Shown here: in pieces, positions 1-64,000 of the stretch | Layout of the letters: each line of letters opens with the position of its first letter | Position numbering within the stretch: the stretch's first letter is position 1 | IMG/VR virus record: IMGVR_UViG_3300023179_000013 | Coordinates: 104,947 to 168,946 of that record | Source of the DNA: a virus | Strand: one strand, 5' to 3' | DNA: 64,000 nucleotides | Made by a program: the position numbers and the translations under genes | The notes under the pieces: model-generated | What the model saw: the letters and a program-made list of their open reading frames with translations, nothing else | Databases searched by the model: none | Told to the model about the DNA's origin: nothing

Positions 1-1766
<1,766 letters not shown>

Positions 1767-1769
1767 TAT

Positions 1770-2450
1770 ATGAAAAAAGGTTATGTTTTACTGGTTATTT
1801 TACTCCTAGCATTTACTAGTTGTAAGAAAGTTCTTGGTATTAGAGATGATCCATACCCATTTGAAAATGGTAAACGATCAAAATTAGCTATGCGCTATCC
1901 TCAAGACGCTAGAGGTTATTATCTAGTTCCAATTGATACAACAACTAATTCAAATCGATTTGACATTTATGTTGAAGCAACTAAACTAATTCCATTCTAC
2001 TGGTACAATGGAACATCAGTAATGAGTGTTAAATTTGATTGTAATTCATATTGGGTATTAGGAGCAGGACAAAATGACCTGGTAGTTAACATTCCATTAT
2101 ATAGCCCATTTACTAGCTTATATAGTAGCCCATACTTTAATACTCCACTTCCAGTAAAAGATACTACTGTAGTATTAAACCAATATAGAAACAGTATTGT
2201 GTCTGTTGTGCAGGAGTCAAGCATATATTTAAAAGAATATTTCCCTGGCAGCATGTATCAACCAGCAGATGAATATCAGCCTGAAAGTGGGATGATGTGG
2301 GGTAAGCGTATTGTAGGTCCTATTCCTAGATATTTTAAGGGAGATACTATAACAGTATATTCTAAAATCTTTTGGGATGCCGGAAATTATACTTATACTC
2401 ACCCTCAAGAGACAACTAAAATTGATAGCGTAAAAGTAATCTTTAAATAA
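1770..2450 (+). CDS. Lipoprotein of unknown function
   Basis: MKK plus hydrophobic core plus FTSC lipobox. Confidence 0.65.
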   Translation: MKKGYVLLVILLLAFTSCKKVLGIRDDPYPFENGKRSKLAMRYPQDARGYYLVPIDTTTNSNRFDIYVEATKLIPFYWYNGTSVMSVKFDCNSYWVLGAGQNDLVVNIPLYSPFTSLYSSPYFNTPLPVKDTTVVLNQYRNSIVSVVQESSIYLKEYFPGSMYQPADEYQPESGMMWGKRIVGPIPRYFKGDTITVYSKIFWDAGNYTYTHPQETTKIDSVKVIFK

Positions 2451-3046
2451 TGAAAAAACAATACATCACTAGAAAAGGTTCATTTGACTCTGGTCATAGA
2501 GTAATGAATGAACGAATGAAATGCTTTAACATTCATGGACATACTTACCTGTATGAGCTTGAATTTGAATTTAATGAAATGGAAGAAATCGGTTATGCAA
2601 TCGATTTTAAAGAAATTAAACGTGTAGGATGTCAGTGGATTGATGATATTCTAGATCACGGTATGATTTTAAATCCACAAGACACTAAATTAATTGAAAC
2701 TACTAAAGATTATGGTACTAAAATATGGTTAATGTCTTTAAGTGGTGAAGGACAATATTGCAATCCATCAGTAGAAAATATTGCTAAAGAGGTATTCCTA
2801 GCAATGATGGTATTATTTCAACCATATAAGAATCTTAGAATTCATAAAGTAACTATTTATGAAACACCAAATTGCTCCACAATATGTCTTAGAGAATCAA
2901 TCTCAGATATTGAAGCAAATAACTGGATGAAAGTTAGATTCAATGAAGTAAATCAATATGCAACAGATAAAGGAGTAATTGAATATGACGACAGAAAAAT
3001 ATCAGATTCATCAACTGAGCAGATTAATTATCTCGAAAACAAATAA
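2450..3046 (+). CDS. queD: 6-carboxy-5,6,7,8-tetrahydropterin synthase
   Basis: FDSGHR, CFNIHGHTY, LDH, ENIA and YETP motifs. Confidence 0.9.
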   Translation: MKKQYITRKGSFDSGHRVMNERMKCFNIHGHTYLYELEFEFNEMEEIGYAIDFKEIKRVGCQWIDDILDHGMILNPQDTKLIETTKDYGTKIWLMSLSGEGQYCNPSVENIAKEVFLAMMVLFQPYKNLRIHKVTIYETPNCSTICLRESISDIEANNWMKVRFNEVNQYATDKGVIEYDDRKISDSSTEQINYLENK

Positions 3047-3059
3047 TCTAAATTAATAT

Positions 3060-3845
3060 ATGAAAGTCAGTCACGAACTGCCAATTGAATTATTACATTA
3101 TAGTTATGCATGGAATGATTATGATTATTGTCTTCCCCATCTAATAGACAAATCAGATAGATATAGATTATTCTTTCAAAAAGCTCGTTTAAATAAACGT
3201 TTTATTATCATGGATAATGGTCTGTTTGAAGGAGTAAAACATACAACAGAGGATCTATTTAATAAAATGTTTATTGTTAATCCTAATATCTTTATTGTAC
3301 CTGATGAATGGAATGATTCAGCTGCTACTATTAGAAATGCTAAGCATTGGATGATTAACTATAAAAAAGATTTACCTGATCAAACTAATTTAATGGCAGT
3401 ATGTCAAGGTAAAACCATAGCTGATTTAATTACTACATATCAAACATTAGTTGATTTAGGTTATAAACACATTGCATTTAATCATTCAAGTGAAGCATAC
3501 TCAAACAAATACCCCGAACATACTCCGGTATATGCTAAGATGTATGGTAGAATTGAATTGATTAGAGTGTTAATGGAAAGAGATATTATTAGAAAAGACA
3601 TTTACCATCATTTGCTTGGTGTCTCATTACCTCAAGAGATAATTGCTTATAGTGGATTTGACTGGATTAAATCAGTAGACACTTCTAATCCAATTATTGT
3701 TGGTTATAAAGGAGAACGCTATACAGATAGTGGTATTAATTTCAAACCAACTGAAAAGATAGAAGATCTCTTTGATAAAGACTTGGAAGACAAGATGGAA
3801 GATATTATCTTTAATGTAAACAAATTTAAACAATATGCCAAATAA
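3060..3845 (+). CDS. TGT-fold guanine transglycosylase-like protein (DpdA-like)
   Basis: IIMDNGLFE, VPD, AVCQG, HHLLG and SVDTS segments match the TGT/DpdA barrel; lies between queD and queC. Confidence 0.65.
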   Translation: MKVSHELPIELLHYSYAWNDYDYCLPHLIDKSDRYRLFFQKARLNKRFIIMDNGLFEGVKHTTEDLFNKMFIVNPNIFIVPDEWNDSAATIRNAKHWMINYKKDLPDQTNLMAVCQGKTIADLITTYQTLVDLGYKHIAFNHSSEAYSNKYPEHTPVYAKMYGRIELIRVLMERDIIRKDIYHHLLGVSLPQEIIAYSGFDWIKSVDTSNPIIVGYKGERYTDSGINFKPTEKIEDLFDKDLEDKMEDIIFNVNKFKQYAK

Positions 3846-4113
3846 AATGTTATCGTTGTTTGATTATTTAGGCCAACCAGCCGGAAAAGAATTAGGAGCA
3901 CAAGTTGCTGCCTATGCTAAAATTAGAAAAGCAAGTTATAGTTCACGTTACGTAACTAATCCTAAATACAGTGGACCAGTATTGTTGTATACTAAAGAAT
4001 TTCTTGATGAATGTTTTTTAATTAAAAAAATATTCACAGACAATACAGACTATACTGAAATCAACACTCAGTTAGCAGAAGAAGCATTTAATAAAACAGA
4101 AAATATATTTTAA
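3835..4113 (+). CDS. Hypothetical protein
   Basis: ORF translationally coupled on both sides. Confidence 0.6.
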   Translation: MPNKMLSLFDYLGQPAGKELGAQVAAYAKIRKASYSSRYVTNPKYSGPVLLYTKEFLDECFLIKKIFTDNTDYTEINTQLAEEAFNKTENIF

Positions 4114-4961
4114 TGAAAAAAGCAGTATTATCCTTAAGTGGAGGAATGGATAGCTCTACTTTGCTGCTTCATCTACTTGCCCATGGCTATGAAGTAACAG
4201 CATTGTCCTTTGATTATGGACAAAAACATCGCGTTGAACTTGAGCGTGCTAAAGCATTAATAGAATATATTAATGATAGAATGTTCTATAACAAAACAGA
4301 TAATTATGTAAAACATCAAATTATCAAACTAGATGGATTACAACAATTACTCAACTCAGCACTTGTAACAGGTGGTAAAGACGTTCCTGAAGGTCACTAC
4401 GAGCAAGATAATATGAAAGAAACAGTAGTACCTAACCGCAATAAAATCTTTGCTTCATTAATTCAAGCAGTAGCATTATCAGTTGCTACTAAAGGTGAAA
4501 AACAAGAGTGTGTTATTGCGATGGGTATTCATGCTGGTGACCACGCTATTTATCCTGATTGTAGACAAGAGTTTCGCGATGCTGATTTTGAAGCATTTAA
4601 GATTGGTAATTGGGATTCTGAATTAGTATCACATTATACTCCTTACCTTCATACTGACAAGTTAGGCATTTTAAGAGATGGAGAAGTATGTTGTCAAAAA
4701 TTAGATTTAGATTTTGATGAAGTATATAAACGTACTAATACATCTTACAAACCTATTCCTATTATTGGAACATACGATGAAAAAATAGTATGGTACTCTG
4801 ATTATAAATCAGCAGCATCAGTAGAACGTATTGAATCTTTTATTAAACTAGGTCGTAAAGATCCTGTAGCTTATGCTGATGAAACTGGTCCTGTAAAATG
4901 GGAAGTAGCTAAAGCACACGTAGAAAAAGTATTAGAACAACATAGAACAACAAATTTGTAA
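4113..4961 (+). CDS. queC: 7-cyano-7-deazaguanine synthase
   Basis: SLSGGMDS PP-loop, FDYGQKH, VPNRN, YPDCR. Confidence 0.93.
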   Translation: MKKAVLSLSGGMDSSTLLLHLLAHGYEVTALSFDYGQKHRVELERAKALIEYINDRMFYNKTDNYVKHQIIKLDGLQQLLNSALVTGGKDVPEGHYEQDNMKETVVPNRNKIFASLIQAVALSVATKGEKQECVIAMGIHAGDHAIYPDCRQEFRDADFEAFKIGNWDSELVSHYTPYLHTDKLGILRDGEVCCQKLDLDFDEVYKRTNTSYKPIPIIGTYDEKIVWYSDYKSAASVERIESFIKLGRKDPVAYADETGPVKWEVAKAHVEKVLEQHRTTNL

Positions 4962-4980
4962 ACAAATATCCCTTATAGTT

Positions 4981-5223
4981 ATGAGTTATCAGACAAAGGT
5001 ACGTGCGAATTACCTTAATCGCACAGCAAAATTGAGCTTCTTTAAGAACCGTCAACGTAATGGCGATGTAGCTCGTCTTGCAGACGAAACAGGCTACACA
5101 GAGCGTATGATTTATTACACCCTCACTGGTGAGCGTCGTGTAAACCAAACCATCGCTAACGCAATGTATAATCTTACTCGTCGCCGCATGCGCAACGAAG
5201 ATTATATCGTAGCTACGGCTTAA
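4981..5223 (+). CDS. Small basic HTH (Cro/Xre-like) protein with ssrA-like C-terminus
   Basis: VARLADETGYTERMIYYTLTGER HTH; ends EDYIVATA. Confidence 0.6.
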   Translation: MSYQTKVRANYLNRTAKLSFFKNRQRNGDVARLADETGYTERMIYYTLTGERRVNQTIANAMYNLTRRRMRNEDYIVATA

Positions 5224-5238
5224 TAAGCCAACAAACTC

Positions 5239-5277
5239 AACATCCCCATTTCCTAGAGAGTGGGGATGTTTTATTTT
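5239..5277 (+). terminator. Intrinsic terminator
   Basis: AACATCCCCA/TGGGGATGTT stem followed by T-rich tail. Confidence 0.75.
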
Positions 5278-5290
5278 AAATTACAAATTT

Positions 5291-6136
5291 ATGAAAATAT
5301 TAGTAACAGGAGGAGCAGGATTTATTGGAACTAATCTTATTAAAAGATTACTTAATAAAGGTCATACTGTTCAATCGTTAGATAATTACGATAGTGGTTT
5401 AAGAGAAAATGAAATTGAGGGATGTACTTATTATTTTGGTGATGTTAGATCAATTGGAACAATGGATAAAGACATTGATTTAATTTATCATTTAGCTGGT
5501 CTAAGTAGAATCCAACCATCATTTCAAAACCCAAATAATACATTTGAAGTTAATACAATCGGAACTCAAGAAGTATGTGATTTTGCAAAACACATTAAAG
5601 CAAAATTAATATATGCTGGTTCATCTTCTCGTTGGCACAATCCATATCAATCACCTTATGCTTGTTATAAACATCTAGGAGAGGAAATATGTAAAATGTA
5701 TCGAACTACTTTTAATACTAATATTGAAATTGCTAGATTTTATAACGTTTATGGTCCTCATGAAATAGTAGATGGAGATTGGGCTGCGGTAACTGGTATT
5801 TGGAGACGTCAAGTAAGAGATGGTCAACCACTTACAATAGTAGGTGATGGAGAACAACGCCGTGATTTTACTCATGTAGATGATATTGTAGATGGATTAT
5901 ATAAAATAGGAACAAGTAAAGAAAAACATGAAGATGCCTGGGAATTAGGAACAGGTAAAAATTATTCTATAAATGAAGTAGCAGACATGTTTGTTGAAAA
6001 ATTTGGATGTAAAAAACAATATATTCCGAATCAAAAAGGCAACTATAGAGAAACATTAAGAGAAAATAATGACGCTATGGAGCGTTTAGGATGGCAACCA
6101 TCAGATAAATTAAAGCAATATATTCAATCACTATAA
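5291..6136 (+). CDS. NAD-dependent nucleotide-sugar epimerase/dehydratase
   Basis: TGGAGFIG, YACYK, RFYNVYGP, RDFTHV. Confidence 0.88.
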   Translation: MKILVTGGAGFIGTNLIKRLLNKGHTVQSLDNYDSGLRENEIEGCTYYFGDVRSIGTMDKDIDLIYHLAGLSRIQPSFQNPNNTFEVNTIGTQEVCDFAKHIKAKLIYAGSSSRWHNPYQSPYACYKHLGEEICKMYRTTFNTNIEIARFYNVYGPHEIVDGDWAAVTGIWRRQVRDGQPLTIVGDGEQRRDFTHVDDIVDGLYKIGTSKEKHEDAWELGTGKNYSINEVADMFVEKFGCKKQYIPNQKGNYRETLRENNDAMERLGWQPSDKLKQYIQSL

Positions 6137-6144
6137 AATAAAAC

Positions 6145-6381
6145 ATGGACAATATGAAGTGTTTAAAAAATACAAAAACAGGAAACATCATCAGAGTAGA
6201 TAATAAACAAGCTAACCAAATGGTTGGCTCTCAATGGTCTTATATAGCGAAATCAGAATGGAAATTAGCTACACGTGTACCAGTGTCAGAAAAACAAACT
6301 GAAGAGGCTGAAAAGAAAGAAGTAACAATCAGTGAAAAAGCTCTTAAGCGTAATAAACTTAAAGAAAAACAAAGACAATGA
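6145..6381 (+). CDS. Hypothetical basic protein
   Basis: ORF in operon context. Confidence 0.55.
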   Translation: MDNMKCLKNTKTGNIIRVDNKQANQMVGSQWSYIAKSEWKLATRVPVSEKQTEEAEKKEVTISEKALKRNKLKEKQRQ

Positions 6382-6503
6382 TACATGAGATAACCCACAT
6401 ATTAGGACTATGTGGTGAAAAACATCTTAATGCTATGGTTATAATGTTTGATTGGCAAAATCTTAGTCCTATATTTAATTATATAAAAACATTATTCAAA
6501 TGA
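6378..6503 (+). CDS. 41-aa hypothetical protein (not in ORF track)
   Basis: MIHEITHILGLCGEKH...; ATGA overlaps at both ends. Confidence 0.5.
   Translation: MIHEITHILGLCGEKHLNAMVIMFDWQNLSPIFNYIKTLFK
6447..6477 (+). promoter_or_regulatory. Class-1 promoter upstream of queE
   Basis: TTTG-ATT-GGCAAA-N10-TATATTTA. Confidence 0.55.
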
Positions 6504-7393
6504 GTAAAATAGATCCAAATAAACTACTAATCAGTAGTGATTTCTATTCCATCCAAGGTGAAGGAATAAGCAGTGGAGTACCATCATATTTCGTTAGATT
6601 AGGTATCTGTAACCTAACTTGCGGTATGAGCCGTAAGTTTGCCAATCAATTAGAGAAAGATAAGAATCTAGAAGACGGTGAAATATTCGTAGGTGATTTA
6701 CATGCTGAAGGTAAAGCAACTTGGACTTGTGATAGTACATCTCAATGGTTATGGAGAGGTGAAGATAAAGAATTCCAATATTTAATTGATAGATGGAAGG
6801 AACAAGGTATCTATGAAGATATTAAGAATAGTACTATCCATATCATTTGGACTGGTGGTGAACCTACAATTAAAGGGCATCAAGAAGCAATTGTTAACTT
6901 TCATAAGTATTGGAATGATATAGTATACTATGAAACATTGAATAAATTAAAAAATACAACTGTATTAGATGAAGATGTATACGATCACATGGATTTAAAT
7001 CCATTTAATGAAATAGAAACTAATGGTACAGTTGTAATTGAAGATAATTTGTTTGAATTAATTGATCAAATTAACTGCTCACCCAAGTTAGCAAACTCAG
7101 GTATGACTAAGAAGCAACGCTTCAACGAAGAAGCTCTTAAACGCATCATGGAACATCCGAATTATCAATTTAAATTTGTAATATCCAATGAAGAAGACGT
7201 ACAAGAAATTTTTAGCGAATTTGTGTTACCACTTAGCATACCTCTTAAGAATGTAGTCTGCATGCCAGGATTAGATGACGTAGCTAACTTTGAAGAGCGT
7301 ACTCAGTTTTGTTTGGAGATGGCTAAGAAGTATAAGTTCCGTGGATTGACTCGTTTGCATATTGCAGCTTGGAATAAAACGTTGAATGTATAA
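6500..7393 (+). CDS. queE: 7-carboxy-7-deazaguanine synthase (radical SAM)
   Basis: FYSIQGEG, FVRLGICNLTC...CDS, TGGEP, ETNG, SPK, RLH. Confidence 0.9.
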   Translation: MSKIDPNKLLISSDFYSIQGEGISSGVPSYFVRLGICNLTCGMSRKFANQLEKDKNLEDGEIFVGDLHAEGKATWTCDSTSQWLWRGEDKEFQYLIDRWKEQGIYEDIKNSTIHIIWTGGEPTIKGHQEAIVNFHKYWNDIVYYETLNKLKNTTVLDEDVYDHMDLNPFNEIETNGTVVIEDNLFELIDQINCSPKLANSGMTKKQRFNEEALKRIMEHPNYQFKFVISNEEDVQEIFSEFVLPLSIPLKNVVCMPGLDDVANFEERTQFCLEMAKKYKFRGLTRLHIAAWNKTLNV

Positions 7394-7599
7394 TGAAAGA
7401 GCTAGATCTTCATGGTTTAAAACACTATGATGTTAAGGACACAGTTGAGAACTTTATTCTAATGAATAGTACCCCATTCCGTATTATAACAGGCAGATCA
7501 GACAAAATGAGAGAACTAGTAGAAACAACATTGAAAAAACATCGTTTTGAATTTTATACTCCTGCTCACAACCCAGGAGAAATAATTGTAATAGATTAA
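7393..7599 (+). CDS. Stand-alone Smr-domain protein
   Basis: LDLHG, IITGR, NPG. Confidence 0.75.
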   Translation: MKELDLHGLKHYDVKDTVENFILMNSTPFRIITGRSDKMRELVETTLKKHRFEFYTPAHNPGEIIVID

Positions 7600-7601
7600 T
7601 T

Positions 7602-7775
7602 ATGCTAGACGCAACTGAACAACGTATTGCTAATTTGCTTAGAAGCAACGGAGCAACTGACACACAAATTGAAATGTACTTAGATGATATTTTCTCCTTT
7701 AGTGATCCCAAGCTATATGAGAATTCTGATGATGAAGATATCTTAAGTGACTTTGAAGATTGGTTGGGAGAATAA
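7602..7775 (+). CDS. 57-aa highly acidic protein (not in ORF track)
   Basis: MLDATEQRIANLL...SDDEDILSDFEDWLGE; fills the gap between neighbouring genes. Confidence 0.6.
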   Translation: MLDATEQRIANLLRSNGATDTQIEMYLDDIFSFSDPKLYENSDDEDILSDFEDWLGE

Positions 7776-7806
7776 ATTTAAAATCATATATTTAATAAAA
7801 ATAAAG

Positions 7807-8442
7807 ATGGAACTATTAAAGAAATCAAACGGCAATTTAGCTCGTACACCAGAGCAGGTAGAACAGATGATTGAAAAAGCATCTGAAGCATATGCTCAAT
7901 TCCTTACAGCAGTAGGATTTGATTATAAAGCAGATAGACAAACAGTAGATACTCCTCGTCGTGTAGCTAAAGCATGGCTTAAGGATCTTATTGTAGGTAG
8001 TATTACTGATGAACCTAACATTACAGTATTCCCTAATGATGATGGGTACAAAGGATTAGTAATCCAATCAGGTATTCCTATTGTTAGTATGTGTGCTCAC
8101 CACAACTTAGCATTTACAGGGTATGCTACCTTAGCATATGTTCCAGGTGAACAAGTAATTGGATTAAGTAAGTTGAATCGTATTGTAGAATGGTTCTCAC
8201 GTCGTCCACAGATGCAAGAATCGCTTACACAGCAAATCCACGATTACTTAGCTACCAAAATGGATTGTCCGTCTGTAGCAGTTAGTATTGCTTGTAAACA
8301 CACATGCTGCTCACATCGTGGTATTAAACATCCATCTGTAATGACTACAAATAAATTTAGTGGTGTGTTTATGGAAAAGGATAATTTGATCCGTGAAGAA
8401 TTCCTTCACGCAATTGAAGTTAACGGAACTAAAATGAAATAA
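7807..8442 (+). CDS. folE: GTP cyclohydrolase I
   Basis: TPRRVAK, SMCAHH, GLSKLNR, RRPQMQE, HTCCSHRG; ATG 7807 preferred as start. Confidence 0.93.
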   Translation: MELLKKSNGNLARTPEQVEQMIEKASEAYAQFLTAVGFDYKADRQTVDTPRRVAKAWLKDLIVGSITDEPNITVFPNDDGYKGLVIQSGIPIVSMCAHHNLAFTGYATLAYVPGEQVIGLSKLNRIVEWFSRRPQMQESLTQQIHDYLATKMDCPSVAVSIACKHTCCSHRGIKHPSVMTTNKFSGVFMEKDNLIREEFLHAIEVNGTKMK

Positions 8443-8443
8443 T

Positions 8444-8605
8444 ATGCAACCTAAAGAATCAAAATCAAATTGGCATTTCTGGATTAGTTTTGTTAAATCT
8501 TGTATTAGAATATTTGCGGGCTGTGCTATTATAGGTCAAAGCCTAGTAGCAGCAGGTGTTAGCTTAATTCTAGCTGAGTTTTTAGGTATTATTGAAGAAT
8601 TATAA
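8444..8605 (+). CDS. 53-aa membrane protein (not in ORF track)
   Basis: HFWISFVKSCIRI...LILAEFLGIIEEL. Confidence 0.55.
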   Translation: MQPKESKSNWHFWISFVKSCIRIFAGCAIIGQSLVAAGVSLILAEFLGIIEEL

Positions 8606-8614
8606 AATAAAAAT

Positions 8615-9133
8615 ATGTTAAACGCACAACAAATATTAGACGAAGGATTATTGCGCCTTGAACGCGCTCAAGGTAAACCAGCTCAAGTTGGTTATGATCT
8701 TACCTTAAAGCAAGTTAATGCAGTAGGCAATAAAAGAGATATGGCTAGTCATCGTATTGGTAAAGTATTAAAAGATAAAACACAACTTACTAACTATGAA
8801 CCATATGGCTTGATTAATTTAGATGGAGTAACAGGTTGGTTATTATATGAAGGTGTATATGACATCACATTCAATGAAGGATGTAAAATCCCAGATAATC
8901 GTGTAGCATTTATTAAACAACGCTCATCCCTGTACCGCAACGGTGCAATTATTAACAGCCCGGTATTTGATCCAGGGTTTGAAACTGAATTTATGGGCAC
9001 ATTAATGTATGTTCATTGTCCAATATTCATTGAGGAAAATGCCAGAGTAGCCCAAATCTACTTCCACGAATGTACACCAGCTGAAAAGTATGATGGTCAG
9101 TGGCAAAATGATAAGCAACGAGCTTCATTATAA
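8615..9133 (+). CDS. dCTP deaminase/dUTPase superfamily protein
   Basis: GYDLT, RSSLYR, FDPGF, RVAQI. Confidence 0.8.
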   Translation: MLNAQQILDEGLLRLERAQGKPAQVGYDLTLKQVNAVGNKRDMASHRIGKVLKDKTQLTNYEPYGLINLDGVTGWLLYEGVYDITFNEGCKIPDNRVAFIKQRSSLYRNGAIINSPVFDPGFETEFMGTLMYVHCPIFIEENARVAQIYFHECTPAEKYDGQWQNDKQRASL

Positions 9134-9150
9134 GAAGCATATTTATATGC

Positions 9151-9885
9151 ATGCCATTAACATTATCAAATACAAGCGGAGCAGGTAATTTTACATTAGT
9201 TAATAATAGCAATAGTGGTAGACTTAGTATGTCTATCACTAATGCTATAGTTACTAACGGACTTACTTTACAATTAGATGCTAATAACTCTACATCATAT
9301 CCTGGCTCAGGAACTACATGGTATGATTTAGCAGGCACACAACAAAACATTACACTTGTTGGTACACCAACATATACGGCCGCAGCGCCATCATATTTTA
9401 CTTTTAATGGCTCAACACAAAGAGGTTCAGGAACAGGTGCTGTATTATCATCAACAAGCTATACTAAATGTGTATGGTTCTATTTAAACTCATATGTTGA
9501 TAATAATATAGTAAGCAGTGATGTAGGTGGACATTATATGTTTTTCCAAGGAGGAAATAAAATGTATAATGGTCATTCTAACTGGACTGGATTTCCAAGT
9601 AACTATCCATCAACAGCTACATTTAGTTTAAATACATGGTACAATGCAGCACTTACATTTAATACAACTGATGGAATGAAACTTTATATTAATGGTGCAT
9701 TAGATAGTTCTTATACTACAATTAAAACAGCATTTACAGGAGATGGCTCAACAAATATAGCAGCTTATGGAGCAGGTAATTTATTAAATGGTAGAATAGC
9801 TAAAGTTTACTGCTATAATGTATCTCTAACAGCCGCTGAAGTTTTACAAAACTATAATGCTGATAAAGCAAAATTTGGATTGTAA
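9151..9885 (+). CDS. LamG/concanavalin A-like domain protein, probably virion-associated
   Basis: LQLDA..SYPGSGTTWYDL, KLYINGAL, YNVSLTAAEVLQNY. Confidence 0.75.
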   Translation: MPLTLSNTSGAGNFTLVNNSNSGRLSMSITNAIVTNGLTLQLDANNSTSYPGSGTTWYDLAGTQQNITLVGTPTYTAAAPSYFTFNGSTQRGSGTGAVLSSTSYTKCVWFYLNSYVDNNIVSSDVGGHYMFFQGGNKMYNGHSNWTGFPSNYPSTATFSLNTWYNAALTFNTTDGMKLYINGALDSSYTTIKTAFTGDGSTNIAAYGAGNLLNGRIAKVYCYNVSLTAAEVLQNYNADKAKFGL

Positions 9886-9917
9886 TTTGACTTCGTCAAA
9901 ATAAATTCGTATATTTA
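9886..9917 (+). promoter_or_regulatory. Class-1 promoter of the DNA polymerase gene
   Basis: TTTG-N5-GTCAAA-N9-TATATTTA, 6 nt before ATG. Confidence 0.6.
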
Positions 9918-9923
9918 AGGGTT

Positions 9924-12497
9924 ATGTATCAAGCAATTTACTACGATAGATCTACTTACACTTATCATCTGCGTGATGATGAAAAAGGATGGCTTGACTT
10001 CAAGTACACTCCTGAATTATATCAGATTACACCTAATGGTCCTTTAAAGACATTAGATGATAAACGTGCTACTCCAACTGAAAAATATAATTGGAAAGAT
10101 ACCTCATTATACGAGCAAGACGTTGATAGATGTACTCGTGTACTGATTGATCTCTATAAGGACAGTGACGATACTGCCAAATATCAAAACATAGTATACT
10201 TCGATATTGAGTGTGAAATTGGTGGAACTCTAACTACTGAGTACATTAAAACAGCTCCTATGAAGATGACCTCAGTAGCTGTATACGATAATACAACTCA
10301 AAAGTATTACTGTTTAATCCTAGATGAAAAGAAACAGCTGAGCTATATAAATGAAAATAATAGGGAAATTAGACCATTCGATACTGAAGCTGAAATGCTA
10401 GCTGATTTCCTTAATCTATGGGAAGAGTTAGATCCAACTATCATCACAGGATGGAATAGTGGATTCTTCGATGTGCCTTACATGTACTATAGAATGTGTA
10501 ATGTATTAGGCAAAGAACAAGCTGCTCGTCTATCACCACTTCGCAAACTAAACTTTACTGAATGGGATACTGCTCAACCAATTGAGCTAGCAGGTATTAA
10601 TCATCTTGATTATATGTTGCTATTTAAAAAGTTCATTGTAAAGCAAGAACCATCCTATAAATTAGATGATATAGGAGAAAAATACGTTAAATTAAATAAG
10701 ATAGAGTACGAGGGATCACTTGATAGATTATTTCAAACTGATATAAATAAATTCATTCAATATAACTTACGAGACGTAGAAATTATACTTGAGTTAGAAA
10801 AGAAACTCAAATTCATTGATTTAACAGTTGCTATCTGTCATCTATGTCACGTACCATATGAACAGATCTATTTATCAACTGTATTAAATGATGGAGCTAT
10901 ATTGACATATCTTAAACGTCAAGACATAGTATCACCAAATAAACCAACTACAATCAACCCATCACTTAAAGAAGCTACTGGTGATGAATATGCTGGTGGG
11001 TACTTAAAAGAACCTACTCCTGGATTATATCAATGGGTTATTGACTTGGACTTTACATCTCTATACCCTTCAATCATCCGTTCACTCAATATTGGTATTG
11101 AAACGTTAGTTGGTAGAATAGTTAATAGTGGTAAATACGATAACCAATGGACATATGCTGAACTAAAGCAAATGGATCCTGATGATGTAGCAGTTATTGA
11201 AAAATTAAATACTAATTTCACTACCTCCAGAACACAAGTATCAGTAGGTAAGTTAGTTCAAATGATTGAAAACAATAATTGGATTACCTCAGCATCAGGT
11301 GCAATATTCAGAACAGATAAATCATCAGTAGTATGTGATGTATTAACTGACTGGTTCAATAAGCGCGTTGAATATAAAAATAAAATGAAACAAGCTTATA
11401 AATCAGGTGATGCGGCTATGGGTGAATTTTACAACCGCAGACAACACGCTTATAAGATTAAACTAAACGACGTTTATGGCTGCTACGCAATCAACGGCTG
11501 GCGCTATACAGATGGACATAAGATCATTTCGTCTGCTATTACGCTTACTGGTCAACGAGTTACTCAAGAATCAATTAAGTTTGTAAATAAATGGATGAAT
11601 GATAAGCTAGGTACTGAAGATAAAGATTACGTTGTAACATCAGATACCGATTCATTATTCATTCAAGTTAAGGATCTATTAACTGCTGATACAAATGATA
11701 AAGCAGCTGTAATTAAAAACATATTAGAGATTGCTACTGAAGTTCAAAAAGCAGCAAATGCATTTATTGGACAATTCGCTATTGAAGCATTTAATCTAAA
11801 TGAGCGTGAGCATTACTTCGAATTAAAGCAAGAGGTAATTATTGAAAGGGGTTATTTTGCTGGTAAACGTCGCTACGCAATGTTGATTGTAAATAAGGAA
11901 GGTGTTGACACTGAAGAGATGATTATGATGGGATTAGATCTAATGAAATCTAATATGCCTCCACTATATAAGAAATTCGGTCAAAATTTACTAACCGAAA
12001 TCATGCGCGGTAAACCTAAAGCTGAAATCGATAAACAAATTATTGATTTTAAAGTATCGCTAGATCAATTACCTTGGGAAGACATTGCTAAACCAACTGG
12101 CGTTAAACAAATTAATTCATATATTGCTAAACGACCATCACCAGGTGAAATATTTAGTGAATTTAAATTAAAAGCCCCAATTAATACAAAATCAGCAGTA
12201 TATTATAATGATTTACTTAAATTTAAAAAATTAGACAAGAAATATTCAAGATTCGTAGAAGGCGATAAGATGAAATATGTATCGTTGAAACCAAATCCCT
12301 ATAACATAGATACACTTGGCTTTAGAGGTAATGGTGAAGATCCTGAATTTATACTTGACTTTATAAACAAATATGTTGATAGAGAAGAAGCATTCAATTC
12401 AGTACTACTAAACAAACTAACAGGTGTATTTAATGACTTAGGATGGGATTTCCCAGTTTTAAACTCAAAAATTAACAAATTCTTTAAATTTATGTAG
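9924..12497 (+). CDS. Family B DNA polymerase (T4 gp43-like) with 3'-5' exonuclease
   Basis: FDIE, GWNSGFFD, YNLRD, DFTSLYPS, KIKLNDVYG, SDTDS. Confidence 0.95.
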   Translation: MYQAIYYDRSTYTYHLRDDEKGWLDFKYTPELYQITPNGPLKTLDDKRATPTEKYNWKDTSLYEQDVDRCTRVLIDLYKDSDDTAKYQNIVYFDIECEIGGTLTTEYIKTAPMKMTSVAVYDNTTQKYYCLILDEKKQLSYINENNREIRPFDTEAEMLADFLNLWEELDPTIITGWNSGFFDVPYMYYRMCNVLGKEQAARLSPLRKLNFTEWDTAQPIELAGINHLDYMLLFKKFIVKQEPSYKLDDIGEKYVKLNKIEYEGSLDRLFQTDINKFIQYNLRDVEIILELEKKLKFIDLTVAICHLCHVPYEQIYLSTVLNDGAILTYLKRQDIVSPNKPTTINPSLKEATGDEYAGGYLKEPTPGLYQWVIDLDFTSLYPSIIRSLNIGIETLVGRIVNSGKYDNQWTYAELKQMDPDDVAVIEKLNTNFTTSRTQVSVGKLVQMIENNNWITSASGAIFRTDKSSVVCDVLTDWFNKRVEYKNKMKQAYKSGDAAMGEFYNRRQHAYKIKLNDVYGCYAINGWRYTDGHKIISSAITLTGQRVTQESIKFVNKWMNDKLGTEDKDYVVTSDTDSLFIQVKDLLTADTNDKAAVIKNILEIATEVQKAANAFIGQFAIEAFNLNEREHYFELKQEVIIERGYFAGKRRYAMLIVNKEGVDTEEMIMMGLDLMKSNMPPLYKKFGQNLLTEIMRGKPKAEIDKQIIDFKVSLDQLPWEDIAKPTGVKQINSYIAKRPSPGEIFSEFKLKAPINTKSAVYYNDLLKFKKLDKKYSRFVEGDKMKYVSLKPNPYNIDTLGFRGNGEDPEFILDFINKYVDREEAFNSVLLNKLTGVFNDLGWDFPVLNSKINKFFKFM

Positions 12498-12499
12498 CA

Positions 12500-12736
12500 A
12501 TGATACGCCTAAACCAAAGTCACCATCAAATTAGAATAGACACAACAATTAAAATAATTGAAAAAGATGGTACTGAGGTTACAGCGCCTGTAGTAGTACT
12601 GATAGGACTAAATAAAATTGAAGAAAAAGATCAATATAATTTTTATAAAATAGCTAATAAGTTATTTAATAAAGATTTTACATTAGACAGACGATCAAAA
12701 CCACAACCTACTAAACCCTGGTATAAATTTTGGTAA
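12500..12736 (+). CDS. Hypothetical protein
   Basis: ORF ending KPWYKFW. Confidence 0.55.
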   Translation: MIRLNQSHHQIRIDTTIKIIEKDGTEVTAPVVVLIGLNKIEEKDQYNFYKIANKLFNKDFTLDRRSKPQPTKPWYKFW

Positions 12737-12760
12737 GTCAAAATAAAGGTTATATATTCA
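12729..12760 (+). promoter_or_regulatory. Class-1 promoter
   Basis: TTTG-GTAA-GTCAAA-N10-TATATTCA, 4 nt before ATG. Confidence 0.55.
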
Positions 12761-12764
12761 TTCA

Positions 12765-13103
12765 ATGCATTTATTAAAAGGTTTCATATTCGGATTATTA
12801 GCTCAAATTATTACATTTCTTCAATTACAAGGTCAACTTAAAATTGATTGGATAAAAAATAATATGTGGTTTGGTATATTAATGGGATTACCAATATCCT
12901 TTCTATTCATGATGTCTGTTAAGAATTTCGTAGAAGCATTTGATGGACAAATATGGCCATCACGACTAATTGGATTTGGAATAGGTGTAGTGACATTCAC
13001 TGTTATGTCTCATTATATGTTTAGAGAACCACTAACACCTAAAACACTTATTTGTTTGGGCTTAGGAACCTTAATAGTTTTAATTCAAATACTCTGGAAA
13101 TGA
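12765..13103 (+). CDS. Four-TM small membrane protein (SMR/DMT-like)
   Basis: Four hydrophobic helices, FREPLT before the last TM. Confidence 0.55.
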   Translation: MHLLKGFIFGLLAQIITFLQLQGQLKIDWIKNNMWFGILMGLPISFLFMMSVKNFVEAFDGQIWPSRLIGFGIGVVTFTVMSHYMFREPLTPKTLICLGLGTLIVLIQILWK

Positions 13104-13825
13104 AAAAATTATATTTAGAAGACGTTATTGAAAAATATTACCTGAATGGTTTAGTTGAACGTGTTAAAATCGATGTAGTCGATAAAACACTAACAACTAA
13201 ATTTATCTCTAATCAAAAAAATCTAGTAGGAACACTATGTGCTCCTAACATTGAAATTGATGATTGTGAGTTTGGAGTATATGACACTACTCAATTATTA
13301 AAATTGATTGGCATTACTGACCACTTCCTAACATTAGAGGTTGAAAAACAAGGTAAAATAGCATCAAAGTTACTCATTGCTGACAATGAATATAATCTAG
13401 AATATGCACTAGCAGATACAATGCTAACACCATCAGTACCCAGTATTGATGAACCAGTATACCAATTAGTAGCTGATCTCAGCATGGATTTCGTTATTAA
13501 ATTCCTCAAAGCAGGTAAAGCACTAGGTACCGAAGTGTTTGCTATTGAACAATCAACTGATGTTGATAATAATCCAGCAATTAAATTCACATTAGGTGGC
13601 ACAGAAGGACACACAAATAAAATCAACTTCACAATCCAAGCAGCAGTATCCAGTGTACCAGGTTCAATTATCAAATTCCCTATTGCTGAATTTAGTGCAA
13701 TATTAGCCGCAAATAAAGAATTTGAAAAAGGTACATTGAGTGTAAATGAAGACGGATTATTGAAAATTGAATTCAACAACAAAGAAGGTGTAAATTCTTG
13801 CTACTTGCTTGTCGGGAAGGAATAA
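13100..13825 (+). CDS. DNA polymerase sliding clamp (gp45-like)
   Basis: EFGVYDTTQLLKLI, 241 aa, near polB and clamp loader; ATG 13100. Confidence 0.7.
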   Translation: MKKLYLEDVIEKYYLNGLVERVKIDVVDKTLTTKFISNQKNLVGTLCAPNIEIDDCEFGVYDTTQLLKLIGITDHFLTLEVEKQGKIASKLLIADNEYNLEYALADTMLTPSVPSIDEPVYQLVADLSMDFVIKFLKAGKALGTEVFAIEQSTDVDNNPAIKFTLGGTEGHTNKINFTIQAAVSSVPGSIIKFPIAEFSAILAANKEFEKGTLSVNEDGLLKIEFNNKEGVNSCYLLVGKE

Positions 13826-13856
13826 TTTCACATACGTATATACGACATAACAAAAG

Positions 13857-14357
13857 GTACGACAGGCCTCAGTTATGTATTAAATAACCGCTCACCTTAG
13901 GGGGGCATAAAATAAAATAAAATGACACAAATTCAACGTTGGGCAATGGACCCATTCGACATCGTTTGGAAAAATTTCTTCGATGCAAATTCACAATTCA
14001 ACACAATTGACAACAAAATCAACTACCCAGTTGACATCTACGAAACAGAAGATGGTTTACGATTCGAGCTTGCCGTAGTTGGCCTCGATAAAGAAGATCT
14101 AGACATTCACACAGACGGAGATACGCTACGTGTATCACACGAAAGACAACAAGAACAAGAACGCTCTTACATCCAAAGAGGAATTGCTAAACGCTCGTTT
14201 GATTTGGCTTGGAAAGTTGCTTTAAAATTTGATTTAAACAAACTTGAAGCTAAATTAGATAAGGGTCTGCTTATTATTGATATCCCTTATGCGGATGAAA
14301 AAGCACCTAAAAAGGTAAAGATTAAATAAGTTTTGAAATTAAGAAGGCCTGTCGTAC
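13857..14357. repeat. 13-bp perfect inverted repeat flanking hsp20
   Basis: GTACGACAGGCCT (13857-13869) and AGGCCTGTCGTAC (14345-14357). Confidence 0.85.
13922..14329 (+). CDS. Small heat shock protein (Hsp20/IbpA family)
   Basis: YPVDIYE, RGIAKRSF, AKLDKGLLII, C-terminal VKI. Confidence 0.92.
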   Translation: MTQIQRWAMDPFDIVWKNFFDANSQFNTIDNKINYPVDIYETEDGLRFELAVVGLDKEDLDIHTDGDTLRVSHERQQEQERSYIQRGIAKRSFDLAWKVALKFDLNKLEAKLDKGLLIIDIPYADEKAPKKVKIK

Positions 14358-14385
14358 ATTTTATTTAATTGAAAAAATACTGAAA

Positions 14386-14676
14386 ATGAAAATAAAACCA
14401 TTACACAATCACGTTGTGATCAAACAACAAGATGAAACTGAAACAATGTATGGAAACATCATTGTACCTGATGCAGGTAAAGAAAAACCACTAATGGGTG
14501 AAGTAATTGCTACTGGACCTGGATTGGTTAACTTTCATGGAAATTTAATTCCAAATGAGGTACCTGTAGGTGCTGTAGTAGTGTTTCCTGCGTTTGGTGG
14601 GCAGCGTATTACAGTTAAGGGCGATGAATATATCGTAATGAAGGAACAAGATTTATTAGCAATAATTGAAGAATAA
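14386..14676 (+). CDS. groES: Co-chaperonin GroES
   Basis: IKPLHNHVVI, GNIIVPD, GEVIATGPG. Confidence 0.93.
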   Translation: MKIKPLHNHVVIKQQDETETMYGNIIVPDAGKEKPLMGEVIATGPGLVNFHGNLIPNEVPVGAVVVFPAFGGQRITVKGDEYIVMKEQDLLAIIEE

Positions 14677-14888
14677 TGGCGTTAGTATCTGTAGAATATC
14701 ATCTTGAAACATGGGAGGAATTTGTTGAATTTTGGAAATCAGACAAAATAGTATTCCGTGAAAAAAATATATTTGAGGATGAAAAAGGAAAGAAATGGTA
14801 CAGATTATATAACGAACCTACATTAAAATATCTTAGAGAAAAAATGTTAAGAGACATTGAATATTTAAACAATAAAGTAAATGAGTAA
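14676..14888 (+). CDS. Hypothetical protein between groES and groEL
   Basis: Overlapping start/stop on both sides. Confidence 0.5.
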   Translation: MALVSVEYHLETWEEFVEFWKSDKIVFREKNIFEDEKGKKWYRLYNEPTLKYLREKMLRDIEYLNNKVNE

Positions 14889-16509
14889 AATAATTAAATT
14901 TGATAGAGAAGCTAAAGAAAAGCTTCAAGCCGGTATTGACAAGGTCAATAATGCCGTTTCTGTTACAATGGGTCCTTATGGCCGTAACGTATTAATTGAA
15001 AAAGAACACGGGCAAGTAGCATCAACTAAAGATGGTGTTACTGTTGCTAAAACAATTGTGTTAGAAGATCCAATTGAAAACATGGCTGCTACTGTTATTA
15101 AGCAAGCAGCTCAAAAAACAGTAGATGCTGCTGGTGATGGTACTACAACATCAACAGTATTAGCTCACGCTATTGCCTCTCAAGCATTGCTAGCAACGTC
15201 TTATGCTTCAACAAATGCCACTCAAATAAAGCGTGGTATTGAAGAGGCTGTTAAGCAAGTAGTAGCTGAGTTGAAAGAAATGTCTACACCTATTACTGAT
15301 GAAAAGCAAATTAAACAAATTGCTACTCTATCAGCTAACGGAGATGAGGAGATTGGTAACTTGGTAGCTACCGCTATTGAAAAAGTGGGCAGGGATGGAG
15401 TTGTTACTGTTGAAGAGTCTCGTACAGGCGAAACATCACTTGAGATTGTGGAAGGTATGCAATTCGATCGTGGTTACAAATCCCCTTACATGGTGACAGA
15501 CAATAATACAATGACAGCAGTATTAGATGAACCATTGTTATTGATTGTAGATAGCCGAATTACCCAAGTAAAAGATTTACTTCCAATCCTCGAATCAGTA
15601 TCTCAGCAGAATAAATCACTCTTTATTGTAGCTGAAGATATCGATGGTGAAGCACTTGCTACATTGATTGTAAATAAAATGAGAGGTGCTCTTAAAGTAG
15701 CTGCTGTTAAAGCACCTGACTTTGGAGATCGCCGAACATTGATTTTAGAAGATATCGCTACATTAACAGGTGGTACTGTAGTATCATCTCAAAAAGGTAT
15801 GCGTTTGGATAAATTCAATAAAGATTGGTTTGGACAAGCTCGTACTATTACTGTAGGTAAAGAAACAACTACTATTGTTGATGGTAGAGGTGATGCTGAT
15901 AAGATTGAAGCTCGTATTGTAGAATTAAAAACACAAATTGATGCTTCAACATCACCATATGAAATTGAGCGTTTGCAAGATCGCTTAGCTAAGATGGTTG
16001 GTGGTGTAGCTATCATTAACGTAGGTGGTGGTACTGAAATCGAAATGAAAGAAAAGAAAGATCGCCTTGATGATGCTTTACAAGCAACTAAAGCAGCACT
16101 TGATGAAGGTATTTTACCTGGTGCTGGTGTTGCTCTATTTAAAGCCAAAGACATTATTACAGGTATAGATAATACAGATTTTGGTAAAGGACGTAAAATA
16201 GTATTCCAGGCGTGCTCCTCACCATTCACTCAAATCTTAACTAATGCTGGTGAAGATGCTAATGAATGGAGTGGTAAATGGAGTAAATTCTTCAAAACTG
16301 AAAACACTGTTCCTGATATTACTAACAACACCATAGTAAATGCATTTGATTCAGGTATTATAGACCCAACCAAAGTAGTACGCTCAGCACTTGAAAATGC
16401 CGCTGCCGCTGCAGTAACATTACTTATGACTGAGTGTGTTATCCATGAAAAAGTAGATAAGGATAAAAAACCTGCCGCTAATGATTTCGGAATGGATTTA
16501 GGAATGTAA
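14881..16509 (+). CDS. groEL: Chaperonin GroEL
   Basis: TKDGVTVAK, GDGTTT, EGMQFDRGY, AVKAPDFGDRR. Confidence 0.97.
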   Translation: MSKIIKFDREAKEKLQAGIDKVNNAVSVTMGPYGRNVLIEKEHGQVASTKDGVTVAKTIVLEDPIENMAATVIKQAAQKTVDAAGDGTTTSTVLAHAIASQALLATSYASTNATQIKRGIEEAVKQVVAELKEMSTPITDEKQIKQIATLSANGDEEIGNLVATAIEKVGRDGVVTVEESRTGETSLEIVEGMQFDRGYKSPYMVTDNNTMTAVLDEPLLLIVDSRITQVKDLLPILESVSQQNKSLFIVAEDIDGEALATLIVNKMRGALKVAAVKAPDFGDRRTLILEDIATLTGGTVVSSQKGMRLDKFNKDWFGQARTITVGKETTTIVDGRGDADKIEARIVELKTQIDASTSPYEIERLQDRLAKMVGGVAIINVGGGTEIEMKEKKDRLDDALQATKAALDEGILPGAGVALFKAKDIITGIDNTDFGKGRKIVFQACSSPFTQILTNAGEDANEWSGKWSKFFKTENTVPDITNNTIVNAFDSGIIDPTKVVRSALENAAAAAVTLLMTECVIHEKVDKDKKPAANDFGMDLGM

Positions 16510-16510
16510 T

Positions 16511-17122
16511 ATGGATGTACATTATATTTGGATAGGGGGGAGTGAAATACCTAATAACTATTTAGTCAACTATCAAAAATGTGTTCAGTTAAATCCTTAT
16601 TTTAATTTTAAAATATGGAGAAATGAAGAATGCTTACAATTAGTTGAAGAATATGGTTTAATAGAAATTTTCACTCCCTTATCTTTTATATGTAAATATA
16701 ATTTAATAAAATATCTTATATTACATAAATTCGGAGGAATATACACTGATTTTGATATACTATGGAAACAACCATTTTCTTTAATAATTAAAGATTATGA
16801 ATTCCACAACACAGATATTATATTAACTACTGTTCCCCCTATGAATTATTTAGATGATCCGTTTATAATAAGTAAATCTAATATTTTTGGAGGATGTATA
16901 TCATATTGCAAAAATAAAGACAAAAGTAAATGGCAGTATGATGGAGATTTATATATAAAAACAGGAAAACTAGAAATACATAAAGCAGAACCATTTGGGC
17001 CATTTAGCTTATCAGAATGGATTGATTTATATAAAATAAATTTTAAATGTTTTCCACAAAAATCATTTCTAGATAATAACGGATTATATGGTGACCATCA
17101 ACAAGTAAATACTTGGAAATAA
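16511..17122 (+). CDS. GT32/OCH1-like DxD glycosyltransferase
   Basis: HYIWIG, ILHKFGGIYTDFD. Confidence 0.75.
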   Translation: MDVHYIWIGGSEIPNNYLVNYQKCVQLNPYFNFKIWRNEECLQLVEEYGLIEIFTPLSFICKYNLIKYLILHKFGGIYTDFDILWKQPFSLIIKDYEFHNTDIILTTVPPMNYLDDPFIISKSNIFGGCISYCKNKDKSKWQYDGDLYIKTGKLEIHKAEPFGPFSLSEWIDLYKINFKCFPQKSFLDNNGLYGDHQQVNTWK

Positions 17123-17153
17123 TTTGAAAGGCATAATAAAAGTCATATATTTA
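17123..17153 (+). promoter_or_regulatory. Class-1 promoter of the clamp loader gene
   Basis: TTTG-AAA-GGCATA-N10-TATATTTA, 4 nt before ATG. Confidence 0.55.
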
Positions 17154-17157
17154 AGTT

Positions 17158-18078
17158 ATGAAAAAACATACACTCTGGATTGAAAAATATCGTAGCCAAA
17201 CGCTAGAACAGTACATCGGAAATGATGCTGTTAAAGATCGCATCTCCAATTGTATTGATAAAAACGATATTCCCCATTTTATCTTTAGCGGTACAGCAGG
17301 TACTGGTAAAACAACATTAGCTAAACTAATAGTTAATAACATTAAATGTGATTACCTCTATCTTAACGCTAGTGATGAGAATGGTATTGACATGATTAGG
17401 GAAAAGGTAAAGGGATTCGCTTCATCAGCTACATTTAATCCAATTAAAGTAGTAATATTGGACGAGGCTGATTTCTTGACTCAACCAGCACAAGCTGCAC
17501 TTCGTAATATTATCGAAGAATATTCAATTAATACACGCTTTATCTTAACATGTAATTATATTGAGCGTTTAATTGAACCGCTTACATCACGTTGTGAAAT
17601 TCATATCTTAAAACCACCATCAATGCCTGATGTTGCAAGACATATTTGCACAAATATTCTTGATGTTGAAGGTGTAGAATATGATTTGAAAAACGTAGCA
17701 ATGTTAGTTAAAGAATATTATCCTGATATTCGCTCAGTAATCAAAAATCTACAAGCAGGAGTTAAAGATAATAAATATCAATGGATTGCTCTTAGCACTG
17801 ATTGGCTATCTAAAGTAGTAGAAGTATTAAAATCTAGAGATAAAAAAGCATGGTACACTATCAGACAAATTGTAGCTGATGCCCAAATAGATGATTTTCA
17901 AATAGCATATCGCTATATGTTTGATAATCTAGAAAAATATAGTCATGGACATGATGCTGAAATATCAGTAGTATTGGATGATCATATCTGGAGAGCAGGT
18001 GTAGTACCTGATAAAGAAATTAATTTTGCAGCTGCAATAGCTAAAATATTAGAACTAAATAAAAAACAAGTATTATGA
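17158..18078 (+). CDS. Clamp loader AAA+ subunit (gp44/RFC-like)
   Basis: WIEKYR, GTAGTGKT, LNASD, DEAD, SRC. Confidence 0.92.
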   Translation: MKKHTLWIEKYRSQTLEQYIGNDAVKDRISNCIDKNDIPHFIFSGTAGTGKTTLAKLIVNNIKCDYLYLNASDENGIDMIREKVKGFASSATFNPIKVVILDEADFLTQPAQAALRNIIEEYSINTRFILTCNYIERLIEPLTSRCEIHILKPPSMPDVARHICTNILDVEGVEYDLKNVAMLVKEYYPDIRSVIKNLQAGVKDNKYQWIALSTDWLSKVVEVLKSRDKKAWYTIRQIVADAQIDDFQIAYRYMFDNLEKYSHGHDAEISVVLDDHIWRAGVVPDKEINFAAAIAKILELNKKQVL

Positions 18079-18311
18079 GTCAAGAACAAATGAACTTAAA
18101 TATCAGTTTAGATAAAACAACTGAATTAGTATGTGATGAATGTGGTAATCCTGCTTTTCAAGAGGTAGTATTGCTTCGTAAAGCATCTCGCTTCATTACA
18201 GGAACAGCACAAGATGCTATGATTCCAATTCCAGTATTTGCTTGTAGCAAATGTGGACACGTAAATGAAGAATTTCTTCCAATGCAACTTAGAAAACAAA
18301 CAGAACAATAA
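18075..18311 (+). CDS. Zinc-ribbon protein
   Basis: CDEC...CSKC. Confidence 0.6.
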   Translation: MSQEQMNLNISLDKTTELVCDECGNPAFQEVVLLRKASRFITGTAQDAMIPIPVFACSKCGHVNEEFLPMQLRKQTEQ

Positions 18312-18583
18312 TGTTCAATTTATTTAAAAAATTATTTAAAATGTCAACTAAACAAGAACTAGAACAGCAACTTGCTGGTGCTATTGATGTAGCTCAACGT
18401 TTAAATGAAGAAATTAAAACATTAAGAACAGCTAATGAAACACTAGCAATTGAAAATGAATCATTAAAAAATGATTTCAATGCAGCTGCTGATAGAGTGA
18501 GATATTTAGATGGTCAAGTAAGAATGCTAGAAGCACAGCGCCAAGCTAAAAACCAATATTCAGATAACGATAGAAACTATTAA
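18311..18583 (+). CDS. Coiled-coil hypothetical protein
   Basis: Heptad pattern. Confidence 0.55.
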   Translation: MFNLFKKLFKMSTKQELEQQLAGAIDVAQRLNEEIKTLRTANETLAIENESLKNDFNAAADRVRYLDGQVRMLEAQRQAKNQYSDNDRNY

Positions 18584-18966
18584 TGCCTAATATCTTCGAC
18601 CATATTAAAAATATTACCACGTCTAAGGGTCCATATCTAGGTGACGAGGGATGGAACAATTGGATGATCAATCGTTACCTAAGTATGGATCCCGACTATT
18701 GTGAAGTAGTTAATATAGTACAGAAGAATACTTGGCAAATGAAAGGAGAGTACTTATATAACCTATATAAGGACCTGATTCCCCAACAGTATAAGTTTCT
18801 AAAGTATATTAAAGCATCTAAAAAATCAAACTATGAAAAGGATGATATTAATGCTGTTAAACAATACTTTGAAATATCCGAAAAACAAGCCAAGGAATAT
18901 ATTGATATGCTCCCTGAAGAAGAATTGGAAACAATAAAACAACAAATAAATGGCGTTTGCAGTTAA
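18583..18966 (+). CDS. Clamp loader small subunit (gp62-like)
   Basis: WMINRYLSM, VKQYFEISEKQAKEY; context. Confidence 0.7.
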   Translation: MPNIFDHIKNITTSKGPYLGDEGWNNWMINRYLSMDPDYCEVVNIVQKNTWQMKGEYLYNLYKDLIPQQYKFLKYIKASKKSNYEKDDINAVKQYFEISEKQAKEYIDMLPEEELETIKQQINGVCS

Positions 18967-19207
18967 ATTTATATTGGTAATGTTAGCTATGATTGTAGCT
19001 GATATTTGCTGGACTATGTATTTTATTGAAGTAGATAAACGTAGACCAGTCCCGGCAGGTATATGGGGTTCTGCTATTATGATATTTGGAGCATTCACCA
19101 CAGTTCATTATGTTGATGATCATAGATTATTAGTAGCTGCTATATTAGGTTCTTTTATAGGCACAGCAGGAACAGTATATTATAAAAATAAAAAAGAACA
19201 AAAATGA
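18950..19207 (+). CDS. Small membrane protein
   Basis: Three TM segments. Confidence 0.6.
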   Translation: MAFAVKFILVMLAMIVADICWTMYFIEVDKRRPVPAGIWGSAIMIFGAFTTVHYVDDHRLLVAAILGSFIGTAGTVYYKNKKEQK

Positions 19208-19557
19208 CAATAAATAGCTACGAAGACTACCAACGTTTTATGCGTGATACTGAACTGCATTGTATTGATAATAAAATGAAAAAATCAGAAGACTATTTCG
19301 TTAAGGATGAAATTACTAAATCTGTAATATTAGATTTATCATCCCGTGCTGCACGTGGTGTTAAAAAATATAATACAACATTAGGTGAAAACAATCACCA
19401 AAATATGCTTCAACATGCTTATGAAGAAGCACTTGATTTAGCTCAGTACCTCAAAAAAGAAATTACTACACTTAATACCATCCAAGATATGGTTAAAAAG
19501 TATCCTAATGATGCTGATTTAGGCGAACAGATAAGACTAATATATGACCAAAAGTAA
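19204..19557 (+). CDS. Putative all-alpha (MazG-like) nucleotide pyrophosphohydrolase
   Basis: RGVKKYNTTL...QHAYEEALDLAQY (EExxD). Confidence 0.45.
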   Translation: MTINSYEDYQRFMRDTELHCIDNKMKKSEDYFVKDEITKSVILDLSSRAARGVKKYNTTLGENNHQNMLQHAYEEALDLAQYLKKEITTLNTIQDMVKKYPNDADLGEQIRLIYDQK

Positions 19558-20476
19558 ATTAACTGAAGTTGAACTGAAAGTTAAGAACTTTACCCCACCA
19601 GAAATCAATCACGCATTTCAGCGTACTGTATCTTACTCTCAATTTTCAATGTACTCAACATGTCCACATCAGTGGTATTTAAGCTACGTTGAAAATAAAC
19701 AACCATATCAAGCTAGCATCCACACTGTGTTTGGAACTTCATTCCATGAAACACTCCAAGAATATATTAATACAATGTATAATGTGAGTGGAGTAGCCGC
19801 TGATAAAATGGATCTAGAAGCTTTATTCACTGAACGCTTTAGGGAAGTATACAGAAGAGAATATGAAAAAACAGGAGAGCATTTTAGCAATCCATTTGAA
19901 ATGAGAGCATTTTTTGAAGATGGAATAGCAATTCTGAGTTGGATTAAAGCAAGACGAAATAAATTATTTACAATACGTAAAGTAAAACTACTAGGTATAG
20001 AGTTACCTCTGCTAGTAGGAGTAAGTAAAAACATATTCCTAAAAGGATTTATTGATTTTATCTTATACGACACCGAACTAAATAAAGTTTACATTTATGA
20101 CATCAAAACCTCGACGCGTGGATGGGGCGAAAGAGAAAAGAAGGACGATACTAAACTCTCTCAAATCCTCCTTTATAAAGAGTACTTTGCAAAACAATTC
20201 GGACTCGACGTTGATCGAATCGAAGTTGAATACTTTATTGTCAAACGAAAAATTTGGGAAGAGTCTGAATACCCAATTCCCAGGGTTCAATCCTTCAAGC
20301 CCGCTAGTGGAAAATCCAAAAGACGACAAGCAGTAGATAATTTTAATGCTTTTGTACAAGATTGCTTTGATGAAAGTGGTAAACCTAAAATTAAGTCGTA
20401 CATTAAAAATGTAGGTGAAAGCAGCTGCAAATGGTGTCCCTATGCAGATAAACCAGAACTTTGTAATAAACAGTGA
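19544..20476 (+). CDS. PD-(D/E)XK exonuclease (RecB/AddB/Cas4-like)
   Basis: SYSQ..CP, FGTSFHE, GFID, YDIKT, C-terminal CKWCPY..C. Confidence 0.8.
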   Translation: MTKSKLTEVELKVKNFTPPEINHAFQRTVSYSQFSMYSTCPHQWYLSYVENKQPYQASIHTVFGTSFHETLQEYINTMYNVSGVAADKMDLEALFTERFREVYRREYEKTGEHFSNPFEMRAFFEDGIAILSWIKARRNKLFTIRKVKLLGIELPLLVGVSKNIFLKGFIDFILYDTELNKVYIYDIKTSTRGWGEREKKDDTKLSQILLYKEYFAKQFGLDVDRIEVEYFIVKRKIWEESEYPIPRVQSFKPASGKSKRRQAVDNFNAFVQDCFDESGKPKIKSYIKNVGESSCKWCPYADKPELCNKQ

Positions 20477-20748
20477 GAACAGCAATATACGTTTTAAAAA
20501 GAAATAATGAAATAGTTTATTTGGGTAAAAGTACAAACCCATATGAACGTTGGAAATTCCATCGCCGTAGCCGTAAATTTGGTAAAGAATTAGTAATGGA
20601 AATAGTAGATGAATTTAATGATATGGAGCTAGAATGGATATTAAAATTACAAGCAAATGGTACATTGCTGGAAAATAAAACACTAAACACCAATTCTAAT
20701 AATGATTGGAAAATTGGTGATTCTTATTCAAAACTTAAAACAAAATAA
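20473..20748 (+). CDS. Minimal GIY-YIG domain protein
   Basis: AIY...YLGKS..ERWKFH...E...N. Confidence 0.6.
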   Translation: MRTAIYVLKRNNEIVYLGKSTNPYERWKFHRRSRKFGKELVMEIVDEFNDMELEWILKLQANGTLLENKTLNTNSNNDWKIGDSYSKLKTK

Positions 20749-20792
20749 CGCGTTTTCGTATCTTCGTATATATTTATATCAAAATATAATAT

Positions 20793-20990
20793 ATGGCAAA
20801 ATCAAATATGCAATTAACAAGCGTAAAGATTCCTGAAGACTTATTTGAACAATTCAAAATTGCATGTGTAAAGTACAAATTCAGCGTACAAAAATTAACA
20901 GAACGTTGTATGTTTATGTATTTAACAGATGAAGAATTTAGAAAACAAGTTCACAATCAATTAGACACTAATTTTACAGGAAGCATTTAA
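20793..20990 (+). CDS. Ribbon-helix-helix DNA-binding protein
   Basis: TSVKIPEDLFEQFK beta-alpha-alpha pattern. Confidence 0.55.
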   Translation: MAKSNMQLTSVKIPEDLFEQFKIACVKYKFSVQKLTERCMFMYLTDEEFRKQVHNQLDTNFTGSI

Positions 20991-20999
20991 AAAACAATT

Positions 21000-22457
21000 A
21001 TGAAAGAAGGTTATATTGAACAATCAAAACGTAAGAAAATCTTACTGTTATGTGATGATATCAGAATGACTTCTGGTATTTCTACAATGGCTCGTGAAAT
21101 CGTAGTAGGTACATCACATCATTACAACTGGGTTAACGTTGGTGGAGCTATTAACCATCCTGATCAGGGCAAACGCTTTGATTTAAATGAGGATACTAAT
21201 AGACATGCTGGTATTAACGATGCTAGTGTTATATTATATCCGATTAATGGTTATGGTGATCCAATGTTTTTAAAGCAAATGATTGCCCTGGAAAAACCAG
21301 ATGCATTGATGATGTTTACCGATCCTCGCTATTGGGTTTGGTTATTTCAGATGGAACATGAAATCAGAAAAACTATTCCTATTATTTATCTTAATATTTG
21401 GGATGACTTACCTTATCCAATGTACAATAAGTCATTCTACGAATCATGTGATGCATTACTTGCAATCAGTAAACAAACAGAAAATCTAAACAGAGCAGTA
21501 TTAGGAGCAGAATTATCAACTGAAAAAGTAATCAAATATGTTCCTCATGGTATTAATGAGAATATATTCTTCCCTATTACTAAAGAACATCCCGAATACT
21601 TAGCATTACAAGATTTTAAGAAACAATTATTTAAAGAAAAAGAATACGATTTTGTATTACACTATAATGCTAGAAACATTCGTCGTAAGTCGGTTCCCGA
21701 TTTGATGTTAGCTTGGAAAATATTCATGGATAAATTATCTGATGATGCTAAAAAGAAATGTGCCTTTGTACTCCACACTCAACCAGTAGATGAAAATGGA
21801 ACAGATTTATATGCTGTAAAAGATATGTTATTTGGTAATTATGAATATAATATTATATTTGAACAGGGTCGTTATTCATCAAATGTAATGAATTTACTTT
21901 ATAATGCTACTGATATTACAGCATTAATTTCATCTAACGAAGGTTGGGGATTATCACTTACAGAAGCAATGATGTGTGGTAAGCCAATTATTGGTACTGT
22001 AACAGGTGGTATGCAAGACCAAATGCGCTTTGAAGATGAAAATGGTGAATGGATTAAATTCACTGAAGAATTTGGATCTAACCATAGAGGTAAATATAAA
22101 AAACACGGAAAATGGGCCTACCCAGTATTCCCATCTAACCTCTCCCTTGTAGGTTCTATTCCAACTCCTTATATCTTTGATGATAGAGCAGAACCATTTG
22201 ATATTGCAGATCAAATTAGTCGCGCTTATATTGATAAAATGAGTGACCCTAAAGAATGGGAAGAAAAAGGAAAAGCAGCTCGTGAGTGGGTTACCTCAGA
22301 TGAATCTATGCAATCTGCAAGATGGATGTGTAAAAATACCATCGATGGTATAGATGCTACTTTTGAAAAGTGGACTCCTCGTCATAGATTTGAACTCATT
22401 CAAGTAGAAACTCGTAAACAACCTAAACATTTCGTTAAACACGTTATCGCAAAATAA
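21000..22457 (+). CDS. GT-B (GT4) glycosyltransferase
   Basis: VPHGI, RNIRRK, EGWGLSLTEAM. Confidence 0.85.
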   Translation: MKEGYIEQSKRKKILLLCDDIRMTSGISTMAREIVVGTSHHYNWVNVGGAINHPDQGKRFDLNEDTNRHAGINDASVILYPINGYGDPMFLKQMIALEKPDALMMFTDPRYWVWLFQMEHEIRKTIPIIYLNIWDDLPYPMYNKSFYESCDALLAISKQTENLNRAVLGAELSTEKVIKYVPHGINENIFFPITKEHPEYLALQDFKKQLFKEKEYDFVLHYNARNIRRKSVPDLMLAWKIFMDKLSDDAKKKCAFVLHTQPVDENGTDLYAVKDMLFGNYEYNIIFEQGRYSSNVMNLLYNATDITALISSNEGWGLSLTEAMMCGKPIIGTVTGGMQDQMRFEDENGEWIKFTEEFGSNHRGKYKKHGKWAYPVFPSNLSLVGSIPTPYIFDDRAEPFDIADQISRAYIDKMSDPKEWEEKGKAAREWVTSDESMQSARWMCKNTIDGIDATFEKWTPRHRFELIQVETRKQPKHFVKHVIAK

Positions 22458-22458
22458 T

Positions 22459-23769
22459 ATGAAACAATTAATAATAGTAAGTTGTCCTATTGACACATAT
22501 TCTGGTTATGGTGCTCGCTCAAGAGATATTGTAAAAGCGCTTTTAAAAGCTAATAAATACGATGTCAAAATCCTCCCACAGAGATGGGGTAATACACCTT
22601 TTGGATTTTTACAAGCAGATAATCCTGAGCATAAGCAAATTCTAGATTGTTTCCTTCAGCAACCACAACTACCACGCCAACCAGATTGCTGGATTCAAAT
22701 CACAGTACCAAATGAATTCCAGCCAATAGGTAAATTTAACATTGGTATTACAGCAGGTATTGAAACAACGGTATGTGCTCCTGAATGGATTGATGGTGTT
22801 AATAGAATGAATTTAACATTAGTATCGTCTGAACATGCTAAGAAAGTATTTGAACAATCAGCATTTGAACAACGTGACCAACAATCAGGTCAAGTTATAA
22901 GAAATATTAAACTTGAAAAACCAGTAGAGGTATTATTTGAAGGTGTTGATACTAGCATTTATGAAAAAATAGATGCTGTTAATGATAGTGAAGTATGGGA
23001 TGTATTAGATTCAATCGATGAAGAATTTAATTTCCTATATGTTGGTCATTGGTTGCAAGGTGAATTAGGACAAGATAGAAAAGATACAGGTATGTTAGTT
23101 AAAACGTTCCTTGAAACGTTTAAAGGTAAAAAAACAAAACCGGGTCTTATTATGAAAACATCTTCTGCTACTTATTCAATTATGGATAGAGAAGAGATTA
23201 TTGATAAAATTAATAGAATTCGTGAGGCAGTAGGAGATGAAAATTTACCTAACATCTATGTATTACATGGTGAATTAACAGATAATGAAGTAAATGAATT
23301 ATATAATCACCCTAAAGTAAAAGCACACGTTACATTTACTAAAGGTGAAGGATTCGGTCGCCCATTACTTGAAGCATCAGTTAGTCAAAAACCAGTAATT
23401 GCCCCCAATTGGAGTGGACATGTTGATTTTCTTGGCCCTGAACTGTCAATATTACTGCCTGGCCAAATTACCCAGATTCATCCTTCAGCAGTAGTACAAA
23501 ATATGCTTATTCCTGAATCAGGATGGTTTACAGTTGATTATAAAATAGCTTCTGAAACACTAGAAAGCGTTTATAAGAACTATAAAAAATATCTTGATGG
23601 AGCAAAACGCCAAGCATATATTTCCCGTACTGAATTCAATTTAGACAAAATGGCTGAAAAATTGAATGACATTATTGAGGAAAAAGTACCTAAACAAGTA
23701 GCACTTAAATTGCCTACATTAAAGAAAATCGAGTTACCTAAACTTAAAAAGGTAGATGATGCAAAATAA
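22459..23769 (+). CDS. GT-B (GT4) glycosyltransferase
   Basis: SGYG, DRKD, GEGFGRPLLEA. Confidence 0.85.
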   Translation: MKQLIIVSCPIDTYSGYGARSRDIVKALLKANKYDVKILPQRWGNTPFGFLQADNPEHKQILDCFLQQPQLPRQPDCWIQITVPNEFQPIGKFNIGITAGIETTVCAPEWIDGVNRMNLTLVSSEHAKKVFEQSAFEQRDQQSGQVIRNIKLEKPVEVLFEGVDTSIYEKIDAVNDSEVWDVLDSIDEEFNFLYVGHWLQGELGQDRKDTGMLVKTFLETFKGKKTKPGLIMKTSSATYSIMDREEIIDKINRIREAVGDENLPNIYVLHGELTDNEVNELYNHPKVKAHVTFTKGEGFGRPLLEASVSQKPVIAPNWSGHVDFLGPELSILLPGQITQIHPSAVVQNMLIPESGWFTVDYKIASETLESVYKNYKKYLDGAKRQAYISRTEFNLDKMAEKLNDIIEEKVPKQVALKLPTLKKIELPKLKKVDDAK

Positions 23770-23813
23770 TACAGGTGCTATAATCTATACTTTTCAAAAT
23801 AATACATTAAGTT

Positions 23814-24206
23814 ATGAAAGAATCACTTATCGTTTGTCCTAGATGCGGCTCAAATGCTTGTCACGAAGCATCAAATGAAAAATTCACAATGTGGAGTTGC
23901 TTTGGATGTGGGTTTACTTCAAATTCAACAATGATTGAAGAAAACATTGAACAAACAGAAGAAGTACTTCCTGAATTGTATAAAGCACTTCGATTTAAAG
24001 ATGAAAAAGGATATCATTGGTATCCAATTGCTTTAACATTTGATGATAAATCAATGGTATTTGCTGAAGGCACATCTGTTGAAACATGGAAATGGTCCGC
24101 AGTACAAGCCAAAGAAGGCAAACCAGATATGACAACTAAAAAAGAATTTGAAGAGCGTGACTTTATGGAAGCGCTTGATTATGTAGGTTATTTTAATCAA
24201 AAGTAA
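23814..24206 (+). CDS. Zinc-ribbon protein
   Basis: CPRC...CFGC. Confidence 0.55.
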   Translation: MKESLIVCPRCGSNACHEASNEKFTMWSCFGCGFTSNSTMIEENIEQTEEVLPELYKALRFKDEKGYHWYPIALTFDDKSMVFAEGTSVETWKWSAVQAKEGKPDMTTKKEFEERDFMEALDYVGYFNQK

Positions 24207-24207
24207 T

Positions 24208-24834
24208 ATGTCTACAATTAGCTTTGCTATTACAGCACACAACGAACACGTTGAATTAAAACGTTTATTAGATCAAATTGTATCATTTATTCGTCCTGAA
24301 GATGAAATTTTAGTTCAATTAGATTCTAATTCAACTACTGAGGTACAAAACGTAGCTCAAAGTTATGGAATAGGAACCAAATATGAATATCATAGAGTAT
24401 TTGCTTCATTAAATGGTGATTTTGCTTCGTTTAAAAATAATTTAAAATCACTTTGTACTCGTGATTGGGTATTTTTTATTGATGCTGATGAATATTTAAG
24501 TGATGATTTAAAAGATAATATCTATGAAATCTTGAATATGAATAAAGGACTGGTAGATGTTATTGCATTACCTCGTATTAACACAGTTGAAGGATTAACT
24601 CGCGACCACATTGATAAGTGGCGTTGGTTTGTAGACGATAATGGTTGGGTTAATTACCCTGATTATCAGACTCGTATCTGCGCTAATAAAAAAGAAATAA
24701 CGTGGATTAATAAAGTACACGAGCGTCTTACAGGTTGGAAGACAATAGCAAATTTACCTTCAGGATATGATTTAATGCATCCTAAAACGATTGATAGACA
24801 AGAAAAACAAAATAAACTTTACGAAACATTATGA
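24208..24834 (+). CDS. GT2 glycosyltransferase
   Basis: ITAHNE, WVFFIDADE, PDYQTR, VHE. Confidence 0.85.
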   Translation: MSTISFAITAHNEHVELKRLLDQIVSFIRPEDEILVQLDSNSTTEVQNVAQSYGIGTKYEYHRVFASLNGDFASFKNNLKSLCTRDWVFFIDADEYLSDDLKDNIYEILNMNKGLVDVIALPRINTVEGLTRDHIDKWRWFVDDNGWVNYPDYQTRICANKKEITWINKVHERLTGWKTIANLPSGYDLMHPKTIDRQEKQNKLYETL

Positions 24835-25235
24835 GTAACAGAAAGTATCTCCCCACATTAAGTGAATTAGTTGATCGCTTAAGTATTGTTCAACTTAAAG
24901 AAGTATTTATTCCTGAACATAAAGCAGAATATGCTGAAGAAATCAAAGCAATTGTGCATGACATTCAGTTATACTTAGATGAAAGTAAAGAACCAGTTAC
25001 AGCAGAAACAATTCGAGCCGTTGTAGTATTATCCCAAATGAATCTTCATATTTGGCACAATGAATCTAACTACCGCAAAGGAATTAAAGATGGTAATAAC
25101 CTTGAATTAACCCACGGTTTAAATGGTATTCGTAATACTGCCAAAAACAAGATTCAAGAAGTAATGGGTGGTCGTAAAGATTATAAAATTGACTGCTTGG
25201 CCGCTGAATTTAAAGATTGGGATATATCATGGTAA
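24831..25235 (+). CDS. Helical hypothetical protein (DUF4254-like)
   Basis: ELVDRLSIVQLK, NLHIWHNE. Confidence 0.45.
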   Translation: MSNRKYLPTLSELVDRLSIVQLKEVFIPEHKAEYAEEIKAIVHDIQLYLDESKEPVTAETIRAVVVLSQMNLHIWHNESNYRKGIKDGNNLELTHGLNGIRNTAKNKIQEVMGGRKDYKIDCLAAEFKDWDISW

Positions 25236-25630
25236 AAGTATGGGTAAATGGTTCCTTTGATGTTCTTCATTTAGGGCATCTTAAACTATTAGAATACGCT
25301 AATTCATTTGGTCGTGTTCGAGTAGGAATTGATACTGATGAACGAATCCGAGAAAAGAAAGGACCCTCTCGCCCATACAATACACTAAAAGATAGAGTAG
25401 AATTTTTATATTCTTTAAGAAGTGTAGAAGATGTTGTTATATTTGGTTCAGATGATGAATTAATCCAACAAATTAAAGAATATAAACCTAAAATTATGGT
25501 TATAGGAAATGACTATAATTTAGAAGCAGTTATAGGAAAAGAATATATCCCTGAAATTAAATTTTTTAATAAATTACCTGGTAAATCAACCAGCAAAATT
25601 TTAAGTTATGGAAAAACCAACGGTTTGTGA
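25229..25630 (+). CDS. Cytidylyl/adenylyltransferase (RfaE domain II, HldC-like)
   Basis: NGSFDVLHLGH, KGPSRP, GNDY, STS; ATG 25229. Confidence 0.85.
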   Translation: MVKVWVNGSFDVLHLGHLKLLEYANSFGRVRVGIDTDERIREKKGPSRPYNTLKDRVEFLYSLRSVEDVVIFGSDDELIQQIKEYKPKIMVIGNDYNLEAVIGKEYIPEIKFFNKLPGKSTSKILSYGKTNGL

Positions 25631-25979
25631 AGGTTGCAAAGTACCCAAAGGGTGGGGTGAAGAACTAATTATTGAAAATAATGAAAAATACTGTGGTAAG
25701 CTTCTTATATTCAAAGCAGGATGCAAATTCAGTATGCATTATCATTTAATTAAAGATGAAACATGGTATGTAGACAAAGGTACTTTTCTGTATAGATGGA
25801 TTGATACTGAAACAGCAGAAGTACATGAAGAACATCTTAAACCAGGAAATATAGTTAGACAACGCCCTGGTCAACCACATCAGTTGGAAGCCTTAGAAGA
25901 AGGTACTATATTTGAAGTATCAACTCAACACTTTGACTCTGATTCATACCGTGTATGGAAAGGAGATTCACAAAAATAA
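25608..25979 (+). CDS. Cupin, sugar isomerase-like
   Basis: KGWGEE, SMHYH..KDETW, EVST. Confidence 0.75.
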   Translation: MEKPTVCEGCKVPKGWGEELIIENNEKYCGKLLIFKAGCKFSMHYHLIKDETWYVDKGTFLYRWIDTETAEVHEEHLKPGNIVRQRPGQPHQLEALEEGTIFEVSTQHFDSDSYRVWKGDSQK

Positions 25980-25986
25980 ATTAATA

Positions 25987-26943
25987 ATGAAAGTAGTATA
26001 CGTAACAGGCTGTTTAGGATTTATAGGCTCATATGTTACTAGGGCTTGTCTTGAAAAGGGATGGTATGTTAAAGGTATAGATAAAATAACATATGCCGCT
26101 AATAAAGAATTACTTGATGAATTTAAACAATACTCTAATTTTTCATTTGTTCATTGCGACATCAATGATTTAAAATTTCTTTATGAATGTGACTATATCA
26201 TCAATACAGCAGCTGAAACACACGTAGGTAACTCAATTGCTAATAGTGATGAATTTGTCCATTCCAATATCAATGGTGTTCACCATTTATTAGAATTAAT
26301 CAAAAATTACAGACAAGAAACATCAAAAACACCAATTCTTCTTCACTTTAGTACAGATGAAGTATATGGTGATATTGAAGAAGGGGCTCATACTGAAACA
26401 GACCTACTCAAACCAAGCAATCCATACTCAGCAACTAAAGCTGCTGCTGATATGTTAGTATTAGCTTGGAGTAGAACATATAATTTGCCTTATATTATTG
26501 TTAGACCAACTAACAATTATGGTGTTGGGCAGTATGTTGAAAAATTAATTCCCAAAGCATGCAAATATCTTAAATTAGGAAAGAAAATTCCATTACATGA
26601 TAATGGAACACCAATTCGTAACTGGTTACATGCTGCCGACACTGCTGAGGCAGTAATTGCTATTGTTGAAAGTGGGGTTAAAAACGAAATATACAATATT
26701 GCTGGTGGGTTTGAACAATCAAACTGGGATACTGTAAATAAAGTAGTAAAAGTATATAATAATTATCTTTATTCTTATTCTGTAGAACCCTATTTAGATT
26801 TATCTTTTTCAAGGGCAGGACAAGATGTTCGTTATGCTTTAGATGATTCTAAACTAAGAGCATTAGGTTGGAAGCCAAGAAAACAATTTGATAATGAATT
26901 ACCAAGCATTATAGAATATTACAAAGAAAAATTCATTTGGTAA
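25987..26943 (+). CDS. rmlB: dTDP-glucose 4,6-dehydratase
   Basis: DKITYA, AAETHV, STDEVYG, YSATKA, NNYG; ATG 25987. Confidence 0.88.
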   Translation: MKVVYVTGCLGFIGSYVTRACLEKGWYVKGIDKITYAANKELLDEFKQYSNFSFVHCDINDLKFLYECDYIINTAAETHVGNSIANSDEFVHSNINGVHHLLELIKNYRQETSKTPILLHFSTDEVYGDIEEGAHTETDLLKPSNPYSATKAAADMLVLAWSRTYNLPYIIVRPTNNYGVGQYVEKLIPKACKYLKLGKKIPLHDNGTPIRNWLHAADTAEAVIAIVESGVKNEIYNIAGGFEQSNWDTVNKVVKVYNNYLYSYSVEPYLDLSFSRAGQDVRYALDDSKLRALGWKPRKQFDNELPSIIEYYKEKFIW

Positions 26944-27494
26944 TGAAATATCAATCCCATCCTATATTTCCAGAAGTAATAATTTTTACTCCAAATGTAT
27001 ATTTTGATGAACGTGGATATTTTTTAGAATCATTCAATCAAAACATAAAGGATATTCTTAAGGTTGATTTCCCTCAGGATAATCATTCAAAATCTCACAG
27101 ATATGTTTTTAGAGGTTTACACTACCATTATAACAAACCAATGGGTAAACTTTTAAGAGTGGTGAGTGGAAATGGAATTGGTGTAATATTAGATATTAGA
27201 AAAAATTCCCCAACATATTCTAAATATGCTTTGATTGGATTAAATGATACTGATAATAATATATTATGGACACCCCCCGGATTTGCTCAGGGGTTTTTAT
27301 CTTTAGAAAATAATACCCATTTGTGTTATAAATGTACCACTGTTAGAAATGCTCAATATGAAGGAACAATTCATGTATTTGATCCAGAATTAAAAATAGA
27401 TTTGGGATTAAACAGAAATAGTATTATATTGTCAGATAAAGATAAAAACGCTGATTCTTTCGAAACGTATAACAATAATCCTAAATTTATATGA
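26943..27494 (+). CDS. rmlC: dTDP-4-dehydrorhamnose 3,5-epimerase
   Basis: DERGYFLE, QDNHS, FRGLH, PPGFA, LSDKD. Confidence 0.85.
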   Translation: MKYQSHPIFPEVIIFTPNVYFDERGYFLESFNQNIKDILKVDFPQDNHSKSHRYVFRGLHYHYNKPMGKLLRVVSGNGIGVILDIRKNSPTYSKYALIGLNDTDNNILWTPPGFAQGFLSLENNTHLCYKCTTVRNAQYEGTIHVFDPELKIDLGLNRNSIILSDKDKNADSFETYNNNPKFI

Positions 27495-28012
27495 TAAAAT
27501 TATCAAACGGAAAAGGACAATTAGGTGATAAATTAAAAGAAAAATTTAAAGATTACAATGTAGAAACAGATGTAACTATTTATCATACCTGGAAAGTCCC
27601 TCATTTGTATGAACCTAAACCGGGAGAAGAGGAATCAATACAGAAAAATGAATATTTAAAATTAGTTGAGTTTTCAAAAAACAATCCTGATACTAAAATT
27701 ATTTTTATTTCAACTAACTCAAATAGGCCTACTATCTATACTTACTACAAAGAATTAGCAGAAGCTTATCTTTTATTAAATCATAAGTCTTGTGTTATAT
27801 TAAAATTTCCTGTTTTTATAGGAAAAGGAATATTACCTAAATTAAAATCAGGTGAATTAAAACCATATGGGGTAACAGAAATAATTACTTTAGATAAAGT
27901 AGTAAACGCTATTGAAGAATTCATATCATATGATGGTTTAAAAAGAGTATTTACAATAGAAGGAGAAAAAATAGAGGCAAAAACTATAGTAGAAATATTA
28001 AAAGTACAATGA
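27491..28012 (+). CDS. Short RmlD-like SDR reductase
   Basis: GKGQLG, FIST, YTYYK; only 173 aa. Confidence 0.5.
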   Translation: MIKLSNGKGQLGDKLKEKFKDYNVETDVTIYHTWKVPHLYEPKPGEEESIQKNEYLKLVEFSKNNPDTKIIFISTNSNRPTIYTYYKELAEAYLLLNHKSCVILKFPVFIGKGILPKLKSGELKPYGVTEIITLDKVVNAIEEFISYDGLKRVFTIEGEKIEAKTIVEILKVQ

Positions 28013-28923
28013 TTACTAAAGTTACATATCATATAATGCCGTGGGAAATTGATTATGCTCTTACGTCATTTATTCAATTTAAAAAGTCTAAATATTATCT
28101 TCAAAAAGAAGATAAAGTTAAAATAGATTCATTCCTTAATTTATCTAATTATCTGATTGATTGGGATAAAAGTAAATTACCTAAAGAATTTTTTATTCAA
28201 AAATATAAAGACTTATCTAATCTACTTATTGATTATGATCACACTCCTTTCATATATGAAGGAGATGAAGTGTTTGGTATATTAGATAAGCAAAGAATGG
28301 CATATGATTCTGAAGTAGATTACTACGTTGAATTATGCCCAGACATGTATTTCAGCGAGACATTACTTGCTTCATTAATAGAGGCAGCTAAAGTAATACC
28401 TAATAAATATTTTGCAATAACCCCACAATTATACAAAATGTGGGACTGGACGTGGGATGTATTGGTAGCTGATAGACACATGAATGTACCTTATGATCAA
28501 TGGGATAAAGCAGATTTATTCGATATTAGATGGGATTTTAAAAACACCGGACTAGAAAGACAACTTAAAACATCCCCAGTAAGTAAATGGTGTAATTGGT
28601 TTGATTTATACAACAAAGCATTTTATGAAGAAATGATTCCAGTACATGATGATTGGCATGGATATGGCCCTGGAGACACATATGGAATGATAATATCTGA
28701 ATATGCTAAAAGCAAAGGAGCCGACTTTCAGCAATATATCTTAGAAGGTGAACTTATATTCGAATACCCAATAGGGCCACTTAAACAACGAAATTGGACT
28801 AGTGTTTATAGAGATATGATTGTAACCAAAGATGTTCCTAATCAAAGACAAGCATTTGAGGCAAAGTTTAATCATTATATTAATAAAGGAATTCAACAAT
28901 TAATTGATAAAAAGATTATCTGA
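28009..28923 (+). CDS. Putative GT-A-like glycosyltransferase
   Basis: CPDMYF, GYGPGD; island context. Confidence 0.4.
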   Translation: MITKVTYHIMPWEIDYALTSFIQFKKSKYYLQKEDKVKIDSFLNLSNYLIDWDKSKLPKEFFIQKYKDLSNLLIDYDHTPFIYEGDEVFGILDKQRMAYDSEVDYYVELCPDMYFSETLLASLIEAAKVIPNKYFAITPQLYKMWDWTWDVLVADRHMNVPYDQWDKADLFDIRWDFKNTGLERQLKTSPVSKWCNWFDLYNKAFYEEMIPVHDDWHGYGPGDTYGMIISEYAKSKGADFQQYILEGELIFEYPIGPLKQRNWTSVYRDMIVTKDVPNQRQAFEAKFNHYINKGIQQLIDKKII

Positions 28924-29792
28924 TGAAAATATTTTCTAATTTTAGACCTGAAGATAGTCCTGTATATGATGGGTTAAAGGCATTAAATAAACCTATTACC
29001 TTTTTTTATGATTATGTTCCTCAAAATATAGAACAACTTCAAATTAATCCTTATAATTTCATAATGCTCCATGAACCCAATGAATTCTTTGGAATGCATA
29101 CCTGGGTTCTCAATAATTATCATTTATTTAATGGAGTATTAACATGGAATGAAGAATTATTAAATAAATGCCCTAATGCTATCTTATTTCACCATATTGG
29201 AGAAGGAGGATGTGGAATGAAAGCAAATAACTATTTAGAAGAATTTAATATAGAATATCCTAATAAATCATTTAACGTAAGTTATTTAAGCGGAGCTAAA
29301 TCATTAGTTGAGGGACACAAATTAAGACAAGAAATATATAAAATAGGAGACCAAATTAGTATTCCTAAAAAATGGTTCTATACGTTAGATGATTTTAATA
29401 AAGAAAATTTTGAAAAAGGAGGAGTTGGACGCCCTGATAATATTTGGCCCTCTAAAAAAATATGTTATATTGATACCATGTTTAGCATTAGTGTAGAGAA
29501 TATTAAAGCAAACAATTGGTACACAGAAAAAATCACAGATGCCTTTGCTACTAAAACAGTTCCTATTTTTTGGGGATGTCCCAATTTGGGGGAATTAGGA
29601 TATGATGAAAGAGGAATTTTAAGATTTGAAACTATCCCTGAACTTATATCCATGATAAATTCTCTCACCCCAGAAATGTATTATGATAGAATACCTTATA
29701 TAGAACACAATTGTGAAATTATAAAACACCATCGAGTTAAAGATAAATTGGAAAATTTCTTTAAAGAAATAATTGAACTCAACAATCTTTAA
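28923..29792 (+). CDS. GT10 (fucosyltransferase)-like glycosyltransferase
   Basis: FSISVEN...YTEKITDAF..KTVPIFWG. Confidence 0.7.
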   Translation: MKIFSNFRPEDSPVYDGLKALNKPITFFYDYVPQNIEQLQINPYNFIMLHEPNEFFGMHTWVLNNYHLFNGVLTWNEELLNKCPNAILFHHIGEGGCGMKANNYLEEFNIEYPNKSFNVSYLSGAKSLVEGHKLRQEIYKIGDQISIPKKWFYTLDDFNKENFEKGGVGRPDNIWPSKKICYIDTMFSISVENIKANNWYTEKITDAFATKTVPIFWGCPNLGELGYDERGILRFETIPELISMINSLTPEMYYDRIPYIEHNCEIIKHHRVKDKLENFFKEIIELNNL

Positions 29793-29831
29793 TAGATACT
29801 TATATATTTATATCAAACAATTAAATAGACT

Positions 29832-30770
29832 ATGAAAAAAGTTTTGATCACTGGTGGGGCCGGTTACTTAGGCTCCGTTTTAACAGAAGTATTAATTAAT
29901 AAAGGGTATAAGGTTACAGTAATAGATAACCTTATTTATAAGCAAACATCTGTTGCTCCCTTTACGTACCATCCTAATTTTGAATTTGTGTTAGGTGATG
30001 TAACTAATGAATCACAACTCAAATCATTAGTAGAAAAACATGACGTAATTATTCCATTAGCTGCTATTGTGGGTATGCCTGCTTGTAAAGCGCAACCTGA
30101 ATTAACAATTAAAGTCAACTATGAGCAAGTAAGAAATATTACTCAGTGGGTTACTAAAGACCAAATGGTATTAATTCCTAATACTAATAGCCAATACGGT
30201 TCATCAACAGAAATCATTACTGAAGATTCACCATTTAAACCACTTTCATTATATGCTGAAACAAAATGTGATGCTGAAAAAGCAGTATTAGATTCAGGTA
30301 ATGGTATTGCATTGCGTTTGGCAACAGTATTTGGTATGTCGTATCGTATGAGAATGGATTTATTAGTTAATGACTTTGTTTATAAAGCAGTAACAGATGG
30401 TTATTTAGTATTATTTGAATCGCATTTTATTCGTAACTATATTCACGTTAGAGACATTGCTAATACATTTTTATTCATGATTGAAAATTATGATAGGTGT
30501 AATAACAATGCATTTAATGTTGGTTTAACATCTGCTAATTGCACTAAATTAGAATTAGCTAAAAAAATTCAGCAGTTTGTTCCTGATTTGGTTATTGTAG
30601 AAAATAATTTCAAACAAGATTTCGATCAGAGAAACTATATGGTTTCAAATGCTAAATTAGAATCATTTGGTTGGCAACCTCAATATACACTTGAAGATGG
30701 TATTCAAGAATTAGTTAAAGGATACCAATTGATTACTAAATTTAAAAATAAAGATTTTACAAACCTATGA
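29832..30770 (+). CDS. NAD-dependent epimerase/dehydratase
   Basis: TGGAGYLG, YAETK, LRLATVFG, RNYIHV. Confidence 0.85.
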   Translation: MKKVLITGGAGYLGSVLTEVLINKGYKVTVIDNLIYKQTSVAPFTYHPNFEFVLGDVTNESQLKSLVEKHDVIIPLAAIVGMPACKAQPELTIKVNYEQVRNITQWVTKDQMVLIPNTNSQYGSSTEIITEDSPFKPLSLYAETKCDAEKAVLDSGNGIALRLATVFGMSYRMRMDLLVNDFVYKAVTDGYLVLFESHFIRNYIHVRDIANTFLFMIENYDRCNNNAFNVGLTSANCTKLELAKKIQQFVPDLVIVENNFKQDFDQRNYMVSNAKLESFGWQPQYTLEDGIQELVKGYQLITKFKNKDFTNL

Positions 30771-32293
30771 TAGACATTTTATTTATATCACCAGGCAATG
30801 CTGAAGGTATTTATCAAAATTTAGCTGATAATTATGCTGCTATTGAACCACCTACTTGGGCATTATTGTTAGCCCAATCATGTCGTTCAATAGGACATAC
30901 TGTTGCTCTTATAGATGCTAATGCTGAACAATTAGGTAAAGAGGAAGTAGAAAGAAGAATAAAAGAATTAAATCCACGTTTAATTTGCTTTGTAGTTTAT
31001 GGACAAAACGTAAATGCAGGTACAGTTAATATGGGAGGAGCTACTTACTTATCTAAACACTTAAAAGAAATAGGTATTACTACTCCTATTGCTTATATAG
31101 GTTCTTATGTTCAAGCTGTTCCTATTAAGGCACTTAAAGATGAATCTTCAATTGATTTCTTATTTACAAATGAAGGTGTGTATGCTTTAAGAAATGTATT
31201 AGCATTAGATAATATTGATATTAATAATTTATCTGATATTAAAGGCATTGCTTGGAGAAAAGAAGGAGTACCTACAATCAATAAAGCAGAAAAAGTAGTA
31301 CCAAACGAGAGAATGGATATTGACCTCCCAGGTTATGCTTGGGACTTACTTCCAATAAAAGAAAAACCACTTGATTTATATCGTGCTCCTATGTGGCATG
31401 CCGAATACGATCAAAATAAACGCTCCCCTTATGCTGCAATCCAAACATCATTAGGTTGTCAATTTGGATGTGAGTTCTGTATGATTAACATTCTAAATAG
31501 AAATGATGAAGATGAAATTGGGGTAGCAGGAAATTATAGTAATATGCGTTATTGGTCTCCTGAATTTATTATTGGTGAATTTGATAAATTAGTAGAATTA
31601 GGAGTTCATACAATTAAGATTACGGATGAAATGTTCTTATTGAATAGAAAATATTATGTTCCATTCTGTGAATTACTTAGAGATAGAGGATATGGTAAAT
31701 TCCTTAGAATGTGGGCTTATTCAAGAGTAGATACTGTTCGTCGCCCTGATTTACTTAAATTAGTAAGAGAAGCCGGTATTAAATGGTTAGCCTTAGGAAT
31801 TGAAAGTGCTGATAAGTTAGTTCGTCTTGAAGTATCTAAAGGTAAATTTGAAGATGTAGATATTACTCAAGTAATTCAACAAGTACATGATGCTGATATT
31901 GAGGTAATGGCTAATTACATCTTTGGCCTACCAGGAGATACACAAGAATCAATGCAAAAAACTTTGGAATTTTCAAAAGAACTATGTACCTTCGGATGGA
32001 ATGCATATGCAGCAATGGCGCTGCCTGGTAGTCAGTTATATAAAAATGCTGTTATGAATGGAATCCCATTACCTGATACTTATGAAGGTTATTCATTTCA
32101 TGGTTATGATACATTACCATTACCTACTGATACCTTAAGTGCTGCTGAAATATTAACGTTTAGAGATAAAGCGTTTAATGAATATCATTCATATCCTCCA
32201 TTTTTAGAAAAAGTAAAAACTAAGTTTGGTCAAATAGCAGTTGATAATATTAATGAAATGTTGAAAGTCAAACTGAAAAGAAAAATTTTATGA
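30767..32293 (+). CDS. Cobalamin-binding radical SAM enzyme (class B methyltransferase-like)
   Basis: N-terminal B12-binding-like domain, GCQFGCEFC, GIES, IFGLPG. Confidence 0.85.
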   Translation: MIDILFISPGNAEGIYQNLADNYAAIEPPTWALLLAQSCRSIGHTVALIDANAEQLGKEEVERRIKELNPRLICFVVYGQNVNAGTVNMGGATYLSKHLKEIGITTPIAYIGSYVQAVPIKALKDESSIDFLFTNEGVYALRNVLALDNIDINNLSDIKGIAWRKEGVPTINKAEKVVPNERMDIDLPGYAWDLLPIKEKPLDLYRAPMWHAEYDQNKRSPYAAIQTSLGCQFGCEFCMINILNRNDEDEIGVAGNYSNMRYWSPEFIIGEFDKLVELGVHTIKITDEMFLLNRKYYVPFCELLRDRGYGKFLRMWAYSRVDTVRRPDLLKLVREAGIKWLALGIESADKLVRLEVSKGKFEDVDITQVIQQVHDADIEVMANYIFGLPGDTQESMQKTLEFSKELCTFGWNAYAAMALPGSQLYKNAVMNGIPLPDTYEGYSFHGYDTLPLPTDTLSAAEILTFRDKAFNEYHSYPPFLEKVKTKFGQIAVDNINEMLKVKLKRKIL

Positions 32294-33516
32294 AACTAAA
32301 TATATTTCCTAATACCCACCCAAATAATCCAAATACTTGGGCTTATCATCCATACTATAAAAATATGTATAATGATTCCCCAGAAGATATTGACTTTGTT
32401 GAAGAATATGATGACAAGCAGGATTTATCTAAATATGATGAATTTATCCAAGAATTTAAATCTAGATGTATTAAAAGTGGAATTTCAGAGGAAAACATTA
32501 ATACATATTTAAATTCTACTAATATAGAACTTAGTAAAAAGATGAAAAACGGAATACCTGTTTGGGTATCTACTATTCCTCTTTATTTTGGTCCGAATGA
32601 TTGGATAATTGAAATAGAAGACTGTTGGAGTTTATTTTATCCGTTTCATGGAAATGCCGAAAATGCGGATTATGACTTAACTGATTCTAATTGGTTGGTA
32701 AAAATATTAAGAGTTTTATTTGAAATGGATAATTGTAAACAAATATTAACCCACATAAAAGATTCAATTAATTTTATCGATGTAGTATTTGGAGAAAAAG
32801 TATTAGGAAAAACAAGTTTCTTACAACAGTCTGTAGATATTCCTGATGAAGAAGTAAAACTATATAAAAAAACAGATAAACATACTGTGTTTTTATTTCA
32901 TGGGGGATCTGTTCACACACCTGAACACTTTTTTCTTAGAGGTGGCTTAGAAACACTACAGGCTTTTATAAACGCATATGAAATAAATAAAAATATACAT
33001 TTAAACGTAGTTTATGATGTTAATGTATTACATGATAGTATTACATCACTCATGAGAAAACATCCGGGTATTACCTATTTTGACCAATGGCAAACAGATG
33101 AACAAATGAAAATTCATAGACAACAAGCAGATGTGTTTGTAGTACCAGCATATAGAATACATTGTATGTCAACCCTAATGTCTATGGCAAGAGGAAATCC
33201 TGTAATTTGTTCAGATGGATGGGGATTTGCTGAATATATATATGATAATTATACAGGCATTATTACTAAAGGACAAAAATGCTCATGGAATGACGAAAAA
33301 GGAATTTTTAGAGAAAGTTATAAATTAGGAAGAGGAATTATCCAGCAAGATCTAATGAAAAATATAGAAAAAGCAATGTTAAAATTATCTACAAATTTAA
33401 ATTTGTATAATAATATGAGAATGAATTGTATTAATGAATATTACAAAAACTATACAAATAATACAAGAAATCAAGTTCTATCTAGTATCATAAATAATCT
33501 AACTTTTACAAAATAA
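32290..33516 (+). CDS. GT4-like glycosyltransferase
   Basis: ADVFVVPA, MARGNPVICSD. Confidence 0.65.
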   Translation: MKLNIFPNTHPNNPNTWAYHPYYKNMYNDSPEDIDFVEEYDDKQDLSKYDEFIQEFKSRCIKSGISEENINTYLNSTNIELSKKMKNGIPVWVSTIPLYFGPNDWIIEIEDCWSLFYPFHGNAENADYDLTDSNWLVKILRVLFEMDNCKQILTHIKDSINFIDVVFGEKVLGKTSFLQQSVDIPDEEVKLYKKTDKHTVFLFHGGSVHTPEHFFLRGGLETLQAFINAYEINKNIHLNVVYDVNVLHDSITSLMRKHPGITYFDQWQTDEQMKIHRQQADVFVVPAYRIHCMSTLMSMARGNPVICSDGWGFAEYIYDNYTGIITKGQKCSWNDEKGIFRESYKLGRGIIQQDLMKNIEKAMLKLSTNLNLYNNMRMNCINEYYKNYTNNTRNQVLSSIINNLTFTK

Positions 33517-33523
33517 TAAAAAC

Positions 33524-34126
33524 ATGGCTAAATATACTGCAGATGAATTGATCACTTTTGAAGAAGACATAGCAGATTGTTTTAATAATGCTATGATTAA
33601 AGCTCCTATCCATTTATATTATGGAAATGAAGAGCAAATGATCAATATATTTGAAAAAGTACAACCTGAAGACTGGGTATTTTGTACTTGGCGCTCACAT
33701 TATCAATGTTTACTCAAAGGTGTACCTCAAGAACAGGTAAAAAAAGATATATTAGAAGGTAAATCTATTACTCTTTGTTATCCTGAATATAATGTATACT
33801 CTTCAGCTATTGTAACAGGTAATATTCCTATTGCAACAGGTACGGCGTTGGATATTAAACGTAAAGGTCAAACTAATCATGTTTGGTGTTTTGTAGGTGA
33901 TATGACATCTGAAACAGGTACTTTCTTTGAAAACTGGAAGTATGCAATCAATCATGATTTGCCTATTACCTATGTAATTGAAGATAATAGCAAATCAGTT
34001 TGTACTGTTACTAGAGAAGTATGGAATAGTGAGTTATACTTTAAAAACGAAACAAGAAAAATAATTTATTATCAATACGAAACCAAGTATCCTCATGCTG
34101 GTGCCGGTAAACGAATTCAATTTTAA
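33524..34126 (+). CDS. ThDP enzyme, truncated dehydrogenase E1 alpha-like subunit
   Basis: HLYYGNEE, WRSH, GD...EDN ThDP motif. Confidence 0.8.
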   Translation: MAKYTADELITFEEDIADCFNNAMIKAPIHLYYGNEEQMINIFEKVQPEDWVFCTWRSHYQCLLKGVPQEQVKKDILEGKSITLCYPEYNVYSSAIVTGNIPIATGTALDIKRKGQTNHVWCFVGDMTSETGTFFENWKYAINHDLPITYVIEDNSKSVCTVTREVWNSELYFKNETRKIIYYQYETKYPHAGAGKRIQF

Positions 34127-34129
34127 TAT

Positions 34130-34666
34130 ATGAAGTATTTTGATGAATTAAAACGCTCAATGGATTGGCTTAATGAAAAGCCAGATACATTTTTTCTAGG
34201 ACAAGCAGTAACATATGCTGGTACAGCTATGACTAATACAGTTAAAGATGTTAATCCTTCTAAAATGTTAGAAATGCCAGTAAATGAGGATATGCAAATG
34301 GGAATGACGATTGGAATGGCATTAAATGGTACTGTACCTATTTCAATTTATCCTCGTTGGAATTTCTTATTGTTAGCTGCTAATCAGGTAGTTAATCATT
34401 TGGATAAAATAAAAATAATGTCTGGTGGTGGATACACACCTAAAGTAATTATTAGAACATCAATTGGCTCACAACGTCCCTTACATCCACAACATCAACA
34501 CATTGCTGATTTTACTGCTGGATTCAAGGCAATGTGTGATTGGGTTGATATCATTAGATTAGATGAACCACACCAAATCTTTGAAGCATTTCAATATGCT
34601 TATGAAAGAACAGACAACCGCCCTACAATTTTAGTTGAATGGGGTGATTATTATGGAGAAAAATAA
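34130..34666 (+). CDS. ThDP enzyme, truncated E1 beta/transketolase PYR-domain subunit
   Basis: EMPVNEDMQMGMTIGMAL, NQVVN, QH. Confidence 0.8.
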   Translation: MKYFDELKRSMDWLNEKPDTFFLGQAVTYAGTAMTNTVKDVNPSKMLEMPVNEDMQMGMTIGMALNGTVPISIYPRWNFLLLAANQVVNHLDKIKIMSGGGYTPKVIIRTSIGSQRPLHPQHQHIADFTAGFKAMCDWVDIIRLDEPHQIFEAFQYAYERTDNRPTILVEWGDYYGEK

Positions 34667-34671
34667 AAACA

Positions 34672-35016
34672 ATGAATTATAAAGAAACAAGACCTTGGGG
34701 TGAATTTGAAAATTTATTAGATGCAGAATATTGCAAAGTAAAACAAATCATCATTAAACCAGGACAAGCTCCTAGTTATCAATACCATTTTAAACGTAGT
34801 GAAGTATGGGTTGTAGTTCAGGGAGAAGGAGAATTGAAAATAAATGATGAAATACAATCTGTAAGAAAATGGGATGCTATTATAGTTCCTGTAGAAGCAA
34901 AACACCAAATTAAAAACACAGGTACTGAGGATCTTATTTTTATTGAAGTACAATTAGGTGAATATTTTGGAGAAGATGATATAGTACGTTTAGAAGATAA
35001 TTATGGCAGAGTATAA
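34672..35016 (+). CDS. Mannose-6-phosphate isomerase type II-like cupin
   Basis: RPWG, SYQYHFKRSEVW, EVQLG.YFGEDDIVR. Confidence 0.85.
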   Translation: MNYKETRPWGEFENLLDAEYCKVKQIIIKPGQAPSYQYHFKRSEVWVVVQGEGELKINDEIQSVRKWDAIIVPVEAKHQIKNTGTEDLIFIEVQLGEYFGEDDIVRLEDNYGRV

Positions 35017-36550
35017 AGTATTAATAACAACAAGTGGTCTAGGTAGCAGATTAGGTAATCTTACTGATTATACTAATAAAGCATTAATACGAGTAGCAGA
35101 TAAACCTGCTATTTCGTATATTATAGAGTCATACCCAACCGATGCTGAGTTTATAATAACATTAGGTCATTTTGGATCTCATGTAAAGCAATTCCTTCAG
35201 TTAGCTTACCCTGATCATAAATTTACTTTTATAGAGGTAGATAAATATAAAGGTGAAGGTAGTAGTTTAGGATATTCAATATTACAATGTAAACATGCTA
35301 TCAATAGTCCTTTTATATTCCATGCCTCAGATACTATTGTAAAAGATTTAACAATCCCTTCTCCTGATCATAATTGGGTAATGGGTTCATATAAAGAAGA
35401 TTCATCTCAATATAGAACAGTAAATATACGTGATGGAAAGTTAATTAAAATTAATGAAAAGGGAGAAATAGGGTTTGATTATTCATACATTGGAGTTGCT
35501 CTTATAAAAGACTTTGAACTATTCTTCTATAATTTAGAAAAATTAGTTTACAACGAACACAAAGACACTTCTGATGTTCATGTTATAAATAATATGTTAT
35601 CTGATGTTGATTTTCACTACAAACATATTAACTTTGGAGATTGGTTTGATATTGGTAATACATCAGAATTAATTAAAACTAGAAAAAAATTTAGTTCAAG
35701 TATTGAAGTACTAGATAAAAAAGATGAATCTATATTTTTCTTTGATGATTTTGTAATTAAGTTCTTTGCTGATTCTATTATTAATCAAAATAGAGTAACT
35801 AGAGCTAATAATTTAAAAGGATTAGTACCTGAAATTATAGGTTCAACTGAAAACTTCTATAAATACAAAAAAGCAGAAGGTAAGTTATTTGCCAAATCTG
35901 CTAATAGAAGTAAATTCTTAACATTTTTAGAATGGACAAATAAAAATCTTTGGATTAGTAAATCAGACCCTAATTTTAAATCTAAATGTTATGATTTTTA
36001 TATTATCAAAACTAAGAAACGTATTAATCAATACCTAGAAAATAAACCGGATAAAGAGGAGTACATCAATGGAGAATTAATCCCATCAGTATATGATATG
36101 TTAGATCAATTAGATATTGAATGGTTAATTGAAGGTATTCCATCTCAATTCCATGGTGATTTTATTTTAGATAATATTATTGAAACTAAAGATGGTTTTT
36201 GTTTAATTGATTGGAGACAAGACTTTGCCGGTGATTTAGAGGTTGGAGACTTATATTATGATTTGGCTAAATTAAACCACAATTTAAATATAAACCATGA
36301 TATAGTTAATAGAGATTTGTTTGATTCTTCTAAAGATAATTGTTATATTTTAATAAATAGTAAATTAAATGAATGTAAAGGTGTGCTGCATTCTTTCATT
36401 ACAGAAAACGGATATGATCTGAAAAAAGTAAAAGTATTAACCTCTATTATATGGTTAAATATGGCTCCTCTTCACGAACATCCTTTTAATAATTTTTTAT
36501 TTAATTTTGGAAAATATAATTTATATAAAAGTTTAAAAATATGGAACTAA
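35003..36550 (+). CDS. Nucleotidyltransferase fused to choline/aminoglycoside kinase-like domain
   Basis: SGLGSRL...NKAL; HGDFILDN, IDWR, YYDLAKL. Confidence 0.75.
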   Translation: MAEYKVLITTSGLGSRLGNLTDYTNKALIRVADKPAISYIIESYPTDAEFIITLGHFGSHVKQFLQLAYPDHKFTFIEVDKYKGEGSSLGYSILQCKHAINSPFIFHASDTIVKDLTIPSPDHNWVMGSYKEDSSQYRTVNIRDGKLIKINEKGEIGFDYSYIGVALIKDFELFFYNLEKLVYNEHKDTSDVHVINNMLSDVDFHYKHINFGDWFDIGNTSELIKTRKKFSSSIEVLDKKDESIFFFDDFVIKFFADSIINQNRVTRANNLKGLVPEIIGSTENFYKYKKAEGKLFAKSANRSKFLTFLEWTNKNLWISKSDPNFKSKCYDFYIIKTKKRINQYLENKPDKEEYINGELIPSVYDMLDQLDIEWLIEGIPSQFHGDFILDNIIETKDGFCLIDWRQDFAGDLEVGDLYYDLAKLNHNLNINHDIVNRDLFDSSKDNCYILINSKLNECKGVLHSFITENGYDLKKVKVLTSIIWLNMAPLHEHPFNNFLFNFGKYNLYKSLKIWN

Positions 36551-37512
36551 AATATTTTATAGGACCTATGTCTAAAAACATAGTAGACGCTATACTTGAA
36601 TTTTGTAAAGAAACAAAAAACGAGATTGCTTTAATTCCTTCTCGTCGTCAAATAGAATGGGATGGAGGATATGTAAATAACTGGACTACTAAAGAATTTA
36701 GCTTACATGCTCTACCTCTTACACTACAGCGTGACCATGCAGGACCAGGACAAGGAGCTACAGATGATGATGGGTACGAGTCATTAAAACACGATTGTGA
36801 ATATTTAGATTTGATTCATATCGACCCCTGGAAAAAATACCCTGTATTTGCTGATGGATTAGAAGAAACAATCAAAATGATTGAGTATTGTTATAAATTA
36901 AACCCAGAAATCCAATATGAGGTAGGAACAGAAGAAGCAATTAGACGATTTGAATCGTATGAATTGGCCGACTTAATGCATCAACTCCAACACAGACTAC
37001 CTTCAGAAGCATATAAACAAATTAAATATCTGGTAATTCAATCAGGAACATCTTTAAAAGGAACCAACCAAACTGGCACTTATGATTCAGAGCGATTGAA
37101 AGAAATGGTAGGGGTTTGTAAACAATTTAATGTGTTATCTAAAGAACATAATGGTGATTACATACCAGTATCAGTTATTCATGAAAAGTTCAATTTAGGG
37201 TTAGATGCAATTAACATAGCACCTGAATTTGGATTAATTGAAACTCAGACGTACCTTGATGAAATAGGATCTGATGAAAAAACATTTGATCGTTTTTGGC
37301 AGATATGTTATGATTCTAAAAAATGGGTAAAATGGGTTAATCCTGGATTTGATCCTTATTATAATAAAAAAGAATTAGTTAAAATATGTGGACATTATGT
37401 TTTATCCAATCCTGATTTCTTAAGTGAAATTAAAAATCAATTTCCTGGGATTGATGAAACAGTAAAAACTAATGTTAAAAATAAACTAAATGAATTATAT
37501 AAGCAGGGATAA
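36541..37512 (+). CDS. GatZ/KbaZ-like (class II aldolase fold) sugar-phosphate epimerase candidate
   Basis: RDHAGP, IHIDP, YEVGTE, EHNGDY, NIAPE. Confidence 0.6.
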   Translation: MELKYFIGPMSKNIVDAILEFCKETKNEIALIPSRRQIEWDGGYVNNWTTKEFSLHALPLTLQRDHAGPGQGATDDDGYESLKHDCEYLDLIHIDPWKKYPVFADGLEETIKMIEYCYKLNPEIQYEVGTEEAIRRFESYELADLMHQLQHRLPSEAYKQIKYLVIQSGTSLKGTNQTGTYDSERLKEMVGVCKQFNVLSKEHNGDYIPVSVIHEKFNLGLDAINIAPEFGLIETQTYLDEIGSDEKTFDRFWQICYDSKKWVKWVNPGFDPYYNKKELVKICGHYVLSNPDFLSEIKNQFPGIDETVKTNVKNKLNELYKQG

Positions 37513-38626
37513 TGATGTTGTTCTAGGTAATAATGATCTAGAAGATCTATATACATTCAAAAATACCCCTGTGTTTATGGGATGTGTTGGCCATGACTCT
37601 TCTAAAGATTTATTGGTAGATATGAGTTGGAAGATAAGCAAAAAATCAGGAATGATTCAACTTAATCCTCTTCTTCCTTTAGACGTGGTATATAATACTG
37701 AACATGGATCTGGGACTGTTGGGAAAATATGGGATGAACACCATAAATCCTTTGCTCAGTTTATAAGTAAATACAGTATAAAAAATATATTAGAAATAGG
37801 AGGATTACACGGCATTTTATCTCAAAAATACTTTGATTTAGAAGGTAAAGCAAAATGGACTATTATTGAACCAAATCCTATTGTCCCGGAATCAGTTCCT
37901 GTAAAAGTAATTACAGGATTCTTTGATAATAATTTCAAATCAGAAGAAAAATTTGATGCTATTATTCATTCTCATGTATTAGAGCATATCTATAATCCAA
38001 ATGAGTTTATGGAGCATCAGTCTTCATTTATGAAGGAAGGAGATTTATTGATATTTTCTATTCCTAATATGGAGATGATGTTAAAAAATAAATATACTAA
38101 CTGTATTAATTTTGAACATACTGTATTTCTTAGTGAACCATATGTTGAGTATTTCTTAAATAAACATAGTTTTAAATTAATTGATAAACAATATTTTAGA
38201 AACGACCATAGCATATTTTATTGTGCTAAAAAAACATCTAATAATTTTAAAATAGATTTGTCTAAAAATTTATATGAAATAAATAAAAATATATTTCAAG
38301 AATATGTTGATTACTACATTAATGAAGTAAAGAAAATAAATGAAATAATAAATAACATTAATATTCCTGTTTATTTATTTGGTGCCCATGTTTTTTCTCA
38401 GTATTTAATTGTGTTTGGTTTAGATACATCCAACATTATTTGTTTATTAGATAATGACATTAAAAAAGAAAATAAAAGATTGTATGGTACATCTTTAGTA
38501 TCAAAAAGTCCTAAAGTACTAAAAGATATTCCTGAAGCTTTAGTAATATTAAAAGCAGGGGTATATAACGATGAAATAAAAAATGACATATTAAGTAATA
38601 TTAATCCCAATATTAAATTCATCTAA
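37490..38626 (+). CDS. SAM-dependent methyltransferase (NDP-sugar C-methyltransferase-like)
   Basis: LEIGG, HVLEHI, FEH, C-terminal FGA...LDND..K. Confidence 0.7.
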   Translation: MNYISRDNDVVLGNNDLEDLYTFKNTPVFMGCVGHDSSKDLLVDMSWKISKKSGMIQLNPLLPLDVVYNTEHGSGTVGKIWDEHHKSFAQFISKYSIKNILEIGGLHGILSQKYFDLEGKAKWTIIEPNPIVPESVPVKVITGFFDNNFKSEEKFDAIIHSHVLEHIYNPNEFMEHQSSFMKEGDLLIFSIPNMEMMLKNKYTNCINFEHTVFLSEPYVEYFLNKHSFKLIDKQYFRNDHSIFYCAKKTSNNFKIDLSKNLYEINKNIFQEYVDYYINEVKKINEIINNINIPVYLFGAHVFSQYLIVFGLDTSNIICLLDNDIKKENKRLYGTSLVSKSPKVLKDIPEALVILKAGVYNDEIKNDILSNINPNIKFI

Positions 38627-38985
38627 TGGATACCAGACCCAAAACAATCATTTGTGATATTGATGGTACATTAATTGTTCACCATGCTCCTCATATATCA
38701 GCTAATGAATCATATGTTCCTGAGTTATTAGAGGGTACACTTGATAAATTGAATGAATGGGAAAGAAAAGGATACAATATTGTACTTTTAACTGGTAGGA
38801 AAGAATCAATGAGAAAGGTAACAGAACAGCAACTTTCTAAATTAGGAATATATTATGATCAATTAATAATGGGAGTTGGTGGTGGACCTAGATATCTTAT
38901 AAATGATTGTAAACCAGAAGGAACAGAAGCAGCCTTTGCTATTAATATTATTCGTAATAAAGGAATAAAGAATATTGAGATATGA
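38626..38985 (+). CDS. HAD-superfamily phosphatase
   Basis: CDIDGT, TGR. Confidence 0.8.
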   Translation: MDTRPKTIICDIDGTLIVHHAPHISANESYVPELLEGTLDKLNEWERKGYNIVLLTGRKESMRKVTEQQLSKLGIYYDQLIMGVGGGPRYLINDCKPEGTEAAFAINIIRNKGIKNIEI

Positions 38986-40109
38986 TTTTATTATACAATG
39001 TTTATTTAGATGATAAAATAAGAATACCAGGATTCTTTTATAGGGGTAATTATGGAAATAATACTAACTCAATTGATGTATTTAAATATGCCCTAAGTAG
39101 TGTTGTAGATATATACCCGTGGACTAGAGTAATAATCAATGTAGAATTAAACCCAACACTGTCCCATAGAGAAGAAGAACTCAATAATTATATTAAAGAT
39201 TTATTTAAAAATTACGACTTAATCTTAACAAACAAAAGATGTGAACGCCAATCAGAATGGAAACAACTATATGAACAATTAAATGATGAAATAATTTATT
39301 TCTGTTGTAATCACGATCATGTTTTTATAGATAAAGATCCTAAAGACTTCATTAAAGATATAGAAAGTTTTAGAGAATATTTTTCTGATAATGAAGCTTC
39401 TTTTTATTTTAGCCACTGGCAAGAAATATTGAATTTATTTATCCAAAACAAGCAAAATACAGACTCAGAATACATTTCAAATAACTCATATGCTTTATCA
39501 GATAGGTTTATAATTCTTTTAGATAATAATATAGATAGTATTCAAATTATTACTAAAAAACTTTATCATACATGGTGGTTTACAGGTGAATTTGAAGATA
39601 TGGTATTGCCTAGAACAGATTACGCTAATTTTAATGGGTGTGTTTTTCCTAATCAACCTATTAAATTTCAAGTAGCCCCATATAAAGAATATTTTAGACA
39701 TTTTGATGGATATTCTCATTTTGCTGATCCTTCTTATAAACCTATTATTAGTAATTTAGTATGTCCTTTATTTATTCCCTCTGGGTTTTTTGAGAATGAC
39801 ATTAAGTTAAAAATAGGATATGATGTAAATGATACTAATTACATTAACATAAATTTATCTAAAAATAACTATACTGTTGCAGATGATCAGGGAACTGATA
39901 TGAAGTGTTTTATAGAAGAGATACCATATTTTTGGAAAAACAAAATATCTCAAGTAGATTCCAATCCCGAGTATAAAGAATTAGATTTTATATCTCAAAG
40001 AAATTCTAACATAATTGATCCTTTAGTATGTGGTTTATTCCATGGAAAAATAAAAGATCAATTTGTTATTGATAAAATAAAACAAGCTAATAATATAAAC
40101 AATGAATAA
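38982..40109 (+). CDS. Hypothetical, possibly GT-like
   Basis: NHDHVFID, FRHFDGY; island context. Confidence 0.4.
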   Translation: MILLYNVYLDDKIRIPGFFYRGNYGNNTNSIDVFKYALSSVVDIYPWTRVIINVELNPTLSHREEELNNYIKDLFKNYDLILTNKRCERQSEWKQLYEQLNDEIIYFCCNHDHVFIDKDPKDFIKDIESFREYFSDNEASFYFSHWQEILNLFIQNKQNTDSEYISNNSYALSDRFIILLDNNIDSIQIITKKLYHTWWFTGEFEDMVLPRTDYANFNGCVFPNQPIKFQVAPYKEYFRHFDGYSHFADPSYKPIISNLVCPLFIPSGFFENDIKLKIGYDVNDTNYININLSKNNYTVADDQGTDMKCFIEEIPYFWKNKISQVDSNPEYKELDFISQRNSNIIDPLVCGLFHGKIKDQFVIDKIKQANNINNE

Positions 40110-41274
40110 TTTTTATTTACCTTTAATGAGTGATAATATCGATAGAGAAGATATTAATGCACTTGTTGATTTTTTAAATCAAAACCCAATTCCAAAATTA
40201 ACTAACGGTCCTAAAGTAGTTGAATTTGAAAATGCTTGGGGACAATGGTTAGGTACAAAATATAACTTAATGCTCAATTCAGGAGCATCAGCTAACGAAT
40301 TAACAATGTTAGCTTTAAATTACATTCATGGTGAAGGGGAAATTATAGTACCCCCATTAACATGGATTTCAGATGTATCATCTGTATTATTTAGTGGTTT
40401 TAAACCTGTATTTGTAGATATCAACTTGAAAAACTTATCCTTTGATATTGACAAATTAAAAGCAGCTATTACCCCTAAAACTAAAGCAATATTCCTTACT
40501 CACGTATTAGGTATTAATGGTCTAACGGATGAATTGATTCAATTGTGTAAAGATAATGATATATTGTTGATTGAAGATGTTTGTGAATCACATGGTACAA
40601 CATTTAAAGGACAAAAAGCAGGATCAATTGGATTTGCTTCTAACTTTAGTTTCTATTTTGCTCACCACATGTCAACTATTGAAGGTGGAATGATTTGTAC
40701 TAACGATGAATATTTCTATCAAGTATGTAGAGCTTTACGTTCACATGGGATGATAAGAGAAATGACTAATGAAAAATTAAAACAGCAAATCATAGATGAG
40801 AATCCTGATTTGAATAAAGATTTTATTTTCCTTTGTCCTGCTCATAACTTTAGAAGTACAGAAATGAATGCTGTTATTGGATTATCTCAACTTAAAAAAT
40901 TAGATTCTAATAATATCAACAGGATAAATAATTTTAAATATTTCATAGAACGCCTTGATCCAAACAAATATATCACTGATTTAGAAATAGAAGGACAGTG
41001 TAATTATGCTTTTATTATTATATTAAAAGAAGGTTCACTTAAAGTAAGAAATAAAGTAGAAAAAGTTCTAGCAGAACGAGGCATTGAATTTAGAAGAGGA
41101 TTGTCTGGAGGTGGTAATCAATTAAGACAACCCTTCTTAAAAGATAGATATGATCAAAGAGATTTCAAAAATGTTGATCATGTCCATTATTATAGTTGGT
41201 ATGTTGGAAATTATCCTACATTAGAACAAGAAAAAATTGATACTCTACTTAATATCTTGAATAATGAGATTTAA
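40102..41274 (+). CDS. DegT/DnrJ-family PLP enzyme, ColD/DdhC-type 3-dehydratase
   Basis: NSGASAN, EDVCES, FSFYFAHHMSTIEGG (His in place of the Schiff-base Lys). Confidence 0.8.
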   Translation: MNNFYLPLMSDNIDREDINALVDFLNQNPIPKLTNGPKVVEFENAWGQWLGTKYNLMLNSGASANELTMLALNYIHGEGEIIVPPLTWISDVSSVLFSGFKPVFVDINLKNLSFDIDKLKAAITPKTKAIFLTHVLGINGLTDELIQLCKDNDILLIEDVCESHGTTFKGQKAGSIGFASNFSFYFAHHMSTIEGGMICTNDEYFYQVCRALRSHGMIREMTNEKLKQQIIDENPDLNKDFIFLCPAHNFRSTEMNAVIGLSQLKKLDSNNINRINNFKYFIERLDPNKYITDLEIEGQCNYAFIIILKEGSLKVRNKVEKVLAERGIEFRRGLSGGGNQLRQPFLKDRYDQRDFKNVDHVHYYSWYVGNYPTLEQEKIDTLLNILNNEI

Positions 41275-41749
41275 TGAAGTAAAGATATACCAACCAGATT
41301 CTTTTGAAGATTATAGAGGTGAATTATATACTCTATATAAACAAGAGGATCATGAATTAAAATTTAACCACGATAAAGTATCTGTTTCCAAACAACACGT
41401 GTTAAGAGGATTGCACGGTGATTCTAAAGCATGGAAATTAATTACCTGTCTATCAGGTGAAGTATATTTAGTAGTTGTTGATAATAGACCATCTTCTATC
41501 AATTATTTAAAATGGGATTCTATTGTATTAACAGCCAAAAACAAAAAACTGGTGTTGGTACCTCCAATGTTTGCTAATGGACATCTAGTATTAAGTCCAG
41601 AAGCAGTATTTTTCTATAAATGGTCATATCCAGGAGACTATCCGGATGTAAAAGATCAGTTTAGTTTAAATTGGAAAGATCCAAGAATTAACATACATTG
41701 GCCTATAGATAATCCAATATTATCAGAACGAGATAAAAATTCACATTAA
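41264..41749 (+). CDS. Second RmlC-like epimerase
   Basis: DYRG, VLRGLH, VPPMFANG, LSERD. Confidence 0.8.
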   Translation: MRFNEVKIYQPDSFEDYRGELYTLYKQEDHELKFNHDKVSVSKQHVLRGLHGDSKAWKLITCLSGEVYLVVVDNRPSSINYLKWDSIVLTAKNKKLVLVPPMFANGHLVLSPEAVFFYKWSYPGDYPDVKDQFSLNWKDPRINIHWPIDNPILSERDKNSH

Positions 41750-42226
41750 ATGAACTGGAAGAACCTTATTAATGAAATTCCTGATTTTCCTGTTTCTGGT
41801 GTTTCATTTAAAGATATTTCACCCTTGTTAAAGTCAATATATTTCCCTGCTGCTATAAAGGAAATGAAAAATCAAGTTAAACAACCTGATTATTGGGTGG
41901 GAATAGATGCTAGGGGATTTATATTTGCCTCGGCATTATCTATGTTGAATGGAGGATTAATACTGTGCAGAAAAAAAGGCAAATTGCCTCCTCCTGTAAT
42001 CAGCCAAGAATATATTCTGGAGTATGGAAATGATACTTTAGAAATTCAACCAGGAAAGGGTACAGTAATAATTGTAGATGACGTTTATGCTACTGGTGGG
42101 ACAATGAACGCTGTAGAACAACTATGTACTAAAGCAGGTTATACTGTTATTGATAAATTAGTTTTAGTTGATTTATTATTTTTACATGAACCAAATAACG
42201 TTAAAAGTTTAATTCAATATGAGTAA
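41750..42226 (+). CDS. apt: Adenine phosphoribosyltransferase
   Basis: PDFP..GVSFKDI, ARGF, RKKGKLP, LEYG, VDDVYATGGT. Confidence 0.92.
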   Translation: MNWKNLINEIPDFPVSGVSFKDISPLLKSIYFPAAIKEMKNQVKQPDYWVGIDARGFIFASALSMLNGGLILCRKKGKLPPPVISQEYILEYGNDTLEIQPGKGTVIIVDDVYATGGTMNAVEQLCTKAGYTVIDKLVLVDLLFLHEPNNVKSLIQYE

Positions 42227-42797
42227 AAAAGTATTCATAGTAGCGGTTCCTAATGAAGTAGAAATTCAAGGTAAAATACTAGGATATCCCGTTATGTTTA
42301 GTGGTATTGGTAAAATTAATGCTGCTATGACAGCCACAATGGCTTTTAGTTTAGGATACGATGAAGTAATTAATATTGGTTCTTGTGGCTCATTAACAAT
42401 ACCTGTAGGAGAAATAGTTAAGGTAGGTCAAGTATTTCAAGATATAGACGCTACCCCCCTATCTGAGTATGGTGAGGTACCTTTTGAAGCTAATAGCAAA
42501 CAAATTGTTTTAGATGTAAAATCACCTTATACTTGCTTTACTACAGATTATTTCTATGATCAAGCTCAACAATCAAAATATTCTAAATACTATTTGGATA
42601 TGATAAATAAATGTAGTATACTTGATATGGAATGCTACGCTCTTGCTAAAGTATGTAAACGCTATAATATAAAATTTAGCTCATATAAATGGATTTCAGA
42701 CAGCGGAGAGAGTGGAAGTTGGGAAGAAAATTGTAAAATAGGATTTGAAAAAGTAAAAAATATATTAAATGAGCAATTTAAAAAAGAAAGAGTTTAA
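42219..42797 (+). CDS. mtnN: MTA/SAH nucleosidase-like (PNP/UDP family)
   Basis: SGIGKINAA, INIGSCG, DME, ISD. Confidence 0.75.
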   Translation: MSKKVFIVAVPNEVEIQGKILGYPVMFSGIGKINAAMTATMAFSLGYDEVINIGSCGSLTIPVGEIVKVGQVFQDIDATPLSEYGEVPFEANSKQIVLDVKSPYTCFTTDYFYDQAQQSKYSKYYLDMINKCSILDMECYALAKVCKRYNIKFSSYKWISDSGESGSWEENCKIGFEKVKNILNEQFKKERV

Positions 42798-43551
42798 ACA
42801 ATTTAACATATTAGTTATAGGAGACTCATGTGTAGATAGATTTGTGTATGGTACTGCTGTTAGATTAGCCCCTGAAGCCCCCGTTCCTGTGTTTAACCCA
42901 TCAAATGAAACTACTAATGATGGAATGGCAGGTAATGTAGTTGCCAATTTACAAGCACTAGGATCAGATGTTATTTTTATCTACAACGATGAAAATGTTT
43001 TAAAGACACGTTATGTTGATGATAGATCTGGTCAAATATTGTTACGTGTTGATGAAAACGATAAAGTAAAACGAATTGATGTTAATTTATTAAAACAAAT
43101 AAATAATAACCAATTTAGTGGTACTAAAATAGATGCTATTGTGGTTAGTGACTATGATAAAGGATTTTTAGATGAAGAAGATATAGAATTCATCTGTAAG
43201 AATAATTCTAATGTTTTTATTGATACTAAAAAGATATTAGGTGGGTGGTGTAAACACGCTTCATTTATAAAAATTAACCACGTTGAGTATCAACGTACTG
43301 AATACACAATTCACGAATTAGGGATTGAAAATAAAATGATTGTTACTTTATCAAGTAAAGGATGCCAACATGATGGTAAAATATATCCTGTTGAAAAAGT
43401 ACAAATCAGAGATGTGTCAGGTGCAGGTGATACATTCTTATCAGGATTAGTGGTTGAATATATTTTAACTAAAAATATAGAAAAAGCTATCCTATTTGCT
43501 CAGCAATGTGCCACAGTAGTAGTCCAAAAACCAGGAGTATCAACAGTATAA
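42769..43551 (+). CDS. PfkB kinase, RfaE domain I (HldA-like heptose-7-phosphate kinase)
   Basis: RLAPEAPVPV, SDYDKG, DVSGAGDT. Confidence 0.85.
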   Translation: MSNLKKKEFKQFNILVIGDSCVDRFVYGTAVRLAPEAPVPVFNPSNETTNDGMAGNVVANLQALGSDVIFIYNDENVLKTRYVDDRSGQILLRVDENDKVKRIDVNLLKQINNNQFSGTKIDAIVVSDYDKGFLDEEDIEFICKNNSNVFIDTKKILGGWCKHASFIKINHVEYQRTEYTIHELGIENKMIVTLSSKGCQHDGKIYPVEKVQIRDVSGAGDTFLSGLVVEYILTKNIEKAILFAQQCATVVVQKPGVSTV

Positions 43552-43552
43552 T

Positions 43553-44641
43553 ATGTACGATTATTTAATAGTTGGTTCTGGTTTCTTCGGTTCAATATGT
43601 GCTCGTGAATTAACTAATGCTGGTTATAAGTGTTTAGTTTTAGAAAAACGAAACCACATTGGGGGAAATTGTTATACTGAAAATAAAGACGGAATTAATA
43701 TTCACACTTATGGTCCTCATATATTTCATACATCAAATGAGGAAGTATGGAATTGGATTAATCGATACACTACATTTAATAATTTTAGTTTAAGGCCACT
43801 AGCAATTTACAAGGGTGAATCTTATTCTTTACCTTTTAGCATGTGGACATTTAATAAACTATGGGGAGTAACCCATCCACATCAAGCTAAACTTATAATT
43901 GAACAACAAAGTAAACATATTGGTGAACCTAAAAACCTAGAAGAACAAGCTATTAAATTAGTAGGTACTGATGTGTATGAAAAACTAATTAAAGGTTATA
44001 CTGCTAAACAATGGAGAAAACCATGTGACCAGTTACCTAAAGAAATTATTAAGCGCCTCCCAGTTAGATTTACTTATGATAACAATTATTTCAATGACAA
44101 GTATCAAGGCATTCCCGTTGGTGGATACACTCAGATATTTGAAAAATTATTAGATGGTATAGAAGTAAAATTAGGAGTAGATTATTTAAAAGATAAAGAA
44201 TACTGGAATAACCAAGCTACCAAAGTAATATATACTGGCCCTATTGATGCTTATTATAATTATCAATTCGGAGAATTAGAATATAAAACAACCAAATTTA
44301 AACACACCAAGAAAAATACAGATAATTGGCAAGGTGTTGCTATGGTAAACTATACTGATAGTAATATTGAACATACTAGAATTATAGAACATAAGCATTT
44401 TGAATTTGGTAATCAACCATACACTTGGATTACACACGAATACCCAACTGAATATAAAGCAGGAATAACTGAACCTTACTATCCAGTAAATGATACTGAG
44501 AATAATAGTAAGTACCAACAATATAAACAGTTGGCTACTCAAGAGAAAAATATTATATTCGGTGGACGACTTGCTGAATACAAGTATTATGATATGCACC
44601 AAGTAATTGAATCTGCTTTAAATTGTATTAAATCATTATGA
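43553..44641 (+). CDS. glf: UDP-galactopyranose mutase
   Basis: HIGGNCY, YGPHIFHT, YTAKQW, PYYP, GRLAEYKYYDM. Confidence 0.95.
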   Translation: MYDYLIVGSGFFGSICARELTNAGYKCLVLEKRNHIGGNCYTENKDGINIHTYGPHIFHTSNEEVWNWINRYTTFNNFSLRPLAIYKGESYSLPFSMWTFNKLWGVTHPHQAKLIIEQQSKHIGEPKNLEEQAIKLVGTDVYEKLIKGYTAKQWRKPCDQLPKEIIKRLPVRFTYDNNYFNDKYQGIPVGGYTQIFEKLLDGIEVKLGVDYLKDKEYWNNQATKVIYTGPIDAYYNYQFGELEYKTTKFKHTKKNTDNWQGVAMVNYTDSNIEHTRIIEHKHFEFGNQPYTWITHEYPTEYKAGITEPYYPVNDTENNSKYQQYKQLATQEKNIIFGGRLAEYKYYDMHQVIESALNCIKSL

Positions 44642-45621
44642 ATATATTATACATAACAGATGTAAATCATATAGGTAAATTTCCTCCTGATTTTTCCTTT
44701 GGATATAGACCTTTTATGAGTTGGGTTCCTGCTCTTGATGCTACCCACTGCTCTTATTACCGTTTGAATGAATTAGACGTTAATTCTCAATTTGACGTAG
44801 CCATAATAGGTTCATTAAACAGTACACTACTTAATCCAAATAAAATAGATTTAAAAACATTAATTTTAGATAAAGTTAAAAAAATATCTAAAAAAATAAT
44901 TTTCCATCAAGAATCTTACCATAGGAGCTTTACTCATGACGTTGGTGTATTTAAGAAAACAAATCAAGAAATTAATAATTATTATTTTGATTTTCTTACC
45001 CAATGTGATGCTTTCTTAGTTCATAATGAAATTGATGCAAAATATTTTGGGGAACTATATAACAAACCAGCTTTTGTTCATCCTCAATTAATTATACCAA
45101 TAGAAGAAATTCCTAATTCTGGTTTTGATAAGCCTAATAATTTCTGTTTATCTTCTTTTGGAGGATTACAAGATAAAGGAGGATCACTAGATGGTTATCT
45201 ATTAGTTAAAGATTTTAACTATCCTATCTATTGCTTTGGTGGAGGTGAGTTTAATTTACCTTTATTAGAATCTGTCCCTTATGACCCTGACTATGGAGGA
45301 TTTAATCAGAAATTAAGTGCACAAATGAAGATAGGAATAAATGTACCCCATTTACCTATTGGGGGTTCATTCCCTCTCCAGTGTGCTATGAATAAGGTTC
45401 CCTGTGTTGGGTGGAGTAATGGTGACCCTCAACAAGACTGCTTTCCAGATTTGACAGCAGATTATCCTAATTTTAATAAATTAAAGACAATTATAAAGAA
45501 ACTTTTAAATGAAAGAGATTTTTATGTAGAACAAGTAGAAAAGGGATATGAAAATTTTACAAATAAATATTCTTTTGAACATTACATTAATCAGATAAAT
45601 AATATATTTAATTCAATATGA
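44638..45621 (+). CDS. Putative GT-B-like protein
   Basis: GSFPLQCAMNKVPCV; island context. Confidence 0.4.
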   Translation: MNILYITDVNHIGKFPPDFSFGYRPFMSWVPALDATHCSYYRLNELDVNSQFDVAIIGSLNSTLLNPNKIDLKTLILDKVKKISKKIIFHQESYHRSFTHDVGVFKKTNQEINNYYFDFLTQCDAFLVHNEIDAKYFGELYNKPAFVHPQLIIPIEEIPNSGFDKPNNFCLSSFGGLQDKGGSLDGYLLVKDFNYPIYCFGGGEFNLPLLESVPYDPDYGGFNQKLSAQMKIGINVPHLPIGGSFPLQCAMNKVPCVGWSNGDPQQDCFPDLTADYPNFNKLKTIIKKLLNERDFYVEQVEKGYENFTNKYSFEHYINQINNIFNSI

Positions 45622-46493
45622 AAACATCAATTGTAACTTTTGGAAGAAATGATGGATATAAAGAAAAAGAACGTTTTCTAATTCATATGAAGGTATTATT
45701 AGATACCTTTGATGAAGTGAATTATGTTGACTGGAATTCAGATGTAGATAAGGGTAGTTTTTTATATGAAATAATAGATGACTTACCTAAAACAGGTAAA
45801 ATAAAACACTTTGTTGTTCCTCCGGATGCTCATAATTTTTTATTTAACGGAATAAAAGGAGTACCTAAAGTAGTAAATAATCTAGCTTTTAATCTTGCTT
45901 TAAAAAGAACAGATGCTGATTGGGTTGCTTCAACAACATTAGATAATATCCCACCATTAAGAGAAGAACTGGAGGAATTTATAAAAAATAGCAAGAAAGA
46001 TACATTCTATACATTTAGTAGAAGGGATGCGGACTATGATGAAGTAGTAAAACATCAAGATAATCTAATCGAATATAGAAAATATCTAGGAACAATAACA
46101 GAACCTAGATATTTCCCAGCAAGAGTAACCCCAAATGATGAATATAGTATTATTAATTGCTGTGGTGATTTTCAATTTGCTCCTAGAAAAATATGGCATG
46201 ATATTAAAGGGATAGAAGAGAGAATGGTATTTAACTGCTTTATAGACACCAACACACAGAAAAAAGTGGTATTGAATGGTTATAATTTAGAAGTAATATA
46301 TGATATTCCTATGTATCATATGTCTCATGTAAATAAATTACCACAAGGAAATAACGGGGTTGTTCATGAAGCTGCTGAAAAAGAACCACCTGTTTACAAT
46401 GATGCTTGGTATTGGGTTGAGGAATTTAAAGAATCTGAGAATGAAAATTCATGGGGATTTGGAGATACAGAAATTGAATTTGAGATTTTTTAA
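45618..46493 (+). CDS. Putative GT-A-like protein
   Basis: GRNDGY, VDWNS, CGDFQ. Confidence 0.45.
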   Translation: MKTSIVTFGRNDGYKEKERFLIHMKVLLDTFDEVNYVDWNSDVDKGSFLYEIIDDLPKTGKIKHFVVPPDAHNFLFNGIKGVPKVVNNLAFNLALKRTDADWVASTTLDNIPPLREELEEFIKNSKKDTFYTFSRRDADYDEVVKHQDNLIEYRKYLGTITEPRYFPARVTPNDEYSIINCCGDFQFAPRKIWHDIKGIEERMVFNCFIDTNTQKKVVLNGYNLEVIYDIPMYHMSHVNKLPQGNNGVVHEAAEKEPPVYNDAWYWVEEFKESENENSWGFGDTEIEFEIF

Positions 46494-46517
46494 AATATTT
46501 ATAAGAAACCTCCGTCT

Positions 46518-47057
46518 ATGCCTCGCCTCCGTCGCTCCAAATTAGACCCATTAAGTAGAATCATGACTCTCGGTGATATAGAAACCGATATAGTGAATGA
46601 ATTAATTCACAACATATATGAGATAAATGAGGAGGACGCAAAAAAACAAACTACAGAACCAATAAGGCTCATTATCAATTCATCTGGTGGGGAAATATAT
46701 AGTGGACTTGCTTTAATTGATGTAATTAGTACTTCGTTGACTCCAATCCACACAATGTGTCATGGTGCTGCCATGTCTATGGGATTGATAGTATTTGCTG
46801 CTGGTCATCACAGAACAGCGAGCCCTAATGCTACATTCATGTATCATGAAGCTATGTATGGTCTTGAGGGAAAAACAGCATACCATAGGCAAGAAATGAA
46901 AGAAGCAAATCGCATTGATAAGATATGTGATGATTACTTATTATCTCGCACTAAATTGACACAAAAATTATTAGATAACGTTAAAAATACACAAGCAGAA
47001 TGGTATTTCGATGCGAAAACAGCGTTGAAATATAATGTGGTAAATGAAATTCTGTAA
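46518..47057 (+). CDS. clpP: ClpP-like serine protease
   Basis: INSSGG, GAAMSMG (Ser), FMYH (His). Confidence 0.85.
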   Translation: MPRLRRSKLDPLSRIMTLGDIETDIVNELIHNIYEINEEDAKKQTTEPIRLIINSSGGEIYSGLALIDVISTSLTPIHTMCHGAAMSMGLIVFAAGHHRTASPNATFMYHEAMYGLEGKTAYHRQEMKEANRIDKICDDYLLSRTKLTQKLLDNVKNTQAEWYFDAKTALKYNVVNEIL

Positions 47058-47074
47058 CCCTTTCATATATTTAT

Positions 47075-47473
47075 ATGTATAAAACCATACTAAAAGTGAA
47101 ACAATACATTAACGAAGCAAAAAGAATGCAGCAATTAGCTGGATTATTAAAAGAAAATCAAAATTCTCCTCGAATTTATGATGAAGCTATTAATTATGCA
47201 TATGAAATGACCCCAGAAATGATGTACGAGGATGGGGAGTTTGGAGATGATGTAGAAAGCATACTTCAAGCAGAAGATGAATTTAAATCCCTCTTACGAG
47301 CAGAACAAATCAACCCTGCTAGTACTTTAGCTTATCGCAGATATTGGGAAAATGCACTCAAACATGCTAAAGGACAGGGAGATATTGAAGTAGCAGACTT
47401 TATGATTTGGTTTAAAGATGTAGCAGTTGAATCCTCAGCTTATTATGATGCTTTTAATGATATTATAGGCTGA
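47075..47473 (+). CDS. Putative internal head protein
   Basis: INEAKRMQQLAGLLKE leader; TATTTATA motif directly upstream. Confidence 0.45.
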   Translation: MYKTILKVKQYINEAKRMQQLAGLLKENQNSPRIYDEAINYAYEMTPEMMYEDGEFGDDVESILQAEDEFKSLLRAEQINPASTLAYRRYWENALKHAKGQGDIEVADFMIWFKDVAVESSAYYDAFNDIIG

Positions 47474-47502
47474 TCACAAAGAAATATAAAAATAAAATAA
47501 AA

Positions 47503-47790
47503 ATGGCAAATCCAAAACTTAGAGTAGACGTAAATCATAACCCAACTAAAAAGGGTATTAAAGTTCAATTCGTAATGCCTGAAACATTAGAGGGTGATGC
47601 TAAAGCTGAGATTACTCAGAAATTGCAATCTAAGTTAAATCAAGGATTGGCTCAATATAACTTAACAGTTAGCCAAGACACAGACGTGCCTTATGCTAAC
47701 GTAATTGGCTTCTTAATCCCAATTGCTGATGTTAAATTAATGATTAAGAATGCTATTTCAGGTGGTGGCAGCAGCGCACCAACAGTTTAA
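47503..47790 (+). CDS. Hypothetical protein
   Basis: ORF with A-rich leader. Confidence 0.6.
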   Translation: MANPKLRVDVNHNPTKKGIKVQFVMPETLEGDAKAEITQKLQSKLNQGLAQYNLTVSQDTDVPYANVIGFLIPIADVKLMIKNAISGGGSSAPTV

Positions 47791-47807
47791 TTACCCAAAA
47801 AACGGTT

Positions 47808-48128
47808 ATGGCTAAAATAAAACGTAAAATGAGGAGAAAAATCCCTGTGCTTCGCGTTAAAATAGAGCCAGGAGCAAATTATTCTCAGTTAGCAGAAATA
47901 CCAGAAGTTCAAAAAGTAGTTATAGAAGAAGCAATATATGCTATTAAAGATGGTCTTGCTCGAAATAAATCTTCCATCTCTCTATTTGAAGTAGCCTATT
48001 CAGATTATTATATTGAGTTAGAAAAACCAAAATGGAAACCTACTCTTGAAAAGGTACTTGAATACTACGTCGAGAAAGAGGAGTATGATAAGTGTATCGA
48101 AACAAGAGATTTAATTAGTAAATTATGA
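47808..48128 (+). CDS. Protein with C-terminal UVR (UvrB/C)-like motif
   Basis: EKEEYDKCIETRDLI. Confidence 0.55.
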   Translation: MAKIKRKMRRKIPVLRVKIEPGANYSQLAEIPEVQKVVIEEAIYAIKDGLARNKSSISLFEVAYSDYYIELEKPKWKPTLEKVLEYYVEKEEYDKCIETRDLISKL

Positions 48129-48559
48129 ATGACGGAGAAAAACACGCTGAAGGAATTAAAAACTCCATTGATGGCATTATAGGTGTTGATACAACACTCA
48201 AATTAAAGAAGAAAACAGAAGACGACATTCAAAGAGAAAAATTTGAACAAGTTATCCGTTTAGTACAAGAAATAGAAACACGTGGTGTATTAATGGCTGA
48301 AGAATTACAAGTTGATTTTTCAACATATGATGAGAAATTCTACAACGCTATTGATATAATGTTTGAATTACATTTTGGAAAGGAAGCAGCCGAAATTATA
48401 TTTTTTTACTTATACGAACGAACCAATCCAGATGGCTCCACTAATGATATATTAGATGCTAATGATTATGCTATTCCATTAGATACAGTTGCTGACCTAT
48501 GGTCAGTAGTTAAATTAGCCCAATCCAAACAAAAGCTTGGAAGGCAAAAAAAGAAGTAG
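48125..48559 (+). CDS. Hypothetical protein
   Basis: Coupled ORF. Confidence 0.55.
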   Translation: MNDGEKHAEGIKNSIDGIIGVDTTLKLKKKTEDDIQREKFEQVIRLVQEIETRGVLMAEELQVDFSTYDEKFYNAIDIMFELHFGKEAAEIIFFYLYERTNPDGSTNDILDANDYAIPLDTVADLWSVVKLAQSKQKLGRQKKK

Positions 48560-48567
48560 TATATTTA
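48536..48567 (+). promoter_or_regulatory. Class-1 promoter
   Basis: CTTG-GAA-GGCAAA-N11-TATATTTA. Confidence 0.55.
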
Positions 48568-48577
48568 CCTAAACAAA

Positions 48578-48748
48578 ATGAAGTATATGAAAAAGATGAT
48601 CGCAGTTGCAATGATTGCAACATTTGTAGTAGCTTGTACAAACGGTACAACTAACACATCAACCACTACAACTGATTCAACTAAAGTTGACAGCACTGTA
48701 GTAACCAAAGACACTACTGTAGTAGCTGATACTACTAGTGCAAAGTAA
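48578..48748 (+). CDS. 56-aa Thr-rich lipoprotein (not in ORF track)
   Basis: MKYMKKMIAVAMIATFVVAC then TNGTTNTSTTTTDSTKVDSTVVTKDTTVVADTTSAK; own promoter and terminator. Confidence 0.75.
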   Translation: MKYMKKMIAVAMIATFVVACTNGTTNTSTTTTDSTKVDSTVVTKDTTVVADTTSAK

Positions 48749-48750
48749 TT

Positions 48751-48783
48751 ATTAGTGGGGCTTCGGCCCCCTAATTTTATTTT
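48751..48783 (+). terminator. Intrinsic terminator
   Basis: GGGGC-TTCG-GCCCC hairpin with T-rich tail. Confidence 0.8.
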
Positions 48784-49386
48784 ATGCCTGCACCTAAACC
48801 ACTTACTAAAGACGATATTTTAAAAGCAATGCGATTCACAAAATCGAATCGTGCTGCGGCTAGATATTTAGGTTGCTCGTATCAACACTACAAACCATTC
48901 GCTAAATTATTTCGAGTAGATGAGGGTGATCCAAATTCACCTACACTATTCGACTCCCATAAAAACCAATCAGGCAAAGGCATTCCCAAGTTCCTACCTA
49001 ATCGAAGAAAAGAACCAAACGTCAAACTTATCTTCGAAACAGGTACAGGTTGGGAATCCTTTACACCTGAAAAAATTAAAGCAAGAGGTGTAGCTGAGGG
49101 TTATTTGAAGGAAGAATGTTATCAATGTGGGTTCTGTGAGCGTAGAGTAACTGATTATAAAACACCTCTACTACTCAATTTCAAGGATGGTAATAAAAAT
49201 AACTATCTGCTTAATAATCTAGAATTATTATGCTATAATGATTATTTTCTACTTGTAGCTGACCCATTAACACCAGATCAAGTACGCCATATTGAAGATA
49301 ACCAAACACCTAAAGCAACAGCACATGAATGGGATTTAGATGAAGCACATTTAGAAAACATGAGAGCATTAGGATTATTGGATTAG
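48784..49386 (+). CDS. HTH plus degenerate HNH/zinc-finger protein
   Basis: SNRAAARYLGCSY; CYQCG...LNFKDGNKNNYLLNNLELLCYND. Confidence 0.6.
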   Translation: MPAPKPLTKDDILKAMRFTKSNRAAARYLGCSYQHYKPFAKLFRVDEGDPNSPTLFDSHKNQSGKGIPKFLPNRRKEPNVKLIFETGTGWESFTPEKIKARGVAEGYLKEECYQCGFCERRVTDYKTPLLLNFKDGNKNNYLLNNLELLCYNDYFLLVADPLTPDQVRHIEDNQTPKATAHEWDLDEAHLENMRALGLLD

Positions 49387-49408
49387 TCAAAATAAAATCT
49401 TATATTTA
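49377..49408 (+). promoter_or_regulatory. Class-1 promoter
   Basis: ATTG-N5-GTCAAA-N9-TATATTTA. Confidence 0.55.
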
Positions 49409-49423
49409 ACTAAATAAAATAAA

Positions 49424-49717
49424 ATGAACGGTTTACACAATCAATTTGCTGGGTTTGAATTGCCCGAAGAAATGAAACAAATGTATCGAGCAGGTTTCCA
49501 ACCATTTGGACCTAAAAACATAGCTAAATTAGCTCTATTCCTCCAGGAAAGTAAAGTAGATAACTTCAATGAAGTATATGACTACTATTTATCCCTCAAA
49601 CCACAACGTTTGGAAGGTGAATCAGATGCTGAATTGAAAAACCGCTCCAACTTCACTAAAGCGCTTCAGAAAAATAAACAATATTTCTACAATTATTCAG
49701 TATACGAAAACAAATAA
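49424..49717 (+). CDS. Hypothetical protein
   Basis: ORF downstream of a promoter motif. Confidence 0.6.
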   Translation: MNGLHNQFAGFELPEEMKQMYRAGFQPFGPKNIAKLALFLQESKVDNFNEVYDYYLSLKPQRLEGESDAELKNRSNFTKALQKNKQYFYNYSVYENK

Positions 49718-49721
49718 AGTT

Positions 49722-49940
49722 ATGGCAAATTTCTTTCAAGTAAAAGTACAGTTTACTGTTGAAGACAGTAAAGGTAAAGTAAAAAAACAAAACGTATTGT
49801 ATCTGGTAGACGCTCAGTCAGTGACTGAAGCTGAAGCCCGTACCGTTCAATTCTTAACCGCTAATGGCGAACAAGAATTTGAAGTGAAAGCCGCTTCGGA
49901 ATCTCCCATTGTACAGGTAGTTACATCAACACAGAAGTAA
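49722..49940 (+). CDS. DUF4494-like protein
   Basis: YLVDAQSVTEAEAR. Confidence 0.65.
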   Translation: MANFFQVKVQFTVEDSKGKVKKQNVLYLVDAQSVTEAEARTVQFLTANGEQEFEVKAASESPIVQVVTSTQK

Positions 49941-49949
49941 TTACTGGAT

Positions 49950-50023
49950 CGGGATTTAGTACAGTCCGGTAGTATGCTTGGTTTGGGACCAAGAGGTCGT
50001 AGGTTCGAATCCTGCAATCCCGA
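49950..50023 (+). tRNA. tRNA-Pro(TGG)
   Basis: Cloverleaf, CTTGG-TTTGGGA-CCAAG anticodon arm, GTTCGAATC. Confidence 0.93.
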
Positions 50024-50028
50024 CATAA

Positions 50029-50128
50029 TGAGAGGAGTAGACGAAAATCCTACACATAGTAAGGTGTACAACTTGCTGTTGATGGAGAAGTAGAAACATT
50101 GGAGGAAGTAATTAATTCTCCCCTCTCA
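50029..50128 (+). ncRNA. Unclassified cloverleaf-like structured RNA
   Basis: TGAGAGG/CCTCTCA closing stem plus four internal hairpins; no TTC T-loop. Confidence 0.45.
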
Positions 50129-50132
50129 ACAT

Positions 50133-50204
50133 GCTCTGTTCGAATAAGGGTTAGTTCACCTCCCTTTCACGGAGGTAATACGGGTTCGAATCCCGTACAG
50201 AGTA
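50133..50204 (+). tRNA. tRNA-Glu(TTC)
   Basis: CCTCC-CTTTCAC-GGAGG anticodon arm. Confidence 0.93.
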
Positions 50205-50239
50205 CCTGAAGACGGTGCGATAAGCATTGATGCCACGTC

Positions 50240-50340
50240 TGACCCTTAGCTCAGTAGGTTAGAGCAAACTTATAGTACTCACGCCACTACAAGCGTCGAG
50301 GAAATAAGTCGTGCCGCTGGTTCGATTCCAGCAGGGTCAG
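50240..50340 (+). ncRNA. tRNA-like RNA with 27 extra nt in the anticodon loop
   Basis: Intact acceptor, D and T arms; 34-nt anticodon loop region forming an extended hairpin. Confidence 0.8.
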
Positions 50341-50359
50341 CAAATTGATCTTTGAAATT

Positions 50360-50434
50360 GGACCCTTAGCTCAGTTGGTTAGCAGCGGCGCGCTCATAAC
50401 GCGAAGGTCGTAGGTTCAAGTCCTACAGGGTCCA
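50360..50434 (+). tRNA. tRNA-Met/Ile2(CAT)
   Basis: CGCG-CTCATAA-CGCG anticodon arm. Confidence 0.9.
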
Positions 50435-50439
50435 CGTTC

Positions 50440-50511
50440 GGTCCTGTAGTTCAACGGATAGAACAGCTGCCTTCTAAGCAGCGGATACAAGTTCGATTCT
50501 TGTCGGGACTA
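50440..50511 (+). tRNA. tRNA-Arg(TCT)
   Basis: GCTGC-CTTCTAA-GCAGC anticodon arm. Confidence 0.93.
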
Positions 50512-50517
50512 CAAAAA

Positions 50518-50549
50518 TTTGGAAGGCAAATATATAGTTCTTACATTTA
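50518..50549 (+). promoter_or_regulatory. Class-1 promoter of tRNA-Leu
   Basis: TTTG-GAA-GGCAAA-N11-TACATTTA, 6 nt before the tRNA. Confidence 0.6.
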
Positions 50550-50555
50550 ATGTAT

Positions 50556-50644
50556 GCCCTGGTGGTGAAATAGGTAGACACGCAAGACTTAAAATCTTGT
50601 GACCCGCAACGGTCGTGCCGGTTCGATTCCGGCCTAGGGCACCA
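50556..50644 (+). tRNA. tRNA-Leu(TAA)
   Basis: CAAGA-CTTAAAA-TCTTG, long variable arm, encoded CCA. Confidence 0.95.
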
Positions 50645-50656
50645 ATATTTATAAGT

Positions 50657-50983
50657 ATGGCCTGTCATTGTTTACATTTAAGAGACGCTACTGAATTTTA
50701 CTCGTTACTTAAACAACGTGACCCTGACTTAATCTCAAAGATGGTCAGATGTGTACTCAGTGCTGCCAAGCGAAATAAAGATAAAATAGACATATTTGAT
50801 ATCACGTTTAAATCAATGGATGAATTAACATTCACTATTGATAAGTCTCAATACAGAGAAATGTTAAGTAACTGTATGGCAGACATGATTACAGCTGAGG
50901 AATATGAATTATGTGCTGAAATCAAAAAGGTATTAGATAAGAAACCTCGCAAGTCGAGAAAGAAAAAAACAGAAGTTCTTTAA
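50657..50983 (+). CDS. UVR-motif protein, apparent paralog of 47808-48128
   Basis: AEEYELCAEIKKVL; ATG 50657 (the upstream GTG lies inside tRNA-Leu). Confidence 0.6.
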   Translation: MACHCLHLRDATEFYSLLKQRDPDLISKMVRCVLSAAKRNKDKIDIFDITFKSMDELTFTIDKSQYREMLSNCMADMITAEEYELCAEIKKVLDKKPRKSRKKKTEVL

Positions 50984-50988
50984 TTTAT

Positions 50989-51350
50989 GGGGGAGCCAGG
51001 TATTGCTCCGTAATGTGAAGGTACCACTACATGCAGACGGTTGGTAGAAGTCGTCTTTAAACAAACTGCAAACAACAACTGACGAAATGTCAACAATGAC
51101 CTTCGACGACCTTATGGCGTTCGTAGGTGCCGATTACGCTGTAGCAGCCTAATCCGCAAGGGGCAGCTGATAGCCTTGCAACAGAACAGCACTATAGGTT
51201 TCCTGTTTTTCCTAAAAAATAGGTGGTGGATGGCACGTTAACCAAAACTAGCGGCCCCAAATTACTGATCAGTTAATTCAGATCTAAGCATGTGATACGC
51301 TGGTGTTATTGTTCCTTACGGATACACGGGTTCGATTCCCGTCTCCTCCA
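50989..51350 (+). ncRNA. ssrA: tmRNA
   Basis: GGGGGAG/CTCCTCC-A acceptor with G3:U pair, GGTTCGATTCC T arm, tag frame ending DYAVAA-stop. Confidence 0.92.
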
Positions 51351-51404
51351 CAAGTACTTACTCCCCTTCCCATAAAACAGGGCGCTTAGAGTAAGTCTTT
51401 TCTT

Positions 51405-51435
51405 AAGGGTGGTTCGCTAGCGAACCGCCCTTTTT
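51405..51435 (+). terminator. Intrinsic terminator after tmRNA
   Basis: GGGTGGTTCG/CGAACCGCCC stem plus TTTTT. Confidence 0.85.
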
Positions 51436-51463
51436 GTATATTTATCCCTGATTAATTAAAAGT

Positions 51464-51979
51464 ATGAGAACTTTATTTACAACAATATTGATATCATTAT
51501 ATACGGTACTAGCCGCTCAAAAAGCTGTTCCTGAGGGAGAAATAAATTCACCCACATCTCCCTTCACCACAGTACATATTGGTACTGTTACTAATAAAGT
51601 TAAAATAGGCCCACTTACTGGAAATAAAAACTTAGCATTTGGTGTTAAAAACATAACTGAAGAAGCTATACTAGATAAAGGATATGATTTGACTGATAGC
51701 TCAGAACTTAGATTAGATTTAGAGATAATTTATCTTGACATTCAACAAACATCAACTGGTGTAAGTGTGTTTCATAAAACAGAAAACGAAACAATAATTA
51801 GAATAAAAGGTATTCTTTATATAAACAATAAAAAATCAAAAGAATACGTTGCAACAGGCAAGTCCTCCGAAATATCTACATCTACAATGATTATTGATGA
51901 AGGTGGTGGTTTTAATCAAGCTTCGGCTCGTTCTGCTTTGAAAAAAACCATTATTAACCTAATCGAAAAACTCCTATGA
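51464..51979 (+). CDS. Exported protein, possibly distantly CsgG/TolB-N-like
   Basis: Signal peptide (AA-Q); layout resembles 54490-55245 (FGVKNITEE vs LGVTNIVVE; FNQ..ALKK vs FNQ..KKAL). Confidence 0.5.
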   Translation: MRTLFTTILISLYTVLAAQKAVPEGEINSPTSPFTTVHIGTVTNKVKIGPLTGNKNLAFGVKNITEEAILDKGYDLTDSSELRLDLEIIYLDIQQTSTGVSVFHKTENETIIRIKGILYINNKKSKEYVATGKSSEISTSTMIIDEGGGFNQASARSALKKTIINLIEKLL

Positions 51980-53865
51980 AAAAACTATTATTAGCAATTG
52001 CGCTTTTAATCAGTTATGTAACCACATTCGCTCAAACACCTCAAATTGGACATTTCCAAACACTAGCCACTGTTAGAAGAGGTGATACATTAGATGTTAC
52101 CTGGTATTATAGACCTGGTGCTCCTGACATTCGTACATTCCAAGTTGATTGGCAGTACAAGAAAACATTATTAACTTATTTATCTACCACGGTAGATGCT
52201 TCAGTTAATGGTATGTCTCCATCTGTAAGTTATAAAACTTGGGATAACTACAAGTATAATAACTATTCAAATGGTACTTATACTTATTCATCAAATACAG
52301 ATTGGACAGTAGGACGTAACTATTTAGTATTATCAAGTGGTAATACAATTGGTTCAAACGGCTACATAATCCACAACAAATATAAGATTAATGCTGTAGC
52401 TCCAAACTACGTATCAGATACAATTACTGTAAACTGGGCTCGTATGTTTGACGTGAATGGTAATACTATTGGTGATAACGTAGCTCAACTTACAAACCAA
52501 AAATTAGCTATTAAATTATTAGGTAACTTAACATTATCAGGTAAAGTATGGTTAGGACCAAATATGGCTTTAAAACCTGTAGTTATCTGTACTCAAGCTA
52601 ATAACGGTGCTTTTATAGATTCAATCACAGTAAATACTGATGGTACTTATACTTTAGATAATATAGATGAAAATACAAGGTATAAATTAACAGTTAAATT
52701 CCCATCTGCTTTAGCAACTATTAGAGATAATGCTGTAACAATTGCTGATGCTGTTAAAACATATGATGAATATACAGTAACAGACGTTAACCAAACATTC
52801 AGTCGTCAGTACTTAAAATATGGTTTATCTTATTTGATTGCTGATGTTAACAAAACAGGTGCATTAGATGGTGGTGATGCTTATTCAATCTATGCTTCAG
52901 TATCAGGATTAAAACCAATTGATACAACTAAAGTATTAAACGTATTTAAAAAAGATGTATATGATTCATTAGTATTAGGTGCTAACCAATGGAATGATTG
53001 GGTTACTTATATTAACGGAGTAACTTACATTTACGATAGTGTAGGTACAGTTAACTTAACTGGGGTTGATATTAAGTATTTCATCTTAGGTGACGTTGAT
53101 AGAAGCCATTCATCTCCAGTATACGATGCAGGTGGTGGATTAATCGTAGGTGCTAGATATATTGGTAATTTAGATATTAGCATTCCAAATGTATCTGCTC
53201 CAACAGGTCAAGCAATGTATGCTTCATTTAATATGAATACAAACGGTATTAAAAATGATGGTCTACAGTTTGAAATGAGATACGATCCAACTAAAGTTAA
53301 ATTTGAAGAAATTGTATCTAATATTCAAGGTCCTTGGTTACAATATTTAACACATGATGAAGCAAATGGTATTATCCGTTTTGGTGGAATGAATAATCAA
53401 ACTGCGGGTTCATTAGTTAATAATGTAACTCCATTTAGATTAAAATTCTCTCCAATTGGAACAGGTGATGTATTAACTAACGTATATGTTAGACAATTAA
53501 TGGATGCTTCTGATAAAAACGGAGATCACTTTAACATCAATTTACAATCTGATTATGTAGTATTAGCTACAAGACCAGCTCCAATTGCAACACCTGAGAA
53601 AGAAATAACTGCTATGATTCGTCCAAATCCAACAAGTGGATTTTTTGAATTGGTAGTTACTTTCCCAAACAACAATATGGCAATGAATGCTAGAGTATAT
53701 GATGTACAAGGTAGATTAGTAAAAGAAATAGGTAAAGTAGCTAGTGATAATTACTATACAACTGTAATTAAACAAGTTGATTTAACGCAAGCTAGAGATG
53801 GTCACTATTTATTAGTGTTAGATAACGAAAGTAAAAAATTAACTAAACAATTTATAAAAGCATAA
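51976..53865 (+). CDS. T9SS cargo: cohesin-like, Ig-like, dockerin-like, cohesin-like, type A CTD
   Basis: Signal peptide FA-Q; FQVDWQY and GLQFEMRYDP cohesin-like; ADVNKTGALDGGD; IRPNP..VYDVQGRLV..GHYLLVL..KQFIK. Confidence 0.75.
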   Translation: MKKLLLAIALLISYVTTFAQTPQIGHFQTLATVRRGDTLDVTWYYRPGAPDIRTFQVDWQYKKTLLTYLSTTVDASVNGMSPSVSYKTWDNYKYNNYSNGTYTYSSNTDWTVGRNYLVLSSGNTIGSNGYIIHNKYKINAVAPNYVSDTITVNWARMFDVNGNTIGDNVAQLTNQKLAIKLLGNLTLSGKVWLGPNMALKPVVICTQANNGAFIDSITVNTDGTYTLDNIDENTRYKLTVKFPSALATIRDNAVTIADAVKTYDEYTVTDVNQTFSRQYLKYGLSYLIADVNKTGALDGGDAYSIYASVSGLKPIDTTKVLNVFKKDVYDSLVLGANQWNDWVTYINGVTYIYDSVGTVNLTGVDIKYFILGDVDRSHSSPVYDAGGGLIVGARYIGNLDISIPNVSAPTGQAMYASFNMNTNGIKNDGLQFEMRYDPTKVKFEEIVSNIQGPWLQYLTHDEANGIIRFGGMNNQTAGSLVNNVTPFRLKFSPIGTGDVLTNVYVRQLMDASDKNGDHFNINLQSDYVVLATRPAPIATPEKEITAMIRPNPTSGFFELVVTFPNNNMAMNARVYDVQGRLVKEIGKVASDNYYTTVIKQVDLTQARDGHYLLVLDNESKKLTKQFIKA

Positions 53866-53868
53866 TTT

Positions 53869-54201
53869 ATGTCAGAAGAAACAAACGTACAAGACCATAA
53901 CGACGGAACTTGGTCAGGTCTTAAAAAAACAATCATTGGTACTATAAGTACAGCTATATTAGGTGCTGGTACTTGGTTTATGACTACTTTCTTTGGTGGC
54001 CATAAAGAAGATAAAGAAGAACCTAAAACAGAACAAGCTACTCCAGCTGCTCAACCTACTATTGTTATTAATAATACTCAACAGCAACAACAAGCTGCTG
54101 GTGGAACAAAAGTAATCGAACGCGTAGTTGAAAAACCAGCTGCTAAACCAGCTGAGCCAGCTAAGCCTAAGAAGGAGTTTTCGGAAGAACCAAAATGGTA
54201 A
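53869..54201 (+). CDS. Single-TM protein with Gln/Pro/Ala-rich tail
   Basis: One TM, QQQQQ, KPAAKPAEPAKP. Confidence 0.6.
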   Translation: MSEETNVQDHNDGTWSGLKKTIIGTISTAILGAGTWFMTTFFGGHKEDKEEPKTEQATPAAQPTIVINNTQQQQQAAGGTKVIERVVEKPAAKPAEPAKPKKEFSEEPKW

Positions 54202-54223
54202 TTAACAATTAAAATTTAAAAGT

Positions 54224-54490
54224 ATGAAATGGTTTAAATCGTTGTTCGATGATAACAACACAATCAATGAAAAATCAGTTGTAGGATTTTTAGCTTTCTT
54301 TATGATGGTAATTGCTTTAGGCGTTGACATCATTACTGGATGGCTTGGAAGAGAATTCATGATTAATGAATTTATCTTTGATGGCTTTATGGTAATTGTA
54401 TTAGGTTCATTTGGTATTGGATCTATTGACAAGTTTATCAATGCTAAGCATAATAAAAAACCAGAAGAAGAAACTCCAACTGAAGAATAA
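54224..54490 (+). CDS. Two-TM membrane protein (holin-like size)
   Basis: Two TM helices, charged C-terminus. Confidence 0.5.
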   Translation: MKWFKSLFDDNNTINEKSVVGFLAFFMMVIALGVDIITGWLGREFMINEFIFDGFMVIVLGSFGIGSIDKFINAKHNKKPEEETPTEE

Positions 54491-55245
54491 TGGAAAAAAA
54501 GTCTAATATGATTAAAGCAATTATTGGTATAATTACGTACTTCATATTGATGTTTACACTAGCTACTAAGTGTAATGCTCAAGTAGTAGGTAAAACTACA
54601 ACTGAAGATTATAAAGCATCATTTGAAAAAAAATCAAATATTGATAGTCTATTAGATTATGACGGCCCTAAAATCCCAATTCAGATACTTAGCTTAGGCA
54701 TCAGTGATGATGTCTATGCTATGTATCCTGAATTAAAGGATAAGCGTGTTGGGTTAGGTGTAACTAACATTGTAGTTGAATTTTTAGAAGAAACTAACCA
54801 CTTTACTTTTACTGAAGATAAAACTGAAATTAAAAATAGAATGGTTAAGCAATTCCAAGCGTCACAATCTGGAATTACTGAAGATAAATTAGATGGTAGA
54901 GGTAAAATTAGATTAGCTCATTACTTCGCTTATATAGAAGTATATGACTTTTCAGTTTCAGAAGATGAAACAGTAAATATGAAAGATGGAGTTAAAAATA
55001 CTGTTGTGACTCGTCTTGGTTTACAAGTTAAATTTGTTGATGCTGAAACAGGTGAATACTTCACTGGTTCGGGTTTAGGTGAAGCTAAAACAGTTAGAGA
55101 GTTAACATTAATGAATGATGATAACTTTAGTGAAGTTAAATTTAATCAATCAACAATAGGTACCTCAACTAAAAAAGCACTTGAAATAGCGGCGGGTAAA
55201 ATATTACTTCGTATGCATAAGAAAGGTATATTTAAATTACAATAA
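54490..55245 (+). CDS. CsgG/HfaB-family-like exported protein
   Basis: Signal peptide NA-Q; FLEETNHF, VYDFSVS, LGLQVKFVDAETGEY. Confidence 0.65.
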   Translation: MEKKSNMIKAIIGIITYFILMFTLATKCNAQVVGKTTTEDYKASFEKKSNIDSLLDYDGPKIPIQILSLGISDDVYAMYPELKDKRVGLGVTNIVVEFLEETNHFTFTEDKTEIKNRMVKQFQASQSGITEDKLDGRGKIRLAHYFAYIEVYDFSVSEDETVNMKDGVKNTVVTRLGLQVKFVDAETGEYFTGSGLGEAKTVRELTLMNDDNFSEVKFNQSTIGTSTKKALEIAAGKILLRMHKKGIFKLQ

Positions 55246-55246
55246 C

Positions 55247-55354
55247 ATGGCACGCTCTAAAAAGAAACATTACAATCAACGCAGTATAAAAGCTGGTCGT
55301 AAAACAGCTAAACGCATAGCAGCAAATCATAAGGTTTTAAAATCATTAAAATAA
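55247..55354 (+). CDS. 35-aa very basic peptide (not in ORF track)
   Basis: MARSKKKHYNQRSIKAGRKTAKRIAANHKVLKSLK. Confidence 0.45.
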   Translation: MARSKKKHYNQRSIKAGRKTAKRIAANHKVLKSLK

Positions 55355-55365
55355 AACTCAAATGA

Positions 55366-56808
55366 TTGAAAAAATTAAGAACATATTTAATATTATTAAG
55401 CTTATTGCTGATAAGCTATTTAAAAAGTAACGGACAAACTCTTACTTATCAATTTATTGATCCGTGTACTAAGGTTGTAACATTTTTCTCTGTACCAGCA
55501 ACAGGAACAACAATATTTTTTCTAGGCAAATCAGCACAGTTTACTTCAGCAGATGTCGCATCAGGGGCATTTGCTGCTTGGATAAACCAAGCTTATACTG
55601 ATTATAGAAAAGTATCACCTTGTGGAGTACAACAAGGACAAATAACACAAAATCAAATTACATCACAAATTATTGGAAACACGGTTCAAAGTGTTGTAAG
55701 TAGTATTATGTCTTCAGCTCAATCCGTTGCTGGTGGAACAATTAGTGCTGGTGGAACAGATGCTGCTTCAAAAGGTAAAACCGAATCCGATAGCAAAAAG
55801 AAAGATAACAATGGAAATAATAACGGCAATAATGGCACTACTTCTAATGGTAGTAGTGGCACTGGGAGCAATACAAATGGCTCAGGAAATACGCAGAATG
55901 GGAGCAATACTTCTGGGGGCTCTAGTAGTAGCGGGACAGGGAATAATGGTAGTGGTGGTACTAGCGGGGGCGGTAATAATGGCAATAACTCAAATGGCAA
56001 TCAACAAAATCAAACAGAAAATAAAAACGGTGAAGAAGTAGGAGCTACAACAACAATAAATGTTGATGCTCAAAACCAAAAAAGTGAAACTAGTGGTGAT
56101 AATGGAGGAGGAGGTGGGGGAGGTAAAGGTGGAGGTAAAAGTAATAGCAAAAGTAGCTCTTCAAACCCAGTAATAGTATCATCTGACTTTACTACAGCAC
56201 AAAATCTAGACAAATCATTTACTCCAATACTTAATTTAAGTATGTCTCAATCATCAATGACAGGAATGTCAAGTTGGGGTACTACAGCCATGATATGGTT
56301 TAATTTTAAACAATTTGCCTTATCAGGTAAATACACTAAAATTAACTTTAGTAAAAATGGTAAATTAAAATGGGTACATAATATTAATTTAACTGCGGTT
56401 TACTCATATGGCAATATACTTGGGTTCGTTGGCTATAGCGGCATTTTAAACGCAGGTAAATGGGGTGTTACGGGCTTTAATACAAGCGCAGCAGCAACAT
56501 TAATGACTGAAGATAAAACAACGTTTATTTCCCCTTCAATTACTGCTTTTTATACTAGACCATTTAAAAGTGGTAAACGTTTAACCATATCTCCTGAGTT
56601 ATATGTTATGTCAACTCCGTTGATATATTCTACTAAGGAGAAAGTAACAACAACAGATAGAACATTTAGTGCGTTTATAGGTAGTGGGTTTGATTATCAA
56701 ATAACAAAACGCTTTAAAATGAACATGAATTATAAAGCAAATTTGTCTACTAACCCTGATTTCCCTATATTGTCATTTTTCCTAATTGGAAGTAAAGTTA
56801 ACCTATGA
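55366..56808 (+). CDS. Exported protein with Gly/Asn/Ser-rich linker and C-terminal beta-barrel-like domain
   Basis: Signal peptide NG-Q; low-complexity tract; alternating strands ending FLIGSKVNL. Confidence 0.6.
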   Translation: MKKLRTYLILLSLLLISYLKSNGQTLTYQFIDPCTKVVTFFSVPATGTTIFFLGKSAQFTSADVASGAFAAWINQAYTDYRKVSPCGVQQGQITQNQITSQIIGNTVQSVVSSIMSSAQSVAGGTISAGGTDAASKGKTESDSKKKDNNGNNNGNNGTTSNGSSGTGSNTNGSGNTQNGSNTSGGSSSSGTGNNGSGGTSGGGNNGNNSNGNQQNQTENKNGEEVGATTTINVDAQNQKSETSGDNGGGGGGGKGGGKSNSKSSSSNPVIVSSDFTTAQNLDKSFTPILNLSMSQSSMTGMSSWGTTAMIWFNFKQFALSGKYTKINFSKNGKLKWVHNINLTAVYSYGNILGFVGYSGILNAGKWGVTGFNTSAAATLMTEDKTTFISPSITAFYTRPFKSGKRLTISPELYVMSTPLIYSTKEKVTTTDRTFSAFIGSGFDYQITKRFKMNMNYKANLSTNPDFPILSFFLIGSKVNL

Positions 56809-57428
56809 GAACATTATTATTATTTTTATTGTTGAGTGTAAATGTGTTTGGTCAAGACACTATCACTATTCAACACAAAGCCTATTCAACTACATTTAGT
56901 AAATCAAAACATTATCCTGTTAAGGTAGAATGGTGGGTAACTAAAAACAGTTTAGTTTGTGATAACAAAATTAAACGTGGTGATAAATTTATACCTGATC
57001 CTAAATTAGCAACTGAAACTGATTTACAATCAAGTTATACAGGCCAAGGATTTGACCGCGGACATAATTTCCCAGCAGCTGATGCCGTTTGTGATCAAGT
57101 ATCAAACGATGAATCGTTTTACTTTAGTAACATGACTGCTCAATACCCAGCTTTAAACAGAGGTGATTGGAAATCTTTAGAATCATTTATTCGTGATTTA
57201 GCTTTACAAAACGATTCAACTAAAGTATGGTGTGGATCAGTTGGTGAAGATAAAAAGATAGGTATTGTTTCTGTACCTAAACAATGTTGGAAAGTTATTT
57301 ATGTAAAAAAAACAAATGAATGGTTAGCTTATTTATTTAATAATGACCTAAGTAAAGCTGATGGAATTGAAAATAATAAAGTAAAAGTGTCTGATATAGA
57401 AAAATTAACAGGATTCAAGTTTAAGTGA
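56805..57428 (+). CDS. Exported DNA/RNA non-specific endonuclease (NucA-like)
   Basis: Signal peptide FG-Q; DRGH, SNMTAQ..LNRG.W..LE. Confidence 0.88.
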   Translation: MRTLLLFLLLSVNVFGQDTITIQHKAYSTTFSKSKHYPVKVEWWVTKNSLVCDNKIKRGDKFIPDPKLATETDLQSSYTGQGFDRGHNFPAADAVCDQVSNDESFYFSNMTAQYPALNRGDWKSLESFIRDLALQNDSTKVWCGSVGEDKKIGIVSVPKQCWKVIYVKKTNEWLAYLFNNDLSKADGIENNKVKVSDIEKLTGFKFK

Positions 57429-58858
57429 GAAAACTACTAACCATATTATTACTATTCCCACTATTGGTATTTGGGCAGTCTATTACTGCACCACCAGGTA
57501 GAACCTACCAGGTGAATGTTAGTGGACAAGACGCTAGTGGATTTGTGATTAGTGGTTTTACTACAGAAACATTATTAACATCAATTGGTTTTGTTAACCC
57601 ACCAGCAGGTGTAACATTTAGTGTTACTACAACTACTGGTTTAACATTTGCTACTGGTTATAGCTCTTGGACAAACCAAACACGTTTAAGTTTTACAGGT
57701 ACTCAAGCTAATGTGAATAACGCTTTAGCATCATTGAAAGTAAATACAGGTGCTACTACAGGTAATGTTCAAATATCAATATCAACAACAGTAAACCCAT
57801 CAGGTTACTATTACAATGCTATTAATGGTCACTTTTATTTACCTGTATCAACGGGCCAGTATTACACAACAGCTAGATCATTAGCCACTCAACAAACATT
57901 TAAAGGACAAACAGGTTATCTTGTAACAGTTACTTCGGCAAATGAAGAAAATTTCATTATTGCTAATGTACCACAAAGTAATATTTGGATCGCGTTAACG
58001 GATGAAGTAACAGAAGGATATTGGAAAATAGATGCTGGACCTGAAGCAGGTACTTTAATTAAAACATCTAATGGGCAAACAACGGGTAATATAGCAGGCC
58101 AATATAATAACTGGTGTGGCGGCGAACCTAATAACTCTGGTAATGAAGACTATGCTGTAACTAAATGGAGTGGAGGTTCATGTTGGAATGACTTACCTAA
58201 TACATACGCTTGCGCTTATATAGTTGAATTTGGTACTTGGTCTAATCCAGCAGATGCTACATTTACAGGTTTTTATACAGCTAATACTACTAATACAGTA
58301 GCAATAACTAATAAATTAAGTGGAACAGTAACTGTACCAACATTAACGTCATATCCAGTACTTACATTATATAAAGTAGTGAATGGAGTTGAAACATTAG
58401 TTGATTATAAGACAGTAGCATCAAATGGTACTTATACATTTGTATTACCAAATCAAAATACAACTTATAAATTAGTACCATCATTAACAGTACAAGGTGT
58501 AACATCGACTGATTTTAATTTGGGTTGGGGTGAAGCACAAAATATAAACACACCTAATAATTTAACACCTGGGTTAGTAATGACAGGAACTAAACAATGG
58601 AAAGCGGCTGATGTAAATCAAAATGGAGTATTAGATTTAGGAGATGCTTTTTTAATTGCGGCTCATATTAGTGGATACAAACCTATAACACAGGTATTAT
58701 GGTTTAATGCTACTGATTATGATTTAATAACCAATTCTAATTTTGCTACAATTACCCCTGTAACATCATTTACAATCAATGTTACAACTAGTGATGTTAC
58801 TCAAAACATCAAATATTGTATATTAGGTGATATTAATTTATCTCATTCGTCGAATTAA
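57425..58858 (+). CDS. Exported C-type lectin with Ig-like and dockerin-like domains
   Basis: Signal peptide FG-Q; WIAL, EPN, WND; ADVNQNGVLDLGD. Confidence 0.75.
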   Translation: MRKLLTILLLFPLLVFGQSITAPPGRTYQVNVSGQDASGFVISGFTTETLLTSIGFVNPPAGVTFSVTTTTGLTFATGYSSWTNQTRLSFTGTQANVNNALASLKVNTGATTGNVQISISTTVNPSGYYYNAINGHFYLPVSTGQYYTTARSLATQQTFKGQTGYLVTVTSANEENFIIANVPQSNIWIALTDEVTEGYWKIDAGPEAGTLIKTSNGQTTGNIAGQYNNWCGGEPNNSGNEDYAVTKWSGGSCWNDLPNTYACAYIVEFGTWSNPADATFTGFYTANTTNTVAITNKLSGTVTVPTLTSYPVLTLYKVVNGVETLVDYKTVASNGTYTFVLPNQNTTYKLVPSLTVQGVTSTDFNLGWGEAQNINTPNNLTPGLVMTGTKQWKAADVNQNGVLDLGDAFLIAAHISGYKPITQVLWFNATDYDLITNSNFATITPVTSFTINVTTSDVTQNIKYCILGDINLSHSSN

Positions 58859-58868
58859 ATAGGTGAGT

Positions 58869-58901
58869 GATTGGGATAACTTGGTTGTCCCAATCCTTTT
58901 T
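58869..58901 (+). terminator. Intrinsic terminator closing the exported-protein operon
   Basis: GATTGGGATAAC/GTTGTCCCAATC stem plus T tail. Confidence 0.75.
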
Positions 58902-58915
58902 CATATCTTGAGGTT

Positions 58916-59380
58916 ATGACGTTACAAGAAAAATTAGCATCATTCACCCCAGCAAAATACAACCAATTTTATTGGTGGCGTCGTTTTAAGGCGCGTGAAA
59001 CGCTCCATCCTTATAAACCACTGTTTGAAAAAATTAAAAACGGTGATTATGAAATGAGTGACTATTTTTACCAACTACAGTGGGAAAAACAATTAACACA
59101 AGAGAAAATATCCACTATTACTAATCTTGATGAAAGACTTGAGGCAACTAAGTTATGTATGGAGCGTCAAAGACGACTTGCTACTGACTATGAAAAGGAT
59201 GAAGAACAAATAATGAAAAATCTTAAAAAAGATTTTAAACAAACATTTGGTACGTCAGAGGAAGAATTAGAACGTTATATGGAACAGTGTGAAGGTACAT
59301 TGATTGATTTATATAATATGGTTAAACAAGACTATATTAAAAAACGTCCTGATAAGGCATTCATATATGAGAAAGATTAA
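58916..59380 (+). CDS. Hypothetical protein
   Basis: ORF. Confidence 0.6.
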   Translation: MTLQEKLASFTPAKYNQFYWWRRFKARETLHPYKPLFEKIKNGDYEMSDYFYQLQWEKQLTQEKISTITNLDERLEATKLCMERQRRLATDYEKDEEQIMKNLKKDFKQTFGTSEEELERYMEQCEGTLIDLYNMVKQDYIKKRPDKAFIYEKD

Positions 59381-59867
59381 GCGATTCATAAAGCGTATTA
59401 AAAATCTAGTTCGTTGGTTTCCAATTATATGGAAGGACCAGGATTGGGACCATCACTTTATTTTTGAGATACTTAAATTCAAACTTAAGAATCAAGCTGA
59501 ATATATTGGTTACCATGATAGACACGTTAGTGCTAAACGCGATGCTGAGATAATGATGCTATGTGTTCGTTTAATTGAAAAGGTACAAAGCGAATATTAC
59601 CAGCTTGAATATATGGACTATCATAAGTCTGATTATAATTGGATAGATAGCGAAAGCTTTCCAGGAATGTATGAGTTACAGATAGTAGAGAAATCAGAGC
59701 GATTTGATGAATATTTTAAGAAGTACCCACTTATTTATAGATGTGTTCCTGATTTGAATGTTCCTAAAACTGCTATAGCATATTATATAGCACAGACTAA
59801 CCATACTAGAGCACGTAAACTATTATTTAACATACTTGAAAAAAACATTGAAAGATGGTGGGATTAA
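59367..59867 (+). CDS. Hypothetical phage protein
   Basis: WFPIIWKDQDWD...IERWWD; ATG 59367. Confidence 0.6.
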   Translation: MRKIKRFIKRIKNLVRWFPIIWKDQDWDHHFIFEILKFKLKNQAEYIGYHDRHVSAKRDAEIMMLCVRLIEKVQSEYYQLEYMDYHKSDYNWIDSESFPGMYELQIVEKSERFDEYFKKYPLIYRCVPDLNVPKTAIAYYIAQTNHTRARKLLFNILEKNIERWWD

Positions 59868-60010
59868 TTATTTTAGGCATACTGGTGCTAGTGGTATCCT
59901 ATGCTTGGGTTAAAGGTATTTCTGATATGAAAGAAAAACATCCTGAATATAAGGGTGAGGACTTTCTTAATTGGGATGATGATAAAAGCCATACTGAAGG
60001 AGGATTCTAA
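59855..60010 (+). CDS. 51-aa single-TM protein (not in ORF track)
   Basis: N-terminal TM, HPEYKGEDF. Confidence 0.5.
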   Translation: MVGLIILGILVLVVSYAWVKGISDMKEKHPEYKGEDFLNWDDDKSHTEGGF

Positions 60011-60021
60011 AAACAAAATAT

Positions 60022-60279
60022 ATGATACAGTTCATCAAAAACAACTCTAAGTATTTAACTGTAGCTGGGGCATTTAGTTTGCTTGTCATTAGCTATTTTC
60101 AACGTAAAGAAAACGCTAAGTTGCGATTAGATACTAAAGTAAAACAAGCCACTATTGATTCCCTCAATAATGAAATATCTGTTAAGGATATTGATTTGGG
60201 TAGATATGAAGTAATGTGGGGTAGAGTTACAGAATTACATCCGGAGTCTGTAAAGCAAATCGAACATGAGGTTGAATAA
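60022..60279 (+). CDS. TM plus coiled-coil protein
   Basis: N-terminal TM. Confidence 0.5.
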   Translation: MIQFIKNNSKYLTVAGAFSLLVISYFQRKENAKLRLDTKVKQATIDSLNNEISVKDIDLGRYEVMWGRVTELHPESVKQIEHEVE

Positions 60280-60366
60280 ATTTGTCATATTTATTGGTGG
60301 TGCTGCACTGTTAGCCGTATTATTCTATTATTTAGTAGATATATTTAAAACATTAATAGCAAACCA

Positions 60367-60810
60367 ATGATAAAGAAATTCATCCTAACCCTGTGTTTAT
60401 CGTTAATAATCAATATGGCCTCTAGTTTCACTACAGACCCTATTAAAGAGGAAGTGGAAGCATTCATTAATAAATGGTGGAACGTACCTTATGTTTACGG
60501 AGGCACAACAATGCGTGGAATTGATTGTTCAGCATTTACACAACGCTTCTATAAAGAGATATTTGATAAGAAATTACCTCGTACTGCTCGTGAACAATTC
60601 AAATACACTGATAGAATAGATAAGGACAGTTTGCAAATGGGTGATTTAGTATTCTTTAGTAGTAAATTAAGCCCAAGTGGATGGCACGTTGGTGTTTATT
60701 TATGGAATGGTGAATTTGTACATGCCGCTAATAGAAAAGATGATATTAAAATAAGTTACTTATCTGATTCCACTTATCAGAAGTCATTTAAGGGGGCAGG
60801 ACGAATTTAA
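60367..60810 (+). CDS. NlpC/P60 cell-wall peptidase with signal peptide
   Basis: PYVYGG, GIDCSAF, LPRTA, GDLVFF, HVGVY. Confidence 0.9.
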   Translation: MIKKFILTLCLSLIINMASSFTTDPIKEEVEAFINKWWNVPYVYGGTTMRGIDCSAFTQRFYKEIFDKKLPRTAREQFKYTDRIDKDSLQMGDLVFFSSKLSPSGWHVGVYLWNGEFVHAANRKDDIKISYLSDSTYQKSFKGAGRI

Positions 60811-60834
60811 TATATTTAAGTCTAAATAAATGTT

Positions 60835-60954
60835 ATGGATGATTATCAAGGCAAACGACCTAAACAGGTAGAAGACAGTGAAAAAATAGTTACTTGGGCT
60901 CTAATTTGTTTTATTATATCAGTTATAGCTTCGGCTATTGCTAGCTTATTATGA
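60835..60954 (+). CDS. 39-aa TM peptide (not in ORF track)
   Basis: C-terminal TM; ATGA overlap with next gene. Confidence 0.45.
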   Translation: MDDYQGKRPKQVEDSEKIVTWALICFIISVIASAIASLL

Positions 60955-61706
60955 AAACAGTAGTCATAGGAGATATTCACGGGAGATCAATCTGGAAATT
61001 GATTGTCCATATGGAGAACCCGGACAGGGTTATCTTTATAGGTGACTACTTTGATTCATTTGATATCTCAGGTGTTGAACAGATTTATAATTTTAAAGAA
61101 ATAATTGAATATAAAGAAACATCATTCACAAACGTTGGTACCGATACTCAACATAAAACAGAAGTTATTATGTTAATCGGTAATCACGATCATCACTACT
61201 ACCCTGAAATAGGAGATAATGGTACTAGCGGTTATCAAAGAGGAATTGCTCCAAACATTATTCAGGTTATAGATGAAAATAGAAAACATCTACAAATAGC
61301 TTATCAAATGGATGAGTTTCTATTTAGCCACGCTGGTGTTAGTAGTGTGTTTATGGATGAAGTGTTTGGGGTTAATGGTTGGCAAGTAGAAACTCTCACT
61401 GACCAACTCAATGAAATGTTTATGTATCGCCCAGGGGTATTCTCATTTAATGGACTTGACCCTTATGGTGATGATGAATATCAAACACCAATTTGGATTA
61501 GACCTCGTTCATTAATGAGAGCCAATCGCAATACATTACGCACACGATTTATTCAAGTAACAGGCCATACTCAAGTAAATAAACTTGATTTAGCAGGCGC
61601 TCAAAAAGCAGCTGGTGGTAGATATTATTTGATTGATTGTTTAGGAACTAGTGGTGAATACTTGGTTATTCAAGATGGAGATCTTACCGTTGGACAAACA
61701 AGATAA
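60951..61706 (+). CDS. Calcineurin-like metallophosphoesterase
   Basis: GDIHG, GDYFD, GNHD, HAG, GHT. Confidence 0.88.
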   Translation: MKTVVIGDIHGRSIWKLIVHMENPDRVIFIGDYFDSFDISGVEQIYNFKEIIEYKETSFTNVGTDTQHKTEVIMLIGNHDHHYYPEIGDNGTSGYQRGIAPNIIQVIDENRKHLQIAYQMDEFLFSHAGVSSVFMDEVFGVNGWQVETLTDQLNEMFMYRPGVFSFNGLDPYGDDEYQTPIWIRPRSLMRANRNTLRTRFIQVTGHTQVNKLDLAGAQKAAGGRYYLIDCLGTSGEYLVIQDGDLTVGQTR

Positions 61707-61708
61707 GT

Positions 61709-61915
61709 ATGCTAACAGGTAAAAAACAACCTAAACGTAAGGAATTCATTGTGATGAATTCTAAATTAGAATACTTTAGTGGACTAATGTATGGTGGTCA
61801 GTTAGTATGGTGTAGTGATTATAAAGAAGCTAAGCCATTAGATGACGAACGTAAGTTTAAAACACTACAGTATATGTGTTATGGCGAAGAACTCTTATTA
61901 GATTACATATCATGA
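61709..61915 (+). CDS. Hypothetical protein
   Basis: ORF. Confidence 0.5.
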   Translation: MLTGKKQPKRKEFIVMNSKLEYFSGLMYGGQLVWCSDYKEAKPLDDERKFKTLQYMCYGEELLLDYIS

Positions 61916-62136
61916 AATCAACATTAGAAGAACGTTTAGCCGGTTATAAAGCATCATTGCTTGAAAAGATAAAGCGTACTAATTGGGATAATGATGAATG
62001 TGAGTATCAAGGTAAACCTAGGGGACGTAAAGCAAAACCCATAACACGTTTAGAATCACGTCCTAGAACAGCAGGAGAAAAACGAGCTTGGGAGCAACAA
62101 TCATTAACCAAAAAACAAAAATATAACTGGTTCTAA
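61912..62136 (+). CDS. Basic hypothetical protein (AT-hook-like PRGRK)
   Basis: ATG 61912. Confidence 0.5.
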   Translation: MKSTLEERLAGYKASLLEKIKRTNWDNDECEYQGKPRGRKAKPITRLESRPRTAGEKRAWEQQSLTKKQKYNWF

Positions 62137-62137
62137 T

Positions 62138-62500
62138 ATGGAAGATATAAAATCAGGAGCAGAATATGCTCAGCTATTGATAGATGATATTATTGAAGGT
62201 GAGAAGGAATTACCTACTGACCAACAACTGCCAATCAATCTACTTACTTATTGGTGTGAAGAAATTGAAATATATGCTGATAAAACCTGGGTTGATTATA
62301 TAACAGGTAAACGTGAACATTTTTCATTTGATGAAAATGAATTTAGGGGGTTATTTGAAAAAGCAGGAATGCGTTATACAGGTGATATATTAGATGGATT
62401 AGTTGATAAGGAAATGGTGCAAGTGAGTATTAGGGAGGATGGTGAAATAGTTTATAGTGCAACAGATAAAGGAAAAGACGAATTAGGAAGGCAAAGTTAA
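62138..62500 (+). CDS. Acidic protein with winged-helix-like C-terminus
   Basis: LDGLVDKEMV...YSATDKG. Confidence 0.5.
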   Translation: MEDIKSGAEYAQLLIDDIIEGEKELPTDQQLPINLLTYWCEEIEIYADKTWVDYITGKREHFSFDENEFRGLFEKAGMRYTGDILDGLVDKEMVQVSIREDGEIVYSATDKGKDELGRQS

Positions 62501-62513
62501 AGTCATATATTTA
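62483..62513 (+). promoter_or_regulatory. Class-1 promoter
   Basis: TTAG-GAA-GGCAAA-N10-TATATTTA. Confidence 0.55.
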
Positions 62514-62529
62514 TTTTAAATAAAACAGT

Positions 62530-62730
62530 ATGACCAGAAAAACAAGCGCAGAAATACAGTTAAACTGTATAATGATTGAGGAAATAGTTAAAACATTGTT
62601 GATGAAAGGAATAAGTGATAATGAAAATCTGGTTGCCGCTGTAGATAAAGCATTTCAACCTCAAGATGAATGGGAAATGGAAATGTATTCTGAAACTATA
62701 TTATATGCTAAATTTGCTGTCCTAAATTAG
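62530..62730 (+). CDS. Hypothetical protein
   Basis: ORF downstream of a promoter motif. Confidence 0.55.
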   Translation: MTRKTSAEIQLNCIMIEEIVKTLLMKGISDNENLVAAVDKAFQPQDEWEMEMYSETILYAKFAVLN

Positions 62731-62758
62731 GAGGGCAAAGTAAAAAGTTGTAAATTTA
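62727..62758 (+). promoter_or_regulatory. Class-1 promoter
   Basis: TTAG-GAG-GGCAAA-N11-TAAATTTA. Confidence 0.55.
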
Positions 62759-62786
62759 AGTATTAAATAATTAAAAAATCAAGGTT

Positions 62787-63575
62787 ATGTCAAACGAATT
62801 GAACACAAACAGCATGATGTCAAATAATGCACTCACGCTAGATCAAATTAAACAAATTGCTCCTTCAGTATTCACTGAAGCCAAAGCATCTCACCTCACA
62901 GACAAGTATATTCAAACTCCAACATCACGTGTTGTAGAGGACTTGATGAATTTGGGATGGCAAGTAACTAAAGCCCAAGAGGTTAAATCTCGTAAGTATA
63001 AGGGATTCCAAAAACACATCGTTGTATTCCGAAACCCGGACATTATGATTAAGGGTAAAGATGGTGATGATGCGTTTCCTCAGATCCTACTTACCAACTC
63101 ACATGATGGTAAATGTGCATTTAATTTCCGAGTAGGTATCTATCGCTTAGTATGTTCTAATGGATTGGTAATTGCTGATGCTGAATTTAGCGATGTATCT
63201 ATTCGCCACGTGAATTATACATTTGAATCACTACAAGCTAAAGTTGCTGATTTGATCTCTAAATTGCCTGGATTGGTTCAGAAGATTAATCTGTTCAAAT
63301 CAACAACACTGACTGAAGACCAAATGCGTGATTTTGCTACTAAAGCAGCTGCGCTGCGAACTAAAGCACACGTTGATGTAGATGGATTGCTTACCTCAAC
63401 CCGTACACAAGACGAAGGTAGTGACTTGTGGGTTGTATTTAATCGTATTCAAGAGAAACTAGTGGGTGGAGGTTACACCTACAATAGAGGACGTAAAGCA
63501 CGATCAGTGAAATCGTTCCAAAAAGATATTGAACTTAATGAGCAGCTATTCGAGCTGGCTGGTTCTTACCTTTAA
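62787..63575 (+). CDS. DUF932/DUF945-family protein
   Basis: APSVF, ILLTNSHDG, YRLVCSNG, LWVVFNRIQE. Confidence 0.85.
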   Translation: MSNELNTNSMMSNNALTLDQIKQIAPSVFTEAKASHLTDKYIQTPTSRVVEDLMNLGWQVTKAQEVKSRKYKGFQKHIVVFRNPDIMIKGKDGDDAFPQILLTNSHDGKCAFNFRVGIYRLVCSNGLVIADAEFSDVSIRHVNYTFESLQAKVADLISKLPGLVQKINLFKSTTLTEDQMRDFATKAAALRTKAHVDVDGLLTSTRTQDEGSDLWVVFNRIQEKLVGGGYTYNRGRKARSVKSFQKDIELNEQLFELAGSYL

Positions 63576-63642
63576 CCTTTGATTTATAGGAGTTGGGGAC
63601 GTCAAGTCCCCTCTCTTATATTCAATCTGAATAAAATAAATA

Positions 63643-63891
63643 ATGGCGAAAGCAATTCTTGAATTTGATTTAAATGAACATGATGATGTTGAAGCTCATA
63701 AACGAGCTGTTAAATCATTAGATTTAGTTATAGCACTTTGGGATATTGATCAATATCTAAGATCATTACTCAAGTATGGTGATGAATGTAGTATAACAGA
63801 GGAACAGTATAAGATATTAGATGAAACGAGAGAAAAACTTCACGACATATTAAGAGAAAAAAACATATCATTCGACGAACTATTAAGTTAA
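63643..63891 (+). CDS. Hypothetical phage protein
   Basis: AILEFDL...LWDIDQYLR. Confidence 0.6.
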   Translation: MAKAILEFDLNEHDDVEAHKRAVKSLDLVIALWDIDQYLRSLLKYGDECSITEEQYKILDETREKLHDILREKNISFDELLS

Positions 63892-63895
63892 ATTT

Positions 63896-64000
63896 ATGGC
63901 ATATAGCAGATGGAGTAACAGTTATTGGTATACATTTTGGAGTGGCAATTCAGCTAAAACCAAATTCAAATGGCCAACTAAAAAACTTAAACGAAAACAG
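63896..64000 (+). CDS. Hypothetical protein, 3' truncated by the window
   Basis: MAYSRWSNSYWY open to window end. Confidence 0.45.
   Translation, partial: MAYSRWSNSYWYTFWSGNSAKTKFKWPTKKLKRKQ

Follow-up and report, generated by a model that had tools for sequence, protein, structure and literature searches.

A family of phage tRNA-shaped RNA genes with a conserved AGUA/GAA internal loop and a variable hairpin in place of the anticodon loop

The DNA analysed here (the window, 64,000 nucleotides long) closes a complete viral record of 168,946 bp with direct terminal repeats, of which it makes up the final 64 kb, and it contains a tRNA/tmRNA cluster in which one gene has the shape of a tRNA but an anticodon arm of unusual build. 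The cluster and its surroundings are organised as follows:

49950-51432, plus strand: the transcription unit, comprising tRNA-Pro, a 103-nt RNA, tRNA-Glu, the unusual gene, tRNA(CAU), tRNA-Arg, tRNA-Leu, tmRNA and a terminator
49950, plus strand: tRNA-Pro(UGG)
50133, plus strand: tRNA-Glu(UUC)
50205-50239, plus strand: 35-nt leader between tRNA-Glu and the unusual gene
50240-50340, plus strand: the whole tRNA-shaped RNA gene, 101 nt, with CCA not encoded
50360, plus strand: tRNA(CAU)
between tRNA(CAU) and the tmRNA, plus strand: tRNA-Arg(UCU), then tRNA-Leu(UAA)
50989-51351, plus strand: tmRNA
51405-51432, plus strand: strong terminator

The 35-nt leader is, by alignment, conserved among most of the close relatives of this phage, but it is absent in one of them (locus L013) and is thus not essential. 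The gap between tRNA-Pro and tRNA-Glu is filled in the window by a 103-nt RNA-like element (50029-50131, plus strand; -27.6 kcal/mol, z = -2.2), which is closed by a stem of 7 bp and encloses three or four hairpins arranged as in a cloverleaf, with AGUA occurring four times but neither a D nor a T loop; in most relatives these two tRNA genes are separated by only 2 nt, and locus L059 carries a different filler of 85 nt. The peptide tag of the tmRNA is unusually long in relatives, with 23 to 25 residues ending in ADYA(V/L)AA, while ARAGORN reports only ADYAVAA in the window, and a phage ClpP gene (46518-47057) is found a few kb from the tmRNA. Phage tRNA regions are the usual place for homing endonucleases, and an open reading frame of 200 aa just upstream of the tRNA cluster (48784-49386, plus strand) weakly resembles an HNH endonuclease (PHROG 14736, E 3e-6). 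When the small open reading frames near the gene were considered as possible partners, no informative families emerged, the only matches being this HNH-like one and DUF4494. As for the host, one of the proteins encoded downstream has a C-terminal sorting domain of the type IX secretion system, which points to a member of the Bacteroidota.

The unusual gene itself is made up of the following elements, all on the plus strand:

50240-50246, plus strand: 5′ strand of the acceptor stem, TGACCCT, pairing with AGGGTCA at 50333-50339
50249-50265, plus strand: D arm, GCTC / AGTAGGTTA / GAGC, with G18 G19, unchanged in 20 of 20 variants
50267 and 50310, plus strand: A27 and C43, a mismatch below the pairs of the lower helix
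50268-50273, plus strand: 5′ strand of the lower (anticodon-stem) helix, ACTTAT, pairing with ATAAGT at 50304-50309 (RNAfold)
50274-50277, plus strand: AGUA strand of the putative loop E (bulged-G, S-turn) motif, with its partner GAA at 50301-50303 and the closing pair C50278-G50300
50278-50300, plus strand: upper hairpin, CTC-ACGC-CACTACAA-GCGT-C-GAG, with a 7-bp stem and a bulged C at 50297
50285-50292, plus strand: apical loop of 8 nt, CACUACAA, at the top of the upper hairpin
50311-50315, plus strand: variable loop, GTGCC
50316-50332, plus strand: T arm, GCTGG-TTCGATT-CCAGC, whose first pair covaries
50340, plus strand: discriminator G73

The body is that of a complete cloverleaf, with a 7-bp acceptor stem, a D arm containing G18 G19 and a T loop of the GTTCGAT type, and it is kept in 20 variants. 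The Rfam tRNA model (RF00005) matches the gene from end to end over 50240-50340 with 42.7 bits (E 6e-7, cut-off 29), but to do so it has to pass over 40 nt of the anticodon arm. An earlier note, written from the letters of the window, had described the acceptor stem, D arm, T arm, lower stem and upper hairpin, and each of them lies where that reading had put it; the minimum free energy structure predicted by RNAfold is the same fold, at -34.3 kcal/mol with a z score of -3.3, and none of 200 shuffled sequences did equally well. The same reading had estimated the anticodon arm to be 27 nt longer than normal, and a homologue that lacks the insert (L004) aligns to the gene with a gap of exactly that length. 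ARAGORN calls the gene as Val-CAC without an intron in one mode and as Ser-GGA with a 25-nt intron in another, and since these two calls are incompatible, no unique anticodon can be read in it.

We looked for relatives of the gene in 59 related viral loci, fetched using the adjoining 629-aa protein, and enlarged the family by pattern scans of viral and metagenome collections, in which GGAA formed part of no search pattern. These searches yielded 20 distinct versions on around 30 viral and metagenome contigs, and the family members occupy a constant slot in the tRNA/tmRNA cluster, directly after tRNA-Glu. A blastn search with the 101 nt against 50,697 GenBank phage records found no relative, with matches only to the 5′ 29 nt of ordinary tRNAs, and in 185,579 species genomes of cellular organisms, scanned twice, no family member turned up, only tRNAs interrupted by group I introns and tRNA fragments. 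The gene is kept by a set of bacterial viruses related to one another. A covariance model trained on the family, a check that the earlier note had proposed, places its members (105-119 bits) well apart from ordinary tRNAs: the gene in the window scores 105.6 bits and its relatives 111 to 119, an insert-less homologue 80, and ordinary tRNAs 57 at most, the best of them being tRNA(CAU).

The variants fall into two types according to the lower helix. In three of the 20, including the one in the window, this helix has 6 bp, with two inner A-U pairs found only there (type 1), while in the remaining 17 it has 4 bp and a single nucleotide separates the lower stem from AGUAC (type 2). Most variants have the A27-C43 mismatch. 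The upper stem ranges from 5 to 7 bp with a central mismatch or bulge, and the apical loop, which is rich in A and C, from 7 to 10 nt, with YCAA at its end in 12 of the 16 hairpin types. At the discriminator position, 17 variants have G, three have A and the insert-less forms have C, and the pair 3-70 is A-U in 17 variants and G3.U70, the alanine identity pair, in three (L059, L174 and L178). One clade, represented by L004/L098 and L126, lacks exactly the insert.

Two features of the family show that the RNA is under selection. For one, across six phages the 58-nt body shows a mean pairwise identity of 96.4%, while in these clusters the tRNAs for Pro, Glu, Met and Leu reach 79.6-86.6% and tRNA-Arg 95%; the nucleotides of the tertiary core are all invariant, and the near-invariant body includes U8, A14, G18 G19, the GUGCC variable loop and the T-loop. 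The other is that pairing is kept where the sequence changes. RNAalifold finds four pairs with double compensatory changes. In the acceptor stem, C5-G68 is changed to U-A in L180; pair 28-42 of the lower stem is G-C, G.U or A-U depending on the variant; the first pair of the T-stem is A-U in 11 variants, G-C in eight and G.U in one; and the third pair of the upper stem is C-G in ten and U-A in six. The upper stems differ widely in sequence and are nevertheless paired, as in ACGC/GCGU, ACAC/GUGU, GCG/CGC, GUG/CAC, AAGG/CC.U and UGGC/GCUG. Given that the MAFFT alignment of the inner hairpin is structurally unreliable, we used an alignment-free swap test, in which the 5′ hairpin half of one variant was joined to the 3′ half of another, giving 240 chimeras from 16 native hairpins. 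The native hairpins had a mean of -3.3 kcal/mol and the chimeras one of +0.7, and the few chimeras that were as stable as natives all came from near-identical classes. The U.G pairs present in several variants would become C-A mismatches on the opposite strand, which indicates that the selected molecule is the RNA of the plus strand. The earlier note had taken the intact pairing as an argument against decay and homologues with compensatory changes as the evidence to look for, and the 20 variants, with the compensatory changes detected by RNAalifold and the swap test and with an unusually conserved body, bear it out and effectively exclude decay.

The most conserved feature of the insert, which the earlier note did not mention, is the AGUA/GAA motif, the sequence 5′-AGUAC...GGAA-3′ being invariant in all 20 variants. 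AGUA opposite GAA, with a C-G pair adjoining on the side of the sheared pair, is the composition of the loop E or sarcin-ricin bulged-G S-turn motif, and the two strands are directly opposed in a 4x3 internal loop. The identical local sequence, (Y)AGUAC...GGAA(C), occurs in 23S/28S rRNA at the sarcin-ricin loop and in archaeal and eukaryal 5S rRNA at loop E. The S-turn is a classic docking motif for proteins and RNA. In the work on the T-box Specifier Loop, the loop E motif is described as consisting of a sheared A.G, a trans U.A, a parallel A.A and a bulged G (PMC2879506). From this agreement in sequence, we infer that the internal loop of the gene is a loop E motif and would adopt the S-turn in three dimensions. 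The resemblance to the sarcin-ricin loop ends at the tip of the hairpin, where the GAGA tetraloop is replaced by the variable stem of 5 to 7 bp. A K-turn reading of the internal loop was rejected because the sequence does not fit, and a bulge-helix-bulge was rejected likewise. Mimicry of 5S rRNA was also considered and set aside; the 5S rRNAs of Chryseobacterium and Chitinophagaceae carry the bacterial loop E rather than AGUA/GAA, so there is no evident mimicry of host rRNA.

As regards its parentage, the normal genes nearest in body similarity are the tRNA(CAU) genes of these phages, of the Met/Ile2 type, some of which share the identical acceptor stem TGACCCT/AGGGTCA and carry A73. The earlier note had seen an Asn/Gln-like identity in the acceptor end, and this did not hold up, the body being like that of tRNA(CAU) instead. 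An alanine identity was likewise discarded, G3.U70 being found in only three of the 20 variants, and with a discriminator that may be G, A or C and a 3-70 pair that may be A-U or G.U, there is no support for the identity set of any one synthetase. Because the best matches, both to the covariance model and in the body, are tRNA(CAU) genes, the gene is probably a diverged duplicate of the adjoining tRNA(CAU). The two have in common the acceptor stem (in some relatives), the D arm, the type of T arm, the operon and presumably the processing; in contrast to tRNA(CAU), the unusual gene has neither a 7-nt anticodon loop nor CAU, its arm is longer by 22 to 27 nt with the putative S-turn, and its discriminator is G, A or C rather than A.

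Several other oversize or interrupted tRNA-like loci came to light in the same searches. At L089 (IMG/VR contig 3300042691_047309, around 4384-4487), a tRNA(CAU) has an insert of 30 nt between C34 and A35 that forms a GUGUUA/UAACAC hairpin without the AGUAC/GGAA motif, a short interruption that is not of group I. L147 and the group L072/L087/L136 have tRNA-like genes of excess length (102 nt and 122 nt), in which the acceptor, D and T arms are normal and the anticodon or variable regions are long and GC-rich. The minus-strand loci L102 and L146 (around GGTGTAGGGGTGCACAGC) are rich in tRNA fragments and identical except for unrelated cassettes of 21 and 26 nt bounded exactly by AGTAC and GGAA; we rejected these as a second AGTAC...GGAA module, given that the region folds differently from the family described here, and the shared boundaries are probably a coincidence. 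Among cellular genomes, a Chitinophagaceae MAG (L202) and a Chryseobacterium (L200) have tRNA genes with anticodon-arm inserts of around 40 to 50 nt that start with AGTAC, have no GGAA partner and are not members of the family.

The earlier note had left two readings side by side, a non-decoding mimic and a tRNA with a protein-spliced mini-intron, having judged the insert far too short for a group I intron. The last point is confirmed, as 22 to 27 nt compare with around 200 nt or more for an intron with a P1-P9 core, and cmscan gave no group I match at E<=1. Of the two readings, the comparative data favour the mimic. A protein-dependent mini-intron would be of a new kind, in which an endonuclease reads the S-turn and cuts on either strand, after which the host's RtcB or another ligase joins the halves into a tRNA that decodes through AAA or GAA as its anticodon; we consider this unlikely. 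The insert does sit exactly in the anticodon loop, and an invariant boundary motif around a variable stem is what would be expected of a splice-site signal, but there is no 3-4-3 bulge-helix-bulge, as the unpaired strands lie opposite each other and not 4 bp apart. The insert-less L004 has a canonical-looking 7-nt loop, UUAAAAU, with U33 and A37 (Phe-AAA in ARAGORN), and its exact gap is how precise intron loss would look; however, its sister L126 has an identical body with three loop differences and a defective loop, and because the bodies are identical and the loops differ, the loop region is not maintained by decoding. Excision at a fixed position would leave the 17 type 2 variants with a loop of 6 nt without U33, or of 7 nt with A33, and the type 1 variants with a self-complementary AU-NNN-AU loop that would zip shut, so that a 7-nt anticodon loop with U33 and purine 37, absent from the gene, is not restored in any variant. 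Furthermore, the implied anticodons, both for Phe, do not suit a body of the tRNA(CAU) type with a variable discriminator. The host could provide RtcB, which is encoded in the Bacteroides control genome, but profile searches of the complete 169-kb phage genome found no splicing endonuclease or RNA ligase, with no EndA, RtcB, Rnl2-type or T4 Rnl1-type ligase (PF01974, PF01139, PF09414 and PF09511, the positive control for PF09511 being silent). A CCA-adding enzyme is likewise absent from the phage genome. Precedent exists in that "enigmatic" introns with no known splicing route have been described in other phages of Bacteroidota, namely in tRNAs of the Lak megaphages (Devoto et al. 2019, PMC6784885). 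The Lak inserts, however, have 79 to 114 nt, include an element resembling a T arm (GGTTCGAAT) and yield a canonical anticodon loop when removed, whereas ours has 22 to 27 nt, a loop E motif and no T-loop, and leaves no consistent anticodon loop. The AGUAC-hairpin-GGAA module was found in none of the other tRNAs among around 1,250 in 2 Mb of related phage DNA, and being confined there to one gene, it shows no sign of being a mobile intron.

Two further explanations concern what the hairpin might do as it stands, or whether it does anything as an RNA. In the Specifier Loop of the T-box of B. subtilis tyrS (PDB 2KHY), the upper half is a 7-nt loop E motif, AGUA/GAA, followed by a triplet and an A on the 3′ side (PMC2879506). 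The strand order of our gene is the same, with AGUA on the 5′ strand, then GAA, a triplet and A on the 3′ strand, and the motif stands atop an internal loop; one may imagine a trans-acting tRNA binder in which the S-turn makes the bases 3′ of GAA point outward, where they would pair with another tRNA's anticodon and thereby shield or sequester it. The triplets, AUA, AAA, CAA and ACA (each followed by A), are all codons ending in A, the class served by the phage's own tRNAs, but the commonest of them, AAA, has no matching tRNA-Lys in the clusters, and the predicted folds leave 0 to 2 unpaired nucleotides after GAA, with type 1 fully paired. These two facts, that the bases are mostly paired and that no tRNA-Lys accompanies the AAA type, weaken the idea. 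The gene also differs from a T-box in having no K-turn, distal tRNA-elbow platform, antiterminator or Rfam T-box match and in being located in a tRNA rather than an mRNA leader, and we regard such a role as very unlikely. Finally, the gene could be a decaying tRNA pseudogene, or a DNA-level element that landed in a tRNA gene by chance, for example a site for a nuclease or for recombination at the palindrome AGTACT. Both ARAGORN and Rfam do handle the gene as a tRNA of aberrant form, AGTACT is palindromic over its 6 bp and the HNH-like open reading frame lies 0.85 kb upstream, but this explanation hardly seems credible for a body that is more conserved than most of the real tRNAs alongside, with compensatory changes in both body and hairpin, G.U pairs that work only in the plus-strand RNA and not one variant with disabling mutations among the 20.

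On a narrow balance of probability, then, we favour an unspliced, non-decoding tRNA-shaped RNA, derived from a phage tRNA(CAU), that would act by binding a protein or another RNA. Of the alternatives left by the earlier note, it is thus the mimic that gains, most variants having no canonical loop after excision, the discriminator being variable and the phage encoding no splicing enzymes. The unspliced state rests on comparative logic, and both the processing of the RNA and the existence of any binding partner are, like it, deductions from sequence. Similar combinations of a non-decoding, tRNA-shaped module with a helix carrying a protein-binding internal loop are found in the Y RNA YrlA, in the tRNA-like domain of tmRNA and in viral tRNA-like structures. 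YrlA is circularly permuted relative to our gene, its two ends lying within the long helix. The gene itself was tried as a Y RNA and rejected, with 22.5 bits in Rfam against a cut-off of 69, the wrong span and no Ro-binding sequence; the phage genome contains no Ro60/TROVE gene.

How such a molecule might arise and work can be sketched as follows. A phage tRNA(CAU) gene would have been duplicated, keeping its body and core, while the anticodon loop was swapped for a loop E internal loop under a short variable hairpin. The gene would be transcribed together with the tRNA/tmRNA operon, and host RNase P and RNase Z would release the RNA, to which CCA would be added as it is to tRNAs. The product would be a stable L-shape, with an anticodon arm around 10 stacked layers above the normal length, and would be unable to read codons. 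Its body, conserved in sequence beyond the needs of a cloverleaf, which argues for recognition by a specific partner, would be recognised by some tRNA-binding factor, and the S-turn hairpin would then either block the usual action of this factor on the anticodon loop or bring in a second partner.

A part as a mimic or decoy in the conflict between phage and host over tRNAs appears the most likely role. The recent literature presents tRNAs as a main battleground between bacteria and phages, with PARIS, retron effectors, OLD, Schlafen and Cas12a3 among the systems involved, and the phage tRNA countermeasures described there are all decoding replacement tRNAs. With so many such defences now known, it is tempting by analogy to suppose that the RNA might lure away a host nuclease or toxin directed at tRNAs; the earlier note had proposed anticodon nucleases, synthetases or EF-Tu as possible targets. 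In its most definite form, the tRNA(CAU)-type body of a phage-made decoy would draw a host tRNA-targeting immune nuclease or toxin, to which the S-turn hairpin would offer an uncleavable, tight-binding arm; stated so specifically, we think the proposal rather unlikely, and put it forward only tentatively.

In full-text searches of the literature, we came across no tRNA described as having a loop E hairpin in place of its anticodon loop. The object is well defined and, at 100 nt, easy to synthesise, and the bulged G, the U of the motif and swaps of the stems offer mutational handles. If the RNA is spliced after all, it would represent a new and very small class of bacterial introns with the S-turn as splice signal. 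If it is a mimic, these phages would maintain a conserved RNA that combines a tRNA body with a protein-recognition motif in the position of the anticodon loop, which amounts to a different strategy, that of mimicry. And if the decoy idea proves true, tRNA-directed immunity would have its first RNA inhibitor, as opposed to the known supply of replacement tRNAs.

Follow-up and report, generated by a model that had tools for sequence, protein, structure and literature searches.

A phage gene block that looks built to attach a lectin to a cohesin scaffold at the infected-cell envelope

The phage DNA analysed here (the window, 64,000 nucleotides) carries at positions 51464-58858 a block of eight co-oriented genes (+ strand) that seems designed to place a sugar-binding lectin, held by a cohesin scaffold, in the infected-cell envelope beside CsgG-like outer-membrane parts. 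Six of the products carry Sec signal peptides cleaved before Gln, the two others are small membrane proteins, and two strong terminator hairpins flank the block. Our best explanation of the whole, to which we give about an even chance, is that Immutovirus-like, T4-like Bacteroidota phages share it as a conserved accessory module, with products that enter the infected-cell envelope and not the virion. The source record (168,946 bp) has terminal repeats, a T4-like polymerase and a clamp loader, bearing out the phage origin of the window. When re-checked, the open reading frames claimed by an earlier, sequence-only reading of the 51464-58901 unit all matched in their coordinates, and the terminators it had placed at 51405 and 58869 were found as hairpins with 12-bp stems. 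The features of the block, all on the + strand, are as follows.

51405..51432 (+), terminator-like hairpin with a 12-bp stem (7 GC pairs) and a T run; ends the upstream tmRNA gene (end at 51353) and forms the 5' cassette boundary
51464..51979 (+), g171, exported 171-aa protein with signal peptide LAA-Q; probable small CsgG/LptE-superfamily paralogue of g251
51976..53865 (+), g629, 629-aa scaffold with a signal peptide and the four regions that follow
52030..52524 (+), g629 aa 19-183, N-terminal cohesin-like domain by fold search; predicted docking site for the g477 dockerin-like module
52528..53151 (+), g629 aa 185-392, Ig-like (CarboxypepD_reg-like) part and helical dockerin-like module
53164..53580 (+), g629 aa 397-535, type I cohesin fold by fold search
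53596..53862 (+), g629 aa 541-629, type A T9SS C-terminal sorting domain (CTD)
53869..54201 (+), g110, small protein, by reading a bitopic membrane protein; its tail is rich in Pro/Ala/Lys/Glu and has EEPKW at the end
54224..54490 (+), g88, 88-aa protein with two transmembrane segments (hydropathy, 14-42 and 45-68) and a charged C-terminus
54490..55245 (+), g251, exported 251-aa protein of the CsgG superfamily by predicted fold, without a lipobox
55366..56808 (+), g480, exported 480-aa protein: signal peptide, domain of ~100 aa, low-complexity linker, conserved C-terminal domain of ~215 aa
56805..57428 (+), g207, exported 207-aa DNA/RNA non-specific endonuclease (PF01223, DRGH motif, phrog_14168)
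57425..58858 (+), g477, exported 477-aa protein with C-type lectin, Ig-like part and dockerin-like module (Lectin_C and langerin-type PDB matches)
57824-58249 (+), g477 aa ~134-275, C-type lectin domain with EPN/WND
58502-58855 (+), g477 aa ~360-477, dockerin-like module (Dockerin_1 E 0.005, under cut-off)
58869..58895 (+), terminator-like hairpin with a 12-bp stem and a T run; 3' cassette boundary

The signal peptides of all six large proteins are of the Bacteroidota style, with Gln at +1: they end in AA-Q, FA-Q, NA-Q, NG-Q, FG-Q and FG-Q, in agreement with the sequence-only reading. This Gln is invariant or near-invariant in the homologue alignments, and signal peptide and Gln are kept together in 44/44 distinct homologues of g629, 32/32 of g477 and 19/19 of g480. 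The rule of Gln at +1 (the Q-rule) is specific to SPI substrates of Bacteroidetes (PMC5837995).

The AF2 model of g629 (pLDDT 86.8), with domains called by fold search, makes it a scaffold in which two cohesin folds are combined with a single dockerin-like module and with a T9SS sorting domain of type A. The best 22 rows of the search were all cohesins on aa 397-535, where the closest structure is 4uyp_A (Z 16.9, rmsd 2.0, 136 aligned), and the best 44 rows were all cohesin entries. The N-terminal domain aligned with 2vo8 (Z 14.8, rmsd 2.4, 132 aligned) and 2jh2 (Z 14.4), so that the two cohesin-like domains proposed for this protein are both predicted to have the nine-stranded beta jelly-roll fold of cohesins. 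The g629 cohesin itself falls under the gathering cut-off of Pfam PF00963 (15.6 bits against 24.1), and homologues in L067 (38.4 bits) and Flavobacterium phage immuto (immuto_15, 36.7 bits) exceed it. Amino acids 185-392, which show a CarboxypepD_reg match (E 7e-4) and a C-terminal ILGDVDRSHSS, are paralogous to aa 298-476 of g477 (39% identity), and their DVNKTGALDGGD loop is kept in homologue alignments. At the end of g629, the claimed sorting domain scores above the cut-offs of both PF18962 (32.5 bits, cut-off 27) and TIGR04183 (30.9, cut-off 23), spanning aa 549-628 of 629, and its model has the Ig-like beta-sandwich of the PorU CTD (6za2_B; Z 10.3, rmsd 2.2, 86 aligned). It is the sole CTD in the 169-kb genome; g477 has none, as had been claimed.

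The lectin assigned to g477 was borne out by a Lectin_C (PF00059) score of 28.5 bits, above the cut-off of 22.6, and by the EPN and WND motifs of the Ca/sugar site, which are invariant across 26 sequences. By these signatures g477 is a Ca-type lectin, and it carries a dockerin-like module of the same kind as that of g629. The dockerin-like domains announced for these two proteins were upheld as such: one canonical DxNxxGxxDxxD loop and its helix are conserved, but the Pfam matches are all sub-threshold (PF00404, best 17.4 bits against 22.9, with half of the model matched). The duplicated F-hand loop-helix of type I dockerins is absent, the second site being a degenerate GDV(D/N)xSHSS with no helix after it.

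Complex prediction docked the g477 module to g629 at its N-terminal cohesin (ipSAE 0.78; best control 0.01), with a score that may express likeness to known complexes and not binding, because cohesin-dockerin complexes have already been solved. The ipSAE mark of docking was attained by 58/80 solved complexes and by 2/110 mismatched pairs. The docking runs had at least 98% of contacts in common, with partner pLDDT of at least 89, and the predicted interface sets g629 aa 53-164 against g477 aa 364-419, the latter including the conserved Ca-loop helix. The multi-protein complex of the earlier reading gains support from this predicted docking of g477 on the g629 N-terminal cohesin.

A lectin held in this way on a T9SS-type scaffold could instead serve the behaviour or nutrition of the host, sticking infected cells to particles, algae or neighbouring hosts for transmission or resources, with no part in exclusion. 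The lectin would be displayed on that scaffold, its EPN/WND sugar site is intact, and the cargo differs among phages (Ig_7, extra lectin parts and 760-aa forms occur) yet retains the dockerin-like module. However, none of the cargo proteins examined has an enzyme domain, and the CsgG-like pair, the putative barrel, the membrane proteins and the nuclease are left unexplained. We regard this explanation as unlikely, and continue with the accessory envelope module as the preferred reading.

The nuclease claimed in g207 is clear, with 138.3 bits for Endonuclease_NS (PF01223; cut-off 23) and FDRGHNF, the DRGH catalytic motif, in its sequence. The proposal of two small membrane proteins held for g88, with its two hydrophobic segments, but less firmly for g110, whose single weaker stretch was read by eye and lies under the hydropathy threshold of 1.6 used for membrane segments; the tail motif of g110 is seen again in L026 and L067. 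In g480, the ~100-aa domain has two invariant Cys in the alignment, and the C-terminal domain (nt 56161-56805) has an amphipathic alternating beta pattern and ends in FFLIGSKVNL, a pattern suggestive of an outer-membrane beta-barrel. g480 matched no Pfam family or PDB structure, and the barrel families PF11751 and PF13568 (PorP/SprF, OMP_b-brl_2) had no match anywhere in the genome. The barrel stays a candidate; every other domain call of the sequence-only reading proved right.

Most related IMG/VR contigs show the block in synteny. Across 57 well-flanked related loci, g171 was found in 57/57, the scaffold in 54, g480 in 52, g110 in 51 and the lectin/dockerin cargo in 50. The co-conservation expected of these genes therefore stands for the core, tightly syntenic in 50-57 of 57 loci, but not for g88 (22/57, located elsewhere in others) or the nuclease (8/57, adjoining the block in the immuto and TARA contigs), so that a nuclease-based role cannot be general. 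Cellular genomes nearly lack the block: relatives of g251 occur in 538 viral stretches as against 2 of 185,579 species genomes, both of them MAGs. The one cultured phage with the block is immuto, in which the scaffold is split into two genes, immuto_14, which aligns to g629 aa 1-377 (92%), and immuto_15, which combines Cohesin and Por_Secre_tail. The immuto and TARA blocks follow RecA, exonuclease and DnaB, and thus lie among replication genes. In 13 related loci, forming one clade, the scaffold has no CTD and a separate small lipoprotein bears a CTD-like domain, so that delivery through the T9SS does not extend to every scaffold.

This distribution bears on a role in lysis and egress, in which g88 would be holin-like, g110 with g480, g251 and g171 would make a spanin-like bridge of the inner and outer membranes, and the nuclease would thin the released DNA as virions escape. 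The two membrane segments and charged tail of the 88-aa g88 fit this, as do the look of g110, like an anchor in the membrane from which a long, extended tail reaches into the periplasm, the outer-membrane-type proteins of the block and an NlpC/P60 peptidase 1.5 kb downstream. Yet the block itself holds no endolysin, its immuto and TARA counterparts are distant from the lysin candidate, g88 is absent or elsewhere in most relatives, and lysis has no use for parts such as cohesins, dockerin-like modules and a lectin. We consider such a role distinctly improbable, and the reading as an envelope module is the one that we carry forward.

The AF2 model of g251 (pLDDT 79.9) places it in the CsgG superfamily, whose members form rings and are associated with the outer membrane. 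The alpha/beta fold aligned with 4uv2_P (Z 13.7, 176 aligned) and 4uv3_C (Z 12.8), and in an unbiased wide fold search CsgG scored Z 13.2 against 10.3 for the runner-up fold. g251 itself gave no match to Pfam CsgG (PF03783) at E 0.1, and 16/38 of its phmmer relatives did match (best 1.9e-17). No other gene of the block is as well conserved: identity is 68-96% over the 80 retained IMG/VR loci. Its signal peptide has an SPI-type site (CNA-Q) in place of a lipobox, and distant relatives have GC lipoboxes, that is, they are lipoproteins. In CsgG, a 36-strand barrel is made in the nonamer by two amphipathic hairpins; the g251 candidates for these (aa 127-144 and 206-221) are short loops of polar character, modelled with low confidence. 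With no lipobox and polar tips on the long hairpins, an outer-membrane channel is not evident. The curli partners CsgA/B/E/F had no match in Pfam or NCBIfam among the eight block proteins. g171 is probably a small paralogue of g251, as judged from a profile comparison (hhalign 80%, E 1.3e-5, 123 columns, motifs in common), and shows a weak Lipoprotein_16 match (E 0.009). The call of CsgG-like proteins in the block was borne out for g251; the link is weaker for g171.

PelC and PelBC are among the runner-up folds for g251 (Z about 10), and glycosyltransferases lie upstream of the block, so that a PelC/CsgG-like ring with the putative barrel, as in PelBC, might export or anchor a phage glycan, the lectin holding the polymer and the whole serving the upstream 25-kb glycan island. 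The g251 fold score is, however, clearly higher for CsgG than for PelC; a 99%-complete relative has the block but no GT1 match, the GT genes of immuto are about 35 kb away from it, and no inner-membrane polysaccharide transporter or polymerase lies inside it. We hold this explanation to be very unlikely. A place in the virion, with the proteins serving as fibres or decoration and their signal-peptide-like N-termini being incidental, is scarcely credible: Ig-like and lectin domains are frequent on phage particles, but 6/6 proteins have canonical cleavable signal peptides with Gln at +1 conserved among homologues, one protein bears a T9SS CTD, g251 relatives are lipoproteins and the block lies outside the structural region.

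For the preferred envelope module we can propose the following course. After Sec export, g629 would be carried by the host T9SS to the cell surface, a route to which its CTD points, and the lectin would travel with it, a piggy-back that has to be assumed because g477 lacks a CTD. The g629 dockerin-like module might bind the g629 C-terminal cohesin, in cis or between molecules; the two scaffold halves of immuto, being separate proteins, would fit such an engagement. The one link seen between this cohesin arm and the CsgG-like arm is synteny; g251, g171, the barrel-like g480 and g110 could be an accompanying assembly of the periplasm and outer membrane that anchors or serves the surface arm. The multi-protein envelope complex using the host T9SS, as first envisaged, is thus favoured by synteny, the predicted docking and the split immuto scaffold, but qualified by the CTD-less scaffolds of 13 loci, the inconstant nuclease and g88, and a g251 in which no channel is evident. 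Aggregation, exclusion and grazer defence, which that reading offered as roles, would be hypothetical. As to purpose, we suggest with low confidence that the module masks a glycan receptor and excludes superinfecting phage, so protecting the infected cell and the progeny; in this genome, the exported nuclease could destroy DNA arriving in the periplasm. T4 Imm and Sp, T5 Llp and Cor, phage proteins of superinfection exclusion or receptor masking, offer a parallel: small, exported or membrane-bound proteins of a lytic phage that act on the infected-cell envelope. DNA that is excluded in T4 infections is broken down in the periplasm. The module has no sequence or fold relation to them and is far larger and modular, and a likeness of function would be hypothetical.

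Literature searches agreed with the sequence-only reading that no phage system of this kind, a cohesin-dockerin lectin module of the envelope, has been characterised. Porphyromonas gingivalis phages encode proteins with Q-rule signal peptides that were proposed to modify the host outer membrane (PMC10367356); like the proteins described here, these are phage gene products that obey the Bacteroidetes Q-rule, but they are single genes of unknown fold, with no cohesin, dockerin, CTD or CsgG-like parts reported (PMC10367356). Among the fold relatives of g251 (CsgG, PelC, FlgT, LptE, GNA1162-like, TraT), the curli channel CsgG is closest, and relatives of g251 match Pfam CsgG and are lipoproteins. 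Unlike CsgG, g251 has no lipobox, evident amphipathic membrane hairpins or accompanying CsgA/B/E/F, and it does not itself match Pfam CsgG. With type A T9SS cargo of Bacteroidota (the CTDs of RgpB and PorU), g629 shares the C-terminal Ig-like beta-sandwich, the Sec signal and the Q-rule; in contrast to that cargo, it is encoded by a virus, and a sister clade puts the CTD-like domain on a separate lipoprotein.

The closest parallel to the surface arm is found in the cohesin-dockerin assemblies, both cellulosomal and non-cellulosomal. These differ from the phage module in being anchored by SLH or sortase and not by a T9SS CTD, and in bearing enzymes where the phage cargo is a lectin; the module is phage-encoded, and its dockerin-like part is larger than known dockerins, with one canonical loop, a degenerate GDVxxSHSS as the second, and a score under the Pfam cut-off. 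Nevertheless, g629 aa 397-535 is predicted to have the type I cohesin fold of Clostridium thermocellum CipA/OlpB, and aa 19-183 that of the C. perfringens toxin-complex cohesins (2vo8/2jh2). By prediction, the cohesin here would likewise receive a Ca-loop-helix module, and the same hierarchy of anchor, adaptor and cargo can be recognised, in which the cargo varies and the docking module is retained.

An exported module specific to Bacteroidota phages, made of two arms, one combining cohesin/dockerin-like and lectin parts and the other CsgG-like and barrel parts, is supported by our analysis of the eight co-oriented genes at 51464-58858. The record that carries them (168,946 bp, with direct terminal repeats, the window being its last 64 kb) encodes within the window a T4-type DNA polymerase, a clamp loader and GroEL, and every large ORF of the window lies on the + strand. 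An ORF check returned the same eight coordinates that had been proposed from the sequence alone, the majority of these ORFs overlapping or being closely packed:

51464-51979, + strand, g171 (genes are named by protein length in aa)
51976-53865, + strand, g629, the scaffold
53869-54201, + strand, g110, a small protein
54224-54490, + strand, g88, a small membrane protein
54490-55245, + strand, g251, the CsgG-like protein
55366-56808, + strand, g480, a protein with a putative barrel domain
56805-57428, + strand, g207, the nuclease
57425-58858, + strand, g477, the C-type lectin

The terminators said to bound the block correspond to terminator-like hairpins with 12-bp stems, at 51405-51432, after a tmRNA gene and a tRNA cluster, and at 58869-58895. 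The phage tmRNA (50989-51353; Rfam RF00023, 61.4 bits; ARAGORN tag ADYAVAA*) is directly upstream of the cassette, and ARAGORN also calls a 95-nt tRNA-Val(cac) at 50247-50341 which, unlike its five neighbours, has no Rfam tRNA match at the gathering score. The gap between g251 and g480 holds a very basic 35-aa ORF (55248-55352; MARSKKKHYNQRS...), and relatives have either no gap or other genes there.

The signal peptides ascribed to the six larger proteins were borne out, with the ends AA|Q, FA|Q, NA|Q, NG|Q, FG|Q and FG|Q. Glutamine at +1 follows the Q-rule that holds for signal peptidase I substrates of Bacteroidetes (PMC5837995), and it is invariant in the alignments of g629 (44/44 distinct homologues), g480 (19/19) and g477 (32/32), which argues that the products of the block are exported in a Bacteroidota host. 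Two small membrane proteins had also been proposed: g88 does carry two hydrophobic segments, whereas g110 has one weaker stretch, discerned by eye and lying under the hydropathy threshold of 1.6, followed by an extended tail rich in Pro, Ala, Lys and Glu, with an end (EEPKW) that recurs among relatives. An additional family of small membrane proteins, with the motif GEWKELLLLMLGA.IGSYGKIIDYWFSD (L026:8379-8786 and L086:5499-5813, in the coordinates of those compared loci), lies, in most relatives and in marine contigs, in the interval from g110 to g251; the window lacks this family and has g88 in that position. Classed as a DRGH non-specific nuclease (138 bits), g207 was the only protein of the block matched in a PHROGs search.

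The scaffold g629 had been described as containing two cohesin-like domains and a type A T9SS C-terminal sorting domain (CTD). The CTD (aa 549-628) scored above cut-off in both Pfam (32.5 bits) and NCBIfam (30.9 bits) and is the sole T9SS CTD in the genome, and both cohesin-like domains were recovered by structural alignment of an AlphaFold2 model built from 35 homologues (mean pLDDT 86.8). The best 22 rows of this alignment were cohesins matched to aa 397-535, and the best 44 were cohesin entries throughout; in Pfam, g629 itself falls below the Cohesin cut-off and two homologues lie above it. The domains of g629 are as follows:

aa 19-183, cohesin-like (C. perfringens modules 2vo8, Z 14.8, and 2jh2, Z 14.4)
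aa 185-241, Ig-like (CarboxypepD_reg, E 7e-4)
aa 246-392, helical module with a conserved loop, DVNKTGALDGGD, plus helix, ending in ILGDVDRSHSS
aa 397-535, type I cohesin (4uyp_A, Z 16.9, rmsd 2.0, 136 aligned)
aa 541-629, CTD sandwich (PorU CTD, Z 10.3)

The C-type lectin domain reported for g477 matched Lectin_C above cut-off, with langerin and mannose-binding-protein domains as the closest solved relatives, and the Ca/sugar-site motifs EPN and WND are invariant in the g477 family. The C-terminal 180 aa of g477 are paralogous to g629 aa 186-382 (35-39% identity), and its loop DVNQNGVLDLGD and ending ILGDINLSHSSN are the counterparts of those in the g629 module. The dockerin-like domains of the sequence-only reading thus stand as a conserved loop-helix common to g629 and g477; because matches to Pfam Dockerin_1 are sub-threshold (E 0.005-0.009) and the module has a single canonical Ca loop, we call it dockerin-like rather than dockerin.

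Complex prediction with both g629 cohesin domains and the g477 module, with an alignment for each, gave a score of 0.78 as compared with 0.01 for the best control, a model that supports binding. It passed a mark reached by 58/80 solved complexes and 2/110 mismatched pairs, a pass that may stem from likeness since cohesin-dockerin complexes have already been solved; what the model shows is a predicted cohesin-dockerin-like geometry, not binding itself. The runs shared at least 98% of contacts (partner pLDDT at least 89), and the confident predicted interface joins g629 aa 53-164, in the N-terminal cohesin-like domain, to g477 aa 364-419, including the conserved loop-helix. A control in which the C-terminal cohesin was kept and the N-terminal one replaced scored 0.01, which gives no support for lectin docking on the C-terminal cohesin and no evidence against it either.

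Scaffold architecture varies among relatives. In the Flavobacterium phage vB_FspM_immuto (Immutovirus, 160 kb), whose three isolates are the only cultured relatives, the scaffold is split into two genes (L001:8206-9297 and 9299-10030), each with a signal peptide: immuto_14 (363 aa; N-terminal cohesin-like, Ig and dockerin-like), which aligns to g629 aa 1-377 (hhalign 92%), and immuto_15 (243 aa), consisting of Cohesin and Por_Secre_tail. Such a division points to the C-terminal cohesin as the partner of the internal dockerin-like module, in a chain that would run from anchor through adaptor to lectin. At 13 related loci the scaffold ends directly after the C-terminal cohesin, without a CTD, and is immediately followed 3’ by a 116-125-aa lipoprotein with a lipobox Cys, whose C-terminal domain resembles a T9SS CTD at a sub-threshold score (e.g., L026:7585-7962; L067:9222-9578; L016:6775-7125 and 7137-7505). 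This arrangement is perfectly complementary to the fused-CTD form, and given these 13 loci, T9SS export of the scaffold is not to be taken as universal.

In the second arm, g251 has no Pfam match itself. Of its 38 phmmer relatives, 16 hit Pfam CsgG, with 1.9e-17 as the best value, and 7 hit LpoB; some close relatives are annotated as CsgG by JGI. The CsgG likeness proposed for proteins of the block was upheld in g251 by its model (pLDDT 79.9), for which CsgG was the top fold in both Foldseek (E 2.8e-7) and VIA-align (4uv2_P, Z 13.7; 4uv3_C, Z 12.8). A fold search independent of Foldseek scored CsgG at 13.2 versus 10.3 for the next fold, with PelC, FlgT, LptE and others thereafter. Lipoboxes occur on distant relatives; in g251 and the proteins closest to it, an SPI site takes their place. 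In the model, the loops that correspond in position to the CsgG membrane hairpins are short and polar, with low confidence, and a channel is therefore not evident for g251. Over its full length, g171 aligns to the g251 family (hhalign 80%, E 1.3e-5), superposing the two most conserved motifs of each family, and it probably belongs to the same superfamily as a smaller representative. No match resulted when g171 was compared by hhalign with single GNA1162-like and CsgG proteins. The third protein, g480, starts with a domain that contains two invariant Cys; a low-complexity linker, whose length varies greatly, connects it to a conserved C-terminal domain of ~215 aa with an alternating hydrophobic pattern and a beta-signal-like end. 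This last domain matched no family or structure, and no PorP/SprF or OMP_b-brl_2 protein was found when these models were searched against the genome; from its residue pattern, a beta-barrel is a reasonable guess. PDB sequence and profile searches with g629, g251, g171 and g480 yielded nothing useful.

A g251 relative is encoded by 538 IMG/VR stretches, and the family, which is abundant in aquatic metagenomes, forms ~6,460 protein clusters at 90% identity in a large protein collection and only 247 at 50% identity; it is therefore compact and heavily sampled. Across 57 related loci flanked by at least 4.5 kb on each side, most genes of the block were co-conserved: g171 in 57/57, the scaffold in 54/57, g480 in 52/57, g110 in 51/57, and the lectin or another dockerin-bearing cargo in 50/57, with g88 in 22/57 and the nuclease in 8/57. 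The cargo proteins vary (477, 582 or ~765 aa; some with Ig_7 or an extra cohesin) and keep the dockerin-like module. On marine TARA contigs, a g251 homologue (38% identity) lies beside a 646-aa Cohesin + CTD protein, a nuclease and small membrane proteins, in a group that directly follows RecA, exonuclease and DnaB. The 346-aa and 170-aa genes after this homologue were considered as counterparts of g480 and g171 and rejected, as they are not relatives.

Among 185,579 species genomes only two, both MAG contigs, carried a close g251 relative. One of these, a 112-kb contig binned with a Sediminibacterium MAG (JBBAJS010000010.1), probably belongs to a phage and was placed in the bin of its host, a hint that part of the family infects Chitinophagaceae. 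Of 401 Bacteroidota genomes, 53 had distant, bona fide CsgG lipoproteins only, and the CsgG genes of 12 Bacteroidota genomes adjoined no relatives of g171, g480, scaffold or lectin, their neighbours being unrelated or forming a CsgG/DUF4810/GNA1162-like trio. This conserved lipoprotein trio is seen at L113:8207-10501, where a bacterial g251 relative lies in an operon of CsgG, a small ORF, DUF4810 and GNA1162-like.

We tentatively favour a role in which the module would protect the infected cell and its progeny through receptor masking and superinfection exclusion. The envelope proteins of lytic phages whose role is known mostly act in this way (T4 Imm, T4 Sp, T5 Llp), the block of relatives sits with replication genes, and a surface lectin could cover a glycan receptor. 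Rivals to protection are a lysis or egress module and an adhesion or aggregation module, followed by glycan export, against which stands the lack of a constant link between the block and the upstream glycan island. That the proteins are virion parts is very unlikely, given Q-rule signal peptides conserved in homologues of g629, g480 and g477. We also considered, as an improbable extension, a self-contained phage-made envelope machine, in which a CsgG-like ring, the g480 barrel and the membrane protein g110 would together bridge the periplasm and secrete or anchor the cohesin scaffold; the scaffold would polymerise head to tail, its own dockerin-like module binding the C-terminal cohesin, and the resulting multivalent lectin fibre on infected cells would reprogramme cell-cell or cell-phage contacts.

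Changes of the host envelope by lytic phages are known through single small proteins. A modular multi-protein surface assembly using the cohesin-dockerin principle and the host T9SS would, if true, be a new viral route to surface remodelling, and, for surface display in Bacteroidota, could supply a cohesin-dockerin pair of natural origin that is compatible with the T9SS. In our search of the literature on cohesin, dockerin, T9SS or CsgG systems in phages, we came across no description of such a system; the nearest published case is that of P. gingivalis phages, whose Q-rule proteins may alter the outer membrane (PMC10367356). The immuto genes are labelled in GenBank merely as cohesin and lectin domain proteins, and BFVD holds one other phage protein named CsgG. 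A direct test is possible with the cultured representative, immuto on Flavobacterium sp. LMO8.

Near the block, the window also encodes an NlpC/P60 peptidase (60367-60810; a possible lysin), a calcineurin-like phosphoesterase (60951-61706), a DUF932 protein (62787-63575) and a ClpP-like protease (46518-47057). At two of the compared loci (L043 and L045) the cassette lies on contigs of 317 and 321 kb, ~2x the size of this genome, with a completeness rating of 100% for the 317-kb one; the two contigs represent either concatemers or relatives of much greater size.
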